Shown one piece after another: positions 1 to 64,000 of a stretch of 64,000 nucleotides of DNA; position 1 is the stretch's first letter; every line of letters starts with the position of its first letter. The position numbers and the translations under genes were made by a program. This DNA comes from a virus (taxonomy: Duplodnaviria; Caudoviricetes). The DNA lies in the IMG/VR virus record IMGVR_UViG_2881871051_000001, positions 27,638-91,637 of that record, one strand, 5' to 3'. The notes beneath the pieces were generated by a model. That model was not told the origin of the DNA and did no database searches. It saw only the letters and a list, made by a program, of their open reading frames with translations.

Positions 1-486
1 GATTACAAAGGCGCACAGGACGATCATAAGCGCCAGGTAACCGCTGAATCACTAGTCTTCGGATTGGACGGCGTAATCATAGCGTACGAATCGACGCAGA
101 AGCCCGCGTGGTTCGACGATACGGACAACGCATCGGTTACGAAGGGGCAGAAGACGTGGGAGAACGGCGCACCCCGGCCGGACATTCGCGCTTTCTACGT
201 CGAGGTAACGGAGGATATGCGGAATGCGCTGCTGTCCGACCTAGCGCGCCAGGCTGCGCTTGTGTACGAATCGAAGCGTACAGGCAAGATTCCGGACGTT
301 ACCGTTGATATGACGGGTTCCTGCGGATTCTGCGCGTACGGAGCGCATTGTCGCGAAAGGCTGACGGAAGATAACCGCGCTATGCTGGAGCGTGTGGAAG
401 CGCAAATGGCTGCGTCACAGTTCGCAGGGAAAGCGGATCATCGTAATTTGCGGAATTATCTTAGCAGGGAGGGTGACGCAGAATGA
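1..486 (+). CDS. PD-(D/E)XK/Cas4-like exonuclease, 5' truncated by window
   Basis: HKRQVTAES motif upstream in frame; C-terminal CGFCAYGAHC cysteine cluster. Confidence 0.55.
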   Translation, partial: DYKGAQDDHKRQVTAESLVFGLDGVIIAYESTQKPAWFDDTDNASVTKGQKTWENGAPRPDIRAFYVEVTEDMRNALLSDLARQAALVYESKRTGKIPDVTVDMTGSCGFCAYGAHCRERLTEDNRAMLERVEAQMAASQFAGKADHRNLRNYLSREGDAE

Positions 487-845
487 ACGCAGAAATTGCG
501 AAGGAAATGGTGGTATTCGCGGCATTTGCGGAGATTGTAGAGGGGCTTAAGCAGAGCGAAGTCGATACGATGGAGGCGGAAATTGGCGCGGAGATGTTAC
601 AGAGGATTGACGATTACGTAGACGCAGCCGGGGACGGAACGGTATACCGCGAGGAATGTCTCGTACTGCTGCGCCAGAAACTTCGCGAATCGGCTACGCG
701 GCTGCTTGCGCTGATTGAAGCAGAAACGCCGGAAGACAGCGAAACAGACGCGTTTTTCCGCAAACAAGCGCAGGACATTCCGGATATGCTTGCGGAAGAA
801 GGTGCGCAATCTGACGAAGTCACAGCGGAGCAAGCCGCAGACTGA
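483..845 (+). CDS. Acidic hypothetical phage protein
   Basis: ATGA overlap with previous gene, RBS GGAGGG. Confidence 0.7.
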   Translation: MNAEIAKEMVVFAAFAEIVEGLKQSEVDTMEAEIGAEMLQRIDDYVDAAGDGTVYREECLVLLRQKLRESATRLLALIEAETPEDSETDAFFRKQAQDIPDMLAEEGAQSDEVTAEQAAD

Positions 846-1338
846 ACGGTTTCTTGGCCTCGATCTCAGTTTATCGCCGGGACTCGCGGTCATCGACGTC
901 ACCAACCGGATTCCAACGCTAATCTACGCAGGCTCCATCGCAACCACTTCGGACGATTCCGATGCCGTTCGGAGTGAGGCGGTAGCCGCGTTCATATCGA
1001 CTAACGCGTTCAGATTCCGACTCTTTGACGCTATTATCCGCGAAGATTTCCTGTCCGGCCGCAATAAGCGCGCTACGCAGACGATATTCTCCGCATGGGC
1101 TGCGGCTGATCGAGCGCTAAATGCGTACGGCTTGCGTGTGGACGCGGAGATTAACGGGGCGACGGTTAAGCGGATTATAACTGGAAACGGTAAAGCGGAG
1201 AAGGCGGAAGTTGCGGATGCCGTCCGCAAAATACTCCGATTACCGGACGATTACGTATGGGCGAAGGGTAACGATGACAGCGATGCGGCCGCGGTCGTGC
1301 TTGCGTGGCTAATACGCGAGGGGAAAATCGATATTTAG
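811..1338 (+). CDS. ruvC: RuvC-like Holliday junction resolvase
   Basis: FLGLDLSL...IIRE...VKRIITGNGKAEKAEV...DDSDAAAV motifs; probable CTG start after GAAGGTG. Confidence 0.8.
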   Translation: MTKSQRSKPQTERFLGLDLSLSPGLAVIDVTNRIPTLIYAGSIATTSDDSDAVRSEAVAAFISTNAFRFRLFDAIIREDFLSGRNKRATQTIFSAWAAADRALNAYGLRVDAEINGATVKRIITGNGKAEKAEVADAVRKILRLPDDYVWAKGNDDSDAAAVVLAWLIREGKIDI

Positions 1339-1352
1339 CGGAGGGATTGCGG

Positions 1353-1553
1353 ATGAAAACGTTCAGTAACGCAGAACTGGCGGACATTATCGAAAACGAC
1401 GGAATCGGATACGCCATCGAGTGGACCGTTGGTGTTGAGCGCATCGAAGACCCGGATACTCGCGAAATGTGGGCGCAGGCGCGTACGTTACTCGGCACAA
1501 TAAATCAACGCTGCTTTGACGCTAGGGCGTTGGCAGAAGATAATGCGCCATGA
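1353..1553 (+). CDS. Hypothetical phage protein
   Basis: RBS GGAGGG, ATG at 1353. Confidence 0.6.
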   Translation: MKTFSNAELADIIENDGIGYAIEWTVGVERIEDPDTREMWAQARTLLGTINQRCFDARALAEDNAP

Positions 1554-1720
1554 CAGCGTTAGAACAGCGCGTTATTGAAATGATCCGCTGGGACATTGCG
1601 CAGATTGACCGGGAGATTGATTCGCTCGAAACGCGATTGTGCGCAGTCCTGGCGGAGAGGAAGCGGAAGGTAGCGGTATTATTGGAGTACGAACGAAACC
1701 ACAGCGAGGGAGATGCGTAA
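1550..1720 (+). CDS. Small coiled-coil protein (56 aa, [10 protein letters not shown]...)
   Basis: ATGA overlap; fills the gap to the RNR gene. Confidence 0.55.
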
Positions 1721-1722
1721 TT

Positions 1723-3993
1723 TTGACGCAGTTGCTAACAGAAGAGTTTATCGCGAAATATCCGGAGTTTCCGGCGGAAATGAATGCGCTCGGCCAATTC
1801 GTGTACATGCGGACATATTCGCGGTTTCTGGCGGATAAAGGGCGGCGTGAAACGTGGAAAGAGACCGTCCGCCGGGCAGCGGAATATAACGTCCAGCTTG
1901 GCGTTAAGCATACGGAGAATATCGGCTATCCGGTTGATTACGAGTGGCACCGTAAGGAGGCGGAGTTGCTATTCGACAATATGTTCCATTTGCGCCAATT
2001 CTTAAGCGGACGGACACTGTGGGTCGGCGGAGCGGAGGGCGGAGTTGCCGAGAAGTATCCGCTGGCTAACTTCAATTGCAGCTTTATCAACATCCGATCG
2101 TGGGCGGACCTTGGTGATTTGTTCTATCTGTTGCTCGTTGGTACCGGCGTCGGATTCAAGATTACGAAGAAATTTGCGGCCGAACTCGCGCCTATCCGGA
2201 CGAACACAACGTTGCTCCATTCGGAATACGAACCGGTTCCGAAGGCCGCGCGGTATGAGCGGACACAACTTCGGGATATGGCAAACGGGTACGCGAAGAT
2301 TTACGTAGGCGATAGCAAAGAGGGCTGGGTCGAGTCACTACGCCAATACCTCGACATCCTTACGCAGCCAGCGTATGAGCATATTCATACCGTTAAGATT
2401 TCGTATAACTCCGTACGCCCCAACGGTGAGCGCTTGAACACTTTCGGGGGCACGGCATCGGGCCACGTTCCTCTCCGCGAAATGTTCGACGGAATCGACC
2501 GCGTATTGAAGAACCGGATTGAACCCGGACTCGCTCCGTTAGGAGACGTTCTTACGTGCTATCATGACGACGAAACGGATGACTGCGGAAACCCTACCGG
2601 GTACCAACGTGTGCGCCCGATACACATTCTCGATATCGCAAACCTTATCGGAGCTAACGTAGTTGTCGGAGGCGTGCGTCGGACAGCGGAAATTGCGCTA
2701 TTCGACGCGGACGATTACGAGTGTATCTTCGCCAAGTACGGACTTAACGGTATATGGGACGCAGATAAACACGCCGCCGTTATCGCGAAAACGCGAGCGC
2801 TAGGCCTTGCGGAACAGGCGCAATTTCTCGAAACACTTCCGCTGTTTAATCCGGATGCCCGTCCGCTGCATCACCGCCGTATGTCGAACAACTCGATCGC
2901 ATTTGAATCGCAGCCATCGCGCGAATTTCTGAACCTGATATTCACGATGATGCAGGCGGAAGGCGAACCGGGATTCGTCAATCTCGAAGAGGCGCGCAGA
3001 CGGCGTCCGAACGCGGAAGGTTTAAACCCATGCGCCGAGATCCTGCTGGACTCGTACGGAGTCTGCAATTTGACCACCGTTAATATGACCGCATTTGTTA
3101 ACGCTGATAGTACGCTCGATCGCGAAGGCATAACGGAAGCCCAACGCTTATCCGCGCGCTGCGGTATGCGTATGACGCTCGCAATGTTGGAGATTCCGCA
3201 TTGGAACGATGTTCAGCAGCGCGATCGCCTCCTCGGTACGTCGCTAACCGGCGTAAAGGACGCTCTCGCACGGTTGAACTACGTTGAGACGCAAGAACAG
3301 GCGCTACTCTACGAACTCGGCGTCGCTGCGCGGACGGAAGCGGACGCCTACGCCAAACAACTCCGCGTGTCATCGCCATTACTCGTCACAACGGTTAAGC
3401 CGGAGGGTACGATATCGCAAGTTGCTGGCGGAGTTTCTAGCGGTCTTCACTGGTCGCACTCACCGTATTATATCCGCCGTATCCGTATCAACGCCGCTGA
3501 TCCGCTGGCCCGCGCGGTTATCGATCTCGGATGGACGGTTAATCCCGAAGTGGGAACGCCGGGCAATACGCACGACGAGCGCATGGCTAACGCCCGGACG
3601 TACGTCATCGACTTCCCGATCGCATCTGGCGCAACTGAAACGAAGGATGACGTATCCGCAGCGCGTCAACTCGATACGTATTTCCGATTCCAGCGGTATT
3701 ATACGGAGCATAATTCGTCGAATACGATTACGGTCCGGCCGCAGGAATGGGCGGAAGTCGAGCGTATTGTATACGAAAAGTGGGACGAATTTACAGCGGT
3801 ATCCTTCCTCGCGTTGGGTGGCGGAACCTACCAGCTCGCACCGTATGAGGCGATCTCTCAGGCGGAGTACGAGCGGATGGCTGCTGATATGGCTCCGTTT
3901 GACCCTGCGATTCTGCAACGTTACGAGAGCGGCGTAGGCAGCGATTTAGACGGCGCTGATGGATGCGAGGGAGGAGTATGTCCCATCCGGTGA
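1723..3993 (+). CDS. nrdJ: Class II (AdoCbl-dependent) ribonucleotide reductase
   Basis: FNCSF, GGVRRTA, GEPG, NPCAEI, TVKPEGT and C-terminal CEGGVCPIR motifs. Confidence 0.93.
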
Positions 3994-4154
3994 GCAGCGC
4001 TCCAATACCGCGCATTTTAACCGTCAAACCCATGCGCATGAGTCCGCTGCTATACCGGATACTAGACGTCATCTACGAGACAGATGAGCGGCAATTAGCG
4101 CGCATATCGAACGCATTTGCAACGTGGACTGATTCAGCAAAGATACGGAGGTAG
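3990..4154 (+). CDS. Small hypothetical protein
   Basis: GTGA overlap with nrdJ stop. Confidence 0.4.
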
Positions 4155-4172
4155 AAGATGCGTATGGCTTTA

Positions 4173-4213
4173 GCGGAGGGTTCCGGGTGGTATCGGAGTC
4201 TTCCGCTTTCTTT
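4173..4213 (+). terminator. Intrinsic terminator
   Basis: GCGGAGGGTTCCG...CGGAGTCTTCCGC hairpin followed by TTTCTTT. Confidence 0.55.
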
Positions 4214-4306
4214 AAAAATATTTTCGTAAGGGAAGCGGAATGTGCGCGAAACAAGAGGGCCGTAGGTAATATTACTGTATAAGGATAGGCGGAAGGGGGA
4301 GCAAGA

Positions 4307-4651
4307 GTGGGCGGATTTAACGTATTGAACGAGATTGCTGGCGCGCCAATTACGGAGGTTACCGGATGGGGTTTCATTGCTTTGTTCCTATTCGTCGCAG
4401 GTGTAGTTATATTTGTCCTGGCGGCGATAGAGTTGGAGGGGCCTGCTGTAGTCTTCGGATTATTTCTGGCTGTCGTTTTTGGTGCAATCCTGTTGGTCTT
4501 CGGTTATACGCACGAGACCGGAGAATACGAACCAACGCGCTACGAAATCACGCTGAAGCCTGGCGCAATCATCGACGCTACACGCTGGGATATCGTAAGC
4601 CACCGCGGAGAAATCTACGTTATTCAAGAACGCAAGCCAAGCGCAGATTAA
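4307..4651 (+). CDS. Membrane protein, two TM helices
   Basis: Two hydrophobic stretches; RBS GGGGGAG. Confidence 0.7.
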   Translation: MGGFNVLNEIAGAPITEVTGWGFIALFLFVAGVVIFVLAAIELEGPAVVFGLFLAVVFGAILLVFGYTHETGEYEPTRYEITLKPGAIIDATRWDIVSHRGEIYVIQERKPSAD

Positions 4652-4669
4652 CGTAAAGGAGACGGACAC

Positions 4670-5323
4670 ATGCCGCTACCGAAAGATTCGATGTTCTTCG
4701 GATTTGCTGCAAGAATGACGGAGGAACAACGCATCTACGTCGATTCCATTTTCGATAATCAGATTACGTTCGTTAACGCTAAGGCTGGGACCGGCAAGAC
4801 TACGCTGGCTGTCGCGGTTGCTCGCATGATTGGTAAGCCGCTGGTCTACGTAATATCCCCGGTAGAAGAGAAGCGTATGGGCTTCCTGCCCGGCGATCTG
4901 AAGGCGAAGGAATCCGTATATTTCACTCCGCTGGAAGACGCGCTGTACGAGATTGGCGAAGATCCGCGCAAGGTGATATACGATAAGGAAAACGTAGAGG
5001 CTCAGAAACGCGGAGACGTATGGGTGTATCCGAAGTCTCACGTATATGTCCGTGGGACTAACGTAAAGGGGAAAACGGTAATCATTTCGGAGGCGCAGAA
5101 CTTCACACGCGGCGAGCTGAAGAAGGTTCTTACACGCTTGCATGACGATTGCCGCGTAATTGTCGAAGGCCACTCGGAACAATGCGACCTCCCCGATCCG
5201 AAGAAATCCGGATTCATTCCGTATCTTGAACATTTTCGCAATGAGCCGTACGCCAACGTATGCGAATTAACCGTAAATTTCCGCGGTAAGCTGGCGCAAC
5301 ATGCCGATGCCTTAACGTGGTGA
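4670..5323 (+). CDS. phoH: PhoH-family ATPase
   Basis: AKAGTGKT, GFLPG, RGTN, EAQN, LTR motifs. Confidence 0.9.
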   Translation: MPLPKDSMFFGFAARMTEEQRIYVDSIFDNQITFVNAKAGTGKTTLAVAVARMIGKPLVYVISPVEEKRMGFLPGDLKAKESVYFTPLEDALYEIGEDPRKVIYDKENVEAQKRGDVWVYPKSHVYVRGTNVKGKTVIISEAQNFTRGELKKVLTRLHDDCRVIVEGHSEQCDLPDPKKSGFIPYLEHFRNEPYANVCELTVNFRGKLAQHADALTW

Positions 5324-5340
5324 CGTAAATAAGCGAAGGG

Positions 5341-5676
5341 GTGACGGATATGGAGACGGTTAAACTGCGCTGCATACTCGCAGACGACGATTGCTTTACG
5401 CTGGGCGGTGTATACGAGGCCCGCGAAAGCCTTGCATATTATGCGCTAACGGATGACATGGGCGATATTCAAGCGTTCACGAAGCGGCCGGACGAGGACG
5501 GAGATTCATACGCAACCTGGTTCGAGTTGGTAACGGAGGAGGATCGCGTTAACAACGACGATTACCGGACTTACGAGTGCGAAGAGTGCGGCCTCAAGGT
5601 TATGGTTGAGCGCGGTACTTACGCGGAGGATAACGATATGTGCGCGGAATGTTGGTGCGCATACCAAGGAGGTTAG
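5341..5676 (+). CDS. Hypothetical protein with C-terminal CxxC pair
   Basis: CEEC...CAEC. Confidence 0.6.
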   Translation: MTDMETVKLRCILADDDCFTLGGVYEARESLAYYALTDDMGDIQAFTKRPDEDGDSYATWFELVTEEDRVNNDDYRTYECEECGLKVMVERGTYAEDNDMCAECWCAYQGG

Positions 5677-5683
5677 CGCAGCT

Positions 5684-5848
5684 ATGACGCAGCCTAACGA
5701 AGCACCTCCGCAAGCCCTTCGCATCGACCGCACAGCAACCGGATACCGCATCCGGCCGGAGAAGCCAGCGGAACAGTTAGCGGAGGATTGCGCAGCCATC
5801 GGCGTATGTATCGTCGGATTAATCGTAGTAATGGCGCTACTGGCGTAA
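5684..5848 (+). CDS. Small membrane protein
   Basis: RBS AGGAGG; C-terminal hydrophobic helix. Confidence 0.55.
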   Translation: MTQPNEAPPQALRIDRTATGYRIRPEKPAEQLAEDCAAIGVCIVGLIVVMALLA

Positions 5849-5873
5849 ATACAAATCGAGGAGGAAGCGGAAC

Positions 5874-6827
5874 ATGGCGAAGTATAACGAAGTGAAGCGT
5901 AAGGCTTGCGTAGGTGAGCGGATTAAGATTGTTAATCGAATTGATAACGAGCACCGTTACGAAAACGGCGACGAGTTTATGGTTATGGCTGATTGGGGCG
6001 CAGGAGACGTTCGGGTAGACGTGGCGGGCGATGCCGCGTGCGTATTCCTGCGCGAGTACGTAGTTCTCGAACCTGTTCCGGAAGCTACTCCGCAGCCTGC
6101 CGCATCTGTTCCGCAGCTTCCGGAACTATTTGCGCAATTCCTGCGCGATAACTCCGCCGCTGTTCGTGCGTACCTTGACGCTGTTGACCAGCAGGCTGGC
6201 GGTCCAGTTACGGAGCCTATCGTTAAGCCTGCGGAAACTATTGCGGCAGCAAAGCCCTTAACACGGGCGGATGTGCTTGCGCAGGCTAGCGCTGATGTTG
6301 CGGAGTTGCTGCGAATCGGGCGGAGTGACGACGATATGCTCAGCGGTAGCAAGCATTTCCGCGCGCGCTGGTATGACGTAGATTTCGTCGTTAACCGCGA
6401 AAAGCGCACGGTTGTCGCGTTGGTGTACGAGATCAACGGCTTGAGCCGCACATTCGCACGTTACAGAAGCAAGCCTGATGCGAAAGGTATCGCTCGCTGC
6501 GCGCCAGATGACGTTTTCCATACGGATATTGGTCGGGCGATTGCGTTACGGCGCGCGCTGGGGTTAGTGGTTCCTATTGCGTACACGCAAGCGCCGAAAC
6601 CGGAGGAGCCGCGTGTTGGTGCGAAGGTTCGCGGAGTTGGCGATGACAATGATTTTGGCGTAATCGGAACGGTAACAGAAATGCGTCCGGTCGACTACCT
6701 TGATGCGGATAACGGACTAATCGTCGATACGTTCTCTGGTAGCGGTTGGAACTATATCCGGGACGTAGCAGTAATCGACGATACTGACGTAGTTTATGAC
6801 GTTGACTACGCAAAGGAGGCGGAGTAG
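5874..6827 (+). CDS. Modular phage protein, paralogue of 8923-10461
   Basis: Shared KYxEVKRKAxVGER and GIAxCAPxDVFxTxIGRAIALRRALGL motifs. Confidence 0.8.
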   Translation: MAKYNEVKRKACVGERIKIVNRIDNEHRYENGDEFMVMADWGAGDVRVDVAGDAACVFLREYVVLEPVPEATPQPAASVPQLPELFAQFLRDNSAAVRAYLDAVDQQAGGPVTEPIVKPAETIAAAKPLTRADVLAQASADVAELLRIGRSDDDMLSGSKHFRARWYDVDFVVNREKRTVVALVYEINGLSRTFARYRSKPDAKGIARCAPDDVFHTDIGRAIALRRALGLVVPIAYTQAPKPEEPRVGAKVRGVGDDNDFGVIGTVTEMRPVDYLDADNGLIVDTFSGSGWNYIRDVAVIDDTDVVYDVDYAKEAE

Positions 6828-6974
6828 TTGCGCAAGGTATTTGCAAAGTCATCCCTCGGACTATTGGCGGCTTTTATTACGGTGATCGCCGGAGGAAGCG
6901 CTGCTGAAGCGTACACGAACGGTCTGCTGGCGTTGATATGCGTTGAGATTGCAGATAAAAGGGAGGCGGAGTAG
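6828..6974 (+). CDS. 48-aa hydrophobic peptide
   Basis: TTG start after GGAGG; flanked by a 16-bp direct repeat. Confidence 0.55.
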   Translation: MRKVFAKSSLGLLAAFITVIAGGSAAEAYTNGLLALICVEIADKREAE

Positions 6975-7487
6975 TTGAAGGTTAAAATCAGGCGCCTGAG
7001 TCCAGACGCTGTGATTCCGAAGTATGCAACGCAACTATCCGCAGGCTTCGATTTAGTAGCGGTAGAGGACGTCATTATCGAGCCGGGCGCTACCAGCGTA
7101 AAGGTTCCGCTGGGCTTGTCGTTTGAGTTACCGCCGGGATACGTCATGTACGTTATGATGCGGTCGGGAATCGCGTTGAGGACGAAGCTGCGGCAATCGA
7201 ACGGTATCGGCGTTATCGATGCGGATTATCGCGGGGAAGTAGCGATGCTGTTCGATAACGTTTCGAGGCCGCGTCGTAAGGTTTTTCTGCGCCACCCTCC
7301 GTACTGGAACATTTCATCCAATCGCGAGGGGACGTACATCATTCGCAAAGGCGATCGTATCGCACAAGGCGTAATCCAGCGCTATGAACCGGTAACGTTC
7401 GTTGAGGTAGCGGAATTGAGCGAGACGGAGCGCGGAGCTGGCGGCTTCGGTAGCACTGGCGTAAGTATAACGGAGGTTAGCGAATAA
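6975..7487 (+). CDS. dut: Trimeric dUTPase
   Basis: AGFDL, RSG, GVIDADYRGE, RIAQ, RGAGGFGSTG motifs. Confidence 0.95.
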   Translation: MKVKIRRLSPDAVIPKYATQLSAGFDLVAVEDVIIEPGATSVKVPLGLSFELPPGYVMYVMMRSGIALRTKLRQSNGIGVIDADYRGEVAMLFDNVSRPRRKVFLRHPPYWNISSNREGTYIIRKGDRIAQGVIQRYEPVTFVEVAELSETERGAGGFGSTGVSITEVSE

Positions 7488-7735
7488 TGCGTGATATCTA
7501 CGTAATCCTTATCGACGGCAATCTGTACCGCAAGGACAGCGCAATCCGAACGTATAAGACGCGCGAACGTGCGGAGGAAGAGGCGCGCAAAATTGGACGC
7601 TATTGGAGTTACCGCGACAGTAAACTCGAGGTCGGCCGCTTTACTGCGGTTGAGGTGACGGAGGTATCCGTTGCCCGTCCGGACTACTCCGCACCGTGTC
7701 CGTATATTGTTCCGGAAAAGGAGGACGCAAATTGA
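7487..7735 (+). CDS. Hypothetical protein
   Basis: Coupled start, RBS GGAGG. Confidence 0.65.
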   Translation: MRDIYVILIDGNLYRKDSAIRTYKTRERAEEEARKIGRYWSYRDSKLEVGRFTAVEVTEVSVARPDYSAPCPYIVPEKEDAN

Positions 7736-8523
7736 ACGTTATCTGCATCGCACACACGGCGCTATCAGACGAATTTCTTTCGCAGTTTGATTACGTAAAG
7801 GACGTCGGAGTATGCCGCCAGATGCGGAATCCTTACGTCGATGACGGACGCAATCAACGCGCGGCCATAGCGCTTACCGCTATTCGTACGTGTTACTCAC
7901 CGCTACCACCTACGCAAATCCTTCCGCGAGAAGGCGCTAAGTATTTCGGTCAATCTGCGTCAGATGGCGAAGGCGGAACGGAATCTGACCGGTTATTCCG
8001 CCACATCATGCGGTCTGGTCATGCGTCAACCTGCGAACATGTGGTGTACACCTTCGCGGTTGAGTCCGTCAGCCGAGCGTTATTGGCGCAACTCACCCGC
8101 CACCGTCAGCTTTCGTTCAGCGTACAATCGCAGCGCTACGTTAAATTCGGTAGCAATGACCGTAGTCATGGATTCGATTACGTTACGCCACGCTCGCTCC
8201 ACGGAAAACACGTCAACTATAACGGCGGTATGTCAGCGGAAGAGGTATACGAAAGCGCTATGCAATCGCTTCAAGCGCATTATGACGTTTTGCGCGAAGC
8301 TGGCGTACCGGCCGAAGACGCGCGCATGGTTCTTCCGCAAGCCGCAACGTGTAATCTCGTATTAACCGGAAACCTCCGCGCCATCCTCGAACTTTACGCC
8401 AAACGCAACAAGTCAACGCACTCCCAATGGGAGATCGCTGACTTAGCCGAAGCTATCCGCAAAGAAATAACGAAAATTGACGCTTGGACGCAGCTATTCT
8501 TCGATTACTATTCGCAATCTTAG
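7732..8523 (+). CDS. thyX: FAD-dependent thymidylate synthase
   Basis: GHASTCEH, RHRQLSFSVQSQRY, EDARMVLP, QWEI. Confidence 0.93.
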   Translation: MNVICIAHTALSDEFLSQFDYVKDVGVCRQMRNPYVDDGRNQRAAIALTAIRTCYSPLPPTQILPREGAKYFGQSASDGEGGTESDRLFRHIMRSGHASTCEHVVYTFAVESVSRALLAQLTRHRQLSFSVQSQRYVKFGSNDRSHGFDYVTPRSLHGKHVNYNGGMSAEEVYESAMQSLQAHYDVLREAGVPAEDARMVLPQAATCNLVLTGNLRAILELYAKRNKSTHSQWEIADLAEAIRKEITKIDAWTQLFFDYYSQS

Positions 8524-8948
8524 CCCTCCTGTTATCACTACCAGACGCAATTCCTACCGTCCCGTCTCCGTCAGTCCCAGCGGAATCCTCCGAGTGGCAA
8601 ACGTATGAAGCTACGGCCTATACCGCTCGTTGTCGCGGCTGTATCGGTATTACGGCGGATGGGACTGACGTGCGAAAAACGCACACGGACGCAGACGGAC
8701 GTAGGATTGTCGCAACCGATCCGGATGTGATTCCGCTAGGGACAGCGTTAGAGATACGGTTAGCGGACGGTAGCGTAATTGAGGCGATAGCGGCGGATAA
8801 AGGCGGGAGGATACGCGGTAAACGGATTGACGTGTTACATCGGACATATGCGGGGGCTGTCGAGTTTGGACGGCAGAACGTAGAGGTGCGGATAATAACG
8901 AAAAACGAGGAGGAAACGATATATGAGCGTAAAATACCGCGAGGTTAA
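8484..8948 (+). CDS. Secreted 3D-domain cell-wall protein
   Basis: Signal peptide; ATAY, ATDPDVIPLG, DKGGRIRGKRIDV. Confidence 0.85.
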   Translation: MDAAILRLLFAILALLLSLPDAIPTVPSPSVPAESSEWQTYEATAYTARCRGCIGITADGTDVRKTHTDADGRRIVATDPDVIPLGTALEIRLADGSVIEAIAADKGGRIRGKRIDVLHRTYAGAVEFGRQNVEVRIITKNEEETIYERKIPRG

Positions 8949-10461
8949 ACGTAAGGCGAAGGTTGGCGAGAGGGTTCGGATTATAAACGCGTGGGAAACG
9001 TACGGAGCGTACGAAAACGGAGACGAGGCGTTGGTGACGAGGATGCTCGGAAGCGGAGTGCAGATTGACCGCCAATACGGCAACGGAGGCAGCGTTGTTG
9101 TTGCGGATAATGAGTACGCAGTCCTCGAAGAGGTTACAGAGGCGGTAGCCTCATTAGCGGTAAACGCTACGGAATCCCCTGCGCAGGCATCCTCTGTCCT
9201 CATCCGCCCTGACCCGTCCCTTAACGGAATCCAGCGCGAATATACGCTGGAGAAACGCAAAGCCAGCGTCGGGGATGCGGTTATGCACATGTACCGCGGC
9301 GCATCGGACGGAATCGTTGCAACAGTTACCCGCACGGACGATGACGGGGCGGTGCGCTTTCTCGACGTCTTTGATCCGGAGTTAGGCAGGTATGTTTGCG
9401 GATTCAATGCGGACGCTTACGTGGTCCTTACACCGACCGACGTAATCCACATTGACGGAGAAAGATTCCGCATGGTCGAACGGAAGGCTACGGTGGGAGA
9501 GCGGATTATTGTTACCGTTAGCGGAGAGTGGGCGCTTAATGGTAAGGACCGCTACTCTAACGCGGGGGATGTCGCAAAAGTACGGGAATGTGGCGGCTGT
9601 TTCGTTTCCGCTGATCTTACAGAAAATAAGCGTTACTATCAGGACGGAGTATGGAGCGTAAATCACGAACGATACCGTGTACTCGAGCCTATTACGAAAC
9701 CATCCGCCAACCTCTCCGCGCCCGCATCGCAAGAGGACGTCGTAGCGGCGCTAACTGTCAACCTTTCGCGCCTTCAACGCGAATTTGACGAATATAAAGC
9801 GGAAACTGACGCGCAGTTTGCGGAGATTGCAGCGCAAATGGAGGCGAAAGGTTGCGGAGGTAGTGACGCAGATTACGTAAAAGTGGCGTCCGGCTCCGTA
9901 ACCAACCGACGTGATGACGTTGTGCGGCGCGCGATTGCGGATATTGAAGGCGTTAAAACTCCGTGGAATATTAACGCTGATCCGCAGCCACTTGTATACG
10001 TCAGCGGAATATGCGTAGTCGACGTGGAATTCGTAATCAACCGCGAAAAACGTACGGTAGCTGCTATCGCTCGCTGGCGGTATAACGGAAAAGTAGTAGC
10101 GCGAGGAATCGCAAAATGTGCGCCAGGCGACGTATTTAATACGCACATTGGCCGCGCAATAGCGTTAAGGAGAGCGCTGGGCCTCGAAGTACCGCAAGAA
10201 TACGTTAAATGTCCGCAGCCAGCGGAGGGTGACGTTAGAGTCGGCGATATTGTTGCGGCAACCTCCGGTATGGCAGCGTCGTTCTTTCCGCAAAGCAGCG
10301 GAGTAGTAACTTCGCTCAAACGTAGCTTGACCGGTAAGCAGGCGTTATACTTCCGCAGCTCCGCAGCATCGCGCTCTGACGGAACAATCTGGACATTGGC
10401 GGAAGAGGTTGCCGTAATCGACGATTCCGCACGTTACGACTCGGAGGCTGATGCGCAATGA
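8923..10461 (+). CDS. Modular phage protein with three N-terminal repeats
   Basis: RKAxVG repeated three times, coiled coil, C-terminal domain shared with 5874-6827. Confidence 0.8.
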   Translation: MSVKYREVKRKAKVGERVRIINAWETYGAYENGDEALVTRMLGSGVQIDRQYGNGGSVVVADNEYAVLEEVTEAVASLAVNATESPAQASSVLIRPDPSLNGIQREYTLEKRKASVGDAVMHMYRGASDGIVATVTRTDDDGAVRFLDVFDPELGRYVCGFNADAYVVLTPTDVIHIDGERFRMVERKATVGERIIVTVSGEWALNGKDRYSNAGDVAKVRECGGCFVSADLTENKRYYQDGVWSVNHERYRVLEPITKPSANLSAPASQEDVVAALTVNLSRLQREFDEYKAETDAQFAEIAAQMEAKGCGGSDADYVKVASGSVTNRRDDVVRRAIADIEGVKTPWNINADPQPLVYVSGICVVDVEFVINREKRTVAAIARWRYNGKVVARGIAKCAPGDVFNTHIGRAIALRRALGLEVPQEYVKCPQPAEGDVRVGDIVAATSGMAASFFPQSSGVVTSLKRSLTGKQALYFRSSAASRSDGTIWTLAEEVAVIDDSARYDSEADAQ

Positions 10462-11021
10462 CTACGTACCCTAACGTTGCCCTGTGCGGTAAGATGCGGT
10501 CCGGAAAAAGCGTAGTGGCGCAGTATCTTGCGGAGAAATACGGATATGCGGAGTTTGCGTTCGGGGACGAACTGAAGCGAACGGCTCACGAAATGTTCGA
10601 TATTCCGGAAACTCCGAAGCCCCGCGAACTTTATCAGTGGTGGGGGCAGACGTTAAGACAGCGCGAGCCTGACATATGGGTGCGGAAGTGTTTTGATAGG
10701 ATATCGGATGAAGCGATGTTTCTCGACGCCTACGGAGATATTCTTCGTTCGCTAATCAGCGACATCCGCCAGCCCAACGAGTATTCCCGCTGTCGTGCGG
10801 AAGGCTACGTTATCATCCGCGTAAATGCACCGGAGGAGCTGCGCAGACAACGGGCCTTAGCGGAAGGGGATGCGTTCGATTCCGCCAGCCTTGCGCACGA
10901 GACGGAGCAACACGTCGATTTATTTGCGGTTGATTACGACGTTTACAATACCGGAACATTTGAGTCGCTTCGCGAACAAATTGACGCGATTATGGCGGCA
11001 ATAGCGCTAGAGGAAGGATAA
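10458..11021 (+). CDS. Deoxynucleoside monophosphate kinase
   Basis: GKMRSGKS P-loop, FGDELK, SDIRQPNE, HETE. Confidence 0.8.
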   Translation: MTTYPNVALCGKMRSGKSVVAQYLAEKYGYAEFAFGDELKRTAHEMFDIPETPKPRELYQWWGQTLRQREPDIWVRKCFDRISDEAMFLDAYGDILRSLISDIRQPNEYSRCRAEGYVIIRVNAPEELRRQRALAEGDAFDSASLAHETEQHVDLFAVDYDVYNTGTFESLREQIDAIMAAIALEEG

Positions 11022-11027
11022 CGCAAA

Positions 11028-11210
11028 ATGGACGTATACGAGGCGTATAAACGCGGATACGAAGCGGGGTATTTCGTAGGCTATCGCGATGGCGTGCGTA
11101 ATACTCCGCCGGATTCTCGGATGCTTACGGAGAGGTTAGCGAGTGGATGCGCAGAGATTGACGATGAGGAGGCGGAGGATGGACGCATACAGAGCGCTAT
11201 CGACGACTAA
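11028..11210 (+). CDS. Small hypothetical protein
   Basis: RBS, GYxxGY repeats. Confidence 0.55.
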   Translation: MDVYEAYKRGYEAGYFVGYRDGVRNTPPDSRMLTERLASGCAEIDDEEAEDGRIQSAIDD

Positions 11211-12309
11211 CACGCGAATAAATAAAGCGGATGTGCTGCGTTTTGAAGCGGAACATAAAACGTCCACACTCGCGGAGAAAGAGAACCGGGCGTTGACGCT
11301 GATTGACGAAGCCATTACGCAAACAGTCGAGCGGTATGGCTCCAACGCTAAAATCGTAGTGTCGTGTTCTTTCGGAGTTGATTCGGTAATAACGCTGCAC
11401 CTCGTAAAGCGCGTATGTGATATGCGCAATATACCGTTTGATGTCGTATGGAATAACACGCTAAACGAGTATCCGCAAACGCGCTTATTTGCGAAGAAGC
11501 TTACGGCTGATTGGCGGTTAAATACAATTGAAGCGTTGCCTACGACAACTATTCGGAAGATATACGACGAACACGGCGTTGATTCGCTGCTTAAGCGTAA
11601 GGGCGACCGTAGTAACGGACAGCCGGTCGTAGAGAAGTGCTGTAATGCGCTGAAACATGCGCCGATGCAGCGAGCGATTAAGGAACACGGGTGGCACTTG
11701 ATGTTTAACGGAGTTCGAGCAGGCGAGAGCCGCCAACGGTGGATGAGCGCCAGGCGAGACGGAGATTATTACTACTCTTCAGGAACGTGGAAGACGTGGG
11801 TATGTCGGCCGATCCTGTGGTGGACGGCGCTCGCGGATTCGTTCAATTACGGTAATAACCGTCAGGAGGATGTATGGGAATACGTTAGAAAACACGATAT
11901 CCCGTACAATACGATTTACGATATGAACGCGGTGATTGACGAGCGCTACGATTGTCCTACGGTAATTATCGACCGCGTAACGGCGGAGCGGCTGTCTGCG
12001 GAAGGATATAACGTTTTCATGCCGCGCACCGGTTGTCAAGCGTGCCCGATCCCGATTAAGCGCGGATACCTGCGGTACCTTCGCGAAGTGTTTCCGAAAG
12101 TATACCGCGCTATGCTGTTTCAACTTGGGTTTGCACGCGTTCTGATTGCGGAGATACCGGAGGATCAGAGAGTGGCGCTTATTGCGGAGTTATCGTCTTT
12201 CGGAGTTATTACGGAGAAAACGGAAGCTGCGATATTGGACCGGTTAGAGGACGTTATCGAATTTAAACCGTGCGTATTTGACGGAGTCGGTGTAAGCAAG
12301 CGCAAATAA
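11179..12309 (+). CDS. PAPS-reductase-family (PP-loop, Fe-S) protein
   Basis: SCSFGVDS PP-loop, CCNALK, GVRAGESRQR, RTGCQACP. Confidence 0.85.
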   Translation: MDAYRALSTTNTRINKADVLRFEAEHKTSTLAEKENRALTLIDEAITQTVERYGSNAKIVVSCSFGVDSVITLHLVKRVCDMRNIPFDVVWNNTLNEYPQTRLFAKKLTADWRLNTIEALPTTTIRKIYDEHGVDSLLKRKGDRSNGQPVVEKCCNALKHAPMQRAIKEHGWHLMFNGVRAGESRQRWMSARRDGDYYYSSGTWKTWVCRPILWWTALADSFNYGNNRQEDVWEYVRKHDIPYNTIYDMNAVIDERYDCPTVIIDRVTAERLSAEGYNVFMPRTGCQACPIPIKRGYLRYLREVFPKVYRAMLFQLGFARVLIAEIPEDQRVALIAELSSFGVITEKTEAAILDRLEDVIEFKPCVFDGVGVSKRK

Positions 12310-12313
12310 CCCG

Positions 12314-12712
12314 TCAATCCGCAGCAAACACGAGCCATCCGTCCTGCTCCGCAACAAACGAATAACGCCGGGCTTCTGCCGCAATCTGCGACTTCTCGTA
12401 AAATCTGCGCGCAGAAATATAACCGCGCTGGTCAACGTTAGCGGCCGTAGGGTCAGCGGAGTTTCGTGCAAGCCTAATCGCAATCGCACGCTCGTCTGCG
12501 GTATATCCGAGTTCTACGCGATTACCGGCGTCTAAGCGGTACATGCGTATGATATCGGCGGATAAGCGGAGGCGGCGTTGGGCGTCCGTCGCGACGTATA
12601 GGCGGACTAGCGGGATTGATACGATGTTATAGCGTTTCTCTGCGGATGGCTGCGGATTGGTAGCGGGCTGTTCCGGCGTGATAGCGGATTGTTGCGGATC
12701 TTTTCTTGGCAT
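12314..12712 (-). CDS. Antisense gene, possible AbrB-like beta-strand DNA-binding protein
   Basis: RBS GGAGGT and own sigmaA promoter; TDAQRRLRLSADI resembles AbrB. Confidence 0.7.
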   Translation of the reverse strand: MPRKDPQQSAITPEQPATNPQPSAEKRYNIVSIPLVRLYVATDAQRRLRLSADIIRMYRLDAGNRVELGYTADERAIAIRLARNSADPTAANVDQRGYISARRFYEKSQIAAEARRYSFVAEQDGWLVFAAD

Positions 12713-12749
12713 AGCGAGTACCTCCGTACAAGTGACGATTATTAACGTA

Positions 12750-12778
12750 ATTATAACCGGAAATATACGGAAATGCAA
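12750..12778 (-). promoter_or_regulatory. sigmaA promoter
   Basis: TTGCAT-N17-TATAAT on minus strand. Confidence 0.7.
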
Positions 12779-12796
12779 ACGTAAAGGAGTGAGCGG

Positions 12797-14422
12797 ATGA
12801 TAGCGAACCATAATCCGCAACCATTAAGCGCAGCGGTAGCGCAGAAGATGGTTGACGGTGGCTATGCGGAGTATATCCGCAAGCATCCTATTGCGCGAAT
12901 GAGCGAACCTTCCCCCGCAGTATTGACGCAATGGGCGAAGGGCGCTCCGAATGGACTCGTAGATATTAGTGAAAAGGCGGCGGTTATTACGGAAAATCAC
13001 GTTGGGTACGATCTGCGTAATGATGAGCGTCCCTTTGCGCACAAGATTCCGCCCGGTGGTAATTGGCGCGATCTATCGGAAATTGAACAAGCGCAGTTTA
13101 TGGGCGGAGCATTACGGAGTGGCGGCGGTAAAGTCGGATATCTACGTAGAGAGCGCTGGGACGACGCTTCTCACACAGTACTAGCTGCGCCAATGGCGAA
13201 GGCTACTTGTCAACTTCACCCTGGACAATTGGACGAAAAGGAGACGATTACACTGCGCAATTATAACGTAACGCCTGCGCTTCCCTCGAACGGGTTAACG
13301 GTGGTCGAGTTGTTTTGTGGCGGCGGATTAATGGGCGTAGGACTGGCGGCGGCTGGTTACGATATCATATTCGCGAACGACTTCGATAAGAACGCGGTAA
13401 AGGCATACGCACACAACCTCGGCAATCACGTCATTTGCGGAGATATTACGTCCGATGACGTACAGCAGCACATTCCTGACGCTGACATTATCGCAGGCGG
13501 TCCGCCGTGTCAGGATTACTCCGTTGCTGGTACGGGAGCTGGCGAAGATGGTGAGAGAGGCCGCTTGGTATGGACGTACCTTAACGTAATCGAGCGCAAG
13601 CAGCCGAAAGCTTTCGTATTCGAGAACGTTAAGGGGTTGATTGCGAAGAAGCACCGCGCAACATTTGACGCATTGTTAGCGGAGTTTGAACGCATAGGCT
13701 ACGCCGTGTCCTGGCGGCTGATTAACGCATGGGATTACGGAGTGGCGCAGAAAAGGGAGCGCGTGTTTATCGTAGGCATCCGCAAGGATCTCGGATTTAC
13801 ATTTGCGTTCCCTGAACCGGATGCGAGCGGGTATCGGACGCAGGTGCTGCGGGATGTTATCGGAGATTTACCGGAGCCGAATAGCGGAGTCAATGCGCAT
13901 ATTCAGACGCAGGCAACTACGGTTAAGCCGGAGCATTCGCTATCGAATCAACGCGGTTATGTGGCGAACTGGGATGCGCCAGGTAAGACGGTTTGTACAA
14001 ATCGGTTAGACCATGCGGAGATTCATCCGGGACCAGATAACCACGATCGAGCATCCTTAACCGAGGGCGCTATACGAGGGGCCCAACGAAGACAGGCGCA
14101 AGGCAATTTCCAGTCTGCACTCCGTACATCGAAGTGGGAGGAGCCCGCTTACACTATTACGACACAACTTGCGAAAGACCCTACCACATACGTACCGCCT
14201 ACTCCGCAGCCCCGTCGCTTCACCGTCCGCGAATGCCTGCGTATTCAATCCGTTCCCGATTCGTACGTATTTCCGGACACAATAAGCCTTTCCGCGCAAT
14301 ACCGTATTGTCGGAAACGGCGTCGCATCGCGCGTCGCTTACTTAATCGGTTCGGCGTTAGCGGAACAACTTAACGCAGCATTAGCGAAAAATAACGCAGA
14401 GGAGGCGGTGTCCTTTGGGTAA
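12797..14422 (+). CDS. C5-cytosine DNA methyltransferase, probably multispecific
   Basis: LFCGGG, GGPPCQ, ENV, QKRERVF, RECLRIQ, GNGV motifs; three TRD-like units. Confidence 0.92.
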   Translation: MIANHNPQPLSAAVAQKMVDGGYAEYIRKHPIARMSEPSPAVLTQWAKGAPNGLVDISEKAAVITENHVGYDLRNDERPFAHKIPPGGNWRDLSEIEQAQFMGGALRSGGGKVGYLRRERWDDASHTVLAAPMAKATCQLHPGQLDEKETITLRNYNVTPALPSNGLTVVELFCGGGLMGVGLAAAGYDIIFANDFDKNAVKAYAHNLGNHVICGDITSDDVQQHIPDADIIAGGPPCQDYSVAGTGAGEDGERGRLVWTYLNVIERKQPKAFVFENVKGLIAKKHRATFDALLAEFERIGYAVSWRLINAWDYGVAQKRERVFIVGIRKDLGFTFAFPEPDASGYRTQVLRDVIGDLPEPNSGVNAHIQTQATTVKPEHSLSNQRGYVANWDAPGKTVCTNRLDHAEIHPGPDNHDRASLTEGAIRGAQRRQAQGNFQSALRTSKWEEPAYTITTQLAKDPTTYVPPTPQPRRFTVRECLRIQSVPDSYVFPDTISLSAQYRIVGNGVASRVAYLIGSALAEQLNAALAKNNAEEAVSFG

Positions 14423-15623
14423 GGCGGAGAGGTCCCGTTGGGACGGAAATGTCCGCTCGATGGCGATTATTGCGAAGCCTGACGCGGAGATCACAGCGGA
14501 GGACTTAGCGTTCCTTCGCGATAACTATACGTCAACGGGAGGTTTACTTCCAAACGCATACGCTGGCGGCGCGTTCTATACGCCAACACATGTAGCGCGC
14601 TTTATCGTCGAGGCGTTGCGCGGACTATGTGGCGGAGAATTTCCGCCAGGTTCCCGCTGGTTAGAGCCGAGCTGCGGAAGTGGCGTATTCCTCGAACATA
14701 TTCCGGAGTCGTCCGAAGTAACTGCGGAGGTAACGGCACTCGAACTCGATCCGACGTCAGCCCGCGTATCCGCGCTATTGTATCCGCAGGTTAACGTAAT
14801 CAACTGCGATGCCTTAACGCATGACCGACGCGACTATTACGATTTCGTTATCGGTAATCCACCGTATGGCGTGAGCATCAACGTTGAGGCTGCGCAAGTA
14901 CCGGACGATTACGTTACCCTAACGAAAAAGTCCGGTAAACTCAGCGGAAAGTCCGAGTCGGCTTTCATTGAGTTGGCGATTAAGGCTGCGAAACCAGGCG
15001 GGTACATTGCGTTTGTGCTTCCGAAGGGGATCGGATATAACGGGCAAATGGCTAAGATTCGCGAACTCATGCGGGAAACGTGCTGGCACATCGCGAGTAT
15101 CGAGTTGCCTTCGGAAACATTTGCGCTGACCGGTACGACGATTAAGACGGACATACACATTTTGCGGAAGATAACGCCAAACGCGCGGAAAGTTTACGTT
15201 AAATACGTGGATGTAGCTGGCGCTTACCATCGCGTAGAGCAGACGGAGGAAAGCGCAGCCGATACGTTTTGGTACGAGGGGCAGATGCCCGTGTTGCAAG
15301 CGCAGATTAACGATATCGGCTACGACAAGGACGGTAAATTGACGGACAAGTGGGGCGATGGCTTAACGCAGCTTGATGAGTTGACGGAAGCGTTCGAGAA
15401 CACGCTGATGCGTGAAAATACAAACCCAATTACACCCGGTCTGTCCGGACTTGTTCACGCGTTTAACGTGAGGATTCCGCCTTACGAAGCCTGGCGCGCT
15501 AAAAACGGGTATATGGCGTACTGGAGCGTTCTGACACTTGGCCGCGGCGAGGAGTTTAACGGAGAATCATCGTTCGATTTCGGATGGCAGGACCGCATTG
15601 TCGCGGAGTATTACGCAAGATAA
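14415..15623 (+). CDS. N6-adenine DNA methyltransferase (gamma class)
   Basis: FYTP, EPSCGSG, NPPY. Confidence 0.88.
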   Translation: MGKAERSRWDGNVRSMAIIAKPDAEITAEDLAFLRDNYTSTGGLLPNAYAGGAFYTPTHVARFIVEALRGLCGGEFPPGSRWLEPSCGSGVFLEHIPESSEVTAEVTALELDPTSARVSALLYPQVNVINCDALTHDRRDYYDFVIGNPPYGVSINVEAAQVPDDYVTLTKKSGKLSGKSESAFIELAIKAAKPGGYIAFVLPKGIGYNGQMAKIRELMRETCWHIASIELPSETFALTGTTIKTDIHILRKITPNARKVYVKYVDVAGAYHRVEQTEESAADTFWYEGQMPVLQAQINDIGYDKDGKLTDKWGDGLTQLDELTEAFENTLMRENTNPITPGLSGLVHAFNVRIPPYEAWRAKNGYMAYWSVLTLGRGEEFNGESSFDFGWQDRIVAEYYAR

Positions 15624-15640
15624 CGAAGAGGAGGCGCAAT

Positions 15641-16054
15641 ATGGGCGCAGTTAAGATCGATATTGAAAAGGACGAGCGCAATCTCAGCGTCAAATACGCG
15701 CTTAACGATAAGAGAGGCGTTCGCCTCCTGCTACGCGACCGGTATCATATCGCGAATAGGCGGTTCCTCGGCGATCTGGCAGCGGCGGATATTCTCATCG
15801 ATTTAAACAGCGCAATCGAATCCGCAGGGTTAACGGAGCGGCAAGCGGAAGCGCTCGGATACGTCTACGGATATTGGCAGCTTACGCAGGAAGAAGCGGC
15901 GCAAACGATGGGAATCCGTCAGAATACGGTTAGCGAGCTGTTGGATATCGCGTGCGAGCGGATTGCTGGCGTGTTTGAGCGGTGGAACTACGGAGAAATA
16001 AACGTCGTAGCGGCGCAGCCGAACGAAACTACTGCCGAAGGAGAGAACGACTAA
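15641..16054 (+). CDS. Sigma region-4-like HTH regulator
   Basis: LTERQ...LTQEEAAQTMGIRQNTVS. Confidence 0.75.
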   Translation: MGAVKIDIEKDERNLSVKYALNDKRGVRLLLRDRYHIANRRFLGDLAAADILIDLNSAIESAGLTERQAEALGYVYGYWQLTQEEAAQTMGIRQNTVSELLDIACERIAGVFERWNYGEINVVAAQPNETTAEGEND

Positions 16055-16055
16055 T

Positions 16056-16799
16056 ATGACGGATAAAACGTTGCTTGGCGGCATTGAGTTAAATCGGATA
16101 TACCAGCGCGACGTGCTGGAGTTGTCGCGTGCACTTCCGGGTGGGTGTGTAGATCTAGTCGTTACCGATCCGCCGTATTTGATGAATTATCGGAGCAATC
16201 GACGCGTAGCTACGGAAAAGTTTCGACACATTGAAAACGACCAAGATTCCCGCGGATTGATTTCGGAATACCTGGCGGAATGCTACCGGCTTATGAAGGA
16301 TAACACAGCGATCTACGTCTTCTGTAGTTGGCATCACATAGACTTCTTCAAGCAGGAGTTTGAGAAGCACTTTAAACTGAAGAATCTTATCGTGTGGAAT
16401 AAGAATGTGCACGGTACGGGCGACCTGACAGGATCTTACGGGCCGAAGCATGAACTTGTTCTGTTTGGACACAAAGGACGGTCGTTGCTACGCGAAAAGC
16501 GCGTTCCTGACGTTATCGACTGCGCGAAGATATCCGGATCAAAGCTGACGCACCCTACCGAAAAGCCGACGGAATTGCTACGCCTCTTTATCCGGAATTC
16601 TAGCGATCATGGAGCGGTAGTTTACGACGGATTCGCCGGAACTGGCTCGGTATGCGAATCAGCGGCGGTAGAAGGGCGGTCGTTTATCGCATCGGAAATC
16701 GATCGCGAGTACGTAGAAATCGCAAATATGCGCCTTGATTCGTTACAGTTACCGCAGCCTACCGATACCACATCCGAAGGAGAATCCGCTAATGTCTAA
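16056..16799 (+). CDS. N4/N6 DNA methyltransferase (beta class)
   Basis: TDPPY, HPTEKP, DGFAGTGS. Confidence 0.9.
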   Translation: MTDKTLLGGIELNRIYQRDVLELSRALPGGCVDLVVTDPPYLMNYRSNRRVATEKFRHIENDQDSRGLISEYLAECYRLMKDNTAIYVFCSWHHIDFFKQEFEKHFKLKNLIVWNKNVHGTGDLTGSYGPKHELVLFGHKGRSLLREKRVPDVIDCAKISGSKLTHPTEKPTELLRLFIRNSSDHGAVVYDGFAGTGSVCESAAVEGRSFIASEIDREYVEIANMRLDSLQLPQPTDTTSEGESANV

Positions 16800-17469
16800 C
16801 TATCACGAAAAATACGCGCAAATTACCGTAGAGTTACGCAAACGCCTGAAGCTGCGCAAACACGGCGGAATCGTACCGTTCATCTACCGAGGGATCGCTA
16901 ATCGCGATACAGGTTACGAATACGATATCGCTGACCGAGCGGAACGTATCCGCTTAATTGACGCTATTACTGCGGATTATATGCGGGAGCATTCCGAATA
17001 CGTTGCGGCCGGATTAGCGAAGTGGGAACGCGATGGATACCGGGGCCAGAGGCCAAAGACGCAGCCGGTTAATAGCGCAATCCTCGAATCGTTGGCGGAT
17101 GCGATATTGGACGAGGAGCTGACGGATATGAACGAGCATAAAGTGTCGCAGACGGAATATCCGTTCTTATCCGCTACTCAACTAGAGGAGCGCCGTAACC
17201 GGGAATTTCCGCTGAAGATTGCGGAGGAAGTCGGAACAGACGGCGCAGATTACCGCATTCCGACGCGGAAAAAACGTCCGAAGCGCGATATCAAATTCCG
17301 CGACCGTGACGCGCACAAGCGAAACCGCGAACGGTCAGCGCAGTATAAGCGGGACACATCACCGGGACCGATTACGCCACGCGTTACGGAGGCGTTCGTA
17401 CAATGCCGCGGGATAAGCGACGCGTGGCGCAGGTATATTGCGCAAGAGACAGAAATCTGCGAGGTGTGA
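16792..17469 (+). CDS. Conserved hypothetical phage protein
   Basis: RBS AAGGAG; long ORF. Confidence 0.7.
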   Translation: MSNYHEKYAQITVELRKRLKLRKHGGIVPFIYRGIANRDTGYEYDIADRAERIRLIDAITADYMREHSEYVAAGLAKWERDGYRGQRPKTQPVNSAILESLADAILDEELTDMNEHKVSQTEYPFLSATQLEERRNREFPLKIAEEVGTDGADYRIPTRKKRPKRDIKFRDRDAHKRNRERSAQYKRDTSPGPITPRVTEAFVQCRGISDAWRRYIAQETEICEV

Positions 17470-17506
17470 CCGATATTTTACGCCGTTTGAAGGACATATA
17501 TTATGA
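17469..17506 (+). promoter_or_regulatory. Putative phage-specific promoter, copy 1
   Basis: ACCGATATT-N23-TTATGA, also at 18930. Confidence 0.45.
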
Positions 17507-17574
17507 GGGGACGCTATCCAACCGGATACGCGTTCTTTTTGTGTTTTCTAAGATAACCGGGAGGGGACCGTAGA

Positions 17575-18432
17575 TTGAACGAGAACAGACGTTTATACAC
17601 CGCTGAGCATATCGCATTTACCGGAACAGGAACGGCATTCGATCCGGAAACAGGAGAGGCGTTGATTTACGCACCAGCAGCAACGCACAAAGTCGTTAAT
17701 CTAGCGCAGTCGGAAGCGTTTAAGGAGCGCCAGCAAACGATAAAGGCCGGACGAAGCGTAGAGTTTACGATTACGAACATGAACAATATCGACGAGGTAA
17801 TTGAGCGTGTATCTGATAAGCACTGCGGATATTTGCTATATCTACAATGCTTCGTTAACTACGATACGACGCTATCTAATCCGAACAAAACCGCAATGAG
17901 CAAGGAGGACATCAGGCGGACACTTGGCGTAAGCAAGCCGACTGTGAACTCATTCTTAGCGGATATGATCGACAACGCGATAATCTTCGAGGATTCCGGA
18001 AGTTATCGCCTCAATCCGCGTTACCACTTCCAAGGTAAAACGAGTAATACCGCAATCGTGCGTACATTCGTCGCTAAGGTAAAGGAGTTATACTCGGAAG
18101 TTTCCGCGAAGGATCTCGGATTCGTCTACAAGCTGCTTCAGCACATTCACCTGGAGACGAATACGATATGCGCCAATCCGTACGAACGCGACGTCGAAAA
18201 TACCGTTCCGCTGACGAAGGAGGATATCGCTAGGATAACGGGAGTTGACGAAAAGACTGTGTACCGGAAGTTGCGTAAGTTAAAATTCGGAGACCAGTAC
18301 GTATTTGCGGAGGTTGTGTACGGGCGATCGCGCTATTACAAGATTAATCCGTTCGTATTCTACCGGAAGCCTGGCGTACCTGACGCAACCTTGCGCGAAA
18401 TGTTCTCCATCCGGAATAATTATCGCGGATGA
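17575..18432 (+). CDS. RepL-like tandem winged-helix protein
   Basis: Two HTH units ending YRLNPRY and YKINPFV. Confidence 0.65.
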   Translation: MNENRRLYTAEHIAFTGTGTAFDPETGEALIYAPAATHKVVNLAQSEAFKERQQTIKAGRSVEFTITNMNNIDEVIERVSDKHCGYLLYLQCFVNYDTTLSNPNKTAMSKEDIRRTLGVSKPTVNSFLADMIDNAIIFEDSGSYRLNPRYHFQGKTSNTAIVRTFVAKVKELYSEVSAKDLGFVYKLLQHIHLETNTICANPYERDVENTVPLTKEDIARITGVDEKTVYRKLRKLKFGDQYVFAEVVYGRSRYYKINPFVFYRKPGVPDATLREMFSIRNNYRG

Positions 18433-18484
18433 CATCGGGCATTTTCTTTACGAATACGGCCTGACATCGGGCATTTTCTTTACG
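18430..18484 (+). repeat. 23-bp direct repeat x2 (TGACATCGGGCATTTTCTTTACG)
   Basis: Exact copies at 18430 and 18462. Confidence 0.9.
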
Positions 18485-18929
18485 CTAAAAAACGCCGGAA
18501 TCCCGCGCGGCACTAAGGCTGGCGGGAATTAGGGGCCGAAATTATTTCTTAGTCTTCTTCCGCTGACAATTGCGTAGGATAACGTCAACGTTACGCATAA
18601 TATATCGCGTTGCTATTACGCCAGGATTCCGTATACACGAGCGGAGTTCTGGCGTTATTGTTTCGGCATAATCTGCGCAGGAGAGCGGAGGTAAGAGCGA
18701 AGAGATTAGCGTATCCGAGGCCGGGGGAAGAACCGTCCTCAAATCCGCAACGAATAAATATTATTGAACATTCTGATACGTCACGGTATTTGACGTAGCA
18801 GACCAAGGGAACGCTAGTGACCGCGGCAGGCACCTATCCTTTATGATCGCGCTGATTCGTACCGAATCCTCGGGATCTAACGCTATATACCGCTATATAA
18901 CGATTCATTGCGTACAGTTAGCGCACATT

Positions 18930-18967
18930 ACCGATATTACGCGCTGTTTCGTGTCTATACGTTATGA
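18930..18967 (+). promoter_or_regulatory. Putative phage-specific promoter, copy 2
   Basis: ACCGATATT-N23-TTATGA. Confidence 0.45.
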
Positions 18968-19694
18968 AGGGTTACGTTAGATTACGCATGTAACCGTGCT
19001 ATACACGGATCATAACGTCGTGTATACGTTTGTATACGTAACCTTCCGTATTATAGCGTAAATGTATAACGGAATGGCTGCGTTATAGCAACGTTAAATA
19101 AGCTACATATAATGAAGCGGAATTATAGCGTATGGATTGCGATAGGGCAACGTTAGATACAGCGCTCGTGGTTACGGTGGATTACGGAGGGAAGCGTAGG
19201 TTAGCGTTATGACTGCGTATAGTCCGGATATGTGCGAGTGGTAGCGCAGATACAGCGGATCGTAGCGTATTGATTACGTATGTGTCCGATTACGAGCGAT
19301 GCTATGGCGTTTGTGTGCGCTCAATAGCGCTGTTACATCCGAATACTGCCGTATTACATCCGACGCTAATAGCGTTTCATCCGCAGAGGCGCTCGGACCG
19401 GGCGATAGCGTCAAACTCACGGGGTTATGCGTAAATACTCCGATTAGATAGCGGATTTGTCCGTATGTGGCGGACATTTGCGGGGATTGGCGTAGTGGTT
19501 GCGGATGAGGATGCGGAAAAATGGCGTAGTGGCGCGGTTTTATAGCGTAGGGACATCCGTATAAAAGCGGACTTTTGTACATATGCCAGCACGTTAATGC
19601 GTTAAAGCGCGGACCCCCAGGCGGGGTAGCGTTGGGCTGCGCATTTGCTGTCCGGAATTAGCGCGCAATTTTTCTATCTCGGGAGGTAGCGGAA

Positions 19695-19829
19695 ATGTGC
19701 GGTTTGTGCCGCTGGTTTAAGCGGTATTTGGCGGAGAATCCGGAAGAGGAATCAGCGTTCTATTCGTTCGGAATCGGATGTCCTCTCATATTGGCGGTAA
19801 TGTGGATTGCCCTACGGATTAGCACGTAA
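19695..19829 (+). CDS. 44-aa membrane microprotein
   Basis: RBS GGGAGGT; MCGLCRWFKRYL...PLILAVMWIALRIST. Confidence 0.5.
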   Translation: MCGLCRWFKRYLAENPEEESAFYSFGIGCPLILAVMWIALRIST

Positions 19830-19983
19830 TTTCACCGTGAAATTAACAACGCCGTTTTGGCGTGTGAAATACGCTGTATTTCCGTCTCTACACCGCGGGA
19901 GTATAAAACTATTCCCAACGCTGTACAATCGCTAATTTCACGCAATTTACACGTAATTATCACGTTAGAAAGGAGGCGTTAGT

Positions 19984-20424
19984 ATGTCGGAAGCAAAGAA
20001 ACGTAGTCTTGAGGCGAAATTAGACGGACGCCAACGCAAAGCAGCGTTATTGTGCGTTCAGCGCGAATTTACTCCGGAAGATGAGCGGTTAGGGTTCGAT
20101 GCCATTGCGGAAGAAGTCGGAGTATCGCGCAATACCCTTTACGAATGGCGTACGCAGAAACGTCCGTTTATCGACTACGTTAATATTCTCGCGGACGAAC
20201 ATCTCGAAGAGAAGAGAGCGCTAGTTTACCGTCAGCTTATGAAGCTTATCGAAGGCTCGCAGCCATCCGTTAAGGCGATCGATTTGTATATGCGTCGGCA
20301 CGGTTTATTGACCGAGCGCCAGGTTATCGAAACGAAGGATAGCGGAGCGGGCCGGAGTAACGACGATGTGTCAGCGGAAATTGCGGAGCTGGAAGCGTTA
20401 TTGAGCGAGGAAGTACCGGAGTAG
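19984..20424 (+). CDS. terS: Terminase small subunit (HTH)
   Basis: IAEEVGVSRNTLYEWR HTH directly upstream of TerL. Confidence 0.8.
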   Translation: MSEAKKRSLEAKLDGRQRKAALLCVQREFTPEDERLGFDAIAEEVGVSRNTLYEWRTQKRPFIDYVNILADEHLEEKRALVYRQLMKLIEGSQPSVKAIDLYMRRHGLLTERQVIETKDSGAGRSNDDVSAEIAELEALLSEEVPE

Positions 20425-20455
20425 TCCGGACGCGTACGAAAGGAGACGATACGTT

Positions 20456-22210
20456 ATCGCTATAGTTGACGGAAAATGGCTTGACCGTGCGGAACGAGCG
20501 GAGCGTATCGCACTCATTACGGAACGTGCGAAGAAGTTGCGTGATTTAGCGAAGTCCGGGCGGGCAACGGAGTATCATACGGAAATGCTGCGGAGTGATA
20601 TTGCGGAGATTAAGCGGTTAACGCGGATACACCGTGCGGAGTTTGATACCGCATACTTCGCCTATGAGTATCTATCCGACGCAGGTAATCCGGAGAATGA
20701 CGATAATATTATCCGCAATGGCGAAGACGGAACGCCACACGATCCTTTAACGGAGATTGCGCCCATTCACCGCGAGTTCTTCGATTTATGCGATTACGTA
20801 GACCACGTCGTCCGCGAGGCCCGGCTCGCTGTCGCAGCTGCGCGGGGGCACAGTAAATCCGGTATGTTCTCGAATGCGTTTCCGCTGCACCAAACGGTAT
20901 TCCGAAAGCGCCGGTACATTCTCGTTATATCCGAAACGGATACGCTATCGAAGAAGCTTATCGGATGGGTAAATAAGCAGCTCAAATTTAACGAAAAGTT
21001 GCGCAACGACTTCGGAAGCCTACTATTCGAGCGGAATACGCAGAATGAGAAGGACAACGAAGAGGCGTTTATTACCGTTAGCGGTACGCTGGTTGAAGCG
21101 TCATCGTCCGGTAAGCAACTCCGGGGTAAGCGTCATGGCTCGTATCGTCCGGATCTCGTTATCGTTGACGATCCGTCTTCACAGAATAACGAAGGTACGA
21201 AGGAAGCGCGGGAGAAGCTCGTACACTGGTTCAATTCCGTTGTGGTCCCGATTGGAACGAAGTCTACCGCAATTATTCTCGTTGGTACGATGGTTAGCGC
21301 AACGGGTTTGCTGAAGCACGTACTCGACCGCAAGGACTTCCGCTCGTCGTTCCACGGCGCTATCGTTTCGGAGCCAACGAATCCGCGGCTGTGGGACGAA
21401 TACTGCGAAATATACGCTCGGTCCGAAGATATGACGGAGCCGGACGCGTTTTACGAAGCGAATAAAGAGGCGCTAGAGGATGGCGTCGCATTGGCGTGGC
21501 CTTGGCGCTGGTCCTACCGAGCGCTCATGCACGAAAAGGTGAATATGGGCACGCGCGCATATAATTCGGAGTTCCGGAATCTAGCGTTTAGCGAGGATGA
21601 GCAGTATTTCCTTCCAGAAAATTACGCCTATTACCGTTACGAGTACGAAGGGACGCGCCGGTTCATCCGTTACGAGGATCTGCGGATTCCGATCGATGAG
21701 CTGACGATTAGCGGCGCGTGGGATATAGCGCAAGGGAAGAACGCGCGAAGCTGTTATAACGCGGTGCTAACGGTGGGACGGCATGAGAAGACCGGATACA
21801 TCTTCGTGCTGGACGAATACGCGACGAAAGAACCGCCCAGCAAAATCCTGGACGTTATAATCGCGAAAATGAAGGAATATCGCCATAACGTATTTACCGT
21901 AGAGACAATTAACGCCCAATACGAGTATTACCAGCAGCTCCGCGACCGAATGCGTGTCGAGGGGCTTTATCGCGTCCGCCTGAACGATAACAAACACTAT
22001 AAAACCGGAAAAGAGGAGCGAATTGAGTCGCTGGAACCGCTGTTCCACAACCGGACGCTCATCCTTAACCGGTCTCATACGATGCTACTCGATCAAATGG
22101 CGCAATACCCACACGGAGATTATGTGGATTCGATAGATTCCTTGCAGATGGCGGTAGATAACGTTGCGAAGGCGAAGAAAGCAATCCGCAATAAACCCTC
22201 GTGGATGTAA
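20456..22210 (+). CDS. terL: Terminase large subunit
   Basis: AARGHSKS Walker A, VIVDD Walker B, HGDYVDS nuclease motif; probable ATC start. Confidence 0.92.
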   Translation: MAIVDGKWLDRAERAERIALITERAKKLRDLAKSGRATEYHTEMLRSDIAEIKRLTRIHRAEFDTAYFAYEYLSDAGNPENDDNIIRNGEDGTPHDPLTEIAPIHREFFDLCDYVDHVVREARLAVAAARGHSKSGMFSNAFPLHQTVFRKRRYILVISETDTLSKKLIGWVNKQLKFNEKLRNDFGSLLFERNTQNEKDNEEAFITVSGTLVEASSSGKQLRGKRHGSYRPDLVIVDDPSSQNNEGTKEAREKLVHWFNSVVVPIGTKSTAIILVGTMVSATGLLKHVLDRKDFRSSFHGAIVSEPTNPRLWDEYCEIYARSEDMTEPDAFYEANKEALEDGVALAWPWRWSYRALMHEKVNMGTRAYNSEFRNLAFSEDEQYFLPENYAYYRYEYEGTRRFIRYEDLRIPIDELTISGAWDIAQGKNARSCYNAVLTVGRHEKTGYIFVLDEYATKEPPSKILDVIIAKMKEYRHNVFTVETINAQYEYYQQLRDRMRVEGLYRVRLNDNKHYKTGKEERIESLEPLFHNRTLILNRSHTMLLDQMAQYPHGDYVDSIDSLQMAVDNVAKAKKAIRNKPSWM

Positions 22211-22227
22211 CGAAAGGAGGACGCAAT

Positions 22228-23802
22228 TTGACGAGGTTATTTTATCCTGGCGCACATTATCCGCCTGATAACGCAATCCCCCGTCTAGCACGATATAAAC
22301 GTGGCCGCACGATATTCGACGGACGGCATCCGGAGATATACGAACGAGCGTCATCGCTGCTGAAGGATACGCCGCACGCTGCGCAATTGAAGACGCTATT
22401 TATCGCGGTCAACTTGATGGATATATTGCTGACGAAGCCTGCGGATTTGTTAACGGGCGAACCGCCTACGTATGAAGCCGGTACTGGTCCGGACTCAATC
22501 GAACAGAAGCGCCTCGACTCGATTGTGGAAGAGAACGACTTGACGCAGATGATGCATGAGCTCGTTATCGGCGGAGGTTATCGCGGCGACTCCTGGATAA
22601 AAACGTATTACGCAGCCAGGGCGGACATGAGCGAAACTGAAGCGTTAGGACTCGAAGCGCCTGCAACGAAATTGGAGCCGATTATCGAAGCCGTACCGGC
22701 TAACGTTGTATTTCCGGAGTTGGCGCGCGGGAGTCGCAAGAAGTTTAAAGCGGTCAATATCGCATGGATCGATTGGGTCGAAGAACCCAGCGGCAGAGTT
22801 ATGCGTTGGCTGTCCGGTACAAACGAGACGTATACGCCATATCTCGTAGTCGAGCGTCATATTCCCGGATACATTACGTACGAGCGATTCCGGTTGACAG
22901 AGCGCGGCGTTAACGCGGAATGGGGCGTGCCGATTGCGACTTATACGGTCGGCGAAAAAGTAGCGACCGGACGCGAAGAAGATATCGTTGCAACCGGAAC
23001 CGACCGCTTACTTGTCCACCACATTCCGTATAAGAGCGTAGACGATCGTTGGGAAGGTATCAACGGAGTCGAGAAGCTGGAGAGCGTTCTAAGCGCGATT
23101 AACGAACGGTTGGCGCAAATCGACTATATCCTCTGGAAGCACAGCGACCCCACCGCATACGGTCCGGACATCGACGGGGAAGCGGACGACGGCGCAAGTG
23201 TACGGTTCGGCGGCAGGTATATCCCCGTTGCGAAGGACGAGGCCACTCCCGGTTATATGGTTTGGGAAGGCCAGCTTAACGCAGCCTTTACGGAGTTGGA
23301 CGTACTCCTCGGTATCGTATATCAGATGTCGGAGACGCCGCAATGGTTGTTCGGAACAACGCTTGCCTCCGATAAAGGCGGAACTGGCACGTCACATACG
23401 GATTCTGGCGCAATCAAGGCCCGGTTCATGCCGATCCTGGCGAAAGTTAACCGTATCCGGGCGCACGTTGACCGGGCGCTACGTGACGCTATCTGGACGG
23501 CGATGCAACTCGAAAATTACGCTAATCAGGGCGTTGAAGGTTGGGTTCCGTACAATCCCGTCTATCCACGGATTAATTGGCGCGACGGCGTTCCCATCGA
23601 CGAGAAGGAAGCCGCTGAAGTTGCGCATATACGAACCGGAGGCAAGGCGACGATATCCGTATTGGACGCTATTAAAACGCTGGATGGCGTAGACGACGCG
23701 ACCGCAATCGAAATGGTATCGCGGATTGATGACGACGAGACGCGCGTTATGGGAACCGTAGACGGAACGGTGTTTAACAGTCCTTCCGGAGCTGACGCGT
23801 AA
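22228..23802 (+). CDS. Portal protein (SPP1 type)
   Basis: Position after TerL, size, SGAIK motif. Confidence 0.85.
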   Translation: MTRLFYPGAHYPPDNAIPRLARYKRGRTIFDGRHPEIYERASSLLKDTPHAAQLKTLFIAVNLMDILLTKPADLLTGEPPTYEAGTGPDSIEQKRLDSIVEENDLTQMMHELVIGGGYRGDSWIKTYYAARADMSETEALGLEAPATKLEPIIEAVPANVVFPELARGSRKKFKAVNIAWIDWVEEPSGRVMRWLSGTNETYTPYLVVERHIPGYITYERFRLTERGVNAEWGVPIATYTVGEKVATGREEDIVATGTDRLLVHHIPYKSVDDRWEGINGVEKLESVLSAINERLAQIDYILWKHSDPTAYGPDIDGEADDGASVRFGGRYIPVAKDEATPGYMVWEGQLNAAFTELDVLLGIVYQMSETPQWLFGTTLASDKGGTGTSHTDSGAIKARFMPILAKVNRIRAHVDRALRDAIWTAMQLENYANQGVEGWVPYNPVYPRINWRDGVPIDEKEAAEVAHIRTGGKATISVLDAIKTLDGVDDATAIEMVSRIDDDETRVMGTVDGTVFNSPSGADA

Positions 23803-24650
23803 TGGCTATACTCCGCACGATACCCGACCCGACGTATGAGCGCGAGTTATCCGTTATTGCGGCGGTATTTAAGCGCGGTATTCGCGACATCCAATCGGAG
23901 TTATACCGCCTAGACTTATCTGCGTTATCTCGTGCGCAAGCAAACGCAGCACTCCGGGAGATTGCGAAGATACTCGCCAGCATTGACGCAAAGTCTGCCG
24001 CGTGGGTGGCGGAGAATATTCCGAAAGCAGCAACCGAAGGCGTCGCTCGTACGCTATATGCGCTTGAACTGACGGAGACGTACGAACAGGCTACGAAGAT
24101 AGCGAAGTTTAGCCGGTTGAATGCGGATTATGTTAAGGCGGCAGTAGCGGATACGCAGGCGGACTTGCTCGCCATAACGCGCAATATCGACAGTCGAACG
24201 CGGAAAGCCGTGCAACAAGCTGTATCCGATTCCATGCGCGCTAATCTCGCTAAAGGCGTAAACGGGCGGAGAACTATACAGCGGGACGTCCTCGCTAATA
24301 TGCGCCAGCAGTTAGGAACAGCGCTCGATACCGGAATCATTGACGCAGGCGGAAGACGCTGGAAGCCGGAAGTGTACGCCGAAACCGTTACGCGAACGAA
24401 GATGCAGCGGACGCACTTAGAGGCGACCGAAAACGAGGCGCTATCTCGCGGAGTCCAGTACGGGATTATTTCGCGGCATGGCGCTACTGATGCGTGTAGA
24501 GCGTACGAGGGGCGCGTAGTTAAACTGACTCCGGACGCTCCAGGAAGCTATCCGTATGTCGGAGACTTGAAGAAGGGAAGAGAAATCTTTCACCCCCTCT
24601 GTCGCCATCAAGTAACGCCCGTCCGTAATCCGGAAATTTACGGACAATAA
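23802..24650 (+). CDS. Minor capsid protein
   Basis: DAGGRRW, SRHGATDAC, FHPLCRH motifs. Confidence 0.8.
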   Translation: MAILRTIPDPTYERELSVIAAVFKRGIRDIQSELYRLDLSALSRAQANAALREIAKILASIDAKSAAWVAENIPKAATEGVARTLYALELTETYEQATKIAKFSRLNADYVKAAVADTQADLLAITRNIDSRTRKAVQQAVSDSMRANLAKGVNGRRTIQRDVLANMRQQLGTALDTGIIDAGGRRWKPEVYAETVTRTKMQRTHLEATENEALSRGVQYGIISRHGATDACRAYEGRVVKLTPDAPGSYPYVGDLKKGREIFHPLCRHQVTPVRNPEIYGQ

Positions 24651-24748
24651 TACGATGTCCTACGTTAAGACGTTAAACTGACGGAATCCATGCGCTACGC
24701 AAGTAAAGTGTCACGCGACACTGGCGCTAAAACGCGGGAGGAAACGAA

Positions 24749-25450
24749 ATGAGAACGTTTTTGAATGCGCAATTTTCCGATAGATTCATGCCGCTGTTTA
24801 ACCCGGAGCCAACACCGGCACCCACCGATCCCAATCCGCAGCCTGATCCGGACCCTAAGCCGGAGAAGACGTTTACGCAGGCGGAGTTGGACGCATTGAT
24901 TGCGGACCGTCTCGGAAGAGAGCGTAAGAAGTACGCTGACTATGACGAGTTGAAAACGAAGCTTACCGCATTGGAACAGGCGGAAGAAGAACGGAAAAAG
25001 ACGCAAATGTCGGAGCAAGAACGGTTACAGGCGGAGCGTGACGAAGCGTTGCGCAAAGCATCCGAAGCGGAAGCGTCAGTATCCGCGAAAGTTACCGCAG
25101 CCAATCAGCGCTTGATTAGCGCAGAATTCCGGACACTGGCGCGCGAGGCCAACGTACCAGCCGACCGGATTGCGGCAGCGTTGAAATTGGCGGATTTGAG
25201 CGGGGCTGACGTAGATGACGAGGGTAACGTAAGTGGCGTTAAGGAAGCGGTAGAGGCGTTAGTTGCGGCGAATCCGTATTTGGCGGAGAAAACGCAGCCC
25301 AAACCAATTGGTGGCGCAGGCGGTGGCGGTGAGCCTACGGATAAGACGAAAGAGCAACTGCTGAAAGAAGCCGCGGAAAAAGCGCGCAGGACCGGGCGTA
25401 TTGAGGACCGCATGGCGTACTCGGCGCTAAAGGACGAACTAAACAGATAA
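24749..25450 (+). CDS. Capsid scaffolding protein
   Basis: KTFTQAELD...RLGRER, NPYL. Confidence 0.85.
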   Translation: MRTFLNAQFSDRFMPLFNPEPTPAPTDPNPQPDPDPKPEKTFTQAELDALIADRLGRERKKYADYDELKTKLTALEQAEEERKKTQMSEQERLQAERDEALRKASEAEASVSAKVTAANQRLISAEFRTLAREANVPADRIAAALKLADLSGADVDDEGNVSGVKEAVEALVAANPYLAEKTQPKPIGGAGGGGEPTDKTKEQLLKEAAEKARRTGRIEDRMAYSALKDELNR

Positions 25451-25522
25451 CGTTATTCAAAGTCGCGGGTAATTGGCGGCTTATTTTATTACACAAAAAC
25501 ATATCAAAGGGGATATTTGAAA

Positions 25523-26611
25523 ATGGCTAAAGTTTATAACGCATCTCTGATTGGTAAGAAGGAATCAGTAGTTGACGAAATCCTGCTTTTGAATCCGCAT
25601 CAAACTCCGCTGCTGAACGCTCTGGGCTTTTCCGAAGCTGTAACCGCCGTTGAGCACGTTTGGTATGAGGACGAAATGTTCCCGGACGAAACCGTAACTA
25701 CCGCATCCGCGCTGGTTGACGACACCGCGATTGTTGTCGCTGATGTTACACCTTTCCGCGTTGGCTCCGTAATCAAAATCGGCGAGGAACTGCTGTACGT
25801 TTCCGCGATTAACACCGGTACCAAGACGCTGACTGTTACACGCGCTTACGCTAGTACTACGGCTGCTGCGATTGCTAACGCTGCCAAGGTCGAGTTCCTG
25901 TTTGATGAAGGTACCGAAGGAGCCGACGCTCGCGCGGCGCGTTACAAGGCTCGTGTACGGAAGTCCAACCTTACTCAAATCTTTACAGACTCTATCGAAA
26001 TTTCTGGTACTGCACAGGCTGTCGCTCAATACGGTATCGACAACCTGTACGAATACGAAAAGCAAAAGAAACAGCTCGAACTGGCCCTGCAACTGGAAAA
26101 GGCGTTGATTAACGGTGTTTCCTACGAATCCGGCCAGGTGCGCCAAATGAAAGGTATCCGTCAGTTTATTACAACTAACGTCACCAACGTTGGCGGCGCT
26201 GTGACTCTTGCCGCTATTAATACACTGGCACAAAGCATCTATGACGCTGGCGGTTTCAAACAAGCAGGTGACTACAAGATCATGGTCGCTGCAAAACAAA
26301 AGATTGCGCTGTCTGGCACCGATTCCAACAAGATCACGCTGACTCGCGGTGAGAATACCCGCGGTCAAGTAGTCGACAAGATCGTTACAGACTTCGGCGA
26401 GTTTGAAATCGTGCTTAACCAAAACCTGGCTTCCGACGAGTTGTTCCTGTTCGACTCCAACCGCGCAAAGATTCGTCCGTTGATTACCCGTGAGTTCTCC
26501 CACACTTACCTCGGCACTAAGGGCGACTACACTACCGGCCAAATCATCGGAGAGTACACGCTCGAACTGGAGCAAGAGAAGGCTCACGGTCGCCTGAAAG
26601 GTCTGTCTTAA
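25523..26611 (+). CDS. Major capsid protein with inserted beta domain
   Basis: Strong codon bias, NLTQIF motif, position after scaffold. Confidence 0.88.
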   Translation: MAKVYNASLIGKKESVVDEILLLNPHQTPLLNALGFSEAVTAVEHVWYEDEMFPDETVTTASALVDDTAIVVADVTPFRVGSVIKIGEELLYVSAINTGTKTLTVTRAYASTTAAAIANAAKVEFLFDEGTEGADARAARYKARVRKSNLTQIFTDSIEISGTAQAVAQYGIDNLYEYEKQKKQLELALQLEKALINGVSYESGQVRQMKGIRQFITTNVTNVGGAVTLAAINTLAQSIYDAGGFKQAGDYKIMVAAKQKIALSGTDSNKITLTRGENTRGQVVDKIVTDFGEFEIVLNQNLASDELFLFDSNRAKIRPLITREFSHTYLGTKGDYTTGQIIGEYTLELEQEKAHGRLKGLS

Positions 26612-26632
26612 GAAACGGAGGTTTAACGCAAT

Positions 26633-26875
26633 ATGACGGTAACATACGAATCTAAACGCTATCCGGCGCTGGGCTTTTATGTAGACGGCGCTTTTAAGCG
26701 TTTTTCTAACGGAGTTTACGTAACGGAGGACGTAGCGGAGATTGCGGTATTGGACGCAATGTCAGACGTAACTCGCGTCAGTGAAGCGGAGACGGACGCG
26801 GAGTCGGGACCGGGTATTCCGCAAGAGACGCCGGAGGTAAAGCCCGCGCCTAAGCGCAAGCCCTCCGCCAAATAA
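26633..26875 (+). CDS. Small virion-associated protein
   Basis: RBS; position after capsid gene. Confidence 0.65.
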   Translation: MTVTYESKRYPALGFYVDGAFKRFSNGVYVTEDVAEIAVLDAMSDVTRVSEAETDAESGPGIPQETPEVKPAPKRKPSAK

Positions 26876-26891
26876 ACGGGAGGTGTAGCGC

Positions 26892-27290
26892 ATGGCTATT
26901 ACGGTAGAAGACGCAAATACGTACATTAGCGCAAATTGTATCGATATTGACGACTGGAACGACGCAGGCGAGGCGAAACAACTACGGATTGTAAACGTCG
27001 CATCTCGTGACCTAGCGCAGTTTTATCCGTCGTATACGATACCAGACGCAGCGGTGTACGAATTTGCGAATGTGTTAGCGACGGTATACGGAGATTCCGT
27101 AAGGTTGGCGCAGCAAGGCGTTAGCGGATTCTCGCTAAGCGGAGTTGCTTCGTTCAACTATAAGGACTCCGCGATTAACATTCCAGGCGGAAGCACGCGC
27201 AAATATATTCCGCAAACTGCGCTCGATATCATTGGCGCGGAAAACGGCGTTACCTTATCGAAGCGCGGCGTTATGTGGAGCGTGATGTAA
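26892..27290 (+). CDS. Head-tail adaptor
   Basis: Synteny; TVEDANTY start motif. Confidence 0.65.
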   Translation: MAITVEDANTYISANCIDIDDWNDAGEAKQLRIVNVASRDLAQFYPSYTIPDAAVYEFANVLATVYGDSVRLAQQGVSGFSLSGVASFNYKDSAINIPGGSTRKYIPQTALDIIGAENGVTLSKRGVMWSVM

Positions 27291-27291
27291 C

Positions 27292-27606
27292 GTGGCGCTT
27301 ATACCGCTGAAGCAGGAAATCATCGTCACTCCGCCTGGTTCGGACGATCCGTGGGACCCGCAGCCGTCTACGCCATACTCCGTTAAATGCCGCTTACAAG
27401 AAGGCGTCAAACTCGTCCGCAACGCAAACAGTCAGGACGTCGTATCGTCCGCGCAGATTTATCTCGATAAGCTGGCGGAAATTACGCTGTCCGACCGGAT
27501 TGCTTACGTAGACGAGAACGGAGTCGAGCGGACGTATATTCCGATATCGATCGAGGTTAAGCGCAATCTCGGCGGAAAGCCAATCCTAACGGTGATTAAC
27601 GTATGA
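27292..27606 (+). CDS. Head closure protein
   Basis: Synteny. Confidence 0.6.
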   Translation: MALIPLKQEIIVTPPGSDDPWDPQPSTPYSVKCRLQEGVKLVRNANSQDVVSSAQIYLDKLAEITLSDRIAYVDENGVERTYIPISIEVKRNLGGKPILTVINV

Positions 27607-28007
27607 GTCTGACGTTCGACGATACCGCATTTCTGCGGATGCTTGATGTGACGGAGAAGAACGTACGGCGAGCGGTACGTAACGGATTAGGTGACGCGGC
27701 GGATGCACTCTTACACGACTCGCGTAATCTTGCGCCGTTAGATAAGGGAACGTTGCGAAGTACGGCTTGGTCCGGTGTTGACGAAGAGGGGACGGAGATT
27801 ACCGGGGTCGTAACGTATTCGGTGACGGAACAATCTGCGTCAGGCGAGCGGTTTAACTACGCGCTCTACCAACACGAACTCGGCGAATCGTATGCGGACC
27901 CGACAACGCCCGGAACACAGCCGAAGTTCCTTGAACGTCCGCTGAAACAAAACTATGACCGTTATATGCGAATCGCAACGGATCAGATTCGGAAGGAGTT
28001 GACGTAA
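27603..28007 (+). CDS. HK97 gp10-like neck protein
   Basis: APLDKGTLRS, YALYQHE, PKFLERP. Confidence 0.75.
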   Translation: MSLTFDDTAFLRMLDVTEKNVRRAVRNGLGDAADALLHDSRNLAPLDKGTLRSTAWSGVDEEGTEITGVVTYSVTEQSASGERFNYALYQHELGESYADPTTPGTQPKFLERPLKQNYDRYMRIATDQIRKELT

Positions 28008-28010
28008 CCG

Positions 28011-28388
28011 GTGTTTACCGTAGCGGAATTAAAATCGAATATAAACGCCGCCGTACCGTACACGTATTACGCCAACGAGTTCACGAGTACGTCCGTTGCT
28101 GATTCGGCGTACGTGCGGTTGAGTGGCGGAATGAAGCCCTCGGAGTGGACGAATACCTTGCGGCCATCCTTTCAGGTTGTCGTAAGGGGAGCGGAGAACA
28201 ACGGACCGACGGTAGAGGCGAAAGCCAACGCGATATGGGCGTATTATCATCAGCGGAAGAATTTTACGATAGGGACAACGCAGATACTCGCCTGCTTCGC
28301 GGATCAACCGGTTCCGCTGTATCTCGGGAGAGATAGCGCTAACCGTCCGTTATACTCGCTGAATTTTACGTTGATTCTCCAGAATTGA
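28011..28388 (+). CDS. Tail terminator
   Basis: PSFQVVVRG, LGRDSANRPLYSLNF. Confidence 0.7.
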   Translation: MFTVAELKSNINAAVPYTYYANEFTSTSVADSAYVRLSGGMKPSEWTNTLRPSFQVVVRGAENNGPTVEAKANAIWAYYHQRKNFTIGTTQILACFADQPVPLYLGRDSANRPLYSLNFTLILQN

Positions 28389-28468
28389 CGCAATAAAGCG
28401 CAGGCAGACGTCAGGACTCCGGTTCTGGCGTTTTTGCTGCGCCTAAAATAACGAAAGGGAGACTGAAT

Positions 28469-29008
28469 ATGGCCGCAAACACTGAGGACATTAAGCTCGG
28501 TCCGTGTAAAGTAACGTTTGATGTCGGAGGCACGTCGCCTGTAATCTTCGAGACCACGCAGGGCGGCGTCGTGCTTACGTACGAAGAAACTACACGGGCC
28601 GTTAATATCGACCAATACGGCACCACTCCGGTAAAGGAAATCGTAACTGGCCGGACTGCTACTATCGCGTGCCCGATTGCCGAGTACGACCTTGCCAAGC
28701 TTGCCGCAATTATTCCGGGCGCATCGCTTGTTACTGACGGAACTACTCCGACGAAGCAGAAGGTTGTCGTCAGCGCAACCAACGTAATCGACCTGCTTCA
28801 GTACGCGAAGAAGGTAAAGCTTGAACCGCTCGCAGCCGGTTCTACCGCGAACGATGCTATCACGCTGCTCAAAGCCGCGCCTCGTCCGGCGCTGAACTAC
28901 ACCTACAGCTACGACAATGAATTGATTACCAACGTAACGTTCACCGCTTATCCCGACGCTACCGGCGACCTTATCGTATTCGGCGACGAGACCGCTGTTG
29001 ATGACTAA
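28469..29008 (+). CDS. Major tail protein
   Basis: Synteny, codon bias, hairpin downstream. Confidence 0.8.
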   Translation: MAANTEDIKLGPCKVTFDVGGTSPVIFETTQGGVVLTYEETTRAVNIDQYGTTPVKEIVTGRTATIACPIAEYDLAKLAAIIPGASLVTDGTTPTKQKVVVSATNVIDLLQYAKKVKLEPLAAGSTANDAITLLKAAPRPALNYTYSYDNELITNVTFTAYPDATGDLIVFGDETAVDD

Positions 29009-29077
29009 GCACGCAAATATCAGCGTAAGGGTTGCGCATAATCGCGCAGCCTTTGCGCATTAGGAGCGAAAATAACC

Positions 29078-29479
29078 GTGATTCCACGATTTAATAAAAC
29101 GCAAAATGACGCTGTTTACTTCGGAGATACCCGCGTCGAGATTCCGAAGCTGACTATCCGCAAATGGGAAGCGCTGTTTGAGACGGTCGAATCTCTTCCT
29201 CAACTTATCGTTAACGTACTGGCCGCGAAAGGTAGCGCAGATTTTACAGCTACCCTCGTTGTTGCCGCAGGCATGGCGCTCGACGAAACCGTTAAGATTG
29301 TCGCTGCTATTACGGACCTTGACGCTGACTTTATCAAAGACAACGCAGGGCTTACGGAGTTGACGGATTTCATCGCGAAGACAGCGCAAAAGAACGATTT
29401 GTCCGCAGCCGCAAAAAAGCTCCAGGCCGCGTTCGTCCGGTTCGCGAAAACGACGGCCGTGAGCGCGCAGAACCCGTAA
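29078..29479 (+). CDS. Tail assembly chaperone (gpG-like)
   Basis: Between tail tube and tape measure; slippery A AAA AAG at 29413. Confidence 0.8.
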   Translation: MIPRFNKTQNDAVYFGDTRVEIPKLTIRKWEALFETVESLPQLIVNVLAAKGSADFTATLVVAAGMALDETVKIVAAITDLDADFIKDNAGLTELTDFIAKTAQKNDLSAAAKKLQAAFVRFAKTTAVSAQNP

Positions 29480-29769
29480 CACTGGCGGAATGGCTCGTAG
29501 ACGTAGCGGTAACACTTGGCGTCACGCAGGCGGAGTTATACGACGGATACTACGCGGTCGATTTGCCGCTGATATTACGCCGACACGCGCAGAAGGTAGC
29601 GCATGAGCGGATTATAGCGCTGCGTACGACGCTGGCCGTAAACATGGCGGATGAACGGATGCTGCGTGCATATTTCGACGAGTTGGCGGGACCCCGCGAG
29701 GAAACTGCGCAACCAGACGACTATGACCCGCAGGCGGTCGCAAGATTACGTAATAAGCTAGGGAGGTGA
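29413..29769 (+). CDS. Tail assembly chaperone -1 frameshift extension (gpGT-like)
   Basis: -1 frame is open from 29413 to the stop at 29769. Confidence 0.75.
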   Translation, partial: KKAPGRVRPVRENDGRERAEPVTLAEWLVDVAVTLGVTQAELYDGYYAVDLPLILRRHAQKVAHERIIALRTTLAVNMADERMLRAYFDELAGPREETAQPDDYDPQAVARLRNKLGR

Positions 29770-29773
29770 ACGG

Positions 29774-32700
29774 ATGGCAAGCGGAATGGGAGCAACGGAC
29801 GTAGGCGCGATTAGGGCGACACTTACGCTCAATGTCGGTAACTTTAAGCAAGGAATGGACAACGCAAAGAAGCAAATGCGTGAGGTTGACGCCAGCGCAA
29901 AGACTACCACTAGAAGTCTTGAAGGGATCGCGGGGGCACTCGTATCCCTTGGCGCATCAAAAGCGTTAGTCGGACTTGCGCGTACGGTGAAATCACTGAC
30001 AGACGAGGCGCAGGCTGCGTCTATGGCGGTAAAGGGCTTGGCGGAGGTGTCGAAGGCTTTAAACGTCAATATCGAACAGTCAACGGGGTTAGCGCAGGAA
30101 CTCGCCAACAAAGGCTTTATGACGCTGGCGGAGGCATCTAGCGCGGTAAAAACGCTGTTATCGTCCGGACTCGGACTCGAAGAGACGCGGAAATTAATCT
30201 ACGCTACTGCGGACGCTGCCGCATATAACCGCGAAGCGCATTTATCGTGGGGCGAAGCGATTGTGCAAGTCACCCGCGGTATCAAATCCGGTAACTCCGA
30301 ATTAACGGATGCTGCCGGTATTACAACGAACCTTAGCGTCATGTACGATCGTTATGCGAAGTCCATCGGAACAACTGCGGATAAATTGACGGATGCACAA
30401 AAGGTGCAAGCGGCATACTCCGAGATTATGAAGGAATCGACACTGTACGCCGGTAACGCAGATACAGCGCTCCAAGGTTACGCCGGTACTCAGGCGGTGT
30501 TTAATCAGACGATTACCGTTGCGCGGCAGGAACTCGGCGAAGCGTATTTACCGGCGATACAGAAGCTTATGGAAACGCTGACTCCGATTATTGCCGATGT
30601 GACAACGTGGATTAGCGCTAATAAGGAAATGACCGTCGGATTAACTGCGGCCGCTGCCGCATTCTTGGCTGTAGCTGCTGCGGTTGGAACGTTATCTGCG
30701 GCGTTGTCCGTACTGCAAGTAAGCCTCGGCCCGGTCGGTTGGGCAATCGCAGGGATTACGGCTGTTGCGGGCGCTGTTACTGCGTACGTCGTAGCGTCCG
30801 ACGCCGCGTCAGAATCTACGCTGAAATGGGCGAAGAATCAGGACGTGTTGAACGCGAAACTGGCGCAGGATGCTACGAAACGTTCTGCGGAGGATATCCG
30901 AGGACTGCGCGGCGACATCGACACGTTGAACGGAATCCTGGAGAAGCGTAATAAGCTGATGGACGAATATAACGCGCTCGAACGCAAGGCGCAATCCGGC
31001 CAGGGCAGTATTGAGAATACGCACCGCGCACTTGATTTGGCCGACGGGATCAAGGAAGTTGACGCCAGCCTGCGTAAGATGGACTTCAAGAATGCGGACG
31101 AAGCGTCAAAAGCGCTCCAGCGCATGAACCAGGCTTACGAGGACTCCATTCCTGCACGCGTTCAGGTAGAAAAGTCCACGATTACCGAATTGGCACAGAG
31201 GGTACAGCAGACAAACGGAACTGAAGCATTGCGCAAGAAGTATGAAGAATTGAGCCGCGTTGAGAAACTTAATGACGCTCAGAAAGCGGAACTTGCTAGT
31301 ACTGTGAAGCAGCTTGCGCAGCAATACCCGGATGTAATCGCTCAGATGGACGAGGAAGGCCGGTATATCATCACGAATACTGACCTGCTCGACGCTCAGA
31401 TTAGAACTGAACGAGAGATAGTCCGGACGAAAGCGGAGTTGCGCAAGCAAGACCTTCAGGACTTACAGAAGACAACAAAGGCGAAGATTCAGGCGGCGAC
31501 AGCGGAGATCACAGCATTGAAAGCCGTCCTCGAAGCGACCACTACGAAAAAGTCGGTTATAGACGCGCCGACGTTTGATGAATCGAAGGTTAATCCGCTG
31601 CTTACCGGTAAGGCTCGCGAGTATGCCATCGCAGAGGGTAAGCGCCTGAACGACGAGGCCCAACGGCAGATTAAAGCAGAAACGGAAAAGTCGAACGAGT
31701 TGCAGGCGTCTCTTATCGAGTTAAGCCGTATGATAAAAGATATCGATTCCAATACCTGGGACGACTATCTCCCGAAGACTGGCGGAGGTGGTGGTGGAAC
31801 TGGGACTGAGGGTGGTCCGAAGAAGACCGGCAAGACGGCTGCGGAAATTGCTGCGGAACTTCGCCGGGATCTATTTGCGCAAGATCTCGCAACGATGCGT
31901 TATAACGCGGCTATGTACGACCAGTCCGCGGACGACCAAATCGCAGCTATCGAAGAAATCCGCCAGAAACACGCGCAATATCTCGCCGAGAATATCGAAG
32001 ACGAACGGTCCCTAGCGCTCCAGGTTAAAGCGCTCAACGCTACGAAAACGGAGGATGCCGCAAAAGCCGCGAAAGCTGCGTACGAGTATTCCGCCGAGTG
32101 GATCGAAATGGAGGAGCGCAGGCTCCGCGAAAAGGGTTCGTCTGAAGCGGAAGTGGCGCAGATGCAGTTAGACGCGTGGACGCGGGTTAAGGCGCGCTAT
32201 GATTCCGATTCCGACGAGTATAGGGCTGCGGACAAGGCGTTGTATACCGCTCGGATGACGCTAATTAAGGAAGCGGAAGCGGTTGCCCGTAAGGCAGATG
32301 AATCGCGCGAGCAATCCGCTAAAGAGGCGAAGGACGCCGCACTCGACGCAATCGACGAGCAGAAGAGGGCGGAGTTAAAGGCGCTGGATGAGCGCAAGCA
32401 GGCGGTAAAGGACTATTATGATGCGCAACTGAAGGCGCTCGACCAGTCCGAACGCGTCCGCGACCGATCCAAAATCGAGGCTGAAGCGGAAAAGTACCGA
32501 CTTGCTACGTCTGAGGCCGGTCAGAAACACTATGCGGAACTCCTCGAAGAACTCCGTAAAATGGACGTCGAGGATCAGAAGACCGCGCTTCAGGACGCCA
32601 GAGATTCCGAACTGGATGCGCTGGATAAGCGTAAGGACGATATCGAGTCGTGGTACAGCGATATTAAGGCGTCAATCGAAAACTTTGGCGGAGACATATC

Positions 32701-33313
32701 GCAGATTTACGCTGCTACCGAGGATTCCCGGTTCCAAGCGTTTGTAACGACGAATGCACGCATCAAGGCGGAAATGGAACGCTTCAAATCCGAAATGTCT
32801 ACGCTGAATAACGTATCGTCCTCGTCTGGTTCCGGACAATCTTCGTATGAAGCGTCGATCCTGCGCCAAATGAAAGCGAATGCTAATGCATGGTGGACGG
32901 CTGATGACGCAGGAAAGCGTAGGTTAGAGGCGGAGTCGCAAGCGCTCGGTGCGTCTATTGGCGCAACCAACTACGGAGGTACATGGTATCGCGGAGGCGT
33001 TCCGTTATTCCATAGCGGAGGTATTGCGGGTGTATCGTCGTTCCGGAGTGGTAGCGGATTGGCTTCGGATGAACTCCGCGCCATCTTACGCCAGGGTGAG
33101 GTAACGCTGACGCCTGCGCAGATACAATCGGTCGTAAGCGGAATTGGCGGAAAAGGTAGCGGAGGGACAACGGTGCATATCGAAAAGGTGATCGAAATGA
33201 ACGGCGCAACGTTCGAGGATAGCGCGGATTGGTCCGGATTCGAGCGTAATGCTGGCGATGAAACAGCGGCTATACTTCGCAAAATGGCCGCAGGACAGGA
33301 GGTTGGCGTATAA
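29774..33313 (+). CDS. Tape measure protein
   Basis: 1179 aa, helical and Ala-rich, FHSGG C-terminal motif. Confidence 0.9.
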   Translation: MASGMGATDVGAIRATLTLNVGNFKQGMDNAKKQMREVDASAKTTTRSLEGIAGALVSLGASKALVGLARTVKSLTDEAQAASMAVKGLAEVSKALNVNIEQSTGLAQELANKGFMTLAEASSAVKTLLSSGLGLEETRKLIYATADAAAYNREAHLSWGEAIVQVTRGIKSGNSELTDAAGITTNLSVMYDRYAKSIGTTADKLTDAQKVQAAYSEIMKESTLYAGNADTALQGYAGTQAVFNQTITVARQELGEAYLPAIQKLMETLTPIIADVTTWISANKEMTVGLTAAAAAFLAVAAAVGTLSAALSVLQVSLGPVGWAIAGITAVAGAVTAYVVASDAASESTLKWAKNQDVLNAKLAQDATKRSAEDIRGLRGDIDTLNGILEKRNKLMDEYNALERKAQSGQGSIENTHRALDLADGIKEVDASLRKMDFKNADEASKALQRMNQAYEDSIPARVQVEKSTITELAQRVQQTNGTEALRKKYEELSRVEKLNDAQKAELASTVKQLAQQYPDVIAQMDEEGRYIITNTDLLDAQIRTEREIVRTKAELRKQDLQDLQKTTKAKIQAATAEITALKAVLEATTTKKSVIDAPTFDESKVNPLLTGKAREYAIAEGKRLNDEAQRQIKAETEKSNELQASLIELSRMIKDIDSNTWDDYLPKTGGGGGGTGTEGGPKKTGKTAAEIAAELRRDLFAQDLATMRYNAAMYDQSADDQIAAIEEIRQKHAQYLAENIEDERSLALQVKALNATKTEDAAKAAKAAYEYSAEWIEMEERRLREKGSSEAEVAQMQLDAWTRVKARYDSDSDEYRAADKALYTARMTLIKEAEAVARKADESREQSAKEAKDAALDAIDEQKRAELKALDERKQAVKDYYDAQLKALDQSERVRDRSKIEAEAEKYRLATSEAGQKHYAELLEELRKMDVEDQKTALQDARDSELDALDKRKDDIESWYSDIKASIENFGGDISQIYAATEDSRFQAFVTTNARIKAEMERFKSEMSTLNNVSSSSGSGQSSYEASILRQMKANANAWWTADDAGKRRLEAESQALGASIGATNYGGTWYRGGVPLFHSGGIAGVSSFRSGSGLASDELRAILRQGEVTLTPAQIQSVVSGIGGKGSGGTTVHIEKVIEMNGATFEDSADWSGFERNAGDETAAILRKMAAGQEVGV

Positions 33314-34098
33314 TGCCGGATGGATTTACGTATAGAGGGCGTCACTGTTCGGAGTTCGGCGTTAACCTGCTGTCCTATACCGTCAACACACCGGAAATCC
33401 GTAACTATACGGAGGAAGCGGACGGACGCGCCGGAGTTTACGATTATGGCAGCGAATGGGGAACGCGTGAGATTACGGTAACGGTCGATGTGACACCCAA
33501 TTCCGTATCGCTGAAGCGGAGGCAATCGCAGATAATGGCGTGGTTGTCTCCGGTTTCTAACGGAGCAGGAGCGTTAATATTCGACGAGGTTCCAGACGTT
33601 CAGTATTATGCGAAGTTAACCGGTAGAGTTGGTATCGAACAGTTTTTCCGCGGATATGGCGAGTTTACATTTACGTTTGTCTGCGCTGACCCTTTCGGGT
33701 ATTCAACGTATTCTGTCGAGAGTATCGACGTAGACAGTGCGGTGCTGGTGGATACGGATATCAGCGTTGACGCTACGTATTCGTTCGCTGTGACCGGACC
33801 GGCTACGTTTAATATCGACAACTTCGGGTACGAACCGGTTCAGCCCGTTATCGAAATCAGCGGATCGTTTACTACGCTGACACTGACGCTCGGTGGCGAA
33901 ACATTAACGTTCTCGAACGCAATGTCATCGCAGACACTCGTAGTCGATTTCGCGCGCTATGCGAGTACAATCGCGGGCGCTCCGGTTAACGTCGGAGGTA
34001 ATTACGGAGAGATAGCCGCGGGGATTACGCCTGTTAGCGTTGGGGGAACCGGAATCAACGCGACGATTACGTTTAAGTTCCGGACGAAGTTTATTTAA
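33313..34098 (+). CDS. Distal tail protein (Dit)
   Basis: FTYRGRHCSEFG, LIFDEVPD, FVCADPFGYS. Confidence 0.85.
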   Translation: MPDGFTYRGRHCSEFGVNLLSYTVNTPEIRNYTEEADGRAGVYDYGSEWGTREITVTVDVTPNSVSLKRRQSQIMAWLSPVSNGAGALIFDEVPDVQYYAKLTGRVGIEQFFRGYGEFTFTFVCADPFGYSTYSVESIDVDSAVLVDTDISVDATYSFAVTGPATFNIDNFGYEPVQPVIEISGSFTTLTLTLGGETLTFSNAMSSQTLVVDFARYASTIAGAPVNVGGNYGEIAAGITPVSVGGTGINATITFKFRTKFI

Positions 34099-34116
34099 CA
34101 AGGGGATGACGAATAG

Positions 34117-34758
34117 ATGGCGGATATCGAATTGATACTCGGGGCAGACAACGGACACTCCCCTGCGGATAAACTATCGCAAGCTTATCCGAAGATTAAC
34201 CGCAACTTTACGGAGTTGAGCGAGGAGTTAGCGGACGAGACTGCGACACGGATCGCGAATGATAACGCAGAGACAGCCGCTAGGATTGCGAACGATAATG
34301 CGGAGATTGCGGCTCGTATCGCAGCAGACGAAGCACATGCGGAATCTGAAACAGCGCATCCGGCAGAGAATATTACGTATGCTGGCGAAGTAACCGCCGC
34401 GGATACGGTAAAGGACGCTATCGATACGCTGAAGACTACGCTTGACCAGGCGGTTATCAGCGGTGACAGCGGACCGGAAGCGGCAACAGCGCGCTATAAT
34501 ACGGAATCCGGCGAGACGTATACAACGTTGCAACAGCGTTTGGACACGGAGTACGCGGAAACTGACGGAAGGATTAGCGCGGCGGAGAGCGAGATTGTTA
34601 CCGCGAGGGGAACGTATAGCAGCGTAGGCGAACGGTTTGGCGGAGTCGATGCGCAGTTGGCGGATTTAAGGAACTACTTGGACTACATGCCAATCAACGG
34701 CGGGGACTTTGACGGGAATGACCCGTCCGGCGTAGTCGTAGATGGTGGAACATATTAA
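34117..34758 (+). CDS. Upper baseplate/fibre protein
   Basis: ETAxRIANDNA repeats, EIVTARG, AQLAD. Confidence 0.7.
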   Translation: MADIELILGADNGHSPADKLSQAYPKINRNFTELSEELADETATRIANDNAETAARIANDNAEIAARIAADEAHAESETAHPAENITYAGEVTAADTVKDAIDTLKTTLDQAVISGDSGPEAATARYNTESGETYTTLQQRLDTEYAETDGRISAAESEIVTARGTYSSVGERFGGVDAQLADLRNYLDYMPINGGDFDGNDPSGVVVDGGTY

Positions 34759-34773
34759 GGGGGCGCAATACAC

Positions 34774-35587
34774 ATGGCAAAAATCAAAATAAAGCGCGGC
34801 CTTGCCGCCAATCTTCCAGGGCTGACGCTGGATGAGGGGGAACTTGCACTTGTATTGGACACGGCAAAACTTTACGCCGGTATTGGCGGTGACAAGGTAC
34901 TGCTCAATCCTGACCAAGCAGCAGCAGAAACGGCAACCAAGCTGGCTACGGCGCGCAATATCGCTATTACTGGAGACGGCACGGCAAGCACATCTTTTGA
35001 CGGATCGGCAAACGCAACCCTTGCTTTGGTATTGGCAAACAGCGGAGCAACGGCAGGCACATACACGAAGGTAACAATTGACGCCAAAGGGCGCGTTACC
35101 TCCGCAACTCAAATTGCAGCAGCGGATATTCCGGCATTGACGCTTGCAAAAATCACAGACGCTGGGACGGCTGCAAGCAAAAATACCGGCACGGCAGCAG
35201 GCAATGTTCCGGTATTGGACTCCGGAGGCAAACTGGATTCCAGCATCCTTCCGGCCATCGCCATATCCGACACATTTGTTGTGGCGAACCAAACTGCCAT
35301 GCTGGCGCTTACCGCAGAGGTGGGAGATATTGCAGTCCGGACGGATCTAAACAAATGTTACATCCTGCGGACCGCCGGAGCCTCCACCCTTGCAAACTGG
35401 CAGGAGTTGCTCACACCAACCAGTCCGGTACAATCGGTGGCGGGCAAGACTGGTGCCGTCACACTTGCTGCCAGCGATGTGGGTTTGGGTAACGTCAACC
35501 AACAGCACACAGATTGCTACAACTGCCTTTGTTAAGGCACAAGGCTATTTAACTGGAAGCGACACTATTGACGGAGGCACTTTTTAA
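34774..35587 (+). pseudogene. Tail fibre protein, frameshifted near 35497
   Basis: KIKIKRG N-terminus; DVGLGNV followed by TNSTQIATTAFV...DGGTF in the +1 frame. Confidence 0.65.
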
Positions 35588-35599
35588 GGAGGGCTAGGA

Positions 35600-36820
35600 G
35601 TGGCGAACAAAATACAATTTAAGCGCGGGCTGAAGGTCGCTTTGCCTGCACTCTCTCCCGGAGAGCCTGGGTACTGTACGGATACAAAGGAATTTTTTGT
35701 AGGCAACGCATCTGGAGGTAACACAAGGATGGTCTCATCTGGCGAATTAGTGCTCAATGTCAAAGATTTCGGAGCCAAAGGCGATGGTGTTACCGACGAT
35801 ACAGCCGCAATCCAGGCAGCCATCTATGCACTGGGTTATGCAGGAGGCGTTTTGTATTTCCCCAAAGGGATTTATTTAATTTCCGACACGCTGAATGTCG
35901 GCAACGGTACAGCATCCGCCGTAAGCACCCAAAATGCCATTACTCTGCAAGGAGCCGGAGCTGCAAACACTGGAGCAGCAGTATATGATGGTGGTTTTGG
36001 CACTATGATCCGTTACATAGGATCGACAGAAAAGCCAATGATACATGTAAGAGGTCCGATCAACGCCCCAAGAATTTTGGACATTTCTTTGGATGGCAAC
36101 ATGATGGCGTCTATCGGCGTCCGTGCAACAAATGCTTTGGGCTTTAAATATCGCCCGTGTGCAATACGCGATACCACACAAATCGGCATCCTAATGGACT
36201 CGTGGCCGAGCATGACCGTATCCGGCACAAAAAATAACATGTCCTGCGATATAGCGGACGGATGGATAAATCTTGGTAATAGTCCGTATGCTGTTTGCAT
36301 TAAATTGTCCGGTGACATTGACGGCGGCGATACCAATATGAGCAGACTCCACAACCTACATCTGCTATACAGCGGCACCAACGGCAGGGCTTTGCTGTTA
36401 GGATTTTGCGACTCTAATCTGTTTGATACCATCAATTGTTACCGCCAAGGAGCAGACAACGGGTCAGCATACTCAGTCATTTTCGATGGCACGGAGCAAG
36501 TCGGATACCCCGCACAAAACACATTTATCAATTTTTCGGCGACCAGTGACGATGTGGCAGTGTACGGGACGATTGGAGATAACATCTTTTATAATTACCA
36601 AACAGGTGACGGCGGCGCTGTTCCTGATCACCCCAACCTTAGAGGGGTTACGCAGGACGGACATCATTTCGGATCATTTGATTTTGCAAACCTCAAGTCT
36701 AGCAACGACTTGGAGACTACGGGCAGCGGAAATGGATTGATTGTAAAAACCCCGGATGGTACCAAGCGATATAGAATCTATGTCAGTAACGCCGGAGCGT
36801 TGTCTGCTCAACTGCTGTAG
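35600..36820 (+). CDS. Tailspike, pectate-lyase-like beta-helix depolymerase
   Basis: NVKDFGAKGDGVTDDTAAIQAAI...LYFPKGIY. Confidence 0.85.
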   Translation: MANKIQFKRGLKVALPALSPGEPGYCTDTKEFFVGNASGGNTRMVSSGELVLNVKDFGAKGDGVTDDTAAIQAAIYALGYAGGVLYFPKGIYLISDTLNVGNGTASAVSTQNAITLQGAGAANTGAAVYDGGFGTMIRYIGSTEKPMIHVRGPINAPRILDISLDGNMMASIGVRATNALGFKYRPCAIRDTTQIGILMDSWPSMTVSGTKNNMSCDIADGWINLGNSPYAVCIKLSGDIDGGDTNMSRLHNLHLLYSGTNGRALLLGFCDSNLFDTINCYRQGADNGSAYSVIFDGTEQVGYPAQNTFINFSATSDDVAVYGTIGDNIFYNYQTGDGGAVPDHPNLRGVTQDGHHFGSFDFANLKSSNDLETTGSGNGLIVKTPDGTKRYRIYVSNAGALSAQLL

Positions 36821-36918
36821 GACCAAACTGTCTAGTAAATGCACAACATATTTTCAGTATGCATAACTCCCTAATTTCAGGTATCATTGTTAATGAACAA
36901 TTCAGGGGGGGTGCGTAA

Positions 36919-37566
36919 ATGGAAGAGGATTTAACTGGCAAGGTGTTCGGTAATTTCACCGTTGTTGGAATAAATCGCCGGCATAGTCGCGGCAACTCGT
37001 GGCTATGCCGATGCATTTGCGGGAAGGAATTGGTCTTAGCCACAGTTTACATTGTAGGAAATAAAACACGCCGACCTAATAAAAGCTGCGGTTGTACAGA
37101 ATACAAGTACGACGGGAAAGTACAAGAGCATTTTCGGATTTATTCAATCTGGCATAACCTTGTCGGTAGATGTTATAAATCGGAACGGAAGAATTACGAA
37201 AGGTTTGGCGGCAAGGGCGTATATGTCTGTGACGAATGGAAGGATGACTTCATTCCCTTTCTGAACTGGTCCCTGGAGAATGGCTATTCTGAGGAATTAA
37301 CCCTCATGAGAGTAGACATCAAAAAGCCTTATGAACCGGATAATTGCAAGTGGTCTGATGATTGCTCAAAGGCACAGAACAAAGGGATATTGAGAAATAA
37401 CAAAACAGGAAAGACAGGAGTTGGGAAACGCAAGGACGGCACATTCATTGCCTACATCCAACGAAATTACAAGAATAGGCGACTCGGTGTTTTCAACACC
37501 CTTGAAGAAGCAATAACGGCTAGAGAAAGAGCGGAAGAAGAATTTAAGCGAAACGGTACGCTTTGA
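36919..37566 (+). CDS. HNH/AP2-type homing endonuclease-like protein
   Basis: DLTGKVFG, WLCRCICG, SCGC, YEPDNCKW and AP2 tail; AT-richer than neighbours. Confidence 0.75.
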   Translation: MEEDLTGKVFGNFTVVGINRRHSRGNSWLCRCICGKELVLATVYIVGNKTRRPNKSCGCTEYKYDGKVQEHFRIYSIWHNLVGRCYKSERKNYERFGGKGVYVCDEWKDDFIPFLNWSLENGYSEELTLMRVDIKKPYEPDNCKWSDDCSKAQNKGILRNNKTGKTGVGKRKDGTFIAYIQRNYKNRRLGVFNTLEEAITARERAEEEFKRNGTL

Positions 37567-37672
37567 AACGGACCATACTGCGCAACAAGCCGCTATTTCT
37601 CTTCGGAGCCGTAGCGGTTATTTGTGCTTCGCACAACGGTTTCTTTATGTTCCCACGAAAGGAGGACGCTAT

Positions 37673-39343
37673 ATGCCGAATAAGTTTCGCTCATCCCTCG
37701 AACTACACACGTCATCCCTCCGCCATATCCTCGCTGATGCCGCGGAAATACGCGTACGCGAAGCGCTAAACGGCGAATTTTACGTAAGCTTCGTATATCC
37801 CAGAGTCGAAAACGACTCTGTACGTTACGCAGCCCTCGCGGAAGATAACGAAATCCGGTTCCCGGTCGACGCTGCCTTGCGCAACGTATCCGGCCAGCGC
37901 TTCGTAATTAACCGCGTAGAGGAAGTCCGCGAGGGCAAGCGGATATATAAGCGCGTGGAGGCGTCACATATTGCGTTTGGCCTCGGACGCTACTATTACG
38001 ATGACTATACGGACTTTGCCGCAGCCGTTCCGCTCGCTGACATGCTTGCGCTACTTGGTTCGGGAACTCCGTACGACTTCGCAACCTCCGGCACCTTCGC
38101 CGATACGGACATTTTCGAGTATGGCGAGGATACACGGTTTAATCTGACGCAGAAACTCCGCCAAACGTATAACGCAGAATTGGCGTTCAATAACCTCGCC
38201 ATAACGCTCACGACGCAGAAGGGCGGAAATCGCGGCGCTCGCGTTATATACCGCCATAACATGCGGGGGATTACGCGGACATCGCACTCGATGGAGCGGA
38301 TAACGCGTCTATATGGCTACGGTAAGAACGGATTAACAATCGAAGGTTACGGCGGATATGCAACGAAATATATCGATTCTACGTATTATGACGTAAATAA
38401 TCCGTACGAAGCTTCGGTAACGTTCGCGGATATCGAAGATAAGGCGAAGTTGCTAACGGAAATGCAGCGCCACCTCGCAAAATACGAACTCCCCTCCGTT
38501 AGCTATGACGTCGATTTCGTAGACATGGCGAAGGTGGATGACGCATTCTCTCCGTATTCCATCCGCGAGGCTGGCGATATTGTTACCGTTACGGATTCGG
38601 AGTTGGGATATGCGTTCGAGGCGCGCGTTATGGAATACGAATGGTATCCGTATGAGCCGCGCAGGGGTCGCGCCACATTAGCGAATTTCCGTCCGCTGAA
38701 ATCGTCCGATTACGTATACCAAGCGGTAACCGGCGTTAAGAAGGCGATTAAGTATACGTCAACAAACGCTGTGCTGAAGGGTATCAAATACGACGACAGC
38801 ATAACGCTTGTTGACGGATTAGGGATGCGGGTATCTGACGCCAGTAATCGCGAACTCGTCCGGCTGGGACAGTATGAACCGGGTAAATACGGATTAGCGC
38901 TGTTTAACACAAGCGGGGCAAAGACGCTATGGCAAGATGCAGCGACGGGTAGCGCGTGGTTTAGCGGGAACATTACGGCGTCGTCGATTAATGGCGGTAC
39001 GATTACGGGCGCGTTAATCCGGACAGCGGAGAGCGGCCAGCGTATCGAGTTGAGTAGCGTAGATAATCTGCTGATGGCGGTTAATGCTTCAGGTCGTACC
39101 TTGACGATTAAACCGGACATTGACGGAAGTCCTGGGATACAATTTGCAGGCGGTCCTACGGGTTCGTATATCATACAAGGGACAACGGGGATGAGCATTA
39201 TAGGCTCGGGCCAGTGTCAGATAAACTTCGGCAGTGTGAGTATAAACGGAAGTCCTGTATTGATCAATGGGGTAAACGTATCTTCTGCGGCCACAAACCA
39301 TGAGTCTCGTATCTTTGCTTTAGAATTGGCTGTATTTTCATAG
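37673..39343 (+). CDS. Tail tip/baseplate hub protein (Tal)
   Basis: VREALNGEF, TRLYGYGKNGLT, PSVSYDVD. Confidence 0.85.
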   Translation: MPNKFRSSLELHTSSLRHILADAAEIRVREALNGEFYVSFVYPRVENDSVRYAALAEDNEIRFPVDAALRNVSGQRFVINRVEEVREGKRIYKRVEASHIAFGLGRYYYDDYTDFAAAVPLADMLALLGSGTPYDFATSGTFADTDIFEYGEDTRFNLTQKLRQTYNAELAFNNLAITLTTQKGGNRGARVIYRHNMRGITRTSHSMERITRLYGYGKNGLTIEGYGGYATKYIDSTYYDVNNPYEASVTFADIEDKAKLLTEMQRHLAKYELPSVSYDVDFVDMAKVDDAFSPYSIREAGDIVTVTDSELGYAFEARVMEYEWYPYEPRRGRATLANFRPLKSSDYVYQAVTGVKKAIKYTSTNAVLKGIKYDDSITLVDGLGMRVSDASNRELVRLGQYEPGKYGLALFNTSGAKTLWQDAATGSAWFSGNITASSINGGTITGALIRTAESGQRIELSSVDNLLMAVNASGRTLTIKPDIDGSPGIQFAGGPTGSYIIQGTTGMSIIGSGQCQINFGSVSINGSPVLINGVNVSSAATNHESRIFALELAVFS

Positions 39344-39389
39344 AGTTCGTTGTGTATAATGTAGATAATAGGATACGGGAGGTTGACAT

Positions 39390-39986
39390 ATGAAAAAGGC
39401 TAAGAATGCCAGAACCGCAGTAGTTGCATTTATCTTAGGAGCGGCTTTAGCAACAGCAACAGGAGCGCTAGCGGACGGCGTAAGTTTAATCGGAAAATCC
39501 TTTGATGGACAGTTTAGTGTTACTATTAATGGTAAGAAGATAGATGCAGCGGCGGGCGTTTCTGAAGGAACATCTTACCTACCTGTTCGTGCTGTTGGCG
39601 AGGCGCTTGGCCTGGCTGTTGATTTTGACAGTAAGGAGGGAATATTTTTGACAGAGTCCACAACCGAACCAGTTAGTACACCCCAACCTTCTGTTTCTCT
39701 TGCTACCCCAACACCGAGCAGCAGTACAAAAACACCGAACTACACTCCGGCTATGCTGAAGCAACGAGAAATCGTAGATGTAAAAGCAGATATACGAGAT
39801 GTATCCGGAGTAATTAGCGGATATGAAAGCTTTCTGTCCCGCGTAAAAGAGTCCGCCAATCCCGATCCGTTTACGATATCTAACATGGAGTCCGCAATCG
39901 CTACGCACAAGACGAAGCTTGCGGAATTGGAGCGCCAACTCTCCGAACTCGAAGCGGAGTATCAAGCGCTCATCTCCGGTAAATAA
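39390..39986 (+). CDS. Secreted stalk-domain protein (moron)
   Basis: Signal peptide, GTSYLPVRAVGEALG, coiled coil; TATAAT at 39355. Confidence 0.75.
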   Translation: MKKAKNARTAVVAFILGAALATATGALADGVSLIGKSFDGQFSVTINGKKIDAAAGVSEGTSYLPVRAVGEALGLAVDFDSKEGIFLTESTTEPVSTPQPSVSLATPTPSSSTKTPNYTPAMLKQREIVDVKADIRDVSGVISGYESFLSRVKESANPDPFTISNMESAIATHKTKLAELERQLSELEAEYQALISGK

Positions 39987-40016
39987 TCCGCAGCACAGCC
40001 GCATATCACACACGCC

Positions 40017-40050
40017 AAGACTCCGTTACCTTTCGGAGTCTTTTTCTTTT
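40017..40050 (+). terminator. Intrinsic terminator
   Basis: AAGACTCCG...CGGAGTCTT followed by T-run. Confidence 0.75.
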
Positions 40051-40073
40051 GACTACGAAAGGAGACCGCAATC

Positions 40074-40256
40074 ATGGCGCAAATTACGCCTAAGCTCGAA
40101 ATCCTCGTTAACCTGTCGCAACCGTCCGAAGAAATCGCGAATATTATCTCCGTTTTCTTATCGTATCACCCCGGTAAGGAAATCGAGATTCTGCGCACGG
40201 TCCGCGAACAAATAGACGATGCTGTAGCGCAATTAGACGGAAGGGAGGCGCAGTAA
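40074..40256 (+). CDS. Small hypothetical protein
   Basis: RBS AAAGGAG. Confidence 0.65.
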   Translation: MAQITPKLEILVNLSQPSEEIANIISVFLSYHPGKEIEILRTVREQIDDAVAQLDGREAQ

Positions 40257-40465
40257 TGGATAACGAGATTATCCGCTATTTTATTACGCAAGGTCCGTTT
40301 GCTCTGATGTTCGTTTGGCTCCTTATCTACGTTATGAAAGCGAATAAGGAACGCGAGGGACGCTTGCAATCGCTACTCGAAAAGTTCAGTGATAAATACG
40401 ACGTAATCATAGCGGACTTACGCGAAATCAAATCGAAAGTAACCGATCAATCCCGCAAACAATAA
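40256..40465 (+). CDS. BhlA/UviB-family holin-like peptide
   Basis: QGPFALMFVWLLIYVMKANKEREGRL. Confidence 0.85.
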   Translation: MDNEIIRYFITQGPFALMFVWLLIYVMKANKEREGRLQSLLEKFSDKYDVIIADLREIKSKVTDQSRKQ

Positions 40466-40507
40466 ACAACGAGTAGCTAACGGAAGCACTCGTATTAAAC
40501 GAAAAGG

Positions 40508-40759
40508 GTGGCGCAAATGGCAAACGATGTATTAACGTTGGCTGCGTTGGTGGCCGCGTATGTAGGCGTAGCTAAAACGTTCGGGCTTCCGAAGAAGTAT
40601 ACGCATCTGGTAGCGTTGGGAGTAGCGGCTGTATTCGTTATGATTCCGGAGGCTGCGCAGGATAAGCTTGCGCTCATATCCGTAATCGGACTGACCGCAT
40701 CTGGCGCGTACAACTATACGAAGAAGACGGACGGTCCCGGAGGAAGTGACGCAAAGTGA
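40508..40759 (+). CDS. Holin
   Basis: TM helices, GLTASGAY motif. Confidence 0.8.
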   Translation: MAQMANDVLTLAALVAAYVGVAKTFGLPKKYTHLVALGVAAVFVMIPEAAQDKLALISVIGLTASGAYNYTKKTDGPGGSDAK

Positions 40760-41502
40760 CGTACTCTATCGAATGGTACGGAAATGAGCATACGAATTGG
40801 TCCGACCGCAAAGGTTACGTCCCCTTCGTCATCGTCGATCACATTAGCGCTGGTACAATGGCGTCAATGGACGCATGGTTCCGCTCATCTGGCAACTCCG
40901 TATCGTCCGCACATTTCGGAATCTCGCGTAATGGCGAAATCCACCAATACGTTGATATCCGGAAGATGGCGTGGGGTAATGGAGCCACTGTCGCAGACTA
41001 TCCGGCCAAAGTGGCGCAAGTGGTGACGGATAATTACGGAGTCAATCCGAATTTGTATACGGTATCGATAGAACACGAAGGTACAGACGGAAGCCTAACG
41101 GAGGATCAATTTGAGGCCAGCGTATGGCTCCATACGTACATCCGCGATCAAATTGCGGAGATATACGGTGAGCAAGCGCATTTTCCGTTAGATGCGTATC
41201 ACGTTATCGGACACTACCAAATACACCGCGGCAAGCCCGTATGCCCCGGTCCGCTGTTTCCGTGGGAACGTTTATACGCAAGGCTGGCGGAGATTGACGC
41301 AAAAGGAGATGATATCATGCTAAACGCTGACGTAGCGAATACAATTATCTCAACGTTTTTGAGTCCGGAGTGGTTCCGGTGCAATGACGCGATGACCGCA
41401 GCCAGTACGGAGTCTGACGCGCGAGCCTGGCGTGAGTTGCGCGATTACCAAAAGTGGTTAGCGGATGAATTGCGGAAGGCTAGCGGTCAGAAGGCGGAAT
41501 AA
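40756..41502 (+). CDS. Endolysin, N-acetylmuramoyl-L-alanine amidase (Amidase_2)
   Basis: IVDH, SAHF, SIEHEG, IGH, CPG. Confidence 0.9.
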   Translation: MTYSIEWYGNEHTNWSDRKGYVPFVIVDHISAGTMASMDAWFRSSGNSVSSAHFGISRNGEIHQYVDIRKMAWGNGATVADYPAKVAQVVTDNYGVNPNLYTVSIEHEGTDGSLTEDQFEASVWLHTYIRDQIAEIYGEQAHFPLDAYHVIGHYQIHRGKPVCPGPLFPWERLYARLAEIDAKGDDIMLNADVANTIISTFLSPEWFRCNDAMTAASTESDARAWRELRDYQKWLADELRKASGQKAE

Positions 41503-41510
41503 TATCATAT

Positions 41511-41560
41511 AGCGCTCATCATCGGACTATTCCGTTGGTGGGCGCTTATTCTCGTTTTCG
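41511..41560 (+). terminator. Terminator after lysis cassette
   Basis: AGCGCTCATCA...TGGTGGGCGCT hairpin. Confidence 0.55.
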
Positions 41561-41578
41561 GACGTCGAAAATTAGCGT

Positions 41579-41607
41579 TTGACAAACCGCAGCGTGTCCG
41601 CTATACT
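41579..41607 (+). promoter_or_regulatory. sigmaA promoter upstream of tRNA
   Basis: TTGACA-N17-TATACT. Confidence 0.8.
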
Positions 41608-41752
41608 GGGTCTTACGTCGCGTACGATTACGGGCGCACGATTCAAACGTATAACGACTCGTTTCCGCCCGATTGACCGTTGATTTAACGGTAGTCGTAC
41701 GGGGAAAATCGAGTAATGTTCGGTGTAATGGCGCAGAATATGCGCACGATAA

Positions 41753-41831
41753 GCCGGTGTGGCGGAATGGCAGACGCGCGCGACTCAAAATCGTGAGGGA
41801 AACCGTGGAGGTTCGAGTCCTCTCACCGGCA
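41753..41831 (+). tRNA. tRNA-Leu(CAA); CCA not encoded (ends ACTA)
   Basis: Acceptor GCCGGTG/CACCGGC, anticodon loop CTCAAAA, variable arm, GGTTCGAGTCC. Confidence 0.95.
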
Positions 41832-41881
41832 CTAACAAAGCAGATTTGTAAAATTGCCTTGTGCAGTTTTATGAATCTGTT

Positions 41882-42985
41882 TTATATTTTTATGGCCTGA
41901 TTCATAGTTGCCGCTGAATTGATTTTGGAACTAAATTCAAGATGTGAATATGTGTTTGCAGTTGTAGAGTAATCACTATGGTCCAGCCATTCTTGAACCT
42001 CTTTCATACTGACACCGTTGGCTAAAAGCAGAGAGGCGCAGCTGTGGCGAAGATCATGAAAGCGAAGATGCCGCATACCATATTTTTTCAAGACAAGGGA
42101 AAAGTGCTGTGTGATGAAGTTCGGTTTAATTCGATTGCCCATTGCATCCACATTGAGATAGTCCAGGTAGTCTGTGCAGTACGAATCCTTGCAAAGGCCG
42201 CGGGTTTAAATCCCTTGTTGTTGCTTAAGATGCAGCAGCAGGTCATAGAAGGCGTCTACGAGCTGTAGAGTGCGACGGCTTGCCTTGTTCTTGTTCGATC
42301 CTTTACAATGGTGATAAGCTTTCCATTAAGTGATCCAGAAGTAACGGTGTGCTTAATCGTAATAGTTTTATTCACCAAATCAATGGCTGACCATTTCAAA
42401 CCAAGCGCCTCGCTTCGCCGCAATCCGTAAAAAGCTGCAAGGATTACAGCAAGTTCAATTTTGCTGCCTTTTACAACTTTCAGGAGTTGGTTTACTTCGG
42501 AAGCACTGTACGCACTTCCGACAAAGGTTTCTTTTTTAGGGCGCTTAACCTTATCGGCTTGGTTGGAATGGATAATCTCAGTAACAAAGGCATATTGAAG
42601 CGCTGATCGAATATTTGCATGATAATGAGTGACCGTGTCGGCTTTTACCTTCCATTCGGTATAGGCATATTGGTAAAAATCCTAAATGTGATGCCCTTTT
42701 CTTTAAAATATGGTACTATACGGCCTTTTACAGAATTGGAGTATGAAATATAGTTCGTAAGTTCAATGCTAGGCCTAACGATCTCCAACCAATCGAGCAT
42801 GAAATCTGCAAACAAGATCTGGTCATTGTCCTCCGCTTTCTCTTCTTCCGGAATATGTGCGGAGATGATTAGTTCTTCTTCAGCTTGCGCATTTGCTGCT
42901 AATTCAAAATTCTGCCGCGCCTCCAGCAATAAGCCTTCCGCCTTCTTCTTGTTGCCCTTTACCGCCAATCCGGTGGGAATCCACT
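41882..42985 (-). pseudogene. int: Tyrosine integrase, frameshifted and 5' truncated
   Basis: HDLRHSCASLL and HSDYSTTANTYSH in fragments across several frames. Confidence 0.85.
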
Positions 42986-43028
42986 CGGAAAAGAAGGAGG
43001 GCCACGGATATGTAAAGGTGATTTCGAC

Positions 43029-43412
43029 TTACATTTCCAAGCGGCTTTTAAGCTTGCCTAATAACATTCTTTTAGTCTTGCTAACCGCCTGTTGGGTTAT
43101 TCCCAACAATTGAGCGATTTCTGCGTCGGTTTTCTCTTCGTAAAACTTCATGAACAACAGTTTTCTTTCCATTGGATTCAAGGCTCGAATGACAGAGAGC
43201 AAGCATTCCTGGGCTTCCGCATAAACAATAGGAGAGGAGAAGCGATTCATCATGAGATATATGCCATCGGTTTCTTCATCCAATGGTTTTGTGCAAAGAA
43301 GCTCTCGGTCTATCCTCCGAAAAAAATCCCGACTCGTATGAAACAAGCATGCGTGGATATAGCGGCTGAATCCCTTCTCAACATTGGCAAGTATCTGTTG
43401 GTCATTACTCAT
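43029..43412 (-). CDS. Sigma70 region-4 protein
   Basis: TDAEIAQLLGITQQAVSK HTH. Confidence 0.75.
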   Translation of the reverse strand: MSNDQQILANVEKGFSRYIHACLFHTSRDFFRRIDRELLCTKPLDEETDGIYLMMNRFSSPIVYAEAQECLLSVIRALNPMERKLLFMKFYEEKTDAEIAQLLGITQQAVSKTKRMLLGKLKSRLEM

Positions 43413-43734
43413 TATAAACATCTCCCTTCATCCTAAAATAGGAAGCACTTTTGAAAAAAACAACTTTGGACAAAATATTGACAAATTTTTTCGACAGTTG
43501 TTAAGTCTTTTGTAAAGAATGAAAAAAAACATCCCACCATCGTGCTGAACTTGCTGGATAAATATCCAGCACTCCAACGAGAAAGGGGGATGTTTTTAAG
43601 CTAAAAATTACAAGAAATATTTTTAATTTTACTTGAAGCACAGTTCATTAGATATATTAAGCTCCGAAATTATACCTATCGAATTCATGAGGTGTTGGAG
43701 GAGCCAAGATCAATGCCAAGCATGGAACACGAGA

Positions 43735-45036
43735 CTACGATGGTTTTTTTTCAGAAAAGGGAATCATTAAAAAAGCTTGGAAATCGTTTGGTTCTACTAT
43801 TACATGGAAATATCCATTATATTTCTCTGCAATTCCGCGAATATTGGACAGACCATATCCATGATCTGCCGGATTTGTCTTGGATGTGCGCGGAATGATT
43901 GTGTCCTTTGAAAAAGGTTTTGAATTGCACACGGAGATACGGAGTGACGACCGATCACTGGAAAGATCAAGGCGAATAAAGCGATTTTCTGTTTGAGGAA
44001 CCCGGTTAACTGCTTCTATCGCATTATCAAGTAGATTGCCTAAAGCTGTACATAGATCAACATGATCTATGTCAATCGCCGCGGGGCGATGAAGACGTAT
44101 GTGGTGATCAAAGTCAACGCCAAGATCATGAGCTTGATTTAAGGCTTGACTCACTAGAGCATCAATAACCAAGTGGCCCGTTTGGATGCGTAAATAGCTG
44201 GAACCCAGATGCTCCAAGATATCGTTAACGTGCTTTAACGCTTCATTTGTTCGTTGTTCCAGCAGGCAGGTACGAAAAAAGACCAGTTGCTTTTTGGTAT
44301 CATGAACGATCCCTTGAATACGCGCGAAAGATTCCGAAGATTGTTCATAGCGAATTTTTTGCTGGAGCATCTGTCTGGATAAAGCTTGTTTTTCATCTGC
44401 CAATCGAAATGACTTTATAACGTGATCAAAAAGAAGCACCAAAAGCAGATTGATCAGCAGAATTTCCAAGACGTAAAAGATATAAAGAGAATTTTTCTCC
44501 GTGTGAAAACAAAGCACATGCAGGATTAGCAAGCTTCCCAGATGGACAGTAGCCATACACAGGTAATACAACGAGCTTATGCGATATTCGGTTTCTTTAT
44601 GGATCAACTGGATGACTTTGATGAATAGCAGCATGATAAGCGCAGAAGCAAGCAAGATATACAGTCGTACCTCTGGATCAAGAAGCGAAGCTTGCGATGG
44701 ATCATTAAACTGAATGAGTAGCGCATAGGAGACTGACTCAGCGATGAAACCAAGAATCAAGTAGAGTAACGCATATAGCCATTTTGTTCTTAGGCGAGCG
44801 ACATAAAGTCTGGAAACTAACAAGGAACTTAACACTGACAAGCCCCCAGTTACAACCGGTGAAAAAAAGGAGGCTGAAGAGAAAAATAATATACCTCCTG
44901 ACAGCGTATAGTGAACGGCAGTTTGTTGCCAAGTTGCCGTTACAACTGAAGGAAGCAGTACATTAAAATAGCGGTTGAGCAGAAAGAGTTGCAAGAACGT
45001 TGTGAGGATAAACAGAGCACTAGGCAAAGCCATCAC
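43735..45036 (-). CDS. AgrC-like membrane histidine kinase
   Basis: Multi-TM sensor, HDTKKQ, NLLDNAIEA, HGYGL. Confidence 0.9.
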   Translation of the reverse strand: MMALPSALFILTTFLQLFLLNRYFNVLLPSVVTATWQQTAVHYTLSGGILFFSSASFFSPVVTGGLSVLSSLLVSRLYVARLRTKWLYALLYLILGFIAESVSYALLIQFNDPSQASLLDPEVRLYILLASALIMLLFIKVIQLIHKETEYRISSLYYLCMATVHLGSLLILHVLCFHTEKNSLYIFYVLEILLINLLLVLLFDHVIKSFRLADEKQALSRQMLQQKIRYEQSSESFARIQGIVHDTKKQLVFFRTCLLEQRTNEALKHVNDILEHLGSSYLRIQTGHLVIDALVSQALNQAHDLGVDFDHHIRLHRPAAIDIDHVDLCTALGNLLDNAIEAVNRVPQTENRFIRLDLSSDRSSLRISVCNSKPFSKDTIIPRTSKTNPADHGYGLSNIRGIAEKYNGYFHVIVEPNDFQAFLMIPFSEKKPS

Positions 45037-45784
45037 GTTCCTTTTGAAAATGAGCGGTCAAAAATTTGGCGTAAGCTGCTTGCAGTTCAGTAGCATGAGA
45101 ACGCCCTATCGGGAAGGAGTGTCCATTGGTCATCGTGACAGATGTAGACGTAAATTTTTGAATATAATACAAATTCACGATGATAGAACGATGGATTAAT
45201 ACAAAAGGATAGCCACCTAATTTTCTAAGCACACCTTGAAGTGTTTCCGTTATCGCGTGGCTTCCAGAATCGGTAAGAATGTCAAGCTGATTCTGAACGA
45301 TAGTGTGCTTCACCTTCTTTATGGCAATGATGCTAGAGTGCCGCAGGAGTAGATGCCCAGTTTTAGTTTGGATATATAAAAAGCGGTGCGTGGATGAAAG
45401 AATATGCTGACAGAGTCTACTCATTTTTTCGGCAAAAAAATCGTAAGCAATCGGTTTGATCCAATACTGAAAGGGCTGTGCTTCCAGACTGCTCATGATG
45501 TAATTCGGATGGCTGGTCAAATAGGCAATTTGAACCTCGCGGTCTGGAAGAAGCCTTATAGTGTTAGCAAGTTCAATTCCTGTTAATCCCTCCATCTCAA
45601 TATCCAAAATCAGGATATGAAAAGGAAAAACTGAGCATTTTCGATAATATTGTAGTAAATCCTCGCCGCAAATAAAGAAATGTACATCAAACTTGCAGCC
45701 AAAGGCTACGGAGAAGCGCTCGAAAAATTTCTGCATGACTGCGTGAATTTCAGTTTCATCATCACAAATTGCCACTTGGAACAT
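45020..45784 (-). CDS. AgrA-like LytTR response regulator
   Basis: ICDD, LDIEM, KP, IHRSIIVN. Confidence 0.9.
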   Translation of the reverse strand: MFQVAICDDETEIHAVMQKFFERFSVAFGCKFDVHFFICGEDLLQYYRKCSVFPFHILILDIEMEGLTGIELANTIRLLPDREVQIAYLTSHPNYIMSSLEAQPFQYWIKPIAYDFFAEKMSRLCQHILSSTHRFLYIQTKTGHLLLRHSSIIAIKKVKHTIVQNQLDILTDSGSHAITETLQGVLRKLGGYPFVLIHRSIIVNLYYIQKFTSTSVTMTNGHSFPIGRSHATELQAAYAKFLTAHFQKERDGFA

Positions 45785-45906
45785 GTAATCACTTCCAATG
45801 GAGGTAGAAATATTTATTTCATTATAACATAAGGAATATACATCGACAAATTACGTAAGTTGATTTAGAATCCCGAAGAAAAAGGTACACATAGAAAATA
45901 AATAAT

Positions 45907-46045
45907 TGATACCTGACATCAGGGCGTCGTTCACATGGATTTATCTGTTATTCGCATGAAAATACCCACATATATACCAACATATGCTATATTTCTTTTT
46001 GGGAGATAGGTTAATGATACGATAGTTTGTGAATCATTTAACAAG
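45907..46045 (+). promoter_or_regulatory. LytTR promoter copy 1 with dead agrB start
   Basis: GTCGTTCACATGG/GTTATTCGCATGA 21 bp apart, TGCTATATT; homologous to 48931-49068. Confidence 0.7.
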
Positions 46046-46447
46046 TGATATATATTCTCTAAATACGGTTCAATGAATTTTATTTCAATTTCGGTGTTGG
46101 ACGTTGCCGTCTTTGTGATCAAATAGGAGAACATCAGCGAGGACGGGAGCGGTAATTATAATCTGATGTTTGGAGAAAGGAGGAACATATCAATTTAAAC
46201 AATTTATATCAGTGCTACATTTTGAAGGAGTAAGCATGTTTGGGAGTAAATGGATGGAACTGGACGAGATATTTTCTGCCTTTATAATCAAATTTCTGCA
46301 AGACTATGCCCAATGAACTTACTTATGACTCAAAGGTTGTTTTATCCGCTTGTATTTTAACTGATACCATTTTCAAAACCAGATCGTCTAATGATCCACG
46401 CAATTAGCAAGATAATTTTAAAATATTATTTTTGGAGGTGTTTGGAA

Positions 46448-47554
46448 GTGAAGAAAAGCATTACCTCAATATTTATCGCCACAATATTGTTAGTTGTTTC
46501 GAGTGCTAGTTCTTTTGCAGAAAGCAAAACTCCTCAGGATAATATTTTTATTGATTCGAGTATTTCAAAAGCAGATCAGGCTTTGTTGCTTAAAGTCATG
46601 AAAACACTTGATGTTGAAGATAGAGAAAATGTATTATACATTAGGGAAGATGGATCATTTATCGCAAATAAACCTGAAGTTGCCGAAGAATTTAAAAAAC
46701 AAAATATGGATAAGCTCGATACTGAAGGCAGGCTCTTAATTCAAAGTGATCAGGCTATTAAAGAAGAAAAGCCAAGTGATAAGTGTAAAGTGGATAGCAG
46801 TAAAAGTGCATTGTTAGCAAGCACTGGTTGGAAAAATGCTGATGAGTCTTGCGGTGGTGTTAACACTGGAGCATTTCGCCGTGTAATCTCTGACAAAGGA
46901 TTTTCACGTTTGCACACTTATATTCATCTTCCATCTAAAACTGGTGGCGGCCTTTACATTAATTCAAGCTCCACCAAAGGTGATACAGCTTTCATATACA
47001 CAGGCGCTACTGATAAAGATGGTGACAGCGTAGATATTGGATTGCAATATAATAATTCCTCCCCCAATAACTATCCCTGGGACGATACTTGGGCCATGTT
47101 TCTTCGAGGGGATAATGGACAAACCGCTCCCACTTATGCTAATTTTAAACCAGGGCAAATTATTCTTATGAAATTTTATGTACCCTCAAATAACAATGTT
47201 GCCTTAAATGTAACGGGATATGATAAAAGTGGGGTTATGAGAAATTCAACTTTAACAGGGACTGTTTCATGGCTAAGAAATTTTAAAGCGGATGGCACAG
47301 GAATGAATATTAAAAGGGTAACTTCCATGGCGCAACTACCTCCTGAAGATTTGACAACTGGCTCTTATGTCGGCTCAAAGAGCGATCCTGTTTTTTGGGA
47401 CACCGTACGAATTGGCAAGGGAAACGATTCGGAAAGTGTTGAACCAATGACTATTGGCTGGTTCTGTGGTTATCAAACAAACAACGTTCTTATTGATTTC
47501 ACTGATCATAATAATGAAAAAATAATTGTTAAAACAGGAACATTAACACCGTAA
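46448..47554 (+). CDS. Secreted protein, YrpD-like beta-rich C-domain
   Basis: Signal peptide; GAFRRV, IHLP, FIYTG, DIGLQY. Confidence 0.65.
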   Translation: MKKSITSIFIATILLVVSSASSFAESKTPQDNIFIDSSISKADQALLLKVMKTLDVEDRENVLYIREDGSFIANKPEVAEEFKKQNMDKLDTEGRLLIQSDQAIKEEKPSDKCKVDSSKSALLASTGWKNADESCGGVNTGAFRRVISDKGFSRLHTYIHLPSKTGGGLYINSSSTKGDTAFIYTGATDKDGDSVDIGLQYNNSSPNNYPWDDTWAMFLRGDNGQTAPTYANFKPGQIILMKFYVPSNNNVALNVTGYDKSGVMRNSTLTGTVSWLRNFKADGTGMNIKRVTSMAQLPPEDLTTGSYVGSKSDPVFWDTVRIGKGNDSESVEPMTIGWFCGYQTNNVLIDFTDHNNEKIIVKTGTLTP

Positions 47555-47632
47555 TCTAATTAAATCTTCTTTTCAGTTTGCCAAAACAGGCCATGCTCTT
47601 GTTAGTAAGGTTCCACGCATTCGTTTTTTCAT

Positions 47633-47676
47633 ATGAAAGGAGTACTCAATTGGGTTGAGTACTCCTTTCAGGTTTT
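47633..47676 (+). terminator. Intrinsic terminator
   Basis: TGAAAGGAGTACTCAA/TTGAGTACTCCTTTCA inverted repeat. Confidence 0.75.
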
Positions 47677-48193
47677 ATGTTCGTATATTTAGCTTAAGCT
47701 TCATGAATTTCATCTAGCAAAAGAGTTTCGCTTCTATAAGAAGGCTTCGATAATCACTGCGTTCAATCATTGTTGATTGTGAAAAGCTATCATCGGTTAC
47801 CATATAGGCTGTGAATCAGATAGTGATACCAACCGGATTATTAGGATTGTATTTCTCATAGCAAGTGTCATAGACAATCTTTTTCCATTTTGCCATTTTG
47901 CTGTGAATATACTTTATCGTCATATTTATACGTCAACCTTGCATCCCATGACATACCAAGGAGATTAATATGGGGATTCATAGTTTTGATCAAGTGGTCA
48001 TGTTGTAGACTTGAGTCAACAAAGAAATTCCGATTTGTTGTTTGGAAAACTCTAATTTCAAAGCCACAATGAACTTGACGAACGACAGGTAACAGGATAC
48101 CATGAAGGTAACGTATCTCCTTTATTCTGGAAATATAGTTGTGGAAAAATTTAGGTGATCGACAGATTTTCTCATTTTAGAGGTGATGATAAA

Positions 48194-48616
48194 GTGAAAA
48201 AAAATAAAAAGAAAATAATATTATTATTAATCTTGCTTATTATCATACTATTTTTGGTTGCGTATGCGATTATATTCGTATATCCTTATTCGAAGTATAA
48301 CGTGGGCTCTACTCATACATTAGAGCGATTTTATCAAGCTTTTACAGAAAAAGATTATGGAGAAATAAGTGAATTAATGGAAAATGGCAATCCGCAACCT
48401 ATTATTACGACAAGGCAATTGTATGGTGATATTGAAGACTTTAAAATACTATATTGCTATAATCATGGACAAAATCGAAAAAAAGTACGTATTCAAATTA
48501 GAGCTTCCAGAAATGATACCCAATATAAGAATTATGATACGGTCCTTATGATTAAAAAAGAAGGAAACTGGGTAGTTAGGTCGTATCATTCAAATGTTGA
48601 GTATGTCCTTCCCTGA
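48194..48616 (+). CDS. Membrane-anchored NTF2-like protein
   Basis: N-terminal TM; MIKKEGNWVV C-terminus. Confidence 0.6.
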   Translation: MKKNKKKIILLLILLIIILFLVAYAIIFVYPYSKYNVGSTHTLERFYQAFTEKDYGEISELMENGNPQPIITTRQLYGDIEDFKILYCYNHGQNRKKVRIQIRASRNDTQYKNYDTVLMIKKEGNWVVRSYHSNVEYVLP

Positions 48617-48930
48617 AATCAAAATTTCTTGCTAAACGAATCCATTATTACGAAAAAATAATCAGGAAACCCCTTGTGCTGACAAAAGACGATATTGAAC
48701 TGATGCAGCGCAAGAAAGTGGAGCAGGATTAGTACACCTCATAAAGGAAGAGCCTGATTATCTGAAAAAGCAGCAGGTCTACTGAGTAAAAATCTCAAAA
48801 ACGGGAAGCTGGAGTCGAAAAGACGACTTAGCTTCCCGTTTATTTATACTCTTTGGACAATTTAGTGAATGTACATATATCAACAATTTTTTATGATTTA
48901 CAAATGAAAAATATATCAACTGAAGATGAA

Positions 48931-49036
48931 TGATACCTGACATGATTTCGTTATTCGCATGGTTTTGTCTGTTATTGGCATGGAAATTCCCAAAATTCTT
49001 CCAACATATGCTATATTGCTAGTGGGGGATGGGTTA
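48931..49036 (+). promoter_or_regulatory. LytTR promoter copy 2 (agrBD operon)
   Basis: GTTATTCGCATGG and GTTATTGGCATGG 21 bp apart, extended -10 TGCTATATT. Confidence 0.75.
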
Positions 49037-49600
49037 ATGATACAACAGCTTGTGAATCATTTAACAAGGGAAATAATTAAACGTGGCGTAGCGAAAAAAG
49101 AAGAAATTCCTGTCATTCGATATGGTTTGCAAATGATCGTTGAAATCACTCTGATTGCATTTTCAATGCTGGCCGTTGCCGTCATTATGGACCAAACTAG
49201 AGAAGCAGTAGCGTGGATGGGAACGGTGATCATAATCCGAAGTTTGAAGGGAGGGAAACACGCCAAAACCTTTCAGCAATGCTATCTGATTACAGTCGGC
49301 ACCTTTGTCACTAGCATGCTCGTAGTGGATGGAATTCCAACCAGTCAAAAACTGCAACTGAGTTGCTGGATTTGCTTTATGTTCATACTTCTTCTATACG
49401 TGCTTGAATTAAGAATGGGAAGTGCGAGGATACGAAAGTTAAGAAAAATCGGTTTTATGATTACAGCGGGATATGTATTGGCGATGTTGTTTTTTCTTAG
49501 CTTTCAAATTAGTCACACCACCATGCTAGCAAGCTTGATAGGAATGATTGCAGCACAAGCATCTTATTGCTTAAAAGAAAGGAACATCATCCATGAATAG
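49037..49600 (+). CDS. agrB: AgrB-like AIP maturation protease
   Basis: YGLQ, RSLKGGKHAKTFQQC catalytic H/C motif. Confidence 0.88.
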   Translation: MIQQLVNHLTREIIKRGVAKKEEIPVIRYGLQMIVEITLIAFSMLAVAVIMDQTREAVAWMGTVIIIRSLKGGKHAKTFQQCYLITVGTFVTSMLVVDGIPTSQKLQLSCWICFMFILLLYVLELRMGSARIRKLRKIGFMITAGYVLAMLFFLSFQISHTTMLASLIGMIAAQASYCLKERNIIHE

Positions 49601-49745
49601 GGTATTAACTATCAAGAATCTGCCTTGGAAGGTTATTGGCTTAGCCGCTACGGCCTTTGCGATGCTTGGAGCAAATATCACTTGCTGGTGGATTGCTCAT
49701 GAGCCAGAGATGCCGAAGGAAGTTAAAAATTTCAAAAAAATTTAG
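49593..49745 (+). CDS. agrD: AgrD-like autoinducer precursor (50 aa)
   Basis: MNRVL...ANIT-CWWIA-HEPEMPKEV, overlapping agrB stop. Confidence 0.88.
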   Translation: MNRVLTIKNLPWKVIGLAATAFAMLGANITCWWIAHEPEMPKEVKNFKKI

Positions 49746-49773
49746 ACTTGTATCATAAGGAGGAAGCAACAAT

Positions 49774-50715
49774 ATGAAGGGTTTATTCGTTAAAGGGGTA
49801 AAAACCCTTATCATTCTGAGTTTTTTATTTAGCTTCCACATTTCCCCTGCATTTGCACAGGAGACTGTTGACACACAAGGGTCTGATAATGTACAGGTTG
49901 ATCTTTTTGCGAATGATCAAATCGTCACCAAAAATGTTAGCACGGGTGAAATAACAACCCAAGCTATTCCAGAGGTGCCTACTCAAAAAAATAGCTTAAG
50001 CAATTTTTCGCCAGCTTATATTCCTGAGGGAAATCAAATTACTCCTAACCCAGTCGATGAAATCAAACCATTCTCTGTTATAGGAACAGATGAACGTACA
50101 GAAATGTCTCCTTATATATGGGGAATTGCCTTTTTAGAAATTCATTGGCCTAATGGGCAGACAAGTAGAGGGACCGGATTCTTTATTTCTGATGATGTGT
50201 TGGCTACAGCTGGACATTGCGTGTACAATTCAAGCAAAGGCGGCTGGGCTTCCTCCATCAGTGTCTCTCCAAGCATAGATGGTTCCTATGCACCATTTGG
50301 GACTGTCCAAGGCACATATTTTCATACAAGTGATACTTATATTTCTGAAGGAACTGCAGCTTATGATTATGGCGTAATTGAAGTGGGAAATAATTTAGGT
50401 TCACAGACTGGTTATTTTGGCTATGGAGTGGAGAGTTCCATATATGGTTTAAATGTTACTATTACGGGATATCCTGGGGATCATTTAAAAGAACAATGGA
50501 CCGCTAGTGGTACAATAACTTCAAGTAATTATTTATATTATAGAATTTATTATGCAATTGATACTGAATCTGGACAAAGCGGTGCTCCTGTTTATAAAAG
50601 TGGAAACATAGCTGTTGGAATACACACAGATGGGACTACCATTGGGAATCCGGAGAATTCAGGGGTGAGATTTACTTCATCTTTGAAAAACTGGTTGGAC
50701 ACTTTTCGTAATTAA
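49774..50715 (+). CDS. Secreted V8/glutamyl-endopeptidase-like serine protease
   Basis: TAGHC, DYG, GYPGD, GQSGAP. Confidence 0.9.
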   Translation: MKGLFVKGVKTLIILSFLFSFHISPAFAQETVDTQGSDNVQVDLFANDQIVTKNVSTGEITTQAIPEVPTQKNSLSNFSPAYIPEGNQITPNPVDEIKPFSVIGTDERTEMSPYIWGIAFLEIHWPNGQTSRGTGFFISDDVLATAGHCVYNSSKGGWASSISVSPSIDGSYAPFGTVQGTYFHTSDTYISEGTAAYDYGVIEVGNNLGSQTGYFGYGVESSIYGLNVTITGYPGDHLKEQWTASGTITSSNYLYYRIYYAIDTESGQSGAPVYKSGNIAVGIHTDGTTIGNPENSGVRFTSSLKNWLDTFRN

Positions 50716-50737
50716 AACTAAGGTTTGAGGAGGAGCA

Positions 50738-51121
50738 ATGAAGAATAAAAGGAATAAAAAAATTTTATTTTCTATTGCTTTTATCCTATTTAGTATTCTT
50801 GCTGGATGCATCATCATAATTATGTTAAATAGACCCCCTCCCCCCTCTGTCACTTTTTTGTTGACAACTCCGGAAGGGGACGCTGTGAACGAGGCTACGG
50901 TTAATATTGGAATTCGTGAAAATCAAAGATTCAGAATAAGCGCAAATGATATTGCAGATTTGGTCGGTGCAACCGGTTCAGATGGCATAGTTGAGTGGAA
51001 GCACCCGGTCACTGGAAAACACAAACTTTTTATAAGCTTTGATGGAAAAAATCAAACTTATGACATTAAAGTTCCAATACAATCTGGCCCCATTCAAATT
51101 GCATTGGTGTGGAATCCATAA
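50738..51121 (+). CDS. Membrane-anchored beta-sandwich protein
   Basis: N-terminal TM, RBS GAGGAG. Confidence 0.65.
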   Translation: MKNKRNKKILFSIAFILFSILAGCIIIIMLNRPPPPSVTFLLTTPEGDAVNEATVNIGIRENQRFRISANDIADLVGATGSDGIVEWKHPVTGKHKLFISFDGKNQTYDIKVPIQSGPIQIALVWNP

Positions 51122-51654
51122 TGGTGTCAACACAAAGATGTATTTATGGCTGAAGTAGCCGATGATGAGTATCTTCCCGTAATCGAACTGAAGGATAAGA
51201 TAATGCGTAGTGAATATGCCAAGAGACTCAGGTCGCATGTATTGTACATGTTTTCTGAGAGCAACTTCGAGTGTTGACCGCTTGCCGTCTTACCGAAATT
51301 TAGGTATAATTGGTAATTTTTATGTGTCTGTGATCATAATTCGTCGATTTGGAGGGAGGAGTTCACTTAGTTGCCGTATTGAAATAAGATGCTCTTTTTC
51401 TCACCTATAATACTATGAAACTATTAGCTTCTGAAGAGAGAAAGTAGTAGGTTATTACATACGACTCCTTAAAACATTTTTAGTGACTAAACCAAATGCA
51501 GGTTAGAGCCATCGTCGATATGGTTATTTGTGTTGCTATTACATTATTCTCATCCGCCCCGAAAGATCGGAGTAAAATTGCTCATGAACTGAGTATGTTG
51601 AAGGAAGTAAAAGAATTAAAAGTTTTAAATTCCACACGATTAGGAGATGTGTAA

Positions 51655-52116
51655 ATGAGAATCAAAGCGAAAAAAACATTCATCACTTTGGCTTCTGTAA
51701 TATCCTTGGTAGCCACATTGCCGACAACTGGTTTTGCTGCCCCTGTAAGTGCTGAAAATTATGCAAAGGCAATAGCTCTGCCCGGCTTCGGCGACGTTTC
51801 CATTCAACAAATCCTGTTGAGTGAAAGTGGATATTTACCTTATGACGGTGAAGTTGAATACACTTTTGATTATGAGACTACCTATGGAAATACTATCCGT
51901 TACTATCTGTCTGATGATGAAAATGTTGGATTGACAATTAAGATTTATGATGCAAGCAATTCGTTAGTAGCTTCCGGTCATACTGAGTCGGGCAATAGTT
52001 GGCAAGTTTTGAATACCTTCACCCCAGCTTCATCGAATCAAACCTATACAGTAAGAATAGTTTCCGATGATGGTGATGGTTTCTATGGCTACAGTGTTGC
52101 TGTAAGAGCATATTAA
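51655..52116 (+). CDS. Secreted beta-rich protein
   Basis: Signal peptide, RBS, downstream hairpin. Confidence 0.7.
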   Translation: MRIKAKKTFITLASVISLVATLPTTGFAAPVSAENYAKAIALPGFGDVSIQQILLSESGYLPYDGEVEYTFDYETTYGNTIRYYLSDDENVGLTIKIYDASNSLVASGHTESGNSWQVLNTFTPASSNQTYTVRIVSDDGDGFYGYSVAVRAY

Positions 52117-52209
52117 TTAATAACTCCATATTGTTTAATAGTTTGAATTAGGTGCTCCAATATTCTAAGGGAATATTGGAGTACCTATACACTTCTAGGA
52201 GGGATAATC

Positions 52210-52917
52210 GTGAAAGAAAGATTGAAAGGTTTTATTATGGGAGCCTCGATTTGCAGTTTATTGTTTGGGTCAATTGCTTATGCTGCTGAAGAAACCCAAA
52301 TCCAAGTGTTTTTTAAAAAGCTCACTTATATATTTGACGGAGTTGAGATTGAAAGTGCCAATGAACCGGGTTTTATATACAATGGAACGACTTATGTGCC
52401 GATTCGTTTTGTAAGTGAAGCCCTTGGAAAGAAAGTCGAGTGGGATGGAGATAACGATACGATATGGATTGGGAAAAAGGTAGGGAATTTTGACTATCTT
52501 ACCGACCTCACTTACGCGCGAGCGGATGGATCAGCTAAAGATAAGGCCTTTTTTGATAATGTCCTTCACATAGCTGGCTCTCCATATATGAATAAGGGGA
52601 TCAAAGTTAAGTTACCTCAATCCGATACGCAGAGTGATCAATACGGTTCCATAGATTACAATTTAGAAGGGAAATATTCAACATTGACTGGAAAGATTGG
52701 CATTGATGATACAACAAAAAATAGTGACGCATCAGGTTCTTTCAAAATTATCGGAGACGGCAAAGAACTTTTTACAGTGGAGAATCTCAGAGGTGGTGAT
52801 CAAAGCAAAGAGGTCGAAGTAAATATTACTGGAGTTTCAAAATTGCAATTGGTTTTTTCAAGAGATGATAAAGATAGCTTGACAGTTGATTTCGTTGATG
52901 TAAAACTAATTCAGTAA
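52210..52917 (+). CDS. Stalk-domain plus NPCBM/NEW2 carbohydrate-binding protein
   Basis: GTTYVPIRFVSEALG; YNLEGKY...GIDD...DGKEL. Confidence 0.8.
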   Translation: MKERLKGFIMGASICSLLFGSIAYAAEETQIQVFFKKLTYIFDGVEIESANEPGFIYNGTTYVPIRFVSEALGKKVEWDGDNDTIWIGKKVGNFDYLTDLTYARADGSAKDKAFFDNVLHIAGSPYMNKGIKVKLPQSDTQSDQYGSIDYNLEGKYSTLTGKIGIDDTTKNSDASGSFKIIGDGKELFTVENLRGGDQSKEVEVNITGVSKLQLVFSRDDKDSLTVDFVDVKLIQ

Positions 52918-53261
52918 CCATTGCTCACTATTATTAAGTTAGTGAATGACGCTTTCGGCATTTCAATTATCACCCTATACAAGGTATTATATTTTCGTAA
53001 TAACCGTTCCTTGGTTTTGCGGCTGCTAGGTAAGAGAAGGTCTTCAAGAAACTATGCTGCTTTTTCCTAAAGTACGCCGCAGTCTGAGGGGAAAATGACA
53101 AATACTCGTATTGTAAACGTTATTGTTTAAGAATACAGCAGGTTTATTGTGATCAAACAGCGGTCTAGCACATTAGCATCAATACCAATAATCGCAAAAA
53201 ATTCTGCCGCGGCGCAAAAAATGGGAAATTCCTACCCGATAGTATAGCTGTCCTTTGAAGG

Positions 53262-53609
53262 ATGAATTTAACAAGGGAGCTGGTCTATATTCGTGAGAAT
53301 ATCCCAATAGTTGTTCCAATTCATTTTTTTGCATGGATAATAATAATTGTTTCTTTGGCTTTCGAGGATTTTAGTTGGTTTTTAATACCAAATGTAAATA
53401 ATACACCTGCATTTATTACCATTTCAAAATGGCTAACACAATCTTTAATGGTTACTAATTTAGTTGGCTATTTAATTCATAAATTGCTGATAAAGTGGAA
53501 ACTTTCCGATATAGATTGGAAGCTGTCGTCACATCTTATTTTTTCAATTGTTCATATCATTATAGTTGCTTTTCTCATTTTTCTAAATGCAGGGTTTGAA
53601 GATTTGTGA
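53262..53609 (+). CDS. Membrane protein, three TM helices
   Basis: Hydrophobic ORF. Confidence 0.5.
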   Translation: MNLTRELVYIRENIPIVVPIHFFAWIIIIVSLAFEDFSWFLIPNVNNTPAFITISKWLTQSLMVTNLVGYLIHKLLIKWKLSDIDWKLSSHLIFSIVHIIIVAFLIFLNAGFEDL

Positions 53610-54184
53610 GCATAAATCATCTCCAAAAAGGCCGAATTGTAAAAAATTAATAATGAAGGTAATGATGCAGGCAGAAAGCAAAATGGAAGTCGTTGAAATA
53701 ATTATTTGTTAATGTTTGTTTTTGTAAAATCAAGGATTAAGAATTGGAGCAATCATATTGCAAATTTGGTTCGATTCAACCGGACCTAATAGTATGGTTG
53801 AGTGGAAGCATCAAGTCACTGGAAAACATAAGCTTTTTAAAGCAGGATATTAGTTTTATGTTTTGAATTTTTAGTCTATTTGCTTCAATCTTAACCTGAA
53901 CAGTCTGATCACCACAAACTGTTTAGGTTATTTTAGTTTTTATAAAAAGAAGCTCCATAGCAATCGCCTAAACCGTATCCTGCCATGCTGCATTTTGTAC
54001 TCGATAACGGGGAATAGCAGACAGTCTTTTCAATATAAGAAGTCTCGATGAAGATACTCTTTTTACAAATATCTCTGGCCACGTAAGAGGGCTTTTCTCT
54101 GTATTTCGCGAAAATAGAATAGAGCCGATGTCAGCTTGTACAAATTAGTCGGAGCACACAAACGAAAATCAGGAGAGGTGAGCA

Positions 54185-56221
54185 ATGAAGGCCAATAGGA
54201 GAGCGAAAATCCTGGGACTCATAAATTCATTAGACTGGAGGAAAGAAATTCTACAGTATAAAGAAATTGTGGAGCGAGAGGTTGGGCATCCGTTCTCCCA
54301 TGCAGCTCTGCTTGCACTCCTGCGGGAAATGGATGAGAAGGGACAACGAAAGATGGCACAAACGCTGAACTTCTCGTTTGCCCAGCGCAGTTCAAAAAAA
54401 TGGCCGGAAGCCTTCTTTATCCAATCCGTGCGTACCCTGCTGAAGCAAATGAATAGTGACATCGATACCAAACGGCGGCTGGTGTTGGCTGTCATCCAGG
54501 AAGTGCAGCCACTTTTGGAAGGTTTGAATGAGTTGGATACTATGGTCAAAGAACAGCAGCGGCTCATTACGAAATTCGGCTGCTGGCATTATTATTGGGC
54601 ATTCTACTTTCATGACAGTCGTACCTCAGCTCCGCGGCAGTGGCAGGAATGCTAGGAAACGATTCAAGAGAGCGCCTCTGGTTGGGAACAGGCTTCAAAT
54701 GTGGAAATAGAGTTGTCCGTTTCATTTCAAGAAGAAGGTCATTCATTCAAAAGTAAGGACCGTTCTTCTATGAGAATCGCCGCATTGGAAAAGAAGCTAG
54801 CAAAAGAAATCGAACTGAGGCAAAAGCTGAGCCAGGAGTTGGAACAAAGCAAAAAGCAGCTTTTTGCAAAAGAGAAAGAGAAGAAACAAGTTGAAAATGA
54901 ATTGACGGAACAAGCCAAACAGGTTGAAAACAGCGAACGAAAAGTGAATGAGGGAATTAGGCAGCTTGAAATGAAAGAACAAATTTGGAGTACCGTGCAG
55001 CAAAAATGGAATGTGGAAAGAGAAAAGCTCAATAAACAAATCCGTGCTCAAGAGCAAGAAATTCGCAAGCTTGCCCAGCAAGTTGGGCAGCTTTCCAATA
55101 AAACCCGGCAACTTCGGACTATTGCGGCAGAATTCAAACATATCTGCCGCAATTCCAATGAACTGATCGGGGTGCTATGCAAAGCTTTGGATGAGGATAT
55201 CCGGCAGATCAGCTGTAATTGGATCGAGGAAGGGCGTACAGGAATCAACGGGCGCAAGCGAATGCAAGTGATCCTCCACTTGCTTGACGCGCTTGATGCC
55301 TACCGTCAACAAGAGGAACGGACTTCTGACGGCTTGTCTCTTTCGGTTGATGCGTCAATGGAGCCTTCTTCTCTGTCAGAGTTAACCGAGGCCGCGAAAG
55401 AGATAAACCAGACAAATGGAGTCTACACAGGAACCTTTTATCGTCGGGATCATGGCGGCTATATTCAACTGGAAAATGGAGAAGTCTTTAACATTACGGA
55501 ATCCTTGGTGAACAACCATCAGTTGGAGCACAAGGCTGAGGTACAATGTCGGCCTTACTTGCAGGACAATGGAGCGACTTTTTATGATATTGAGCTGCTG
55601 TTTCAAGGCGACGACGCTTACGCTCCCATTCGACAATATGTGGGGTATGTTCAATTGGGTGAGCACTACACCTGGTATTGTGTTGATCTCAATGATTCCA
55701 CTTGCCGGTTTCCTCTTCATCGCAAAGATATAGAGATTCAGCAGCCCGAGGACGGGATGCCCTGTACGTTCAACGTCTCGGAAGAAGGCGAGTTTGCCCG
55801 GTTGTCAAAAGTGTACCGGCAGTTTACGAAAACGGAAGAAGAGTTTGAGCTCGCTCGTACCGAAATGTCGAAAGCCCGAAGCAACAGCAGCGTTCCGGCT
55901 GCAAAGCCGTCAGCATTTCTGACTGGTTGTACGGTTGCTATCATTGGCGGACAGCGCAAGTGGTTTGAGGAAGTGGTAGCAGAATCGGGGGCTGTATTGG
56001 TTCATGATAACGGCGAGCACACGGAGCGCATTGCCGCCGACTTGCGGCGTTCCCAAGCCTTGTTTCTCCTGCTCACCGCAACCTCCCACCGTGCGACTTG
56101 GGGAGGAATTGAGATTGCCAAGGCCTGCGGCATGCCGCACTTCACGATCCAGGGGTCCAAGTCCAATTTGCGTAAGCAGCTATGGGACAATCGGGAGACC
56201 ATACGAGCAGGCTTGCAGTAG
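54185..56221 (+). pseudogene. Coiled-coil/OB-fold/DUF2325 protein interrupted by an in-frame TAG at 54653
   Basis: ORFs 54185 and 54701 share a frame with no other stop; C-terminal AIIGG...SH DUF2325-like domain. Confidence 0.6.
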
Positions 56222-56369
56222 CCACATCAAGACATTGGATTGCTCAGATTTGTGAATACGTTAAAGTGCATATGAAATAAAGGTGCAAGAGTAATAAATC
56301 ATACAGGTAACGGTCAGAAAAATGTATGCAAAAAATGCGAAATACATGATCGCCAATCCAAAGTAGCTG

Positions 56370-56558
56370 AATAGCAACGGTTTCAATCTGGTCGGAGGTG
56401 ATTGTCGCCCCTTTAGCTACATCTTTAACCATGCGGACAATTTCTGTTTGTTCACTGGCCATCCGATTCAACAGCGGAGCAATGCCGAAAGAAAGTACCA
56501 GGGAGAGCAGAATGCAAGCCGATCCCAGCAGGGTGCGATTACGGAAAAGCTTTTTCAA
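56370..56558 (-). pseudogene. cpaB: Truncated CpaB/RcpC (SAF domain) Flp assembly gene
   Basis: TM then VRMVKDVAKGATITSDQIETV, after which similarity stops. Confidence 0.65.
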
Positions 56559-56571
56559 ATGAGCAGCCTCC

Positions 56572-57018
56572 TTACCTATAAAATAGAAGCATAAGAAATG
56601 ACAAAACGCCGCCGGCGGATAAAAACGGAGCCAACGGCAACGCGGTTTGTTTGGCGGCTTGAAAGCCGTAACGAAGTCCGATACCAGCGGCAACAAGCAG
56701 CACCAGCGTTAAACCGATGAGGCTTTGCAGCGTGCCATGCACGGGTCCCAACACAGAGCCGCAAGCAGCCATCAGCTTGATGTCCCCACCGCCGATTTTG
56801 CCCTTAGAAAGCATGGCGGCCGTGAGGTAGGGCAAGCTGGTTACGAACAGCCCGGTACAAGCCCAAATGGGAGAACCATGCAAAAGCCCGGCAGCACCGA
56901 TCATGAGGGATAGACGATTCGGAATCTGCCGGGTTTTCAGGTCACAGATACTGGCGCAGGTCAGAAAGGCGGTAAACAGAATCCCTTGAAGAACCATCAT
57001 CAGCGGCAGGTTGTTCAC
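56572..57018 (-). CDS. cpaA: A24 prepilin peptidase
   Basis: DLKTRQIPN, GGGDIKL, PLAPFL. Confidence 0.88.
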   Translation of the reverse strand: MNNLPLMMVLQGILFTAFLTCASICDLKTRQIPNRLSLMIGAAGLLHGSPIWACTGLFVTSLPYLTAAMLSKGKIGGGDIKLMAACGSVLGPVHGTLQSLIGLTLVLLVAAGIGLRYGFQAAKQTALPLAPFLSAGGVLSFLMLLFYR

Positions 57019-57353
57019 GGCTTTTGCTCCGGCCAGGGCCACTCCTTCATGGCACGGTACGGATACACCTTTTGAGCCTTCATAAACCGCACCATAAACC
57101 GAACTTGATCCAGCACCGACAGGTTGTTGCGATCCTTGGTGGTCATCATCACCGAAGCGGACACGCCGGTAAGAAAGGTAACGACGGCCAAGGGGACGCT
57201 CCCCTTTACGAACCAGAGGAACAACGCCAACAGCACGGATGCGCTGGAGCCGATGAAGGTCTGGAGCAATTGCGGCTTGCCAAAGCCGGGAAACCATTCG
57301 GTATCCGGCTTCACGCCCATGGGGATGTATAGACTTTGTTCTTGGGTCATCAC
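57015..57353 (-). CDS. PrgI/VirB3-like membrane protein
   Basis: YIP motif, two TMs, QKVYPY. Confidence 0.55.
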   Translation of the reverse strand: MMTQEQSLYIPMGVKPDTEWFPGFGKPQLLQTFIGSSASVLLALFLWFVKGSVPLAVVTFLTGVSASVMMTTKDRNNLSVLDQVRFMVRFMKAQKVYPYRAMKEWPWPEQKP

Positions 57354-57540
57354 TGATTTTTAAGTCCTCCTTTTATTGGGGTTAACAACAAATCTGAAGG
57401 GTACTAAGCATGTTCTTGTTTTATGCTCGTGTATTCAATCGCGGCTTGATATAATAGAAGAAACTTGAAATCGGTTCGTGAAAAGAAACGTCTTATTCGA
57501 TTGGAAGAGTCAAGGACAGTTGAAGCTTGGAGGGGATGAT

Positions 57541-58800
57541 ATGTCGGATGGCTCCCATAAGCAATACCTGCTCATGCACAAGCACGTCCCTGTAGCCGAC
57601 ATTGAGCTAGATGAAGCAACCTGCTCGATTTCTGCCATTGGGCATGTTTATCATGAGCAGCATGCTCCTGTAGGAATACCGGTGAAACGGGGGCGGATCG
57701 ACCGCGCTGCCTTGAACGAATGGTGGAGAAGCCGCGCTATTCCCGCCAGCCGTGACGGGATTAAAGAAGCTTTGCTGGAGCTCAATCTCTCCACTACCCA
57801 AAAGCTGCTGGATAAGAGCTTGGGGCTGAGCTTATCTGACCAGTATTGGATTTGTCCCTCCGGCTCAGATGTAAACTGGTCCAAGGTGAATTTTTTTGAC
57901 AATCCTTTTTCTGATGATGTGGGAAATGTGCTGTTCGGCAAAGGCTCATCCAGCGAACGGATCAGCCTGATGTCGCCGGATAATACTTCTGACGGCTGGC
58001 TGAAAAAAAAGTGGGCGATCCTGGAAGGAAAGCGCTGCTTGATCAAAGGTGGAAGCGGGGCGACTCAACAGGAGCCTTATAACGAGGTGCTGGCTAGCAG
58101 GATCATGGAGCGGCTCGACATTCCCCATGTTCCCTATTCGCTATTGCTTCAGGACGACTATCCGTACAGCGTGTGCGAGAACTTCATCACCCCCCAAACT
58201 GAACTGGTTACGGCTTGGTATGTGATGCGGACGCAGACAAAGCCCAATCATGTCTCGATTTACCAGCATTATGTGAACTGTTGTAAGGCGCTAGGGATTC
58301 CCGGCATCGTTGATGCGCTTGATCGAATGATTGTCGTGGACTATCTCATTGCCAATGAGGATCGGCACCAAAACAATTTCGGCGTCGTTCGGAATGCGGA
58401 AACCTTGGAATGGCTCGGGCCTGCGCCCATTTATGACAGCGGCTCCTCCCTGTGGTTCTCCAAGCCGCTGGGGTTGATTTCCCCCACCGCCAAGCTGACC
58501 TGCAAGCCGTTCAAGCAGGATCACGAGGAGCAGCTTAAGCTGGTGACCAATGTGGACTGGCTCGATTTGGCGGCGCTGCAAGGCATAGACGAGGAGCTTC
58601 GAGAAATAGGGCGGGGCTCACTCTTTATGGATGCGTCCCGGTGCGACGCTCTGTGTACGGCCCTGTTGAAACGCATCGAGTTGTTGGCTGAGTTTATCCG
58701 TTCTCGAAGCTCCACGTTTTGGAGGGATGAACACAGTGCCGACGTAGCAGAAGATATTGCTTACAGCGGCATGCAGTCTGAGGAGGACTGGGAGCGATAA
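57541..58800 (+). CDS. HipA-like kinase domain protein
   Basis: DGWLKKKW, LIKG, NEVLAS, NEDRHQNN, APIYDSG. Confidence 0.8.
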   Translation: MSDGSHKQYLLMHKHVPVADIELDEATCSISAIGHVYHEQHAPVGIPVKRGRIDRAALNEWWRSRAIPASRDGIKEALLELNLSTTQKLLDKSLGLSLSDQYWICPSGSDVNWSKVNFFDNPFSDDVGNVLFGKGSSSERISLMSPDNTSDGWLKKKWAILEGKRCLIKGGSGATQQEPYNEVLASRIMERLDIPHVPYSLLLQDDYPYSVCENFITPQTELVTAWYVMRTQTKPNHVSIYQHYVNCCKALGIPGIVDALDRMIVVDYLIANEDRHQNNFGVVRNAETLEWLGPAPIYDSGSSLWFSKPLGLISPTAKLTCKPFKQDHEEQLKLVTNVDWLDLAALQGIDEELREIGRGSLFMDASRCDALCTALLKRIELLAEFIRSRSSTFWRDEHSADVAEDIAYSGMQSEEDWER

Positions 58801-58859
58801 TCGTTGCGGAAAATATAAGCCCTGTACATCCTATCATCAGGGATTGTGCAGGGCTTTTG

Positions 58860-59069
58860 CTACCGATAGTAAAAGAACAGGATCTCCTTCACCTGCCAAA
58901 TACTTTCGGCCAGCACGTAAAACAGCACCACATTCCGGGTTCGCTTCTTGTATTTCGATGCTTCTTCATCCGCGCCGGACAAGCGCACCATACCATACAG
59001 GAACCGGCAGACGCAGCCCAGGCGAATCAGGACAATGAGCGACTGAGCCAATTCCTCCAGCGTGACCAT
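58860..59069 (-). CDS. Small two-TM conjugation protein
   Basis: Pilin-like hairpin in the tra cluster. Confidence 0.6.
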   Translation of the reverse strand: MVTLEELAQSLIVLIRLGCVCRFLYGMVRLSGADEEASKYKKRTRNVVLFYVLAESIWQVKEILFFYYR

Positions 59070-59073
59070 CGCT

Positions 59074-59910
59074 TTACCCGGCCTTGGCCAGCTTGCGGGC
59101 CATGCCTACCAGCTTGACGCTGTGATACACGTTTTGTACCACGCCTCCGCCTCCCCCTGTGGTCAGCACAAAGTCGGCCAAAAAGCGCGGCGTCCGAATG
59201 GCCAGCATCATGCAGGCTAAGCCCCAAAACATATGGTTTTGCAGCATCAGCCCCACGCCCAACTTGGCTAAAGCGATTTGAATCACCACCGCCAACATGG
59301 ATTGCAGGAACTTTTGGGCATAGGCCCGGAAGACGCCTCGGTCGTTATCCAAAAGTCCGGCACAGGCCAAGGGAATGCCTACGCGCAAGATGAACATTTC
59401 CAATCCTCGCATGAGGAACTGAAAATACAGAATGAAAAAACAGACGATGAAGATCAGGCCAAACACAGCAGTCACCAATCCGGCGGATTCTAAAGCGTTC
59501 ATCCATGTTTGCCAGTTATAATTGATGGATTCACCGATGACGGAGAGCAACCGGTTTGTTAAATCCTCTACCATCAGCCCCAGCCAGGTATAAATGGTTG
59601 GAAAGCAAATCGCTACCGCCATCGCCCGAAAAAAGTTGGTCAGGAGAAACAGCGGCTCCTCATCCGGATCACCGTCGGTCCACAGTACGTAGATTTCAAA
59701 CCCCTTTTTCAAAAACTTCAAAATCATCCAGGCGACGCCGAAGGAAAACACGATCTCATACAGGTTCTCCAGCAAGTTTGCACCAGTGGATAGGGTCATG
59801 TATTTTTCCGCATACAAGGAAATCGGTACAATATCCTTCAGCAAGCTGTTCAGGTAAACCAACGAGCCATTTAGCAGCGCAATAATCAGTACAAGCAAAA
59901 TTTTCTCCAA
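59074..59910 (-). CDS. VirB6/TrbL-like conjugation membrane protein
   Basis: Multi-TM, RGLEMFILRVGIPLA. Confidence 0.7.
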   Translation of the reverse strand: MEKILLVLIIALLNGSLVYLNSLLKDIVPISLYAEKYMTLSTGANLLENLYEIVFSFGVAWMILKFLKKGFEIYVLWTDGDPDEEPLFLLTNFFRAMAVAICFPTIYTWLGLMVEDLTNRLLSVIGESINYNWQTWMNALESAGLVTAVFGLIFIVCFFILYFQFLMRGLEMFILRVGIPLACAGLLDNDRGVFRAYAQKFLQSMLAVVIQIALAKLGVGLMLQNHMFWGLACMMLAIRTPRFLADFVLTTGGGGGVVQNVYHSVKLVGMARKLAKAG

Positions 59911-59974
59911 AACACGCCTCTCCTTTCTGCGGAAAGCAGTGCTTGGACCGCTTCCCACTGAAGGCTTTTCGCTC

Positions 59975-60205
59975 TTACCTCCGGTAATTGAACATTTCCC
60001 TGATCCGTTCCGTAAGTGTAGGCAGAATGGTGCCGCTGAACAGCAGGTACAGTCCGCCAAGCAGCAGAGCTCCGATGACCACCGCCATCAAAATCTTCAC
60101 GGCGCTATCCACGAAGCCTTCCCCGCGGCGGTTGTTCAGCGCCAATTTTGCGGTTCTTGTCGCTTGCAATGCTTTTTCCTTAAGTGATTTCAGTCCTTTT
60201 TTCAT
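59975..60205 (-). CDS. Flp-like prepilin
   Basis: Basic leader, RGEGFVD, hydrophobic helix. Confidence 0.6.
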   Translation of the reverse strand: MKKGLKSLKEKALQATRTAKLALNNRRGEGFVDSAVKILMAVVIGALLLGGLYLLFSGTILPTLTERIREMFNYRR

Positions 60206-60265
60206 GTTCAATCCCTCCTGATTGGTTTGGAAATAAAAAAGAGCCAGTTGATGAGCAAGCCTGGC

Positions 60266-60356
60266 TTACTTGTAGTACCCGATGATGATATTGAGTGTAG
60301 CCGAACCGAGCACTGCCCCGATGCAGGAAACAATGGCGACAATAATTCGATTATTC
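60266..60356 (-). CDS. VirB2/TrbC-like pilin, exon 2
   Basis: Joins exon 1 in frame: KK-W-NNRIIVAIVSCIGAVLGS...YYK*. Confidence 0.75.
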
Positions 60357-62867
60357 ACGAGGTAAGCACATCAAAGTGTACTCCCTCCCAAACCGGACGT
60401 ACCTCTCTCAAGGTATCCGGCTCTCCATTTGTCATGCCTTAACAGATTTGCTTTTGTGTATGTTTTTATGACAGTCACTACAGACGGCAAGGGTCTTTCT
60501 GCGCTTCTCGCGCATAAGGGCTTCCCAGTGGCTATGGCCGGTCAAATCCTTCAAGCGTTTCACCTGATGGATTTCAATTGCTTCGCCGACTTTCCCGCAT
60601 AGTTCGCAGCATTTCCTCCGTATTCTGGCGGCAAGGCTGGCGGGTCTGTCGTACCGCCTAAATATGGGCAGCACGTTCAAGTCGGCAAATGCCTGTTTTT
60701 CTTTTCTGCCATAGCCCTGATTGTAGAATGTACGTTGCTTTACCCCTGACTTCGTTAGATATTCGACAGTGAAGGCGCCATTTTTGACATACTTTGTCTT
60801 AATGACCTTAACCTTCGTGGTGTACTTCCCCGCAAAGGTTTTGCACATGCTGTGATACATCAGGCCCCCGAATTTCCCTATTACAGAAGCGTTGTTCGCT
60901 ATGCAGTAATAGTTGTAGAGGCCGCGTACCTCGCTGTTGTACGCCTGCAAAATCGAAATATCCTCCTTGTTGATGAGCGCGCTGCGATGAATCGCTTTAT
61001 ACCGTTCGTTGCCCGCCTTGTCCTTGGATACCTGAATCGCGCCAAGCGCTTTCAGCTTGGAAGCCCATTTTTCATGCGGAACATACAGCCGCACCTGACG
61101 GTCGTACATCCGTTTTCTCACGCCATTTTTGTCTTTTGCAATAGCTTGACTTCGCGAAACCGTGATGTCATAGGATAAAAACCGCGCAAAGTCGCTGGTG
61201 TGAGTGATTTTGGTCTTTTCTACGGAAAGAGTGAGTTTCAATTTTTCAGACAGGAACTTGCGTATATCCTCCTTGATCTCTTCTGCATCCGCCTTGCTTC
61301 CGATCATGCCGATAATGAAGTCATCGGCGTATCTTATATATTGCAGACGCTTGTAGCCCTTATCCGATGAAACCTGCGGATTCACCGTCAGTTTCGTCGT
61401 GGTAAGGCTTTTGAGAGCTTTGGCATGTTCCTTTCGTTCCGTCTCTGTCATGCTGTCCCATGATTTACCGATTTTTTGCTTAAACCGTCTTGCCTGATTG
61501 TCCAGCCTGATATATTCGGGGTTGCGCTTCATCTTCATTCCCGTATCAAACTGGCGCTTGTATTCGTCCATATAGCTGTCAAGCTCATTCAGGTAGATGT
61601 TCGCAAGGATTGGACTGCATCCGGAACCCTGTGGGGTGCCGGAATAGGTCACATGGTATCTCCATTGCTCCATATATCCCGCTTTCAGGAATTTCCACAT
61701 CAGCGCAATAAACGCCTCATCGTCAATTCGCCTGCGGAGAATCTCAATCAGCACATGGTGGTCAAAGCTGTCAAAGCAAGCCTGGATGTCGCCCTCGATA
61801 AACCACTTCGCGCCTGTGAATTTCGCTTGTAAATCCGAAAGCGCAGTATGACAGCTCCGGTTAGGCCGGAAGCCGTGGGAGTTGTCTGAAAACGTAGGCT
61901 CGTAGATGCTTTCCAGTATCATTTTGACGACTTCCTGCAACAGTTTGTCGTCAGCGGACGGTATCCCCAGCGGGCGCTGTTTGTTACTATTCTTCTTTGC
62001 GATATAAGTGCGCCGCGCCGGTTTGGGCTGGTAACTGTGATCTTTCAGCGATTCTATCAACTTTTCGATTCGCTTTTCGCTCAACCCGTCGATTGTAGTG
62101 CCGTCTACCCCCGTCGTCATGCTGCCGTCGTTGGAATAAATCCGCTGATAGGCAAGCATATAGAAGTCAGGGTTGTACAGATTCCTGTAAAGGCGCTGGA
62201 ACCTGTAGCTGGGATCTTTCGCTTTTTCCGTTAAGGTTTTTAACACTTCAATCGGAATTCTCATCGTGCCTCCGCACCTTCCTTTCTTTGTGTCAAAAGA
62301 CAAACTGCCTCCCTTCGCATAGCGGCTCCGGCCGCATTGTGGACGGCTTTCCCGTCCTCAAACTACTACGGAGGCTCTGTTGCCATGCCCGACACTGCCG
62401 GGTTTAGGCAATCCCCGTTTAGGTCTGCCAAGATGAGCGTTCTGTGTTGTCGGATAAGACTTTCGCCGTTTACCGCTTCTCGCGGTCGCCCAATTACGAG
62501 TATCACGCGGCTGTACAAAATGGAAATACAACCGCCGTAATTCCATGCGTTTCATCTCTTTTCGCATGATGGGTGTCCATATCCCTAAGCTCCGGCTATC
62601 GTTTACGCAGTGTAGCATTTATCCTCATACACAGATTTTCATTCCCACATACCGCGTTTTATGAAGAGCTTTATGATACGCCGTATGCCTGTTCCGCTTG
62701 GGAACAACGACATGCTACACTCCCCTTCAGGTTTCCCATCCAAGTAAGTCGTGGAATGACAGGGCGCGATGACTCCTCGCGTGATACTTTCACCTGCCGC
62801 TTGCTCAAGGCGGAATTTCGGCAAACCCGCGTATGCGTATCGATTTTACGCATACTTACGGGCGCAG
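60357..62867 (-). mobile_element. Group II intron (IIA, Ll.LtrB-like)
   Basis: Domain V GAGCCGGATACCTTGAGAGAGGTACGTCCGGTTT, DVI with bulged A, EBS1 loop at 62517-62525. Confidence 0.92.
60432..62264 (-). CDS. ltrA: Intron-encoded reverse transcriptase/maturase with C-terminal En-like domain
   Basis: RPLGIP, GFRP, PQG, YADD, CELC...CSDCH. Confidence 0.95.
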   Translation of the reverse strand: MRIPIEVLKTLTEKAKDPSYRFQRLYRNLYNPDFYMLAYQRIYSNDGSMTTGVDGTTIDGLSEKRIEKLIESLKDHSYQPKPARRTYIAKKNSNKQRPLGIPSADDKLLQEVVKMILESIYEPTFSDNSHGFRPNRSCHTALSDLQAKFTGAKWFIEGDIQACFDSFDHHVLIEILRRRIDDEAFIALMWKFLKAGYMEQWRYHVTYSGTPQGSGCSPILANIYLNELDSYMDEYKRQFDTGMKMKRNPEYIRLDNQARRFKQKIGKSWDSMTETERKEHAKALKSLTTTKLTVNPQVSSDKGYKRLQYIRYADDFIIGMIGSKADAEEIKEDIRKFLSEKLKLTLSVEKTKITHTSDFARFLSYDITVSRSQAIAKDKNGVRKRMYDRQVRLYVPHEKWASKLKALGAIQVSKDKAGNERYKAIHRSALINKEDISILQAYNSEVRGLYNYYCIANNASVIGKFGGLMYHSMCKTFAGKYTTKVKVIKTKYVKNGAFTVEYLTKSGVKQRTFYNQGYGRKEKQAFADLNVLPIFRRYDRPASLAARIRRKCCELCGKVGEAIEIHQVKRLKDLTGHSHWEALMREKRRKTLAVCSDCHKNIHKSKSVKA

Positions 62868-63136
62868 CATTTTTTGGTATCCATTTCATCGGCGGCGGAA
62901 CGGCGAATGCAGAAATAGATGATGAGCAGGCCGGACACGATGGGAGCCAGGATCATCAGCCAGGTGGTCACATCCCCGATCAGCTTTTCCGTTCCCGTTA
63001 CCAGCTTACTGTCCTTGATGTCTCCTGCGGCGAAGGCGGACGGGGAAGTTAGAATGTTCCAGCAAAGCGTCACAGCCATCGCCGCTACAAAACGAAGTTT
63101 TGGATGAAGCGTGGGCAACCGGTTGAATTTTCTTAC
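62868..63136 (-). CDS. VirB2/TrbC-like pilin, exon 1 (start uncertain)
   Basis: Signal peptide SAFA, DSKLVTGTEKLI, TM, ends MDTKK. Confidence 0.7.
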
Positions 63137-64000
63137 TCGTCCGGCATCGGGGGCATGCCCATGCCCTTGGCTGCTGCCGCTTGCTGCTGTTCGGCCAGTT
63201 GTCGGGCAATGTCCTTTTGGTAATACACCCAAATGTTCCACAGTTTCACCTCCTCTCTCGTGTCGGTACGGATGGGCCGCTTGCGCTCCCGTTCTTCCCG
63301 CACCTGGCGGTTATGCTCCTTGTCGCCTAAACCCATCATCTGGTTAAAGGCCCATTCGCTAAGATCGGGAGAAAACATCATGGCGGGATGACTGCGGGAG
63401 AGGACAATCTGATAGGGCCGGGACACTCGCCGTACTTCATCTACGGTCAGCAGCTTGCGCTCCAGCAGATTAAGGGAATGAGAGGTGCTTGGTGTGGAAT
63501 ATTTGCCGTGGGAGGCCGAAAGCTGGTAGCTGGAGGTGGTGTACGTTCCCAGCTTTTCGCTGATTTCGCGCAGCGTCTCCAGGTCGTCGGCCTGGAGATA
63601 AATCCAGGTTTGGCAGTTAGATTTGATGATACTGGCGGCGTGATCGTCGTATTTTTCCTTCAATTGCTCGAAGCTCTGTACAAACAGGTTGAAACGCATG
63701 CCCCGCCCGCCGCCAACGGTGAGCTTGTTGGTAAAGTCGGCAATGGGCGTGAAGTTGCCAAACTCATCCAGCATGAAATTCACCCGCCGCTTCAAGCGCC
63801 CACCGCGTTTGTCCGCCTCGGCCGTGAGCAACTCATAGAGTTGGGATACCATGAGGGAGGCTACCGGATAGAACGTAGTTTTTTCGTCCGGCAAAATGAT
63901 AAAAAGTGCCTGCTTCCGCTCACCAAGACTGGCAACCTGGATTCCCGGGAACTCATAACGAGGATGGTGGATCGATTCCCAAACTGGTATAGATCTCCTT
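63133..64000 (-). CDS. virD4: VirD4/TraG coupling protein, C-terminal part (5' part uncertain)
   Basis: FMLDEFGN, VQSFEQL, SNC, LLTVDEV. Confidence 0.88.
   Translation of the reverse strand, partial: RRSIPVWESIHHPRYEFPGIQVASLGERKQALFIILPDEKTTFYPVASLMVSQLYELLTAEADKRGGRLKRRVNFMLDEFGNFTPIADFTNKLTVGGGRGMRFNLFVQSFEQLKEKYDDHAASIIKSNCQTWIYLQADDLETLREISEKLGTYTTSSYQLSASHGKYSTPSTSHSLNLLERKLLTVDEVRRVSRPYQIVLSRSHPAMMFSPDLSEWAFNQMMGLGDKEHNRQVREERERKRPIRTDTREEVKLWNIWVYYQKDIARQLAEQQQAAAAKGMGMPPMPDE

Follow-up and report, generated by a model that had tools for sequence, protein, structure and literature searches.

A 2511-nt group II intron related to Ll.LtrB interrupts a predicted VirB2-like pilin gene of a conjugative element and starts with C and ends with GU, instead of the near-universal G...AY. 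In related introns the first and penultimate bases change together, so that nature seems to have run the compensation experiment itself. The intron lies on the minus strand (62867 to 60357) of the analysed window, a 64,000-nt stretch of viral DNA, and splits the Trp codon (TG|G) of the pilin gene, which is located between TraG/VirD4 and DUF6133/TrbL genes. The observation made in the initial annotation was confirmed: the intron, its exact ends, the loop containing EBS1 and delta, and the pilin host gene all hold.

Structure and boundaries of the intron

The features identified in the window are as follows.

62868..63079 (-): exon 1 of the pilin gene, ending with TG of the Trp codon; the start codon is uncertain (ATG at 63079, or GTG at 63073 as in the database protein P0001).
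62868..62873 (-): IBS1 (AAAAUG), the last 6 nt of exon 1, complementary to the CAUUUU part of the loop.
62875..62879 (-): candidate IBS2 (UACCA, exon positions -12 to -8), inferred from 3 of 5 bp with the candidate EBS2; relatives give 4 of 5 and 5 of 5 with their own exons.
60357..62867 (-): group II intron, 2511 nt, 5' CUGCGCCCGUAAG ... CUUACCUCGU 3'.
62867..62867 (-): intron nucleotide 1, C; it is G in 144 of 149 relatives.
62575..62579 (-): candidate EBS2 (UGGAC) in a domain 1 hairpin loop, its position inferred from relatives whose loop matches their own IBS2.
62517..62525 (-): delta (UUC) plus EBS1 (CAUUUU), forming a 9-nt hairpin loop.
62378..62378 (-): gamma (A) in J2/3, pairing with the last intron base U.
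60432..62264 (-): intron-encoded protein, 610 aa (RT, maturase X, HNH endonuclease).
60390..60423 (-): domain 5.
60363..60363 (-): putative bulged branch-point A in domain 6, 7 nt from the 3' end.
60357..60358 (-): penultimate G (60358) and last U (60357, gamma').
60266..60356 (-): exon 2 of the pilin gene, consisting of G of the Trp codon, 29 further codons, and the stop codon; delta' (GAA) lies at 60354-60356.

The Rfam model RF00029 (domains 5-6) matched 60425..60357(-) over its full length at 54.2 bits, against a gathering score of 40, and the match ends exactly at 60357. Domain 5 contains the catalytic AGC and a two-base bulge and is followed by domain 6. In domain 6, the A of CUU[A]CCUCGU lies at -7, within the 7-8 nt from the 3' end usual for the branch point. 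The same register holds in the intron relatives from genome contigs that were compared, and the branch point was read from the sequence and the family consensus GGAGGGAG...CUU[A]CCUC. Of 14 pairs in domain 5, six show compensatory changes among relatives. The open frame at 62264..60432(-) carries RVT_1, Intron_maturas2, and an AI2M-like HNH domain in Pfam, and its best relative of solved structure is LtrA (5g2x, E 8e-152, residues 18-605). Together with the position of delta directly 5' of EBS1, a rule which relatives also follow, these features assign the intron to the IIA, mitochondria-like class. In contrast, the terminal consensus sequences are departed from at both ends. Positions 2-5 of CUGCG fit GUGYG but position 1 does not, and at the 3' end the last base fits Y but the penultimate base is G rather than A.

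The junction was fixed by three lines of evidence. Removal of 60357-62867 joins ...ACC AAA AAA TG to G AAT AAT and gives a full pilin-like protein, which aligned end to end with 59 of 59 intronless homologues, all reading KKWN. Among all 191 family proteins retrieved, 185 read KKW, one reads KKR, three are intron-bearing truncations (KKC + CARK...), and two have other truncations. The junction cannot slide, because moving it by one base either way gives L or C in place of W; the first base of the intron (C) differs from that of exon 2 (G), and its last base (U) differs from that of exon 1 (G). Intronless DNA alleles read AAATGGAA: loci L162, L167, L168, and L169 read AA(A/G)AAATGG uninterrupted, continuing with AAT in L162 and L169, ACT in L167, and CAG in L168. 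In addition, UUCCAUUUU (62517-62525, minus strand), complementary to AAAAUG|GAA, occurs once in the intron, whereas simple arithmetic gives about 0.01 expected occurrences on one strand of 2.5 kb. It forms the 9-nt loop of a hairpin (MFE -18.4 kcal/mol, z -4.16, 0 of 200 shuffles as good), and the loop covaries with the exon across the family. The ligated exons are therefore predicted to read AAAAAATG|GAATAAT, with AAAAAATGGAATAAT across the junction of the spliced message.

As for the host gene, exon 1 alone, covering only positions 7-51 of the 80-position profile NF045849 (Mbov_0395 family pilin-like conjugal transfer protein), scored 22.9 bits against a cut-off of 40, and the intronless homologues P0003 and P0007 scored 55.8 and 56.1. 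The unspliced frame stops 7 codons into the intron and loses the last 30 residues. It follows from the sequence that, as the initial annotation claimed, pilin production depends on splicing, and DNA transfer presumably does as well.

Terminal bases in related introns

Two diverged relatives occupy the same codon in pilins only 44-52% identical. L002 (77% intron-protein identity) reads UUGCG...CGC and L081 (78%) reads UUGCG...CAC. A fourth allele, P0122, is inferred from a protein with the KKC + CARKCA tail. None of the 191 retrieved family proteins has a KKW + CARK tail, the signature of a G1 intron at this site. The three sequenced members, including the present intron (L001), form one clade with SH-aLRT support of 100.

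Pyrimidine starts were also found outside this clade. L204 reads U1...AU in a phage major tail protein gene; its T|GG junction is supported by an intronless homologue, although its boundaries can slide by one U without changing the mRNA. L206 reads C1...GU in a helicase gene. Its empty-site allele, L215, has 630/636 and 1073/1079 identical flanking bases (99%), the boundaries of L206 cannot slide, and the L206 loop CC|UACCUC pairs with GAGGUG|GG. In a quick tree, branches with SH-aLRT of 95 or more force three origins of the pyrimidine start.

Of 149 introns with both ends visible, all 144 that start with G have A at the penultimate position. The five that start with a pyrimidine are C-G (L001 and L206), U-G (L002), and U-A (L081 and L204), and no C-A or G-G combination was seen. 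The gamma column is A with a last U in 137 loci and G with a last C in L002 and L081, where the gamma-gamma' pair shows a compensated change from A-U to G-C, and the pair changed from G-C to A-U in L206 relative to L212 and L213. Ribozyme position 77 was considered as a possible third partner, since it is A in 100 of 102 unique G1 ribozymes, G in L001, and U in L002 and L081. However, L204 (U1) keeps A there, and thus no link is claimed.

There are signs of activity. All 140 introns from the genome and metagenome scans whose two ends were seen keep an open protein frame of at least 604 aa, and the dN/dS of the intron protein between L002 and L081 is 0.098. The L002 and L081 introns are 88-95% identical in DNA, while the flanking pilin-gene exons are 63% identical, implying movement between alleles. 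A search of sequencing runs found no RNA run holding the sequence and only two DNA runs holding small shares of it. A scan of viral contigs for more members with the pattern ATGYTGCGCCCGTAAG gave 27 hits, of which 26 showed no domain-5-like motif in the 3 kb downstream and one (L195) showed such a motif but had no Rfam group II match; these were treated as chance or unrelated coding sequence. In plasmids, the intron gave only distant RT-region matches of at most 34% coverage, and exon 1 DNA gave no match. Literature searches for natural introns starting with a pyrimidine, or for first/penultimate compensation, found no such report in the library searched, supplements excluded.

Interpretation of the proposed terminal pair

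We consider it most likely (probability roughly 0.6) that this is an intact, mobile intron in which a Y1:R(n-1) pair, here C1 with G, naturally replaces the G1-A contact. In this view, exon recognition is of the usual IIA type, with EBS1 pairing with IBS1, delta UUC with GAA of exon 2, and gamma A with the last U, and only the terminal pair differs. In other group II introns G1 contacts the penultimate A, a contact needed for the second splicing step. The replacement would have arisen at least three times in this intron family, and the combinations C-G, U-G, and U-A are those expected of a Watson-Crick or wobble pair evolving through a wobble intermediate (G/A to U/A to U/G to C/G). The penultimate base is predicted to contact the first base after lariat formation, and in RmInt1, which has G1, a G or U at the penultimate position damaged the second step most (PMC4238363). 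The initial annotation had interpreted the intron as a natural compensated variant, and the comparative data support this interpretation. The analysis itself establishes the boundaries, the comparative pattern, and the signs of selection, whereas accurate splicing, branching at the putative A, the pairing of the two bases, and the action of the pair in the second step are inferred. There are only five sequences in three lineages, so the absence of C-A may be due to chance; L002 and L081 share ancestry, and U1 with A is also what a single uncompensated G1-to-U change would look like. In addition, the canonical G1-A contact is described as non-Watson-Crick, and thus a Watson-Crick replacement is not obviously isosteric.

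A possible but less likely alternative is that the introns are active without pairing, a pyrimidine at position 1 being simply tolerated, for example because the maturase assists, and the penultimate purine drifting freely between A and G once G1 is lost. The occurrence of U1 with both A and G and the small number of independent lineages are consistent with this idea (see also the title of Peebles et al.). However, both independent C1 introns have G at the penultimate position, drift should also yield penultimate pyrimidines, which are absent from the five, and penultimate G never occurs in the 144 introns starting with G. It is very unlikely that the copy in the window is a decaying, non-splicing intron that has inactivated the pilin gene, its odd ends being damage, even though both consensus ends are broken, no RNA run containing the sequence was found, and only one copy lies in the window. 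The intron-protein frame, domain 5, the branch A, gamma-gamma', and the EBS1/delta loop are all intact, and the same kind of ends persists across relatives with 72-76% nucleotide identity to this copy (IEP and 5' ribozyme), two of which (L002 and L081) give the low dN/dS above. Moreover, the empty site of L206 implies a recent precise gain or loss of an independent C1...GU intron.

Misplaced boundaries, with the intron actually starting at the preceding G, are the least likely explanation. A G does lie immediately upstream of C1 in L001 and L206 and of U1 in L002 and L081, and shifted 5' splice sites are known in C.te.I1 (PMC4024640). Nevertheless, a one-base shift gives Leu or Ser in place of a Trp found in 185 of 186 full-length homologues and breaks the delta pairing and one EBS1 pair, and the empty site of L206 defines the inserted DNA without ambiguity.

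A bolder possibility, about as likely as not, is that a pyrimidine at position 1 pairing by Watson-Crick or wobble geometry with a penultimate purine fully substitutes for the G1-A contact in both splicing and retromobility. It would have arisen repeatedly and would be the ribozyme counterpart of AT-AC spliceosomal introns, implying that the second-step active site reads the presence of a pair rather than the identity of G1. As far as we could trace, the known contact rests on mutagenesis of one yeast intron and on structures of canonical introns. The present introns form a natural allelic series (G/A, U/A, U/G, and C/G) in one closely related family, one member having a matched empty site. 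This makes it testable whether the contact is a true pair, what geometry it tolerates, and whether it matters for reverse splicing as well as for exon ligation. In practice, boundary finders that insist on GUGYG...AY will mis-annotate such introns and the genes they split; here the pilin is called as a 75-aa stub (P0001).

Comparison with known systems

Among the closest known systems is Ll.LtrB of Lactococcus lactis, a IIA intron in the relaxase gene ltrB of a conjugative element. The intron protein is a full-length relative of LtrA, delta lies directly upstream of EBS1 and pairs with the 3' exon, and both introns sit in a conjugation gene, so that transfer should depend on splicing. The host gene here is a pilin and not a relaxase gene, and the ends are C...GU instead of G...AC. 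RmInt1 of Sinorhizobium meliloti, with the natural 3' end CC, is also a natural departure from AY at the penultimate position, with consequences for the second step (PMC4238363); in the present intron, position 1 is a pyrimidine and the penultimate base is a purine.

The first:penultimate interaction defined by mutagenesis of yeast ai5-gamma (Chanfreau & Jacquier 1993, as cited in PMC4238363 and PMC3669008) involves the same two positions and the same proposed role in the second step. Those were laboratory mutants, among which a C1/G(n-1) pair, as the initial annotation stated, is reported to have been compensatory, whereas the present introns are natural lineages. AT-AC spliceosomal introns likewise show alternative terminal bases that change together at the two ends, and the present series sharpens this parallel, but they involve the first and last bases of nuclear introns removed by the spliceosome and not a self-splicing ribozyme. 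C.te.I1 of Clostridium tetani is a bacterial group II intron with a non-standard 5' junction set by EBS1-IBS1 (PMC4024640). In C.te.I1 the GUGYG motif is intact and only the site moves, 8 nt upstream, whereas here the site is in register and the first base itself has changed.

Intron boundaries and exon recognition

The feature lies on the minus strand. In the Rfam search, the group II model (domains 5-6) matched at 54.2 bits against a gathering score of 40, and the match ends exactly at position 60357. The intron and its surroundings, including two other features of the window, are as follows.

63133-63999 (-), a TraG/VirD4 coupling protein gene
60357-62867 (-), the group II intron
62517-62525 (-), the exon-binding loop of the intron
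62264-60432 (-), a 610-aa frame carrying RVT_1, Intron_maturas2, and an AI2M-like HNH domain
60425-60357 (-), the Rfam domain 5-6 match
59975-60211 (-), a DUF6133 protein gene
59074-60060 (-), a TrbL_4 protein gene
57478-58800 (+), a 440-aa frame next to the transfer genes, on the opposite strand, with a HipA-like C-terminal kinase domain (31.4 bits against a cut-off of 30.5)
41753-41832 (+), a tRNA-Leu(CAA) gene, a possible integration site or boundary of the conjugative element

The best solved relative of the 610-aa protein is LtrA of Ll.LtrB (E 8e-152 over nearly the full length). The interrupted gene appears to belong to NCBIfam NF045849, the Mbov_0395 family of pilin-like conjugal transfer proteins: exon 1 covers profile positions 7-51 of 80, and intronless homologues score 55.8 and 56.1 bits against a cut-off of 40. 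The Pfam models T4SS_pilin and TrbC/VirB2 matched those homologues only below threshold. A sub-threshold match to Rfam LOOT RNA (RF03000, 30.8 bits against a gathering score of 46.4) falls on domains 2-3 of the intron (62321-62410, minus strand), raising the possibility that the LOOT motif resembles, or derives from, this part of group II introns.

Removal of 60357-62867 gives a protein that aligns end to end with 59 of 59 intronless homologues, all of which read DEMDxKKWN at the junction. Among the 191 family proteins retrieved, 185 read KKW and one reads KKR; three are truncated and read KKC followed by CARK, which is the translation of the first bases of the intron, and the other two are truncated a few codons earlier. 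Moving the junction by one base in either direction gives Leu or Cys. In addition, the junction cannot slide, because the first intron base (C) differs from the first base of exon 2 (G) and the last intron base (U) differs from the last base of exon 1 (G). Intronless DNA alleles from other genomes (L162, L167, L168, and L169) read AA(A/G)AAATGG without interruption, continuing with AAT in L162 and L169, with ACT in L167, and with CAG in L168. The intron therefore reads 5' CUGCGCCCGUAAG ... CUUACCUCGU 3'. The observation in the initial annotation, that an intron starting with C and ending with GU splits a conjugative pilin gene, is thus confirmed.

The sequence UUCCAUUUU (62517-62525) occurs once in the intron and is the 9-nt loop of a stable hairpin (z -4.16, with none of 200 shuffles as good). 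It is the exact complement of AAAAUG|GAA, that is, EBS1 plus a three-base delta directly upstream, which is the IIA arrangement. Across the family this loop changes with the target; for example, UCGCAGUU goes with exons ending AACUGC|GA, which validates the assignment. A candidate EBS2 loop, which we regard as an inference, pairs with exon positions -12 to -8 at 3 of 5 positions in the window, and at 4 of 5 and 5 of 5 in the related introns L002 and L081, respectively, and the bases differ between introns in step with their exons.

The same short stretch of the pilin gene looks like a hot spot. Some homologous pilin genes (locus L171, about 1370-1400; proteins P0106 and P0142) are cut 7 nt upstream of this site, after DEMD(Q/T), and the inserted sequence starts GUGCAGCGACAC, giving protein tails SAATRCC or SATRS. 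This is probably a second, unrelated intron family. At another locus, L172 (about 1500-1700), a pilin homologue is cut short after its first hydrophobic segment (one TGA in the match) and runs straight into a DUF6133-like gene; it looks like a degraded copy.

Terminal bases in related introns

Scans of genome and metagenome contigs with the intron protein gave 160 loci, of which L001 is the window's own record. Both ends are visible in 140 of these loci, whereas the other 20 run off a contig or into N. Among the 140, 136 read GUGCG...AU, one (L111) reads GUGCG...AC, and three start with a pyrimidine: the window (C1...GU), L002 (U1...GC), and L081 (U1...AC). All three sit in the same Trp codon of pilin genes that are only 44-52% identical in protein, and in silico splicing restores a full pilin in each. 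They form one clade with SH-aLRT support of 100 and the topology (L001,(L002,L081)), nested among introns that start with G. A fourth allele, the protein P0122, has a pilin 90% identical to that of the window over the scored stretch (residues 34-75 of P0001, the database protein for this record) but carries the L002-type tail CARKCA.

Scans of viral contigs added nine further introns with both ends visible, of which seven are canonical and two, L204 and L206, start with a pyrimidine. L204 reads UUGCGUCCG...CUCAU and lies in a phage major tail protein gene. Its T|GG junction gives YRYVWLLKGKFSEP, which matches the intronless protein of a Bacillus phage (FVWLLKGKFSVP), and an alternative start at a G breaks the alignment. 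The boundaries can slide by one U without changing the mRNA, but the first base is U either way. L206 reads CUGCGCCCA...GCCUGU and lies in motif I of a helicase-related gene, and its loop CC|UACCUC pairs with GAGGUG|GG. A plasmid record, L215, is the empty site for L206 and reads GACCACGAGGTG|GGCGGCGGAAAG, with 630 of 636 and 1073 of 1079 flanking bases identical and ungapped. The end bases differ from the neighbouring exon bases, so that the inserted DNA is exactly CTGCG...CCTGT. The nearest relatives of L206, L212 and L213, read GUGCG...CCUAC. A further locus, L200, has two group II domain 5-6 matches on one strand (208-295 and 3048-3115), about 2.8 kb apart, and the 3' end of one intron lies about 300 nt upstream of the 5' end of the next.

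In a tree of 56 intron proteins, obtained by a quick search, the pyrimidine-start label needs three changes, forced by branches with SH-aLRT support of 95 or more. L204 groups with L203, L205, and L209 (support 99), and L206 groups with L212 and L213 (support 100).

In total, 149 introns have both ends visible. All 144 that start with G have A at the penultimate position. The five that start with a pyrimidine are C-G (L001 and L206, independent of each other), U-G (L002), and U-A (L081 and L204, also independent). G at the penultimate position occurs only with a pyrimidine at position 1, C1 occurs only with G, and no C-A or G-G combination was found among these introns. Ignoring relatedness, the chance that all three penultimate-G sequences fall among the five pyrimidine starts is 10/540,274; counted as lineages the evidence is thinner, with two or three events. 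All states lie on a path that never breaks a Watson-Crick or wobble pair (G/A, U/A, U/G, C/G). We also examined ribozyme position 77 (window position 62791), which lies in a conserved single-stranded stretch, GGU-N-AAAGUAUC. It is A in 100 of 102 unique G1 relatives, with gaps in the other two, G in the window (C1), and U in L002 and L081 (U1). L204 (U1) keeps A, however, and thus no link to position 1 is claimed.

Indirect evidence for activity of the introns

All 140 introns from the genome and metagenome scans whose two ends were seen keep an open protein frame of at least 604 aa, and L204 and L206 keep frames of 635 and 602 aa, respectively. The L081 protein appears to start with TTG where L001 and L002 have ATG, because of a 2-nt difference just upstream (about 1195-1203 of L081). 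The dN/dS between L002 and L081 is 0.098; against L001, dS is saturated and dN is 0.15. The J2/3 base that pairs with the last intron base is A with U in 137 loci and G with C in L002 and L081, and it switches from G-C in L212 and L213 to A-U in L206. Only L111, the only canonical relative of the genome and metagenome set ending AC, is mismatched: it keeps A at gamma (A with C), which may be a recent change or a metagenome assembly variant. Two domain 5 pairs differ by double changes between L001 and L002, and 6 of 14 domain 5 pairs show such changes among nine relatives.

The L002 and L081 introns are 88-95% identical in DNA, while their flanking exons are 63% identical. The intron has therefore moved between diverged pilin alleles while carrying U1. 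The 99%-identical filled and empty pair, L206 and L215, implies a recent precise gain or loss of a C1...GU intron. No RNA run was found to contain the sequence of the window, and the splicing of these introns is accordingly an inference from DNA and protein comparisons.

Inferred terminal contact and comparison with known introns

The intron possesses every defining feature of a IIA group II intron that we tested except the two consensus end bases. The initial annotation interpreted it as a natural compensated variant, and this interpretation is supported, and strengthened by the independent recurrences and the empty site. The boundaries and the pattern of the end bases are direct results of the analysis, whereas splicing itself and the contact between the two end bases are inferred. 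The penultimate base is predicted to make a non-Watson-Crick contact with the first base after lariat formation, and this contact affects the second step (PMC4238363 and PMC3669008, both citing Chanfreau & Jacquier 1993). We infer that in the lineages described here the contact is made by a pyrimidine-purine pair, which may or may not have Watson-Crick geometry. The initial annotation also referred to a C1/G(n-1) combination that reportedly rescued splicing in yeast. In RmInt1, which has G1 and a natural penultimate C, changing that base to G or U damaged the second step most (PMC4238363).

The unspliced frame of the pilin gene reads KKCCARKYA and then stops, losing the last 30 residues, which align with the hydrophobic C-terminal segment of the family. 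This truncated form is what the protein database contains for this record (P0001, 75 aa). Pilin production should therefore depend on splicing, as the initial annotation had proposed. The same holds for the relaxase interrupted by Ll.LtrB.
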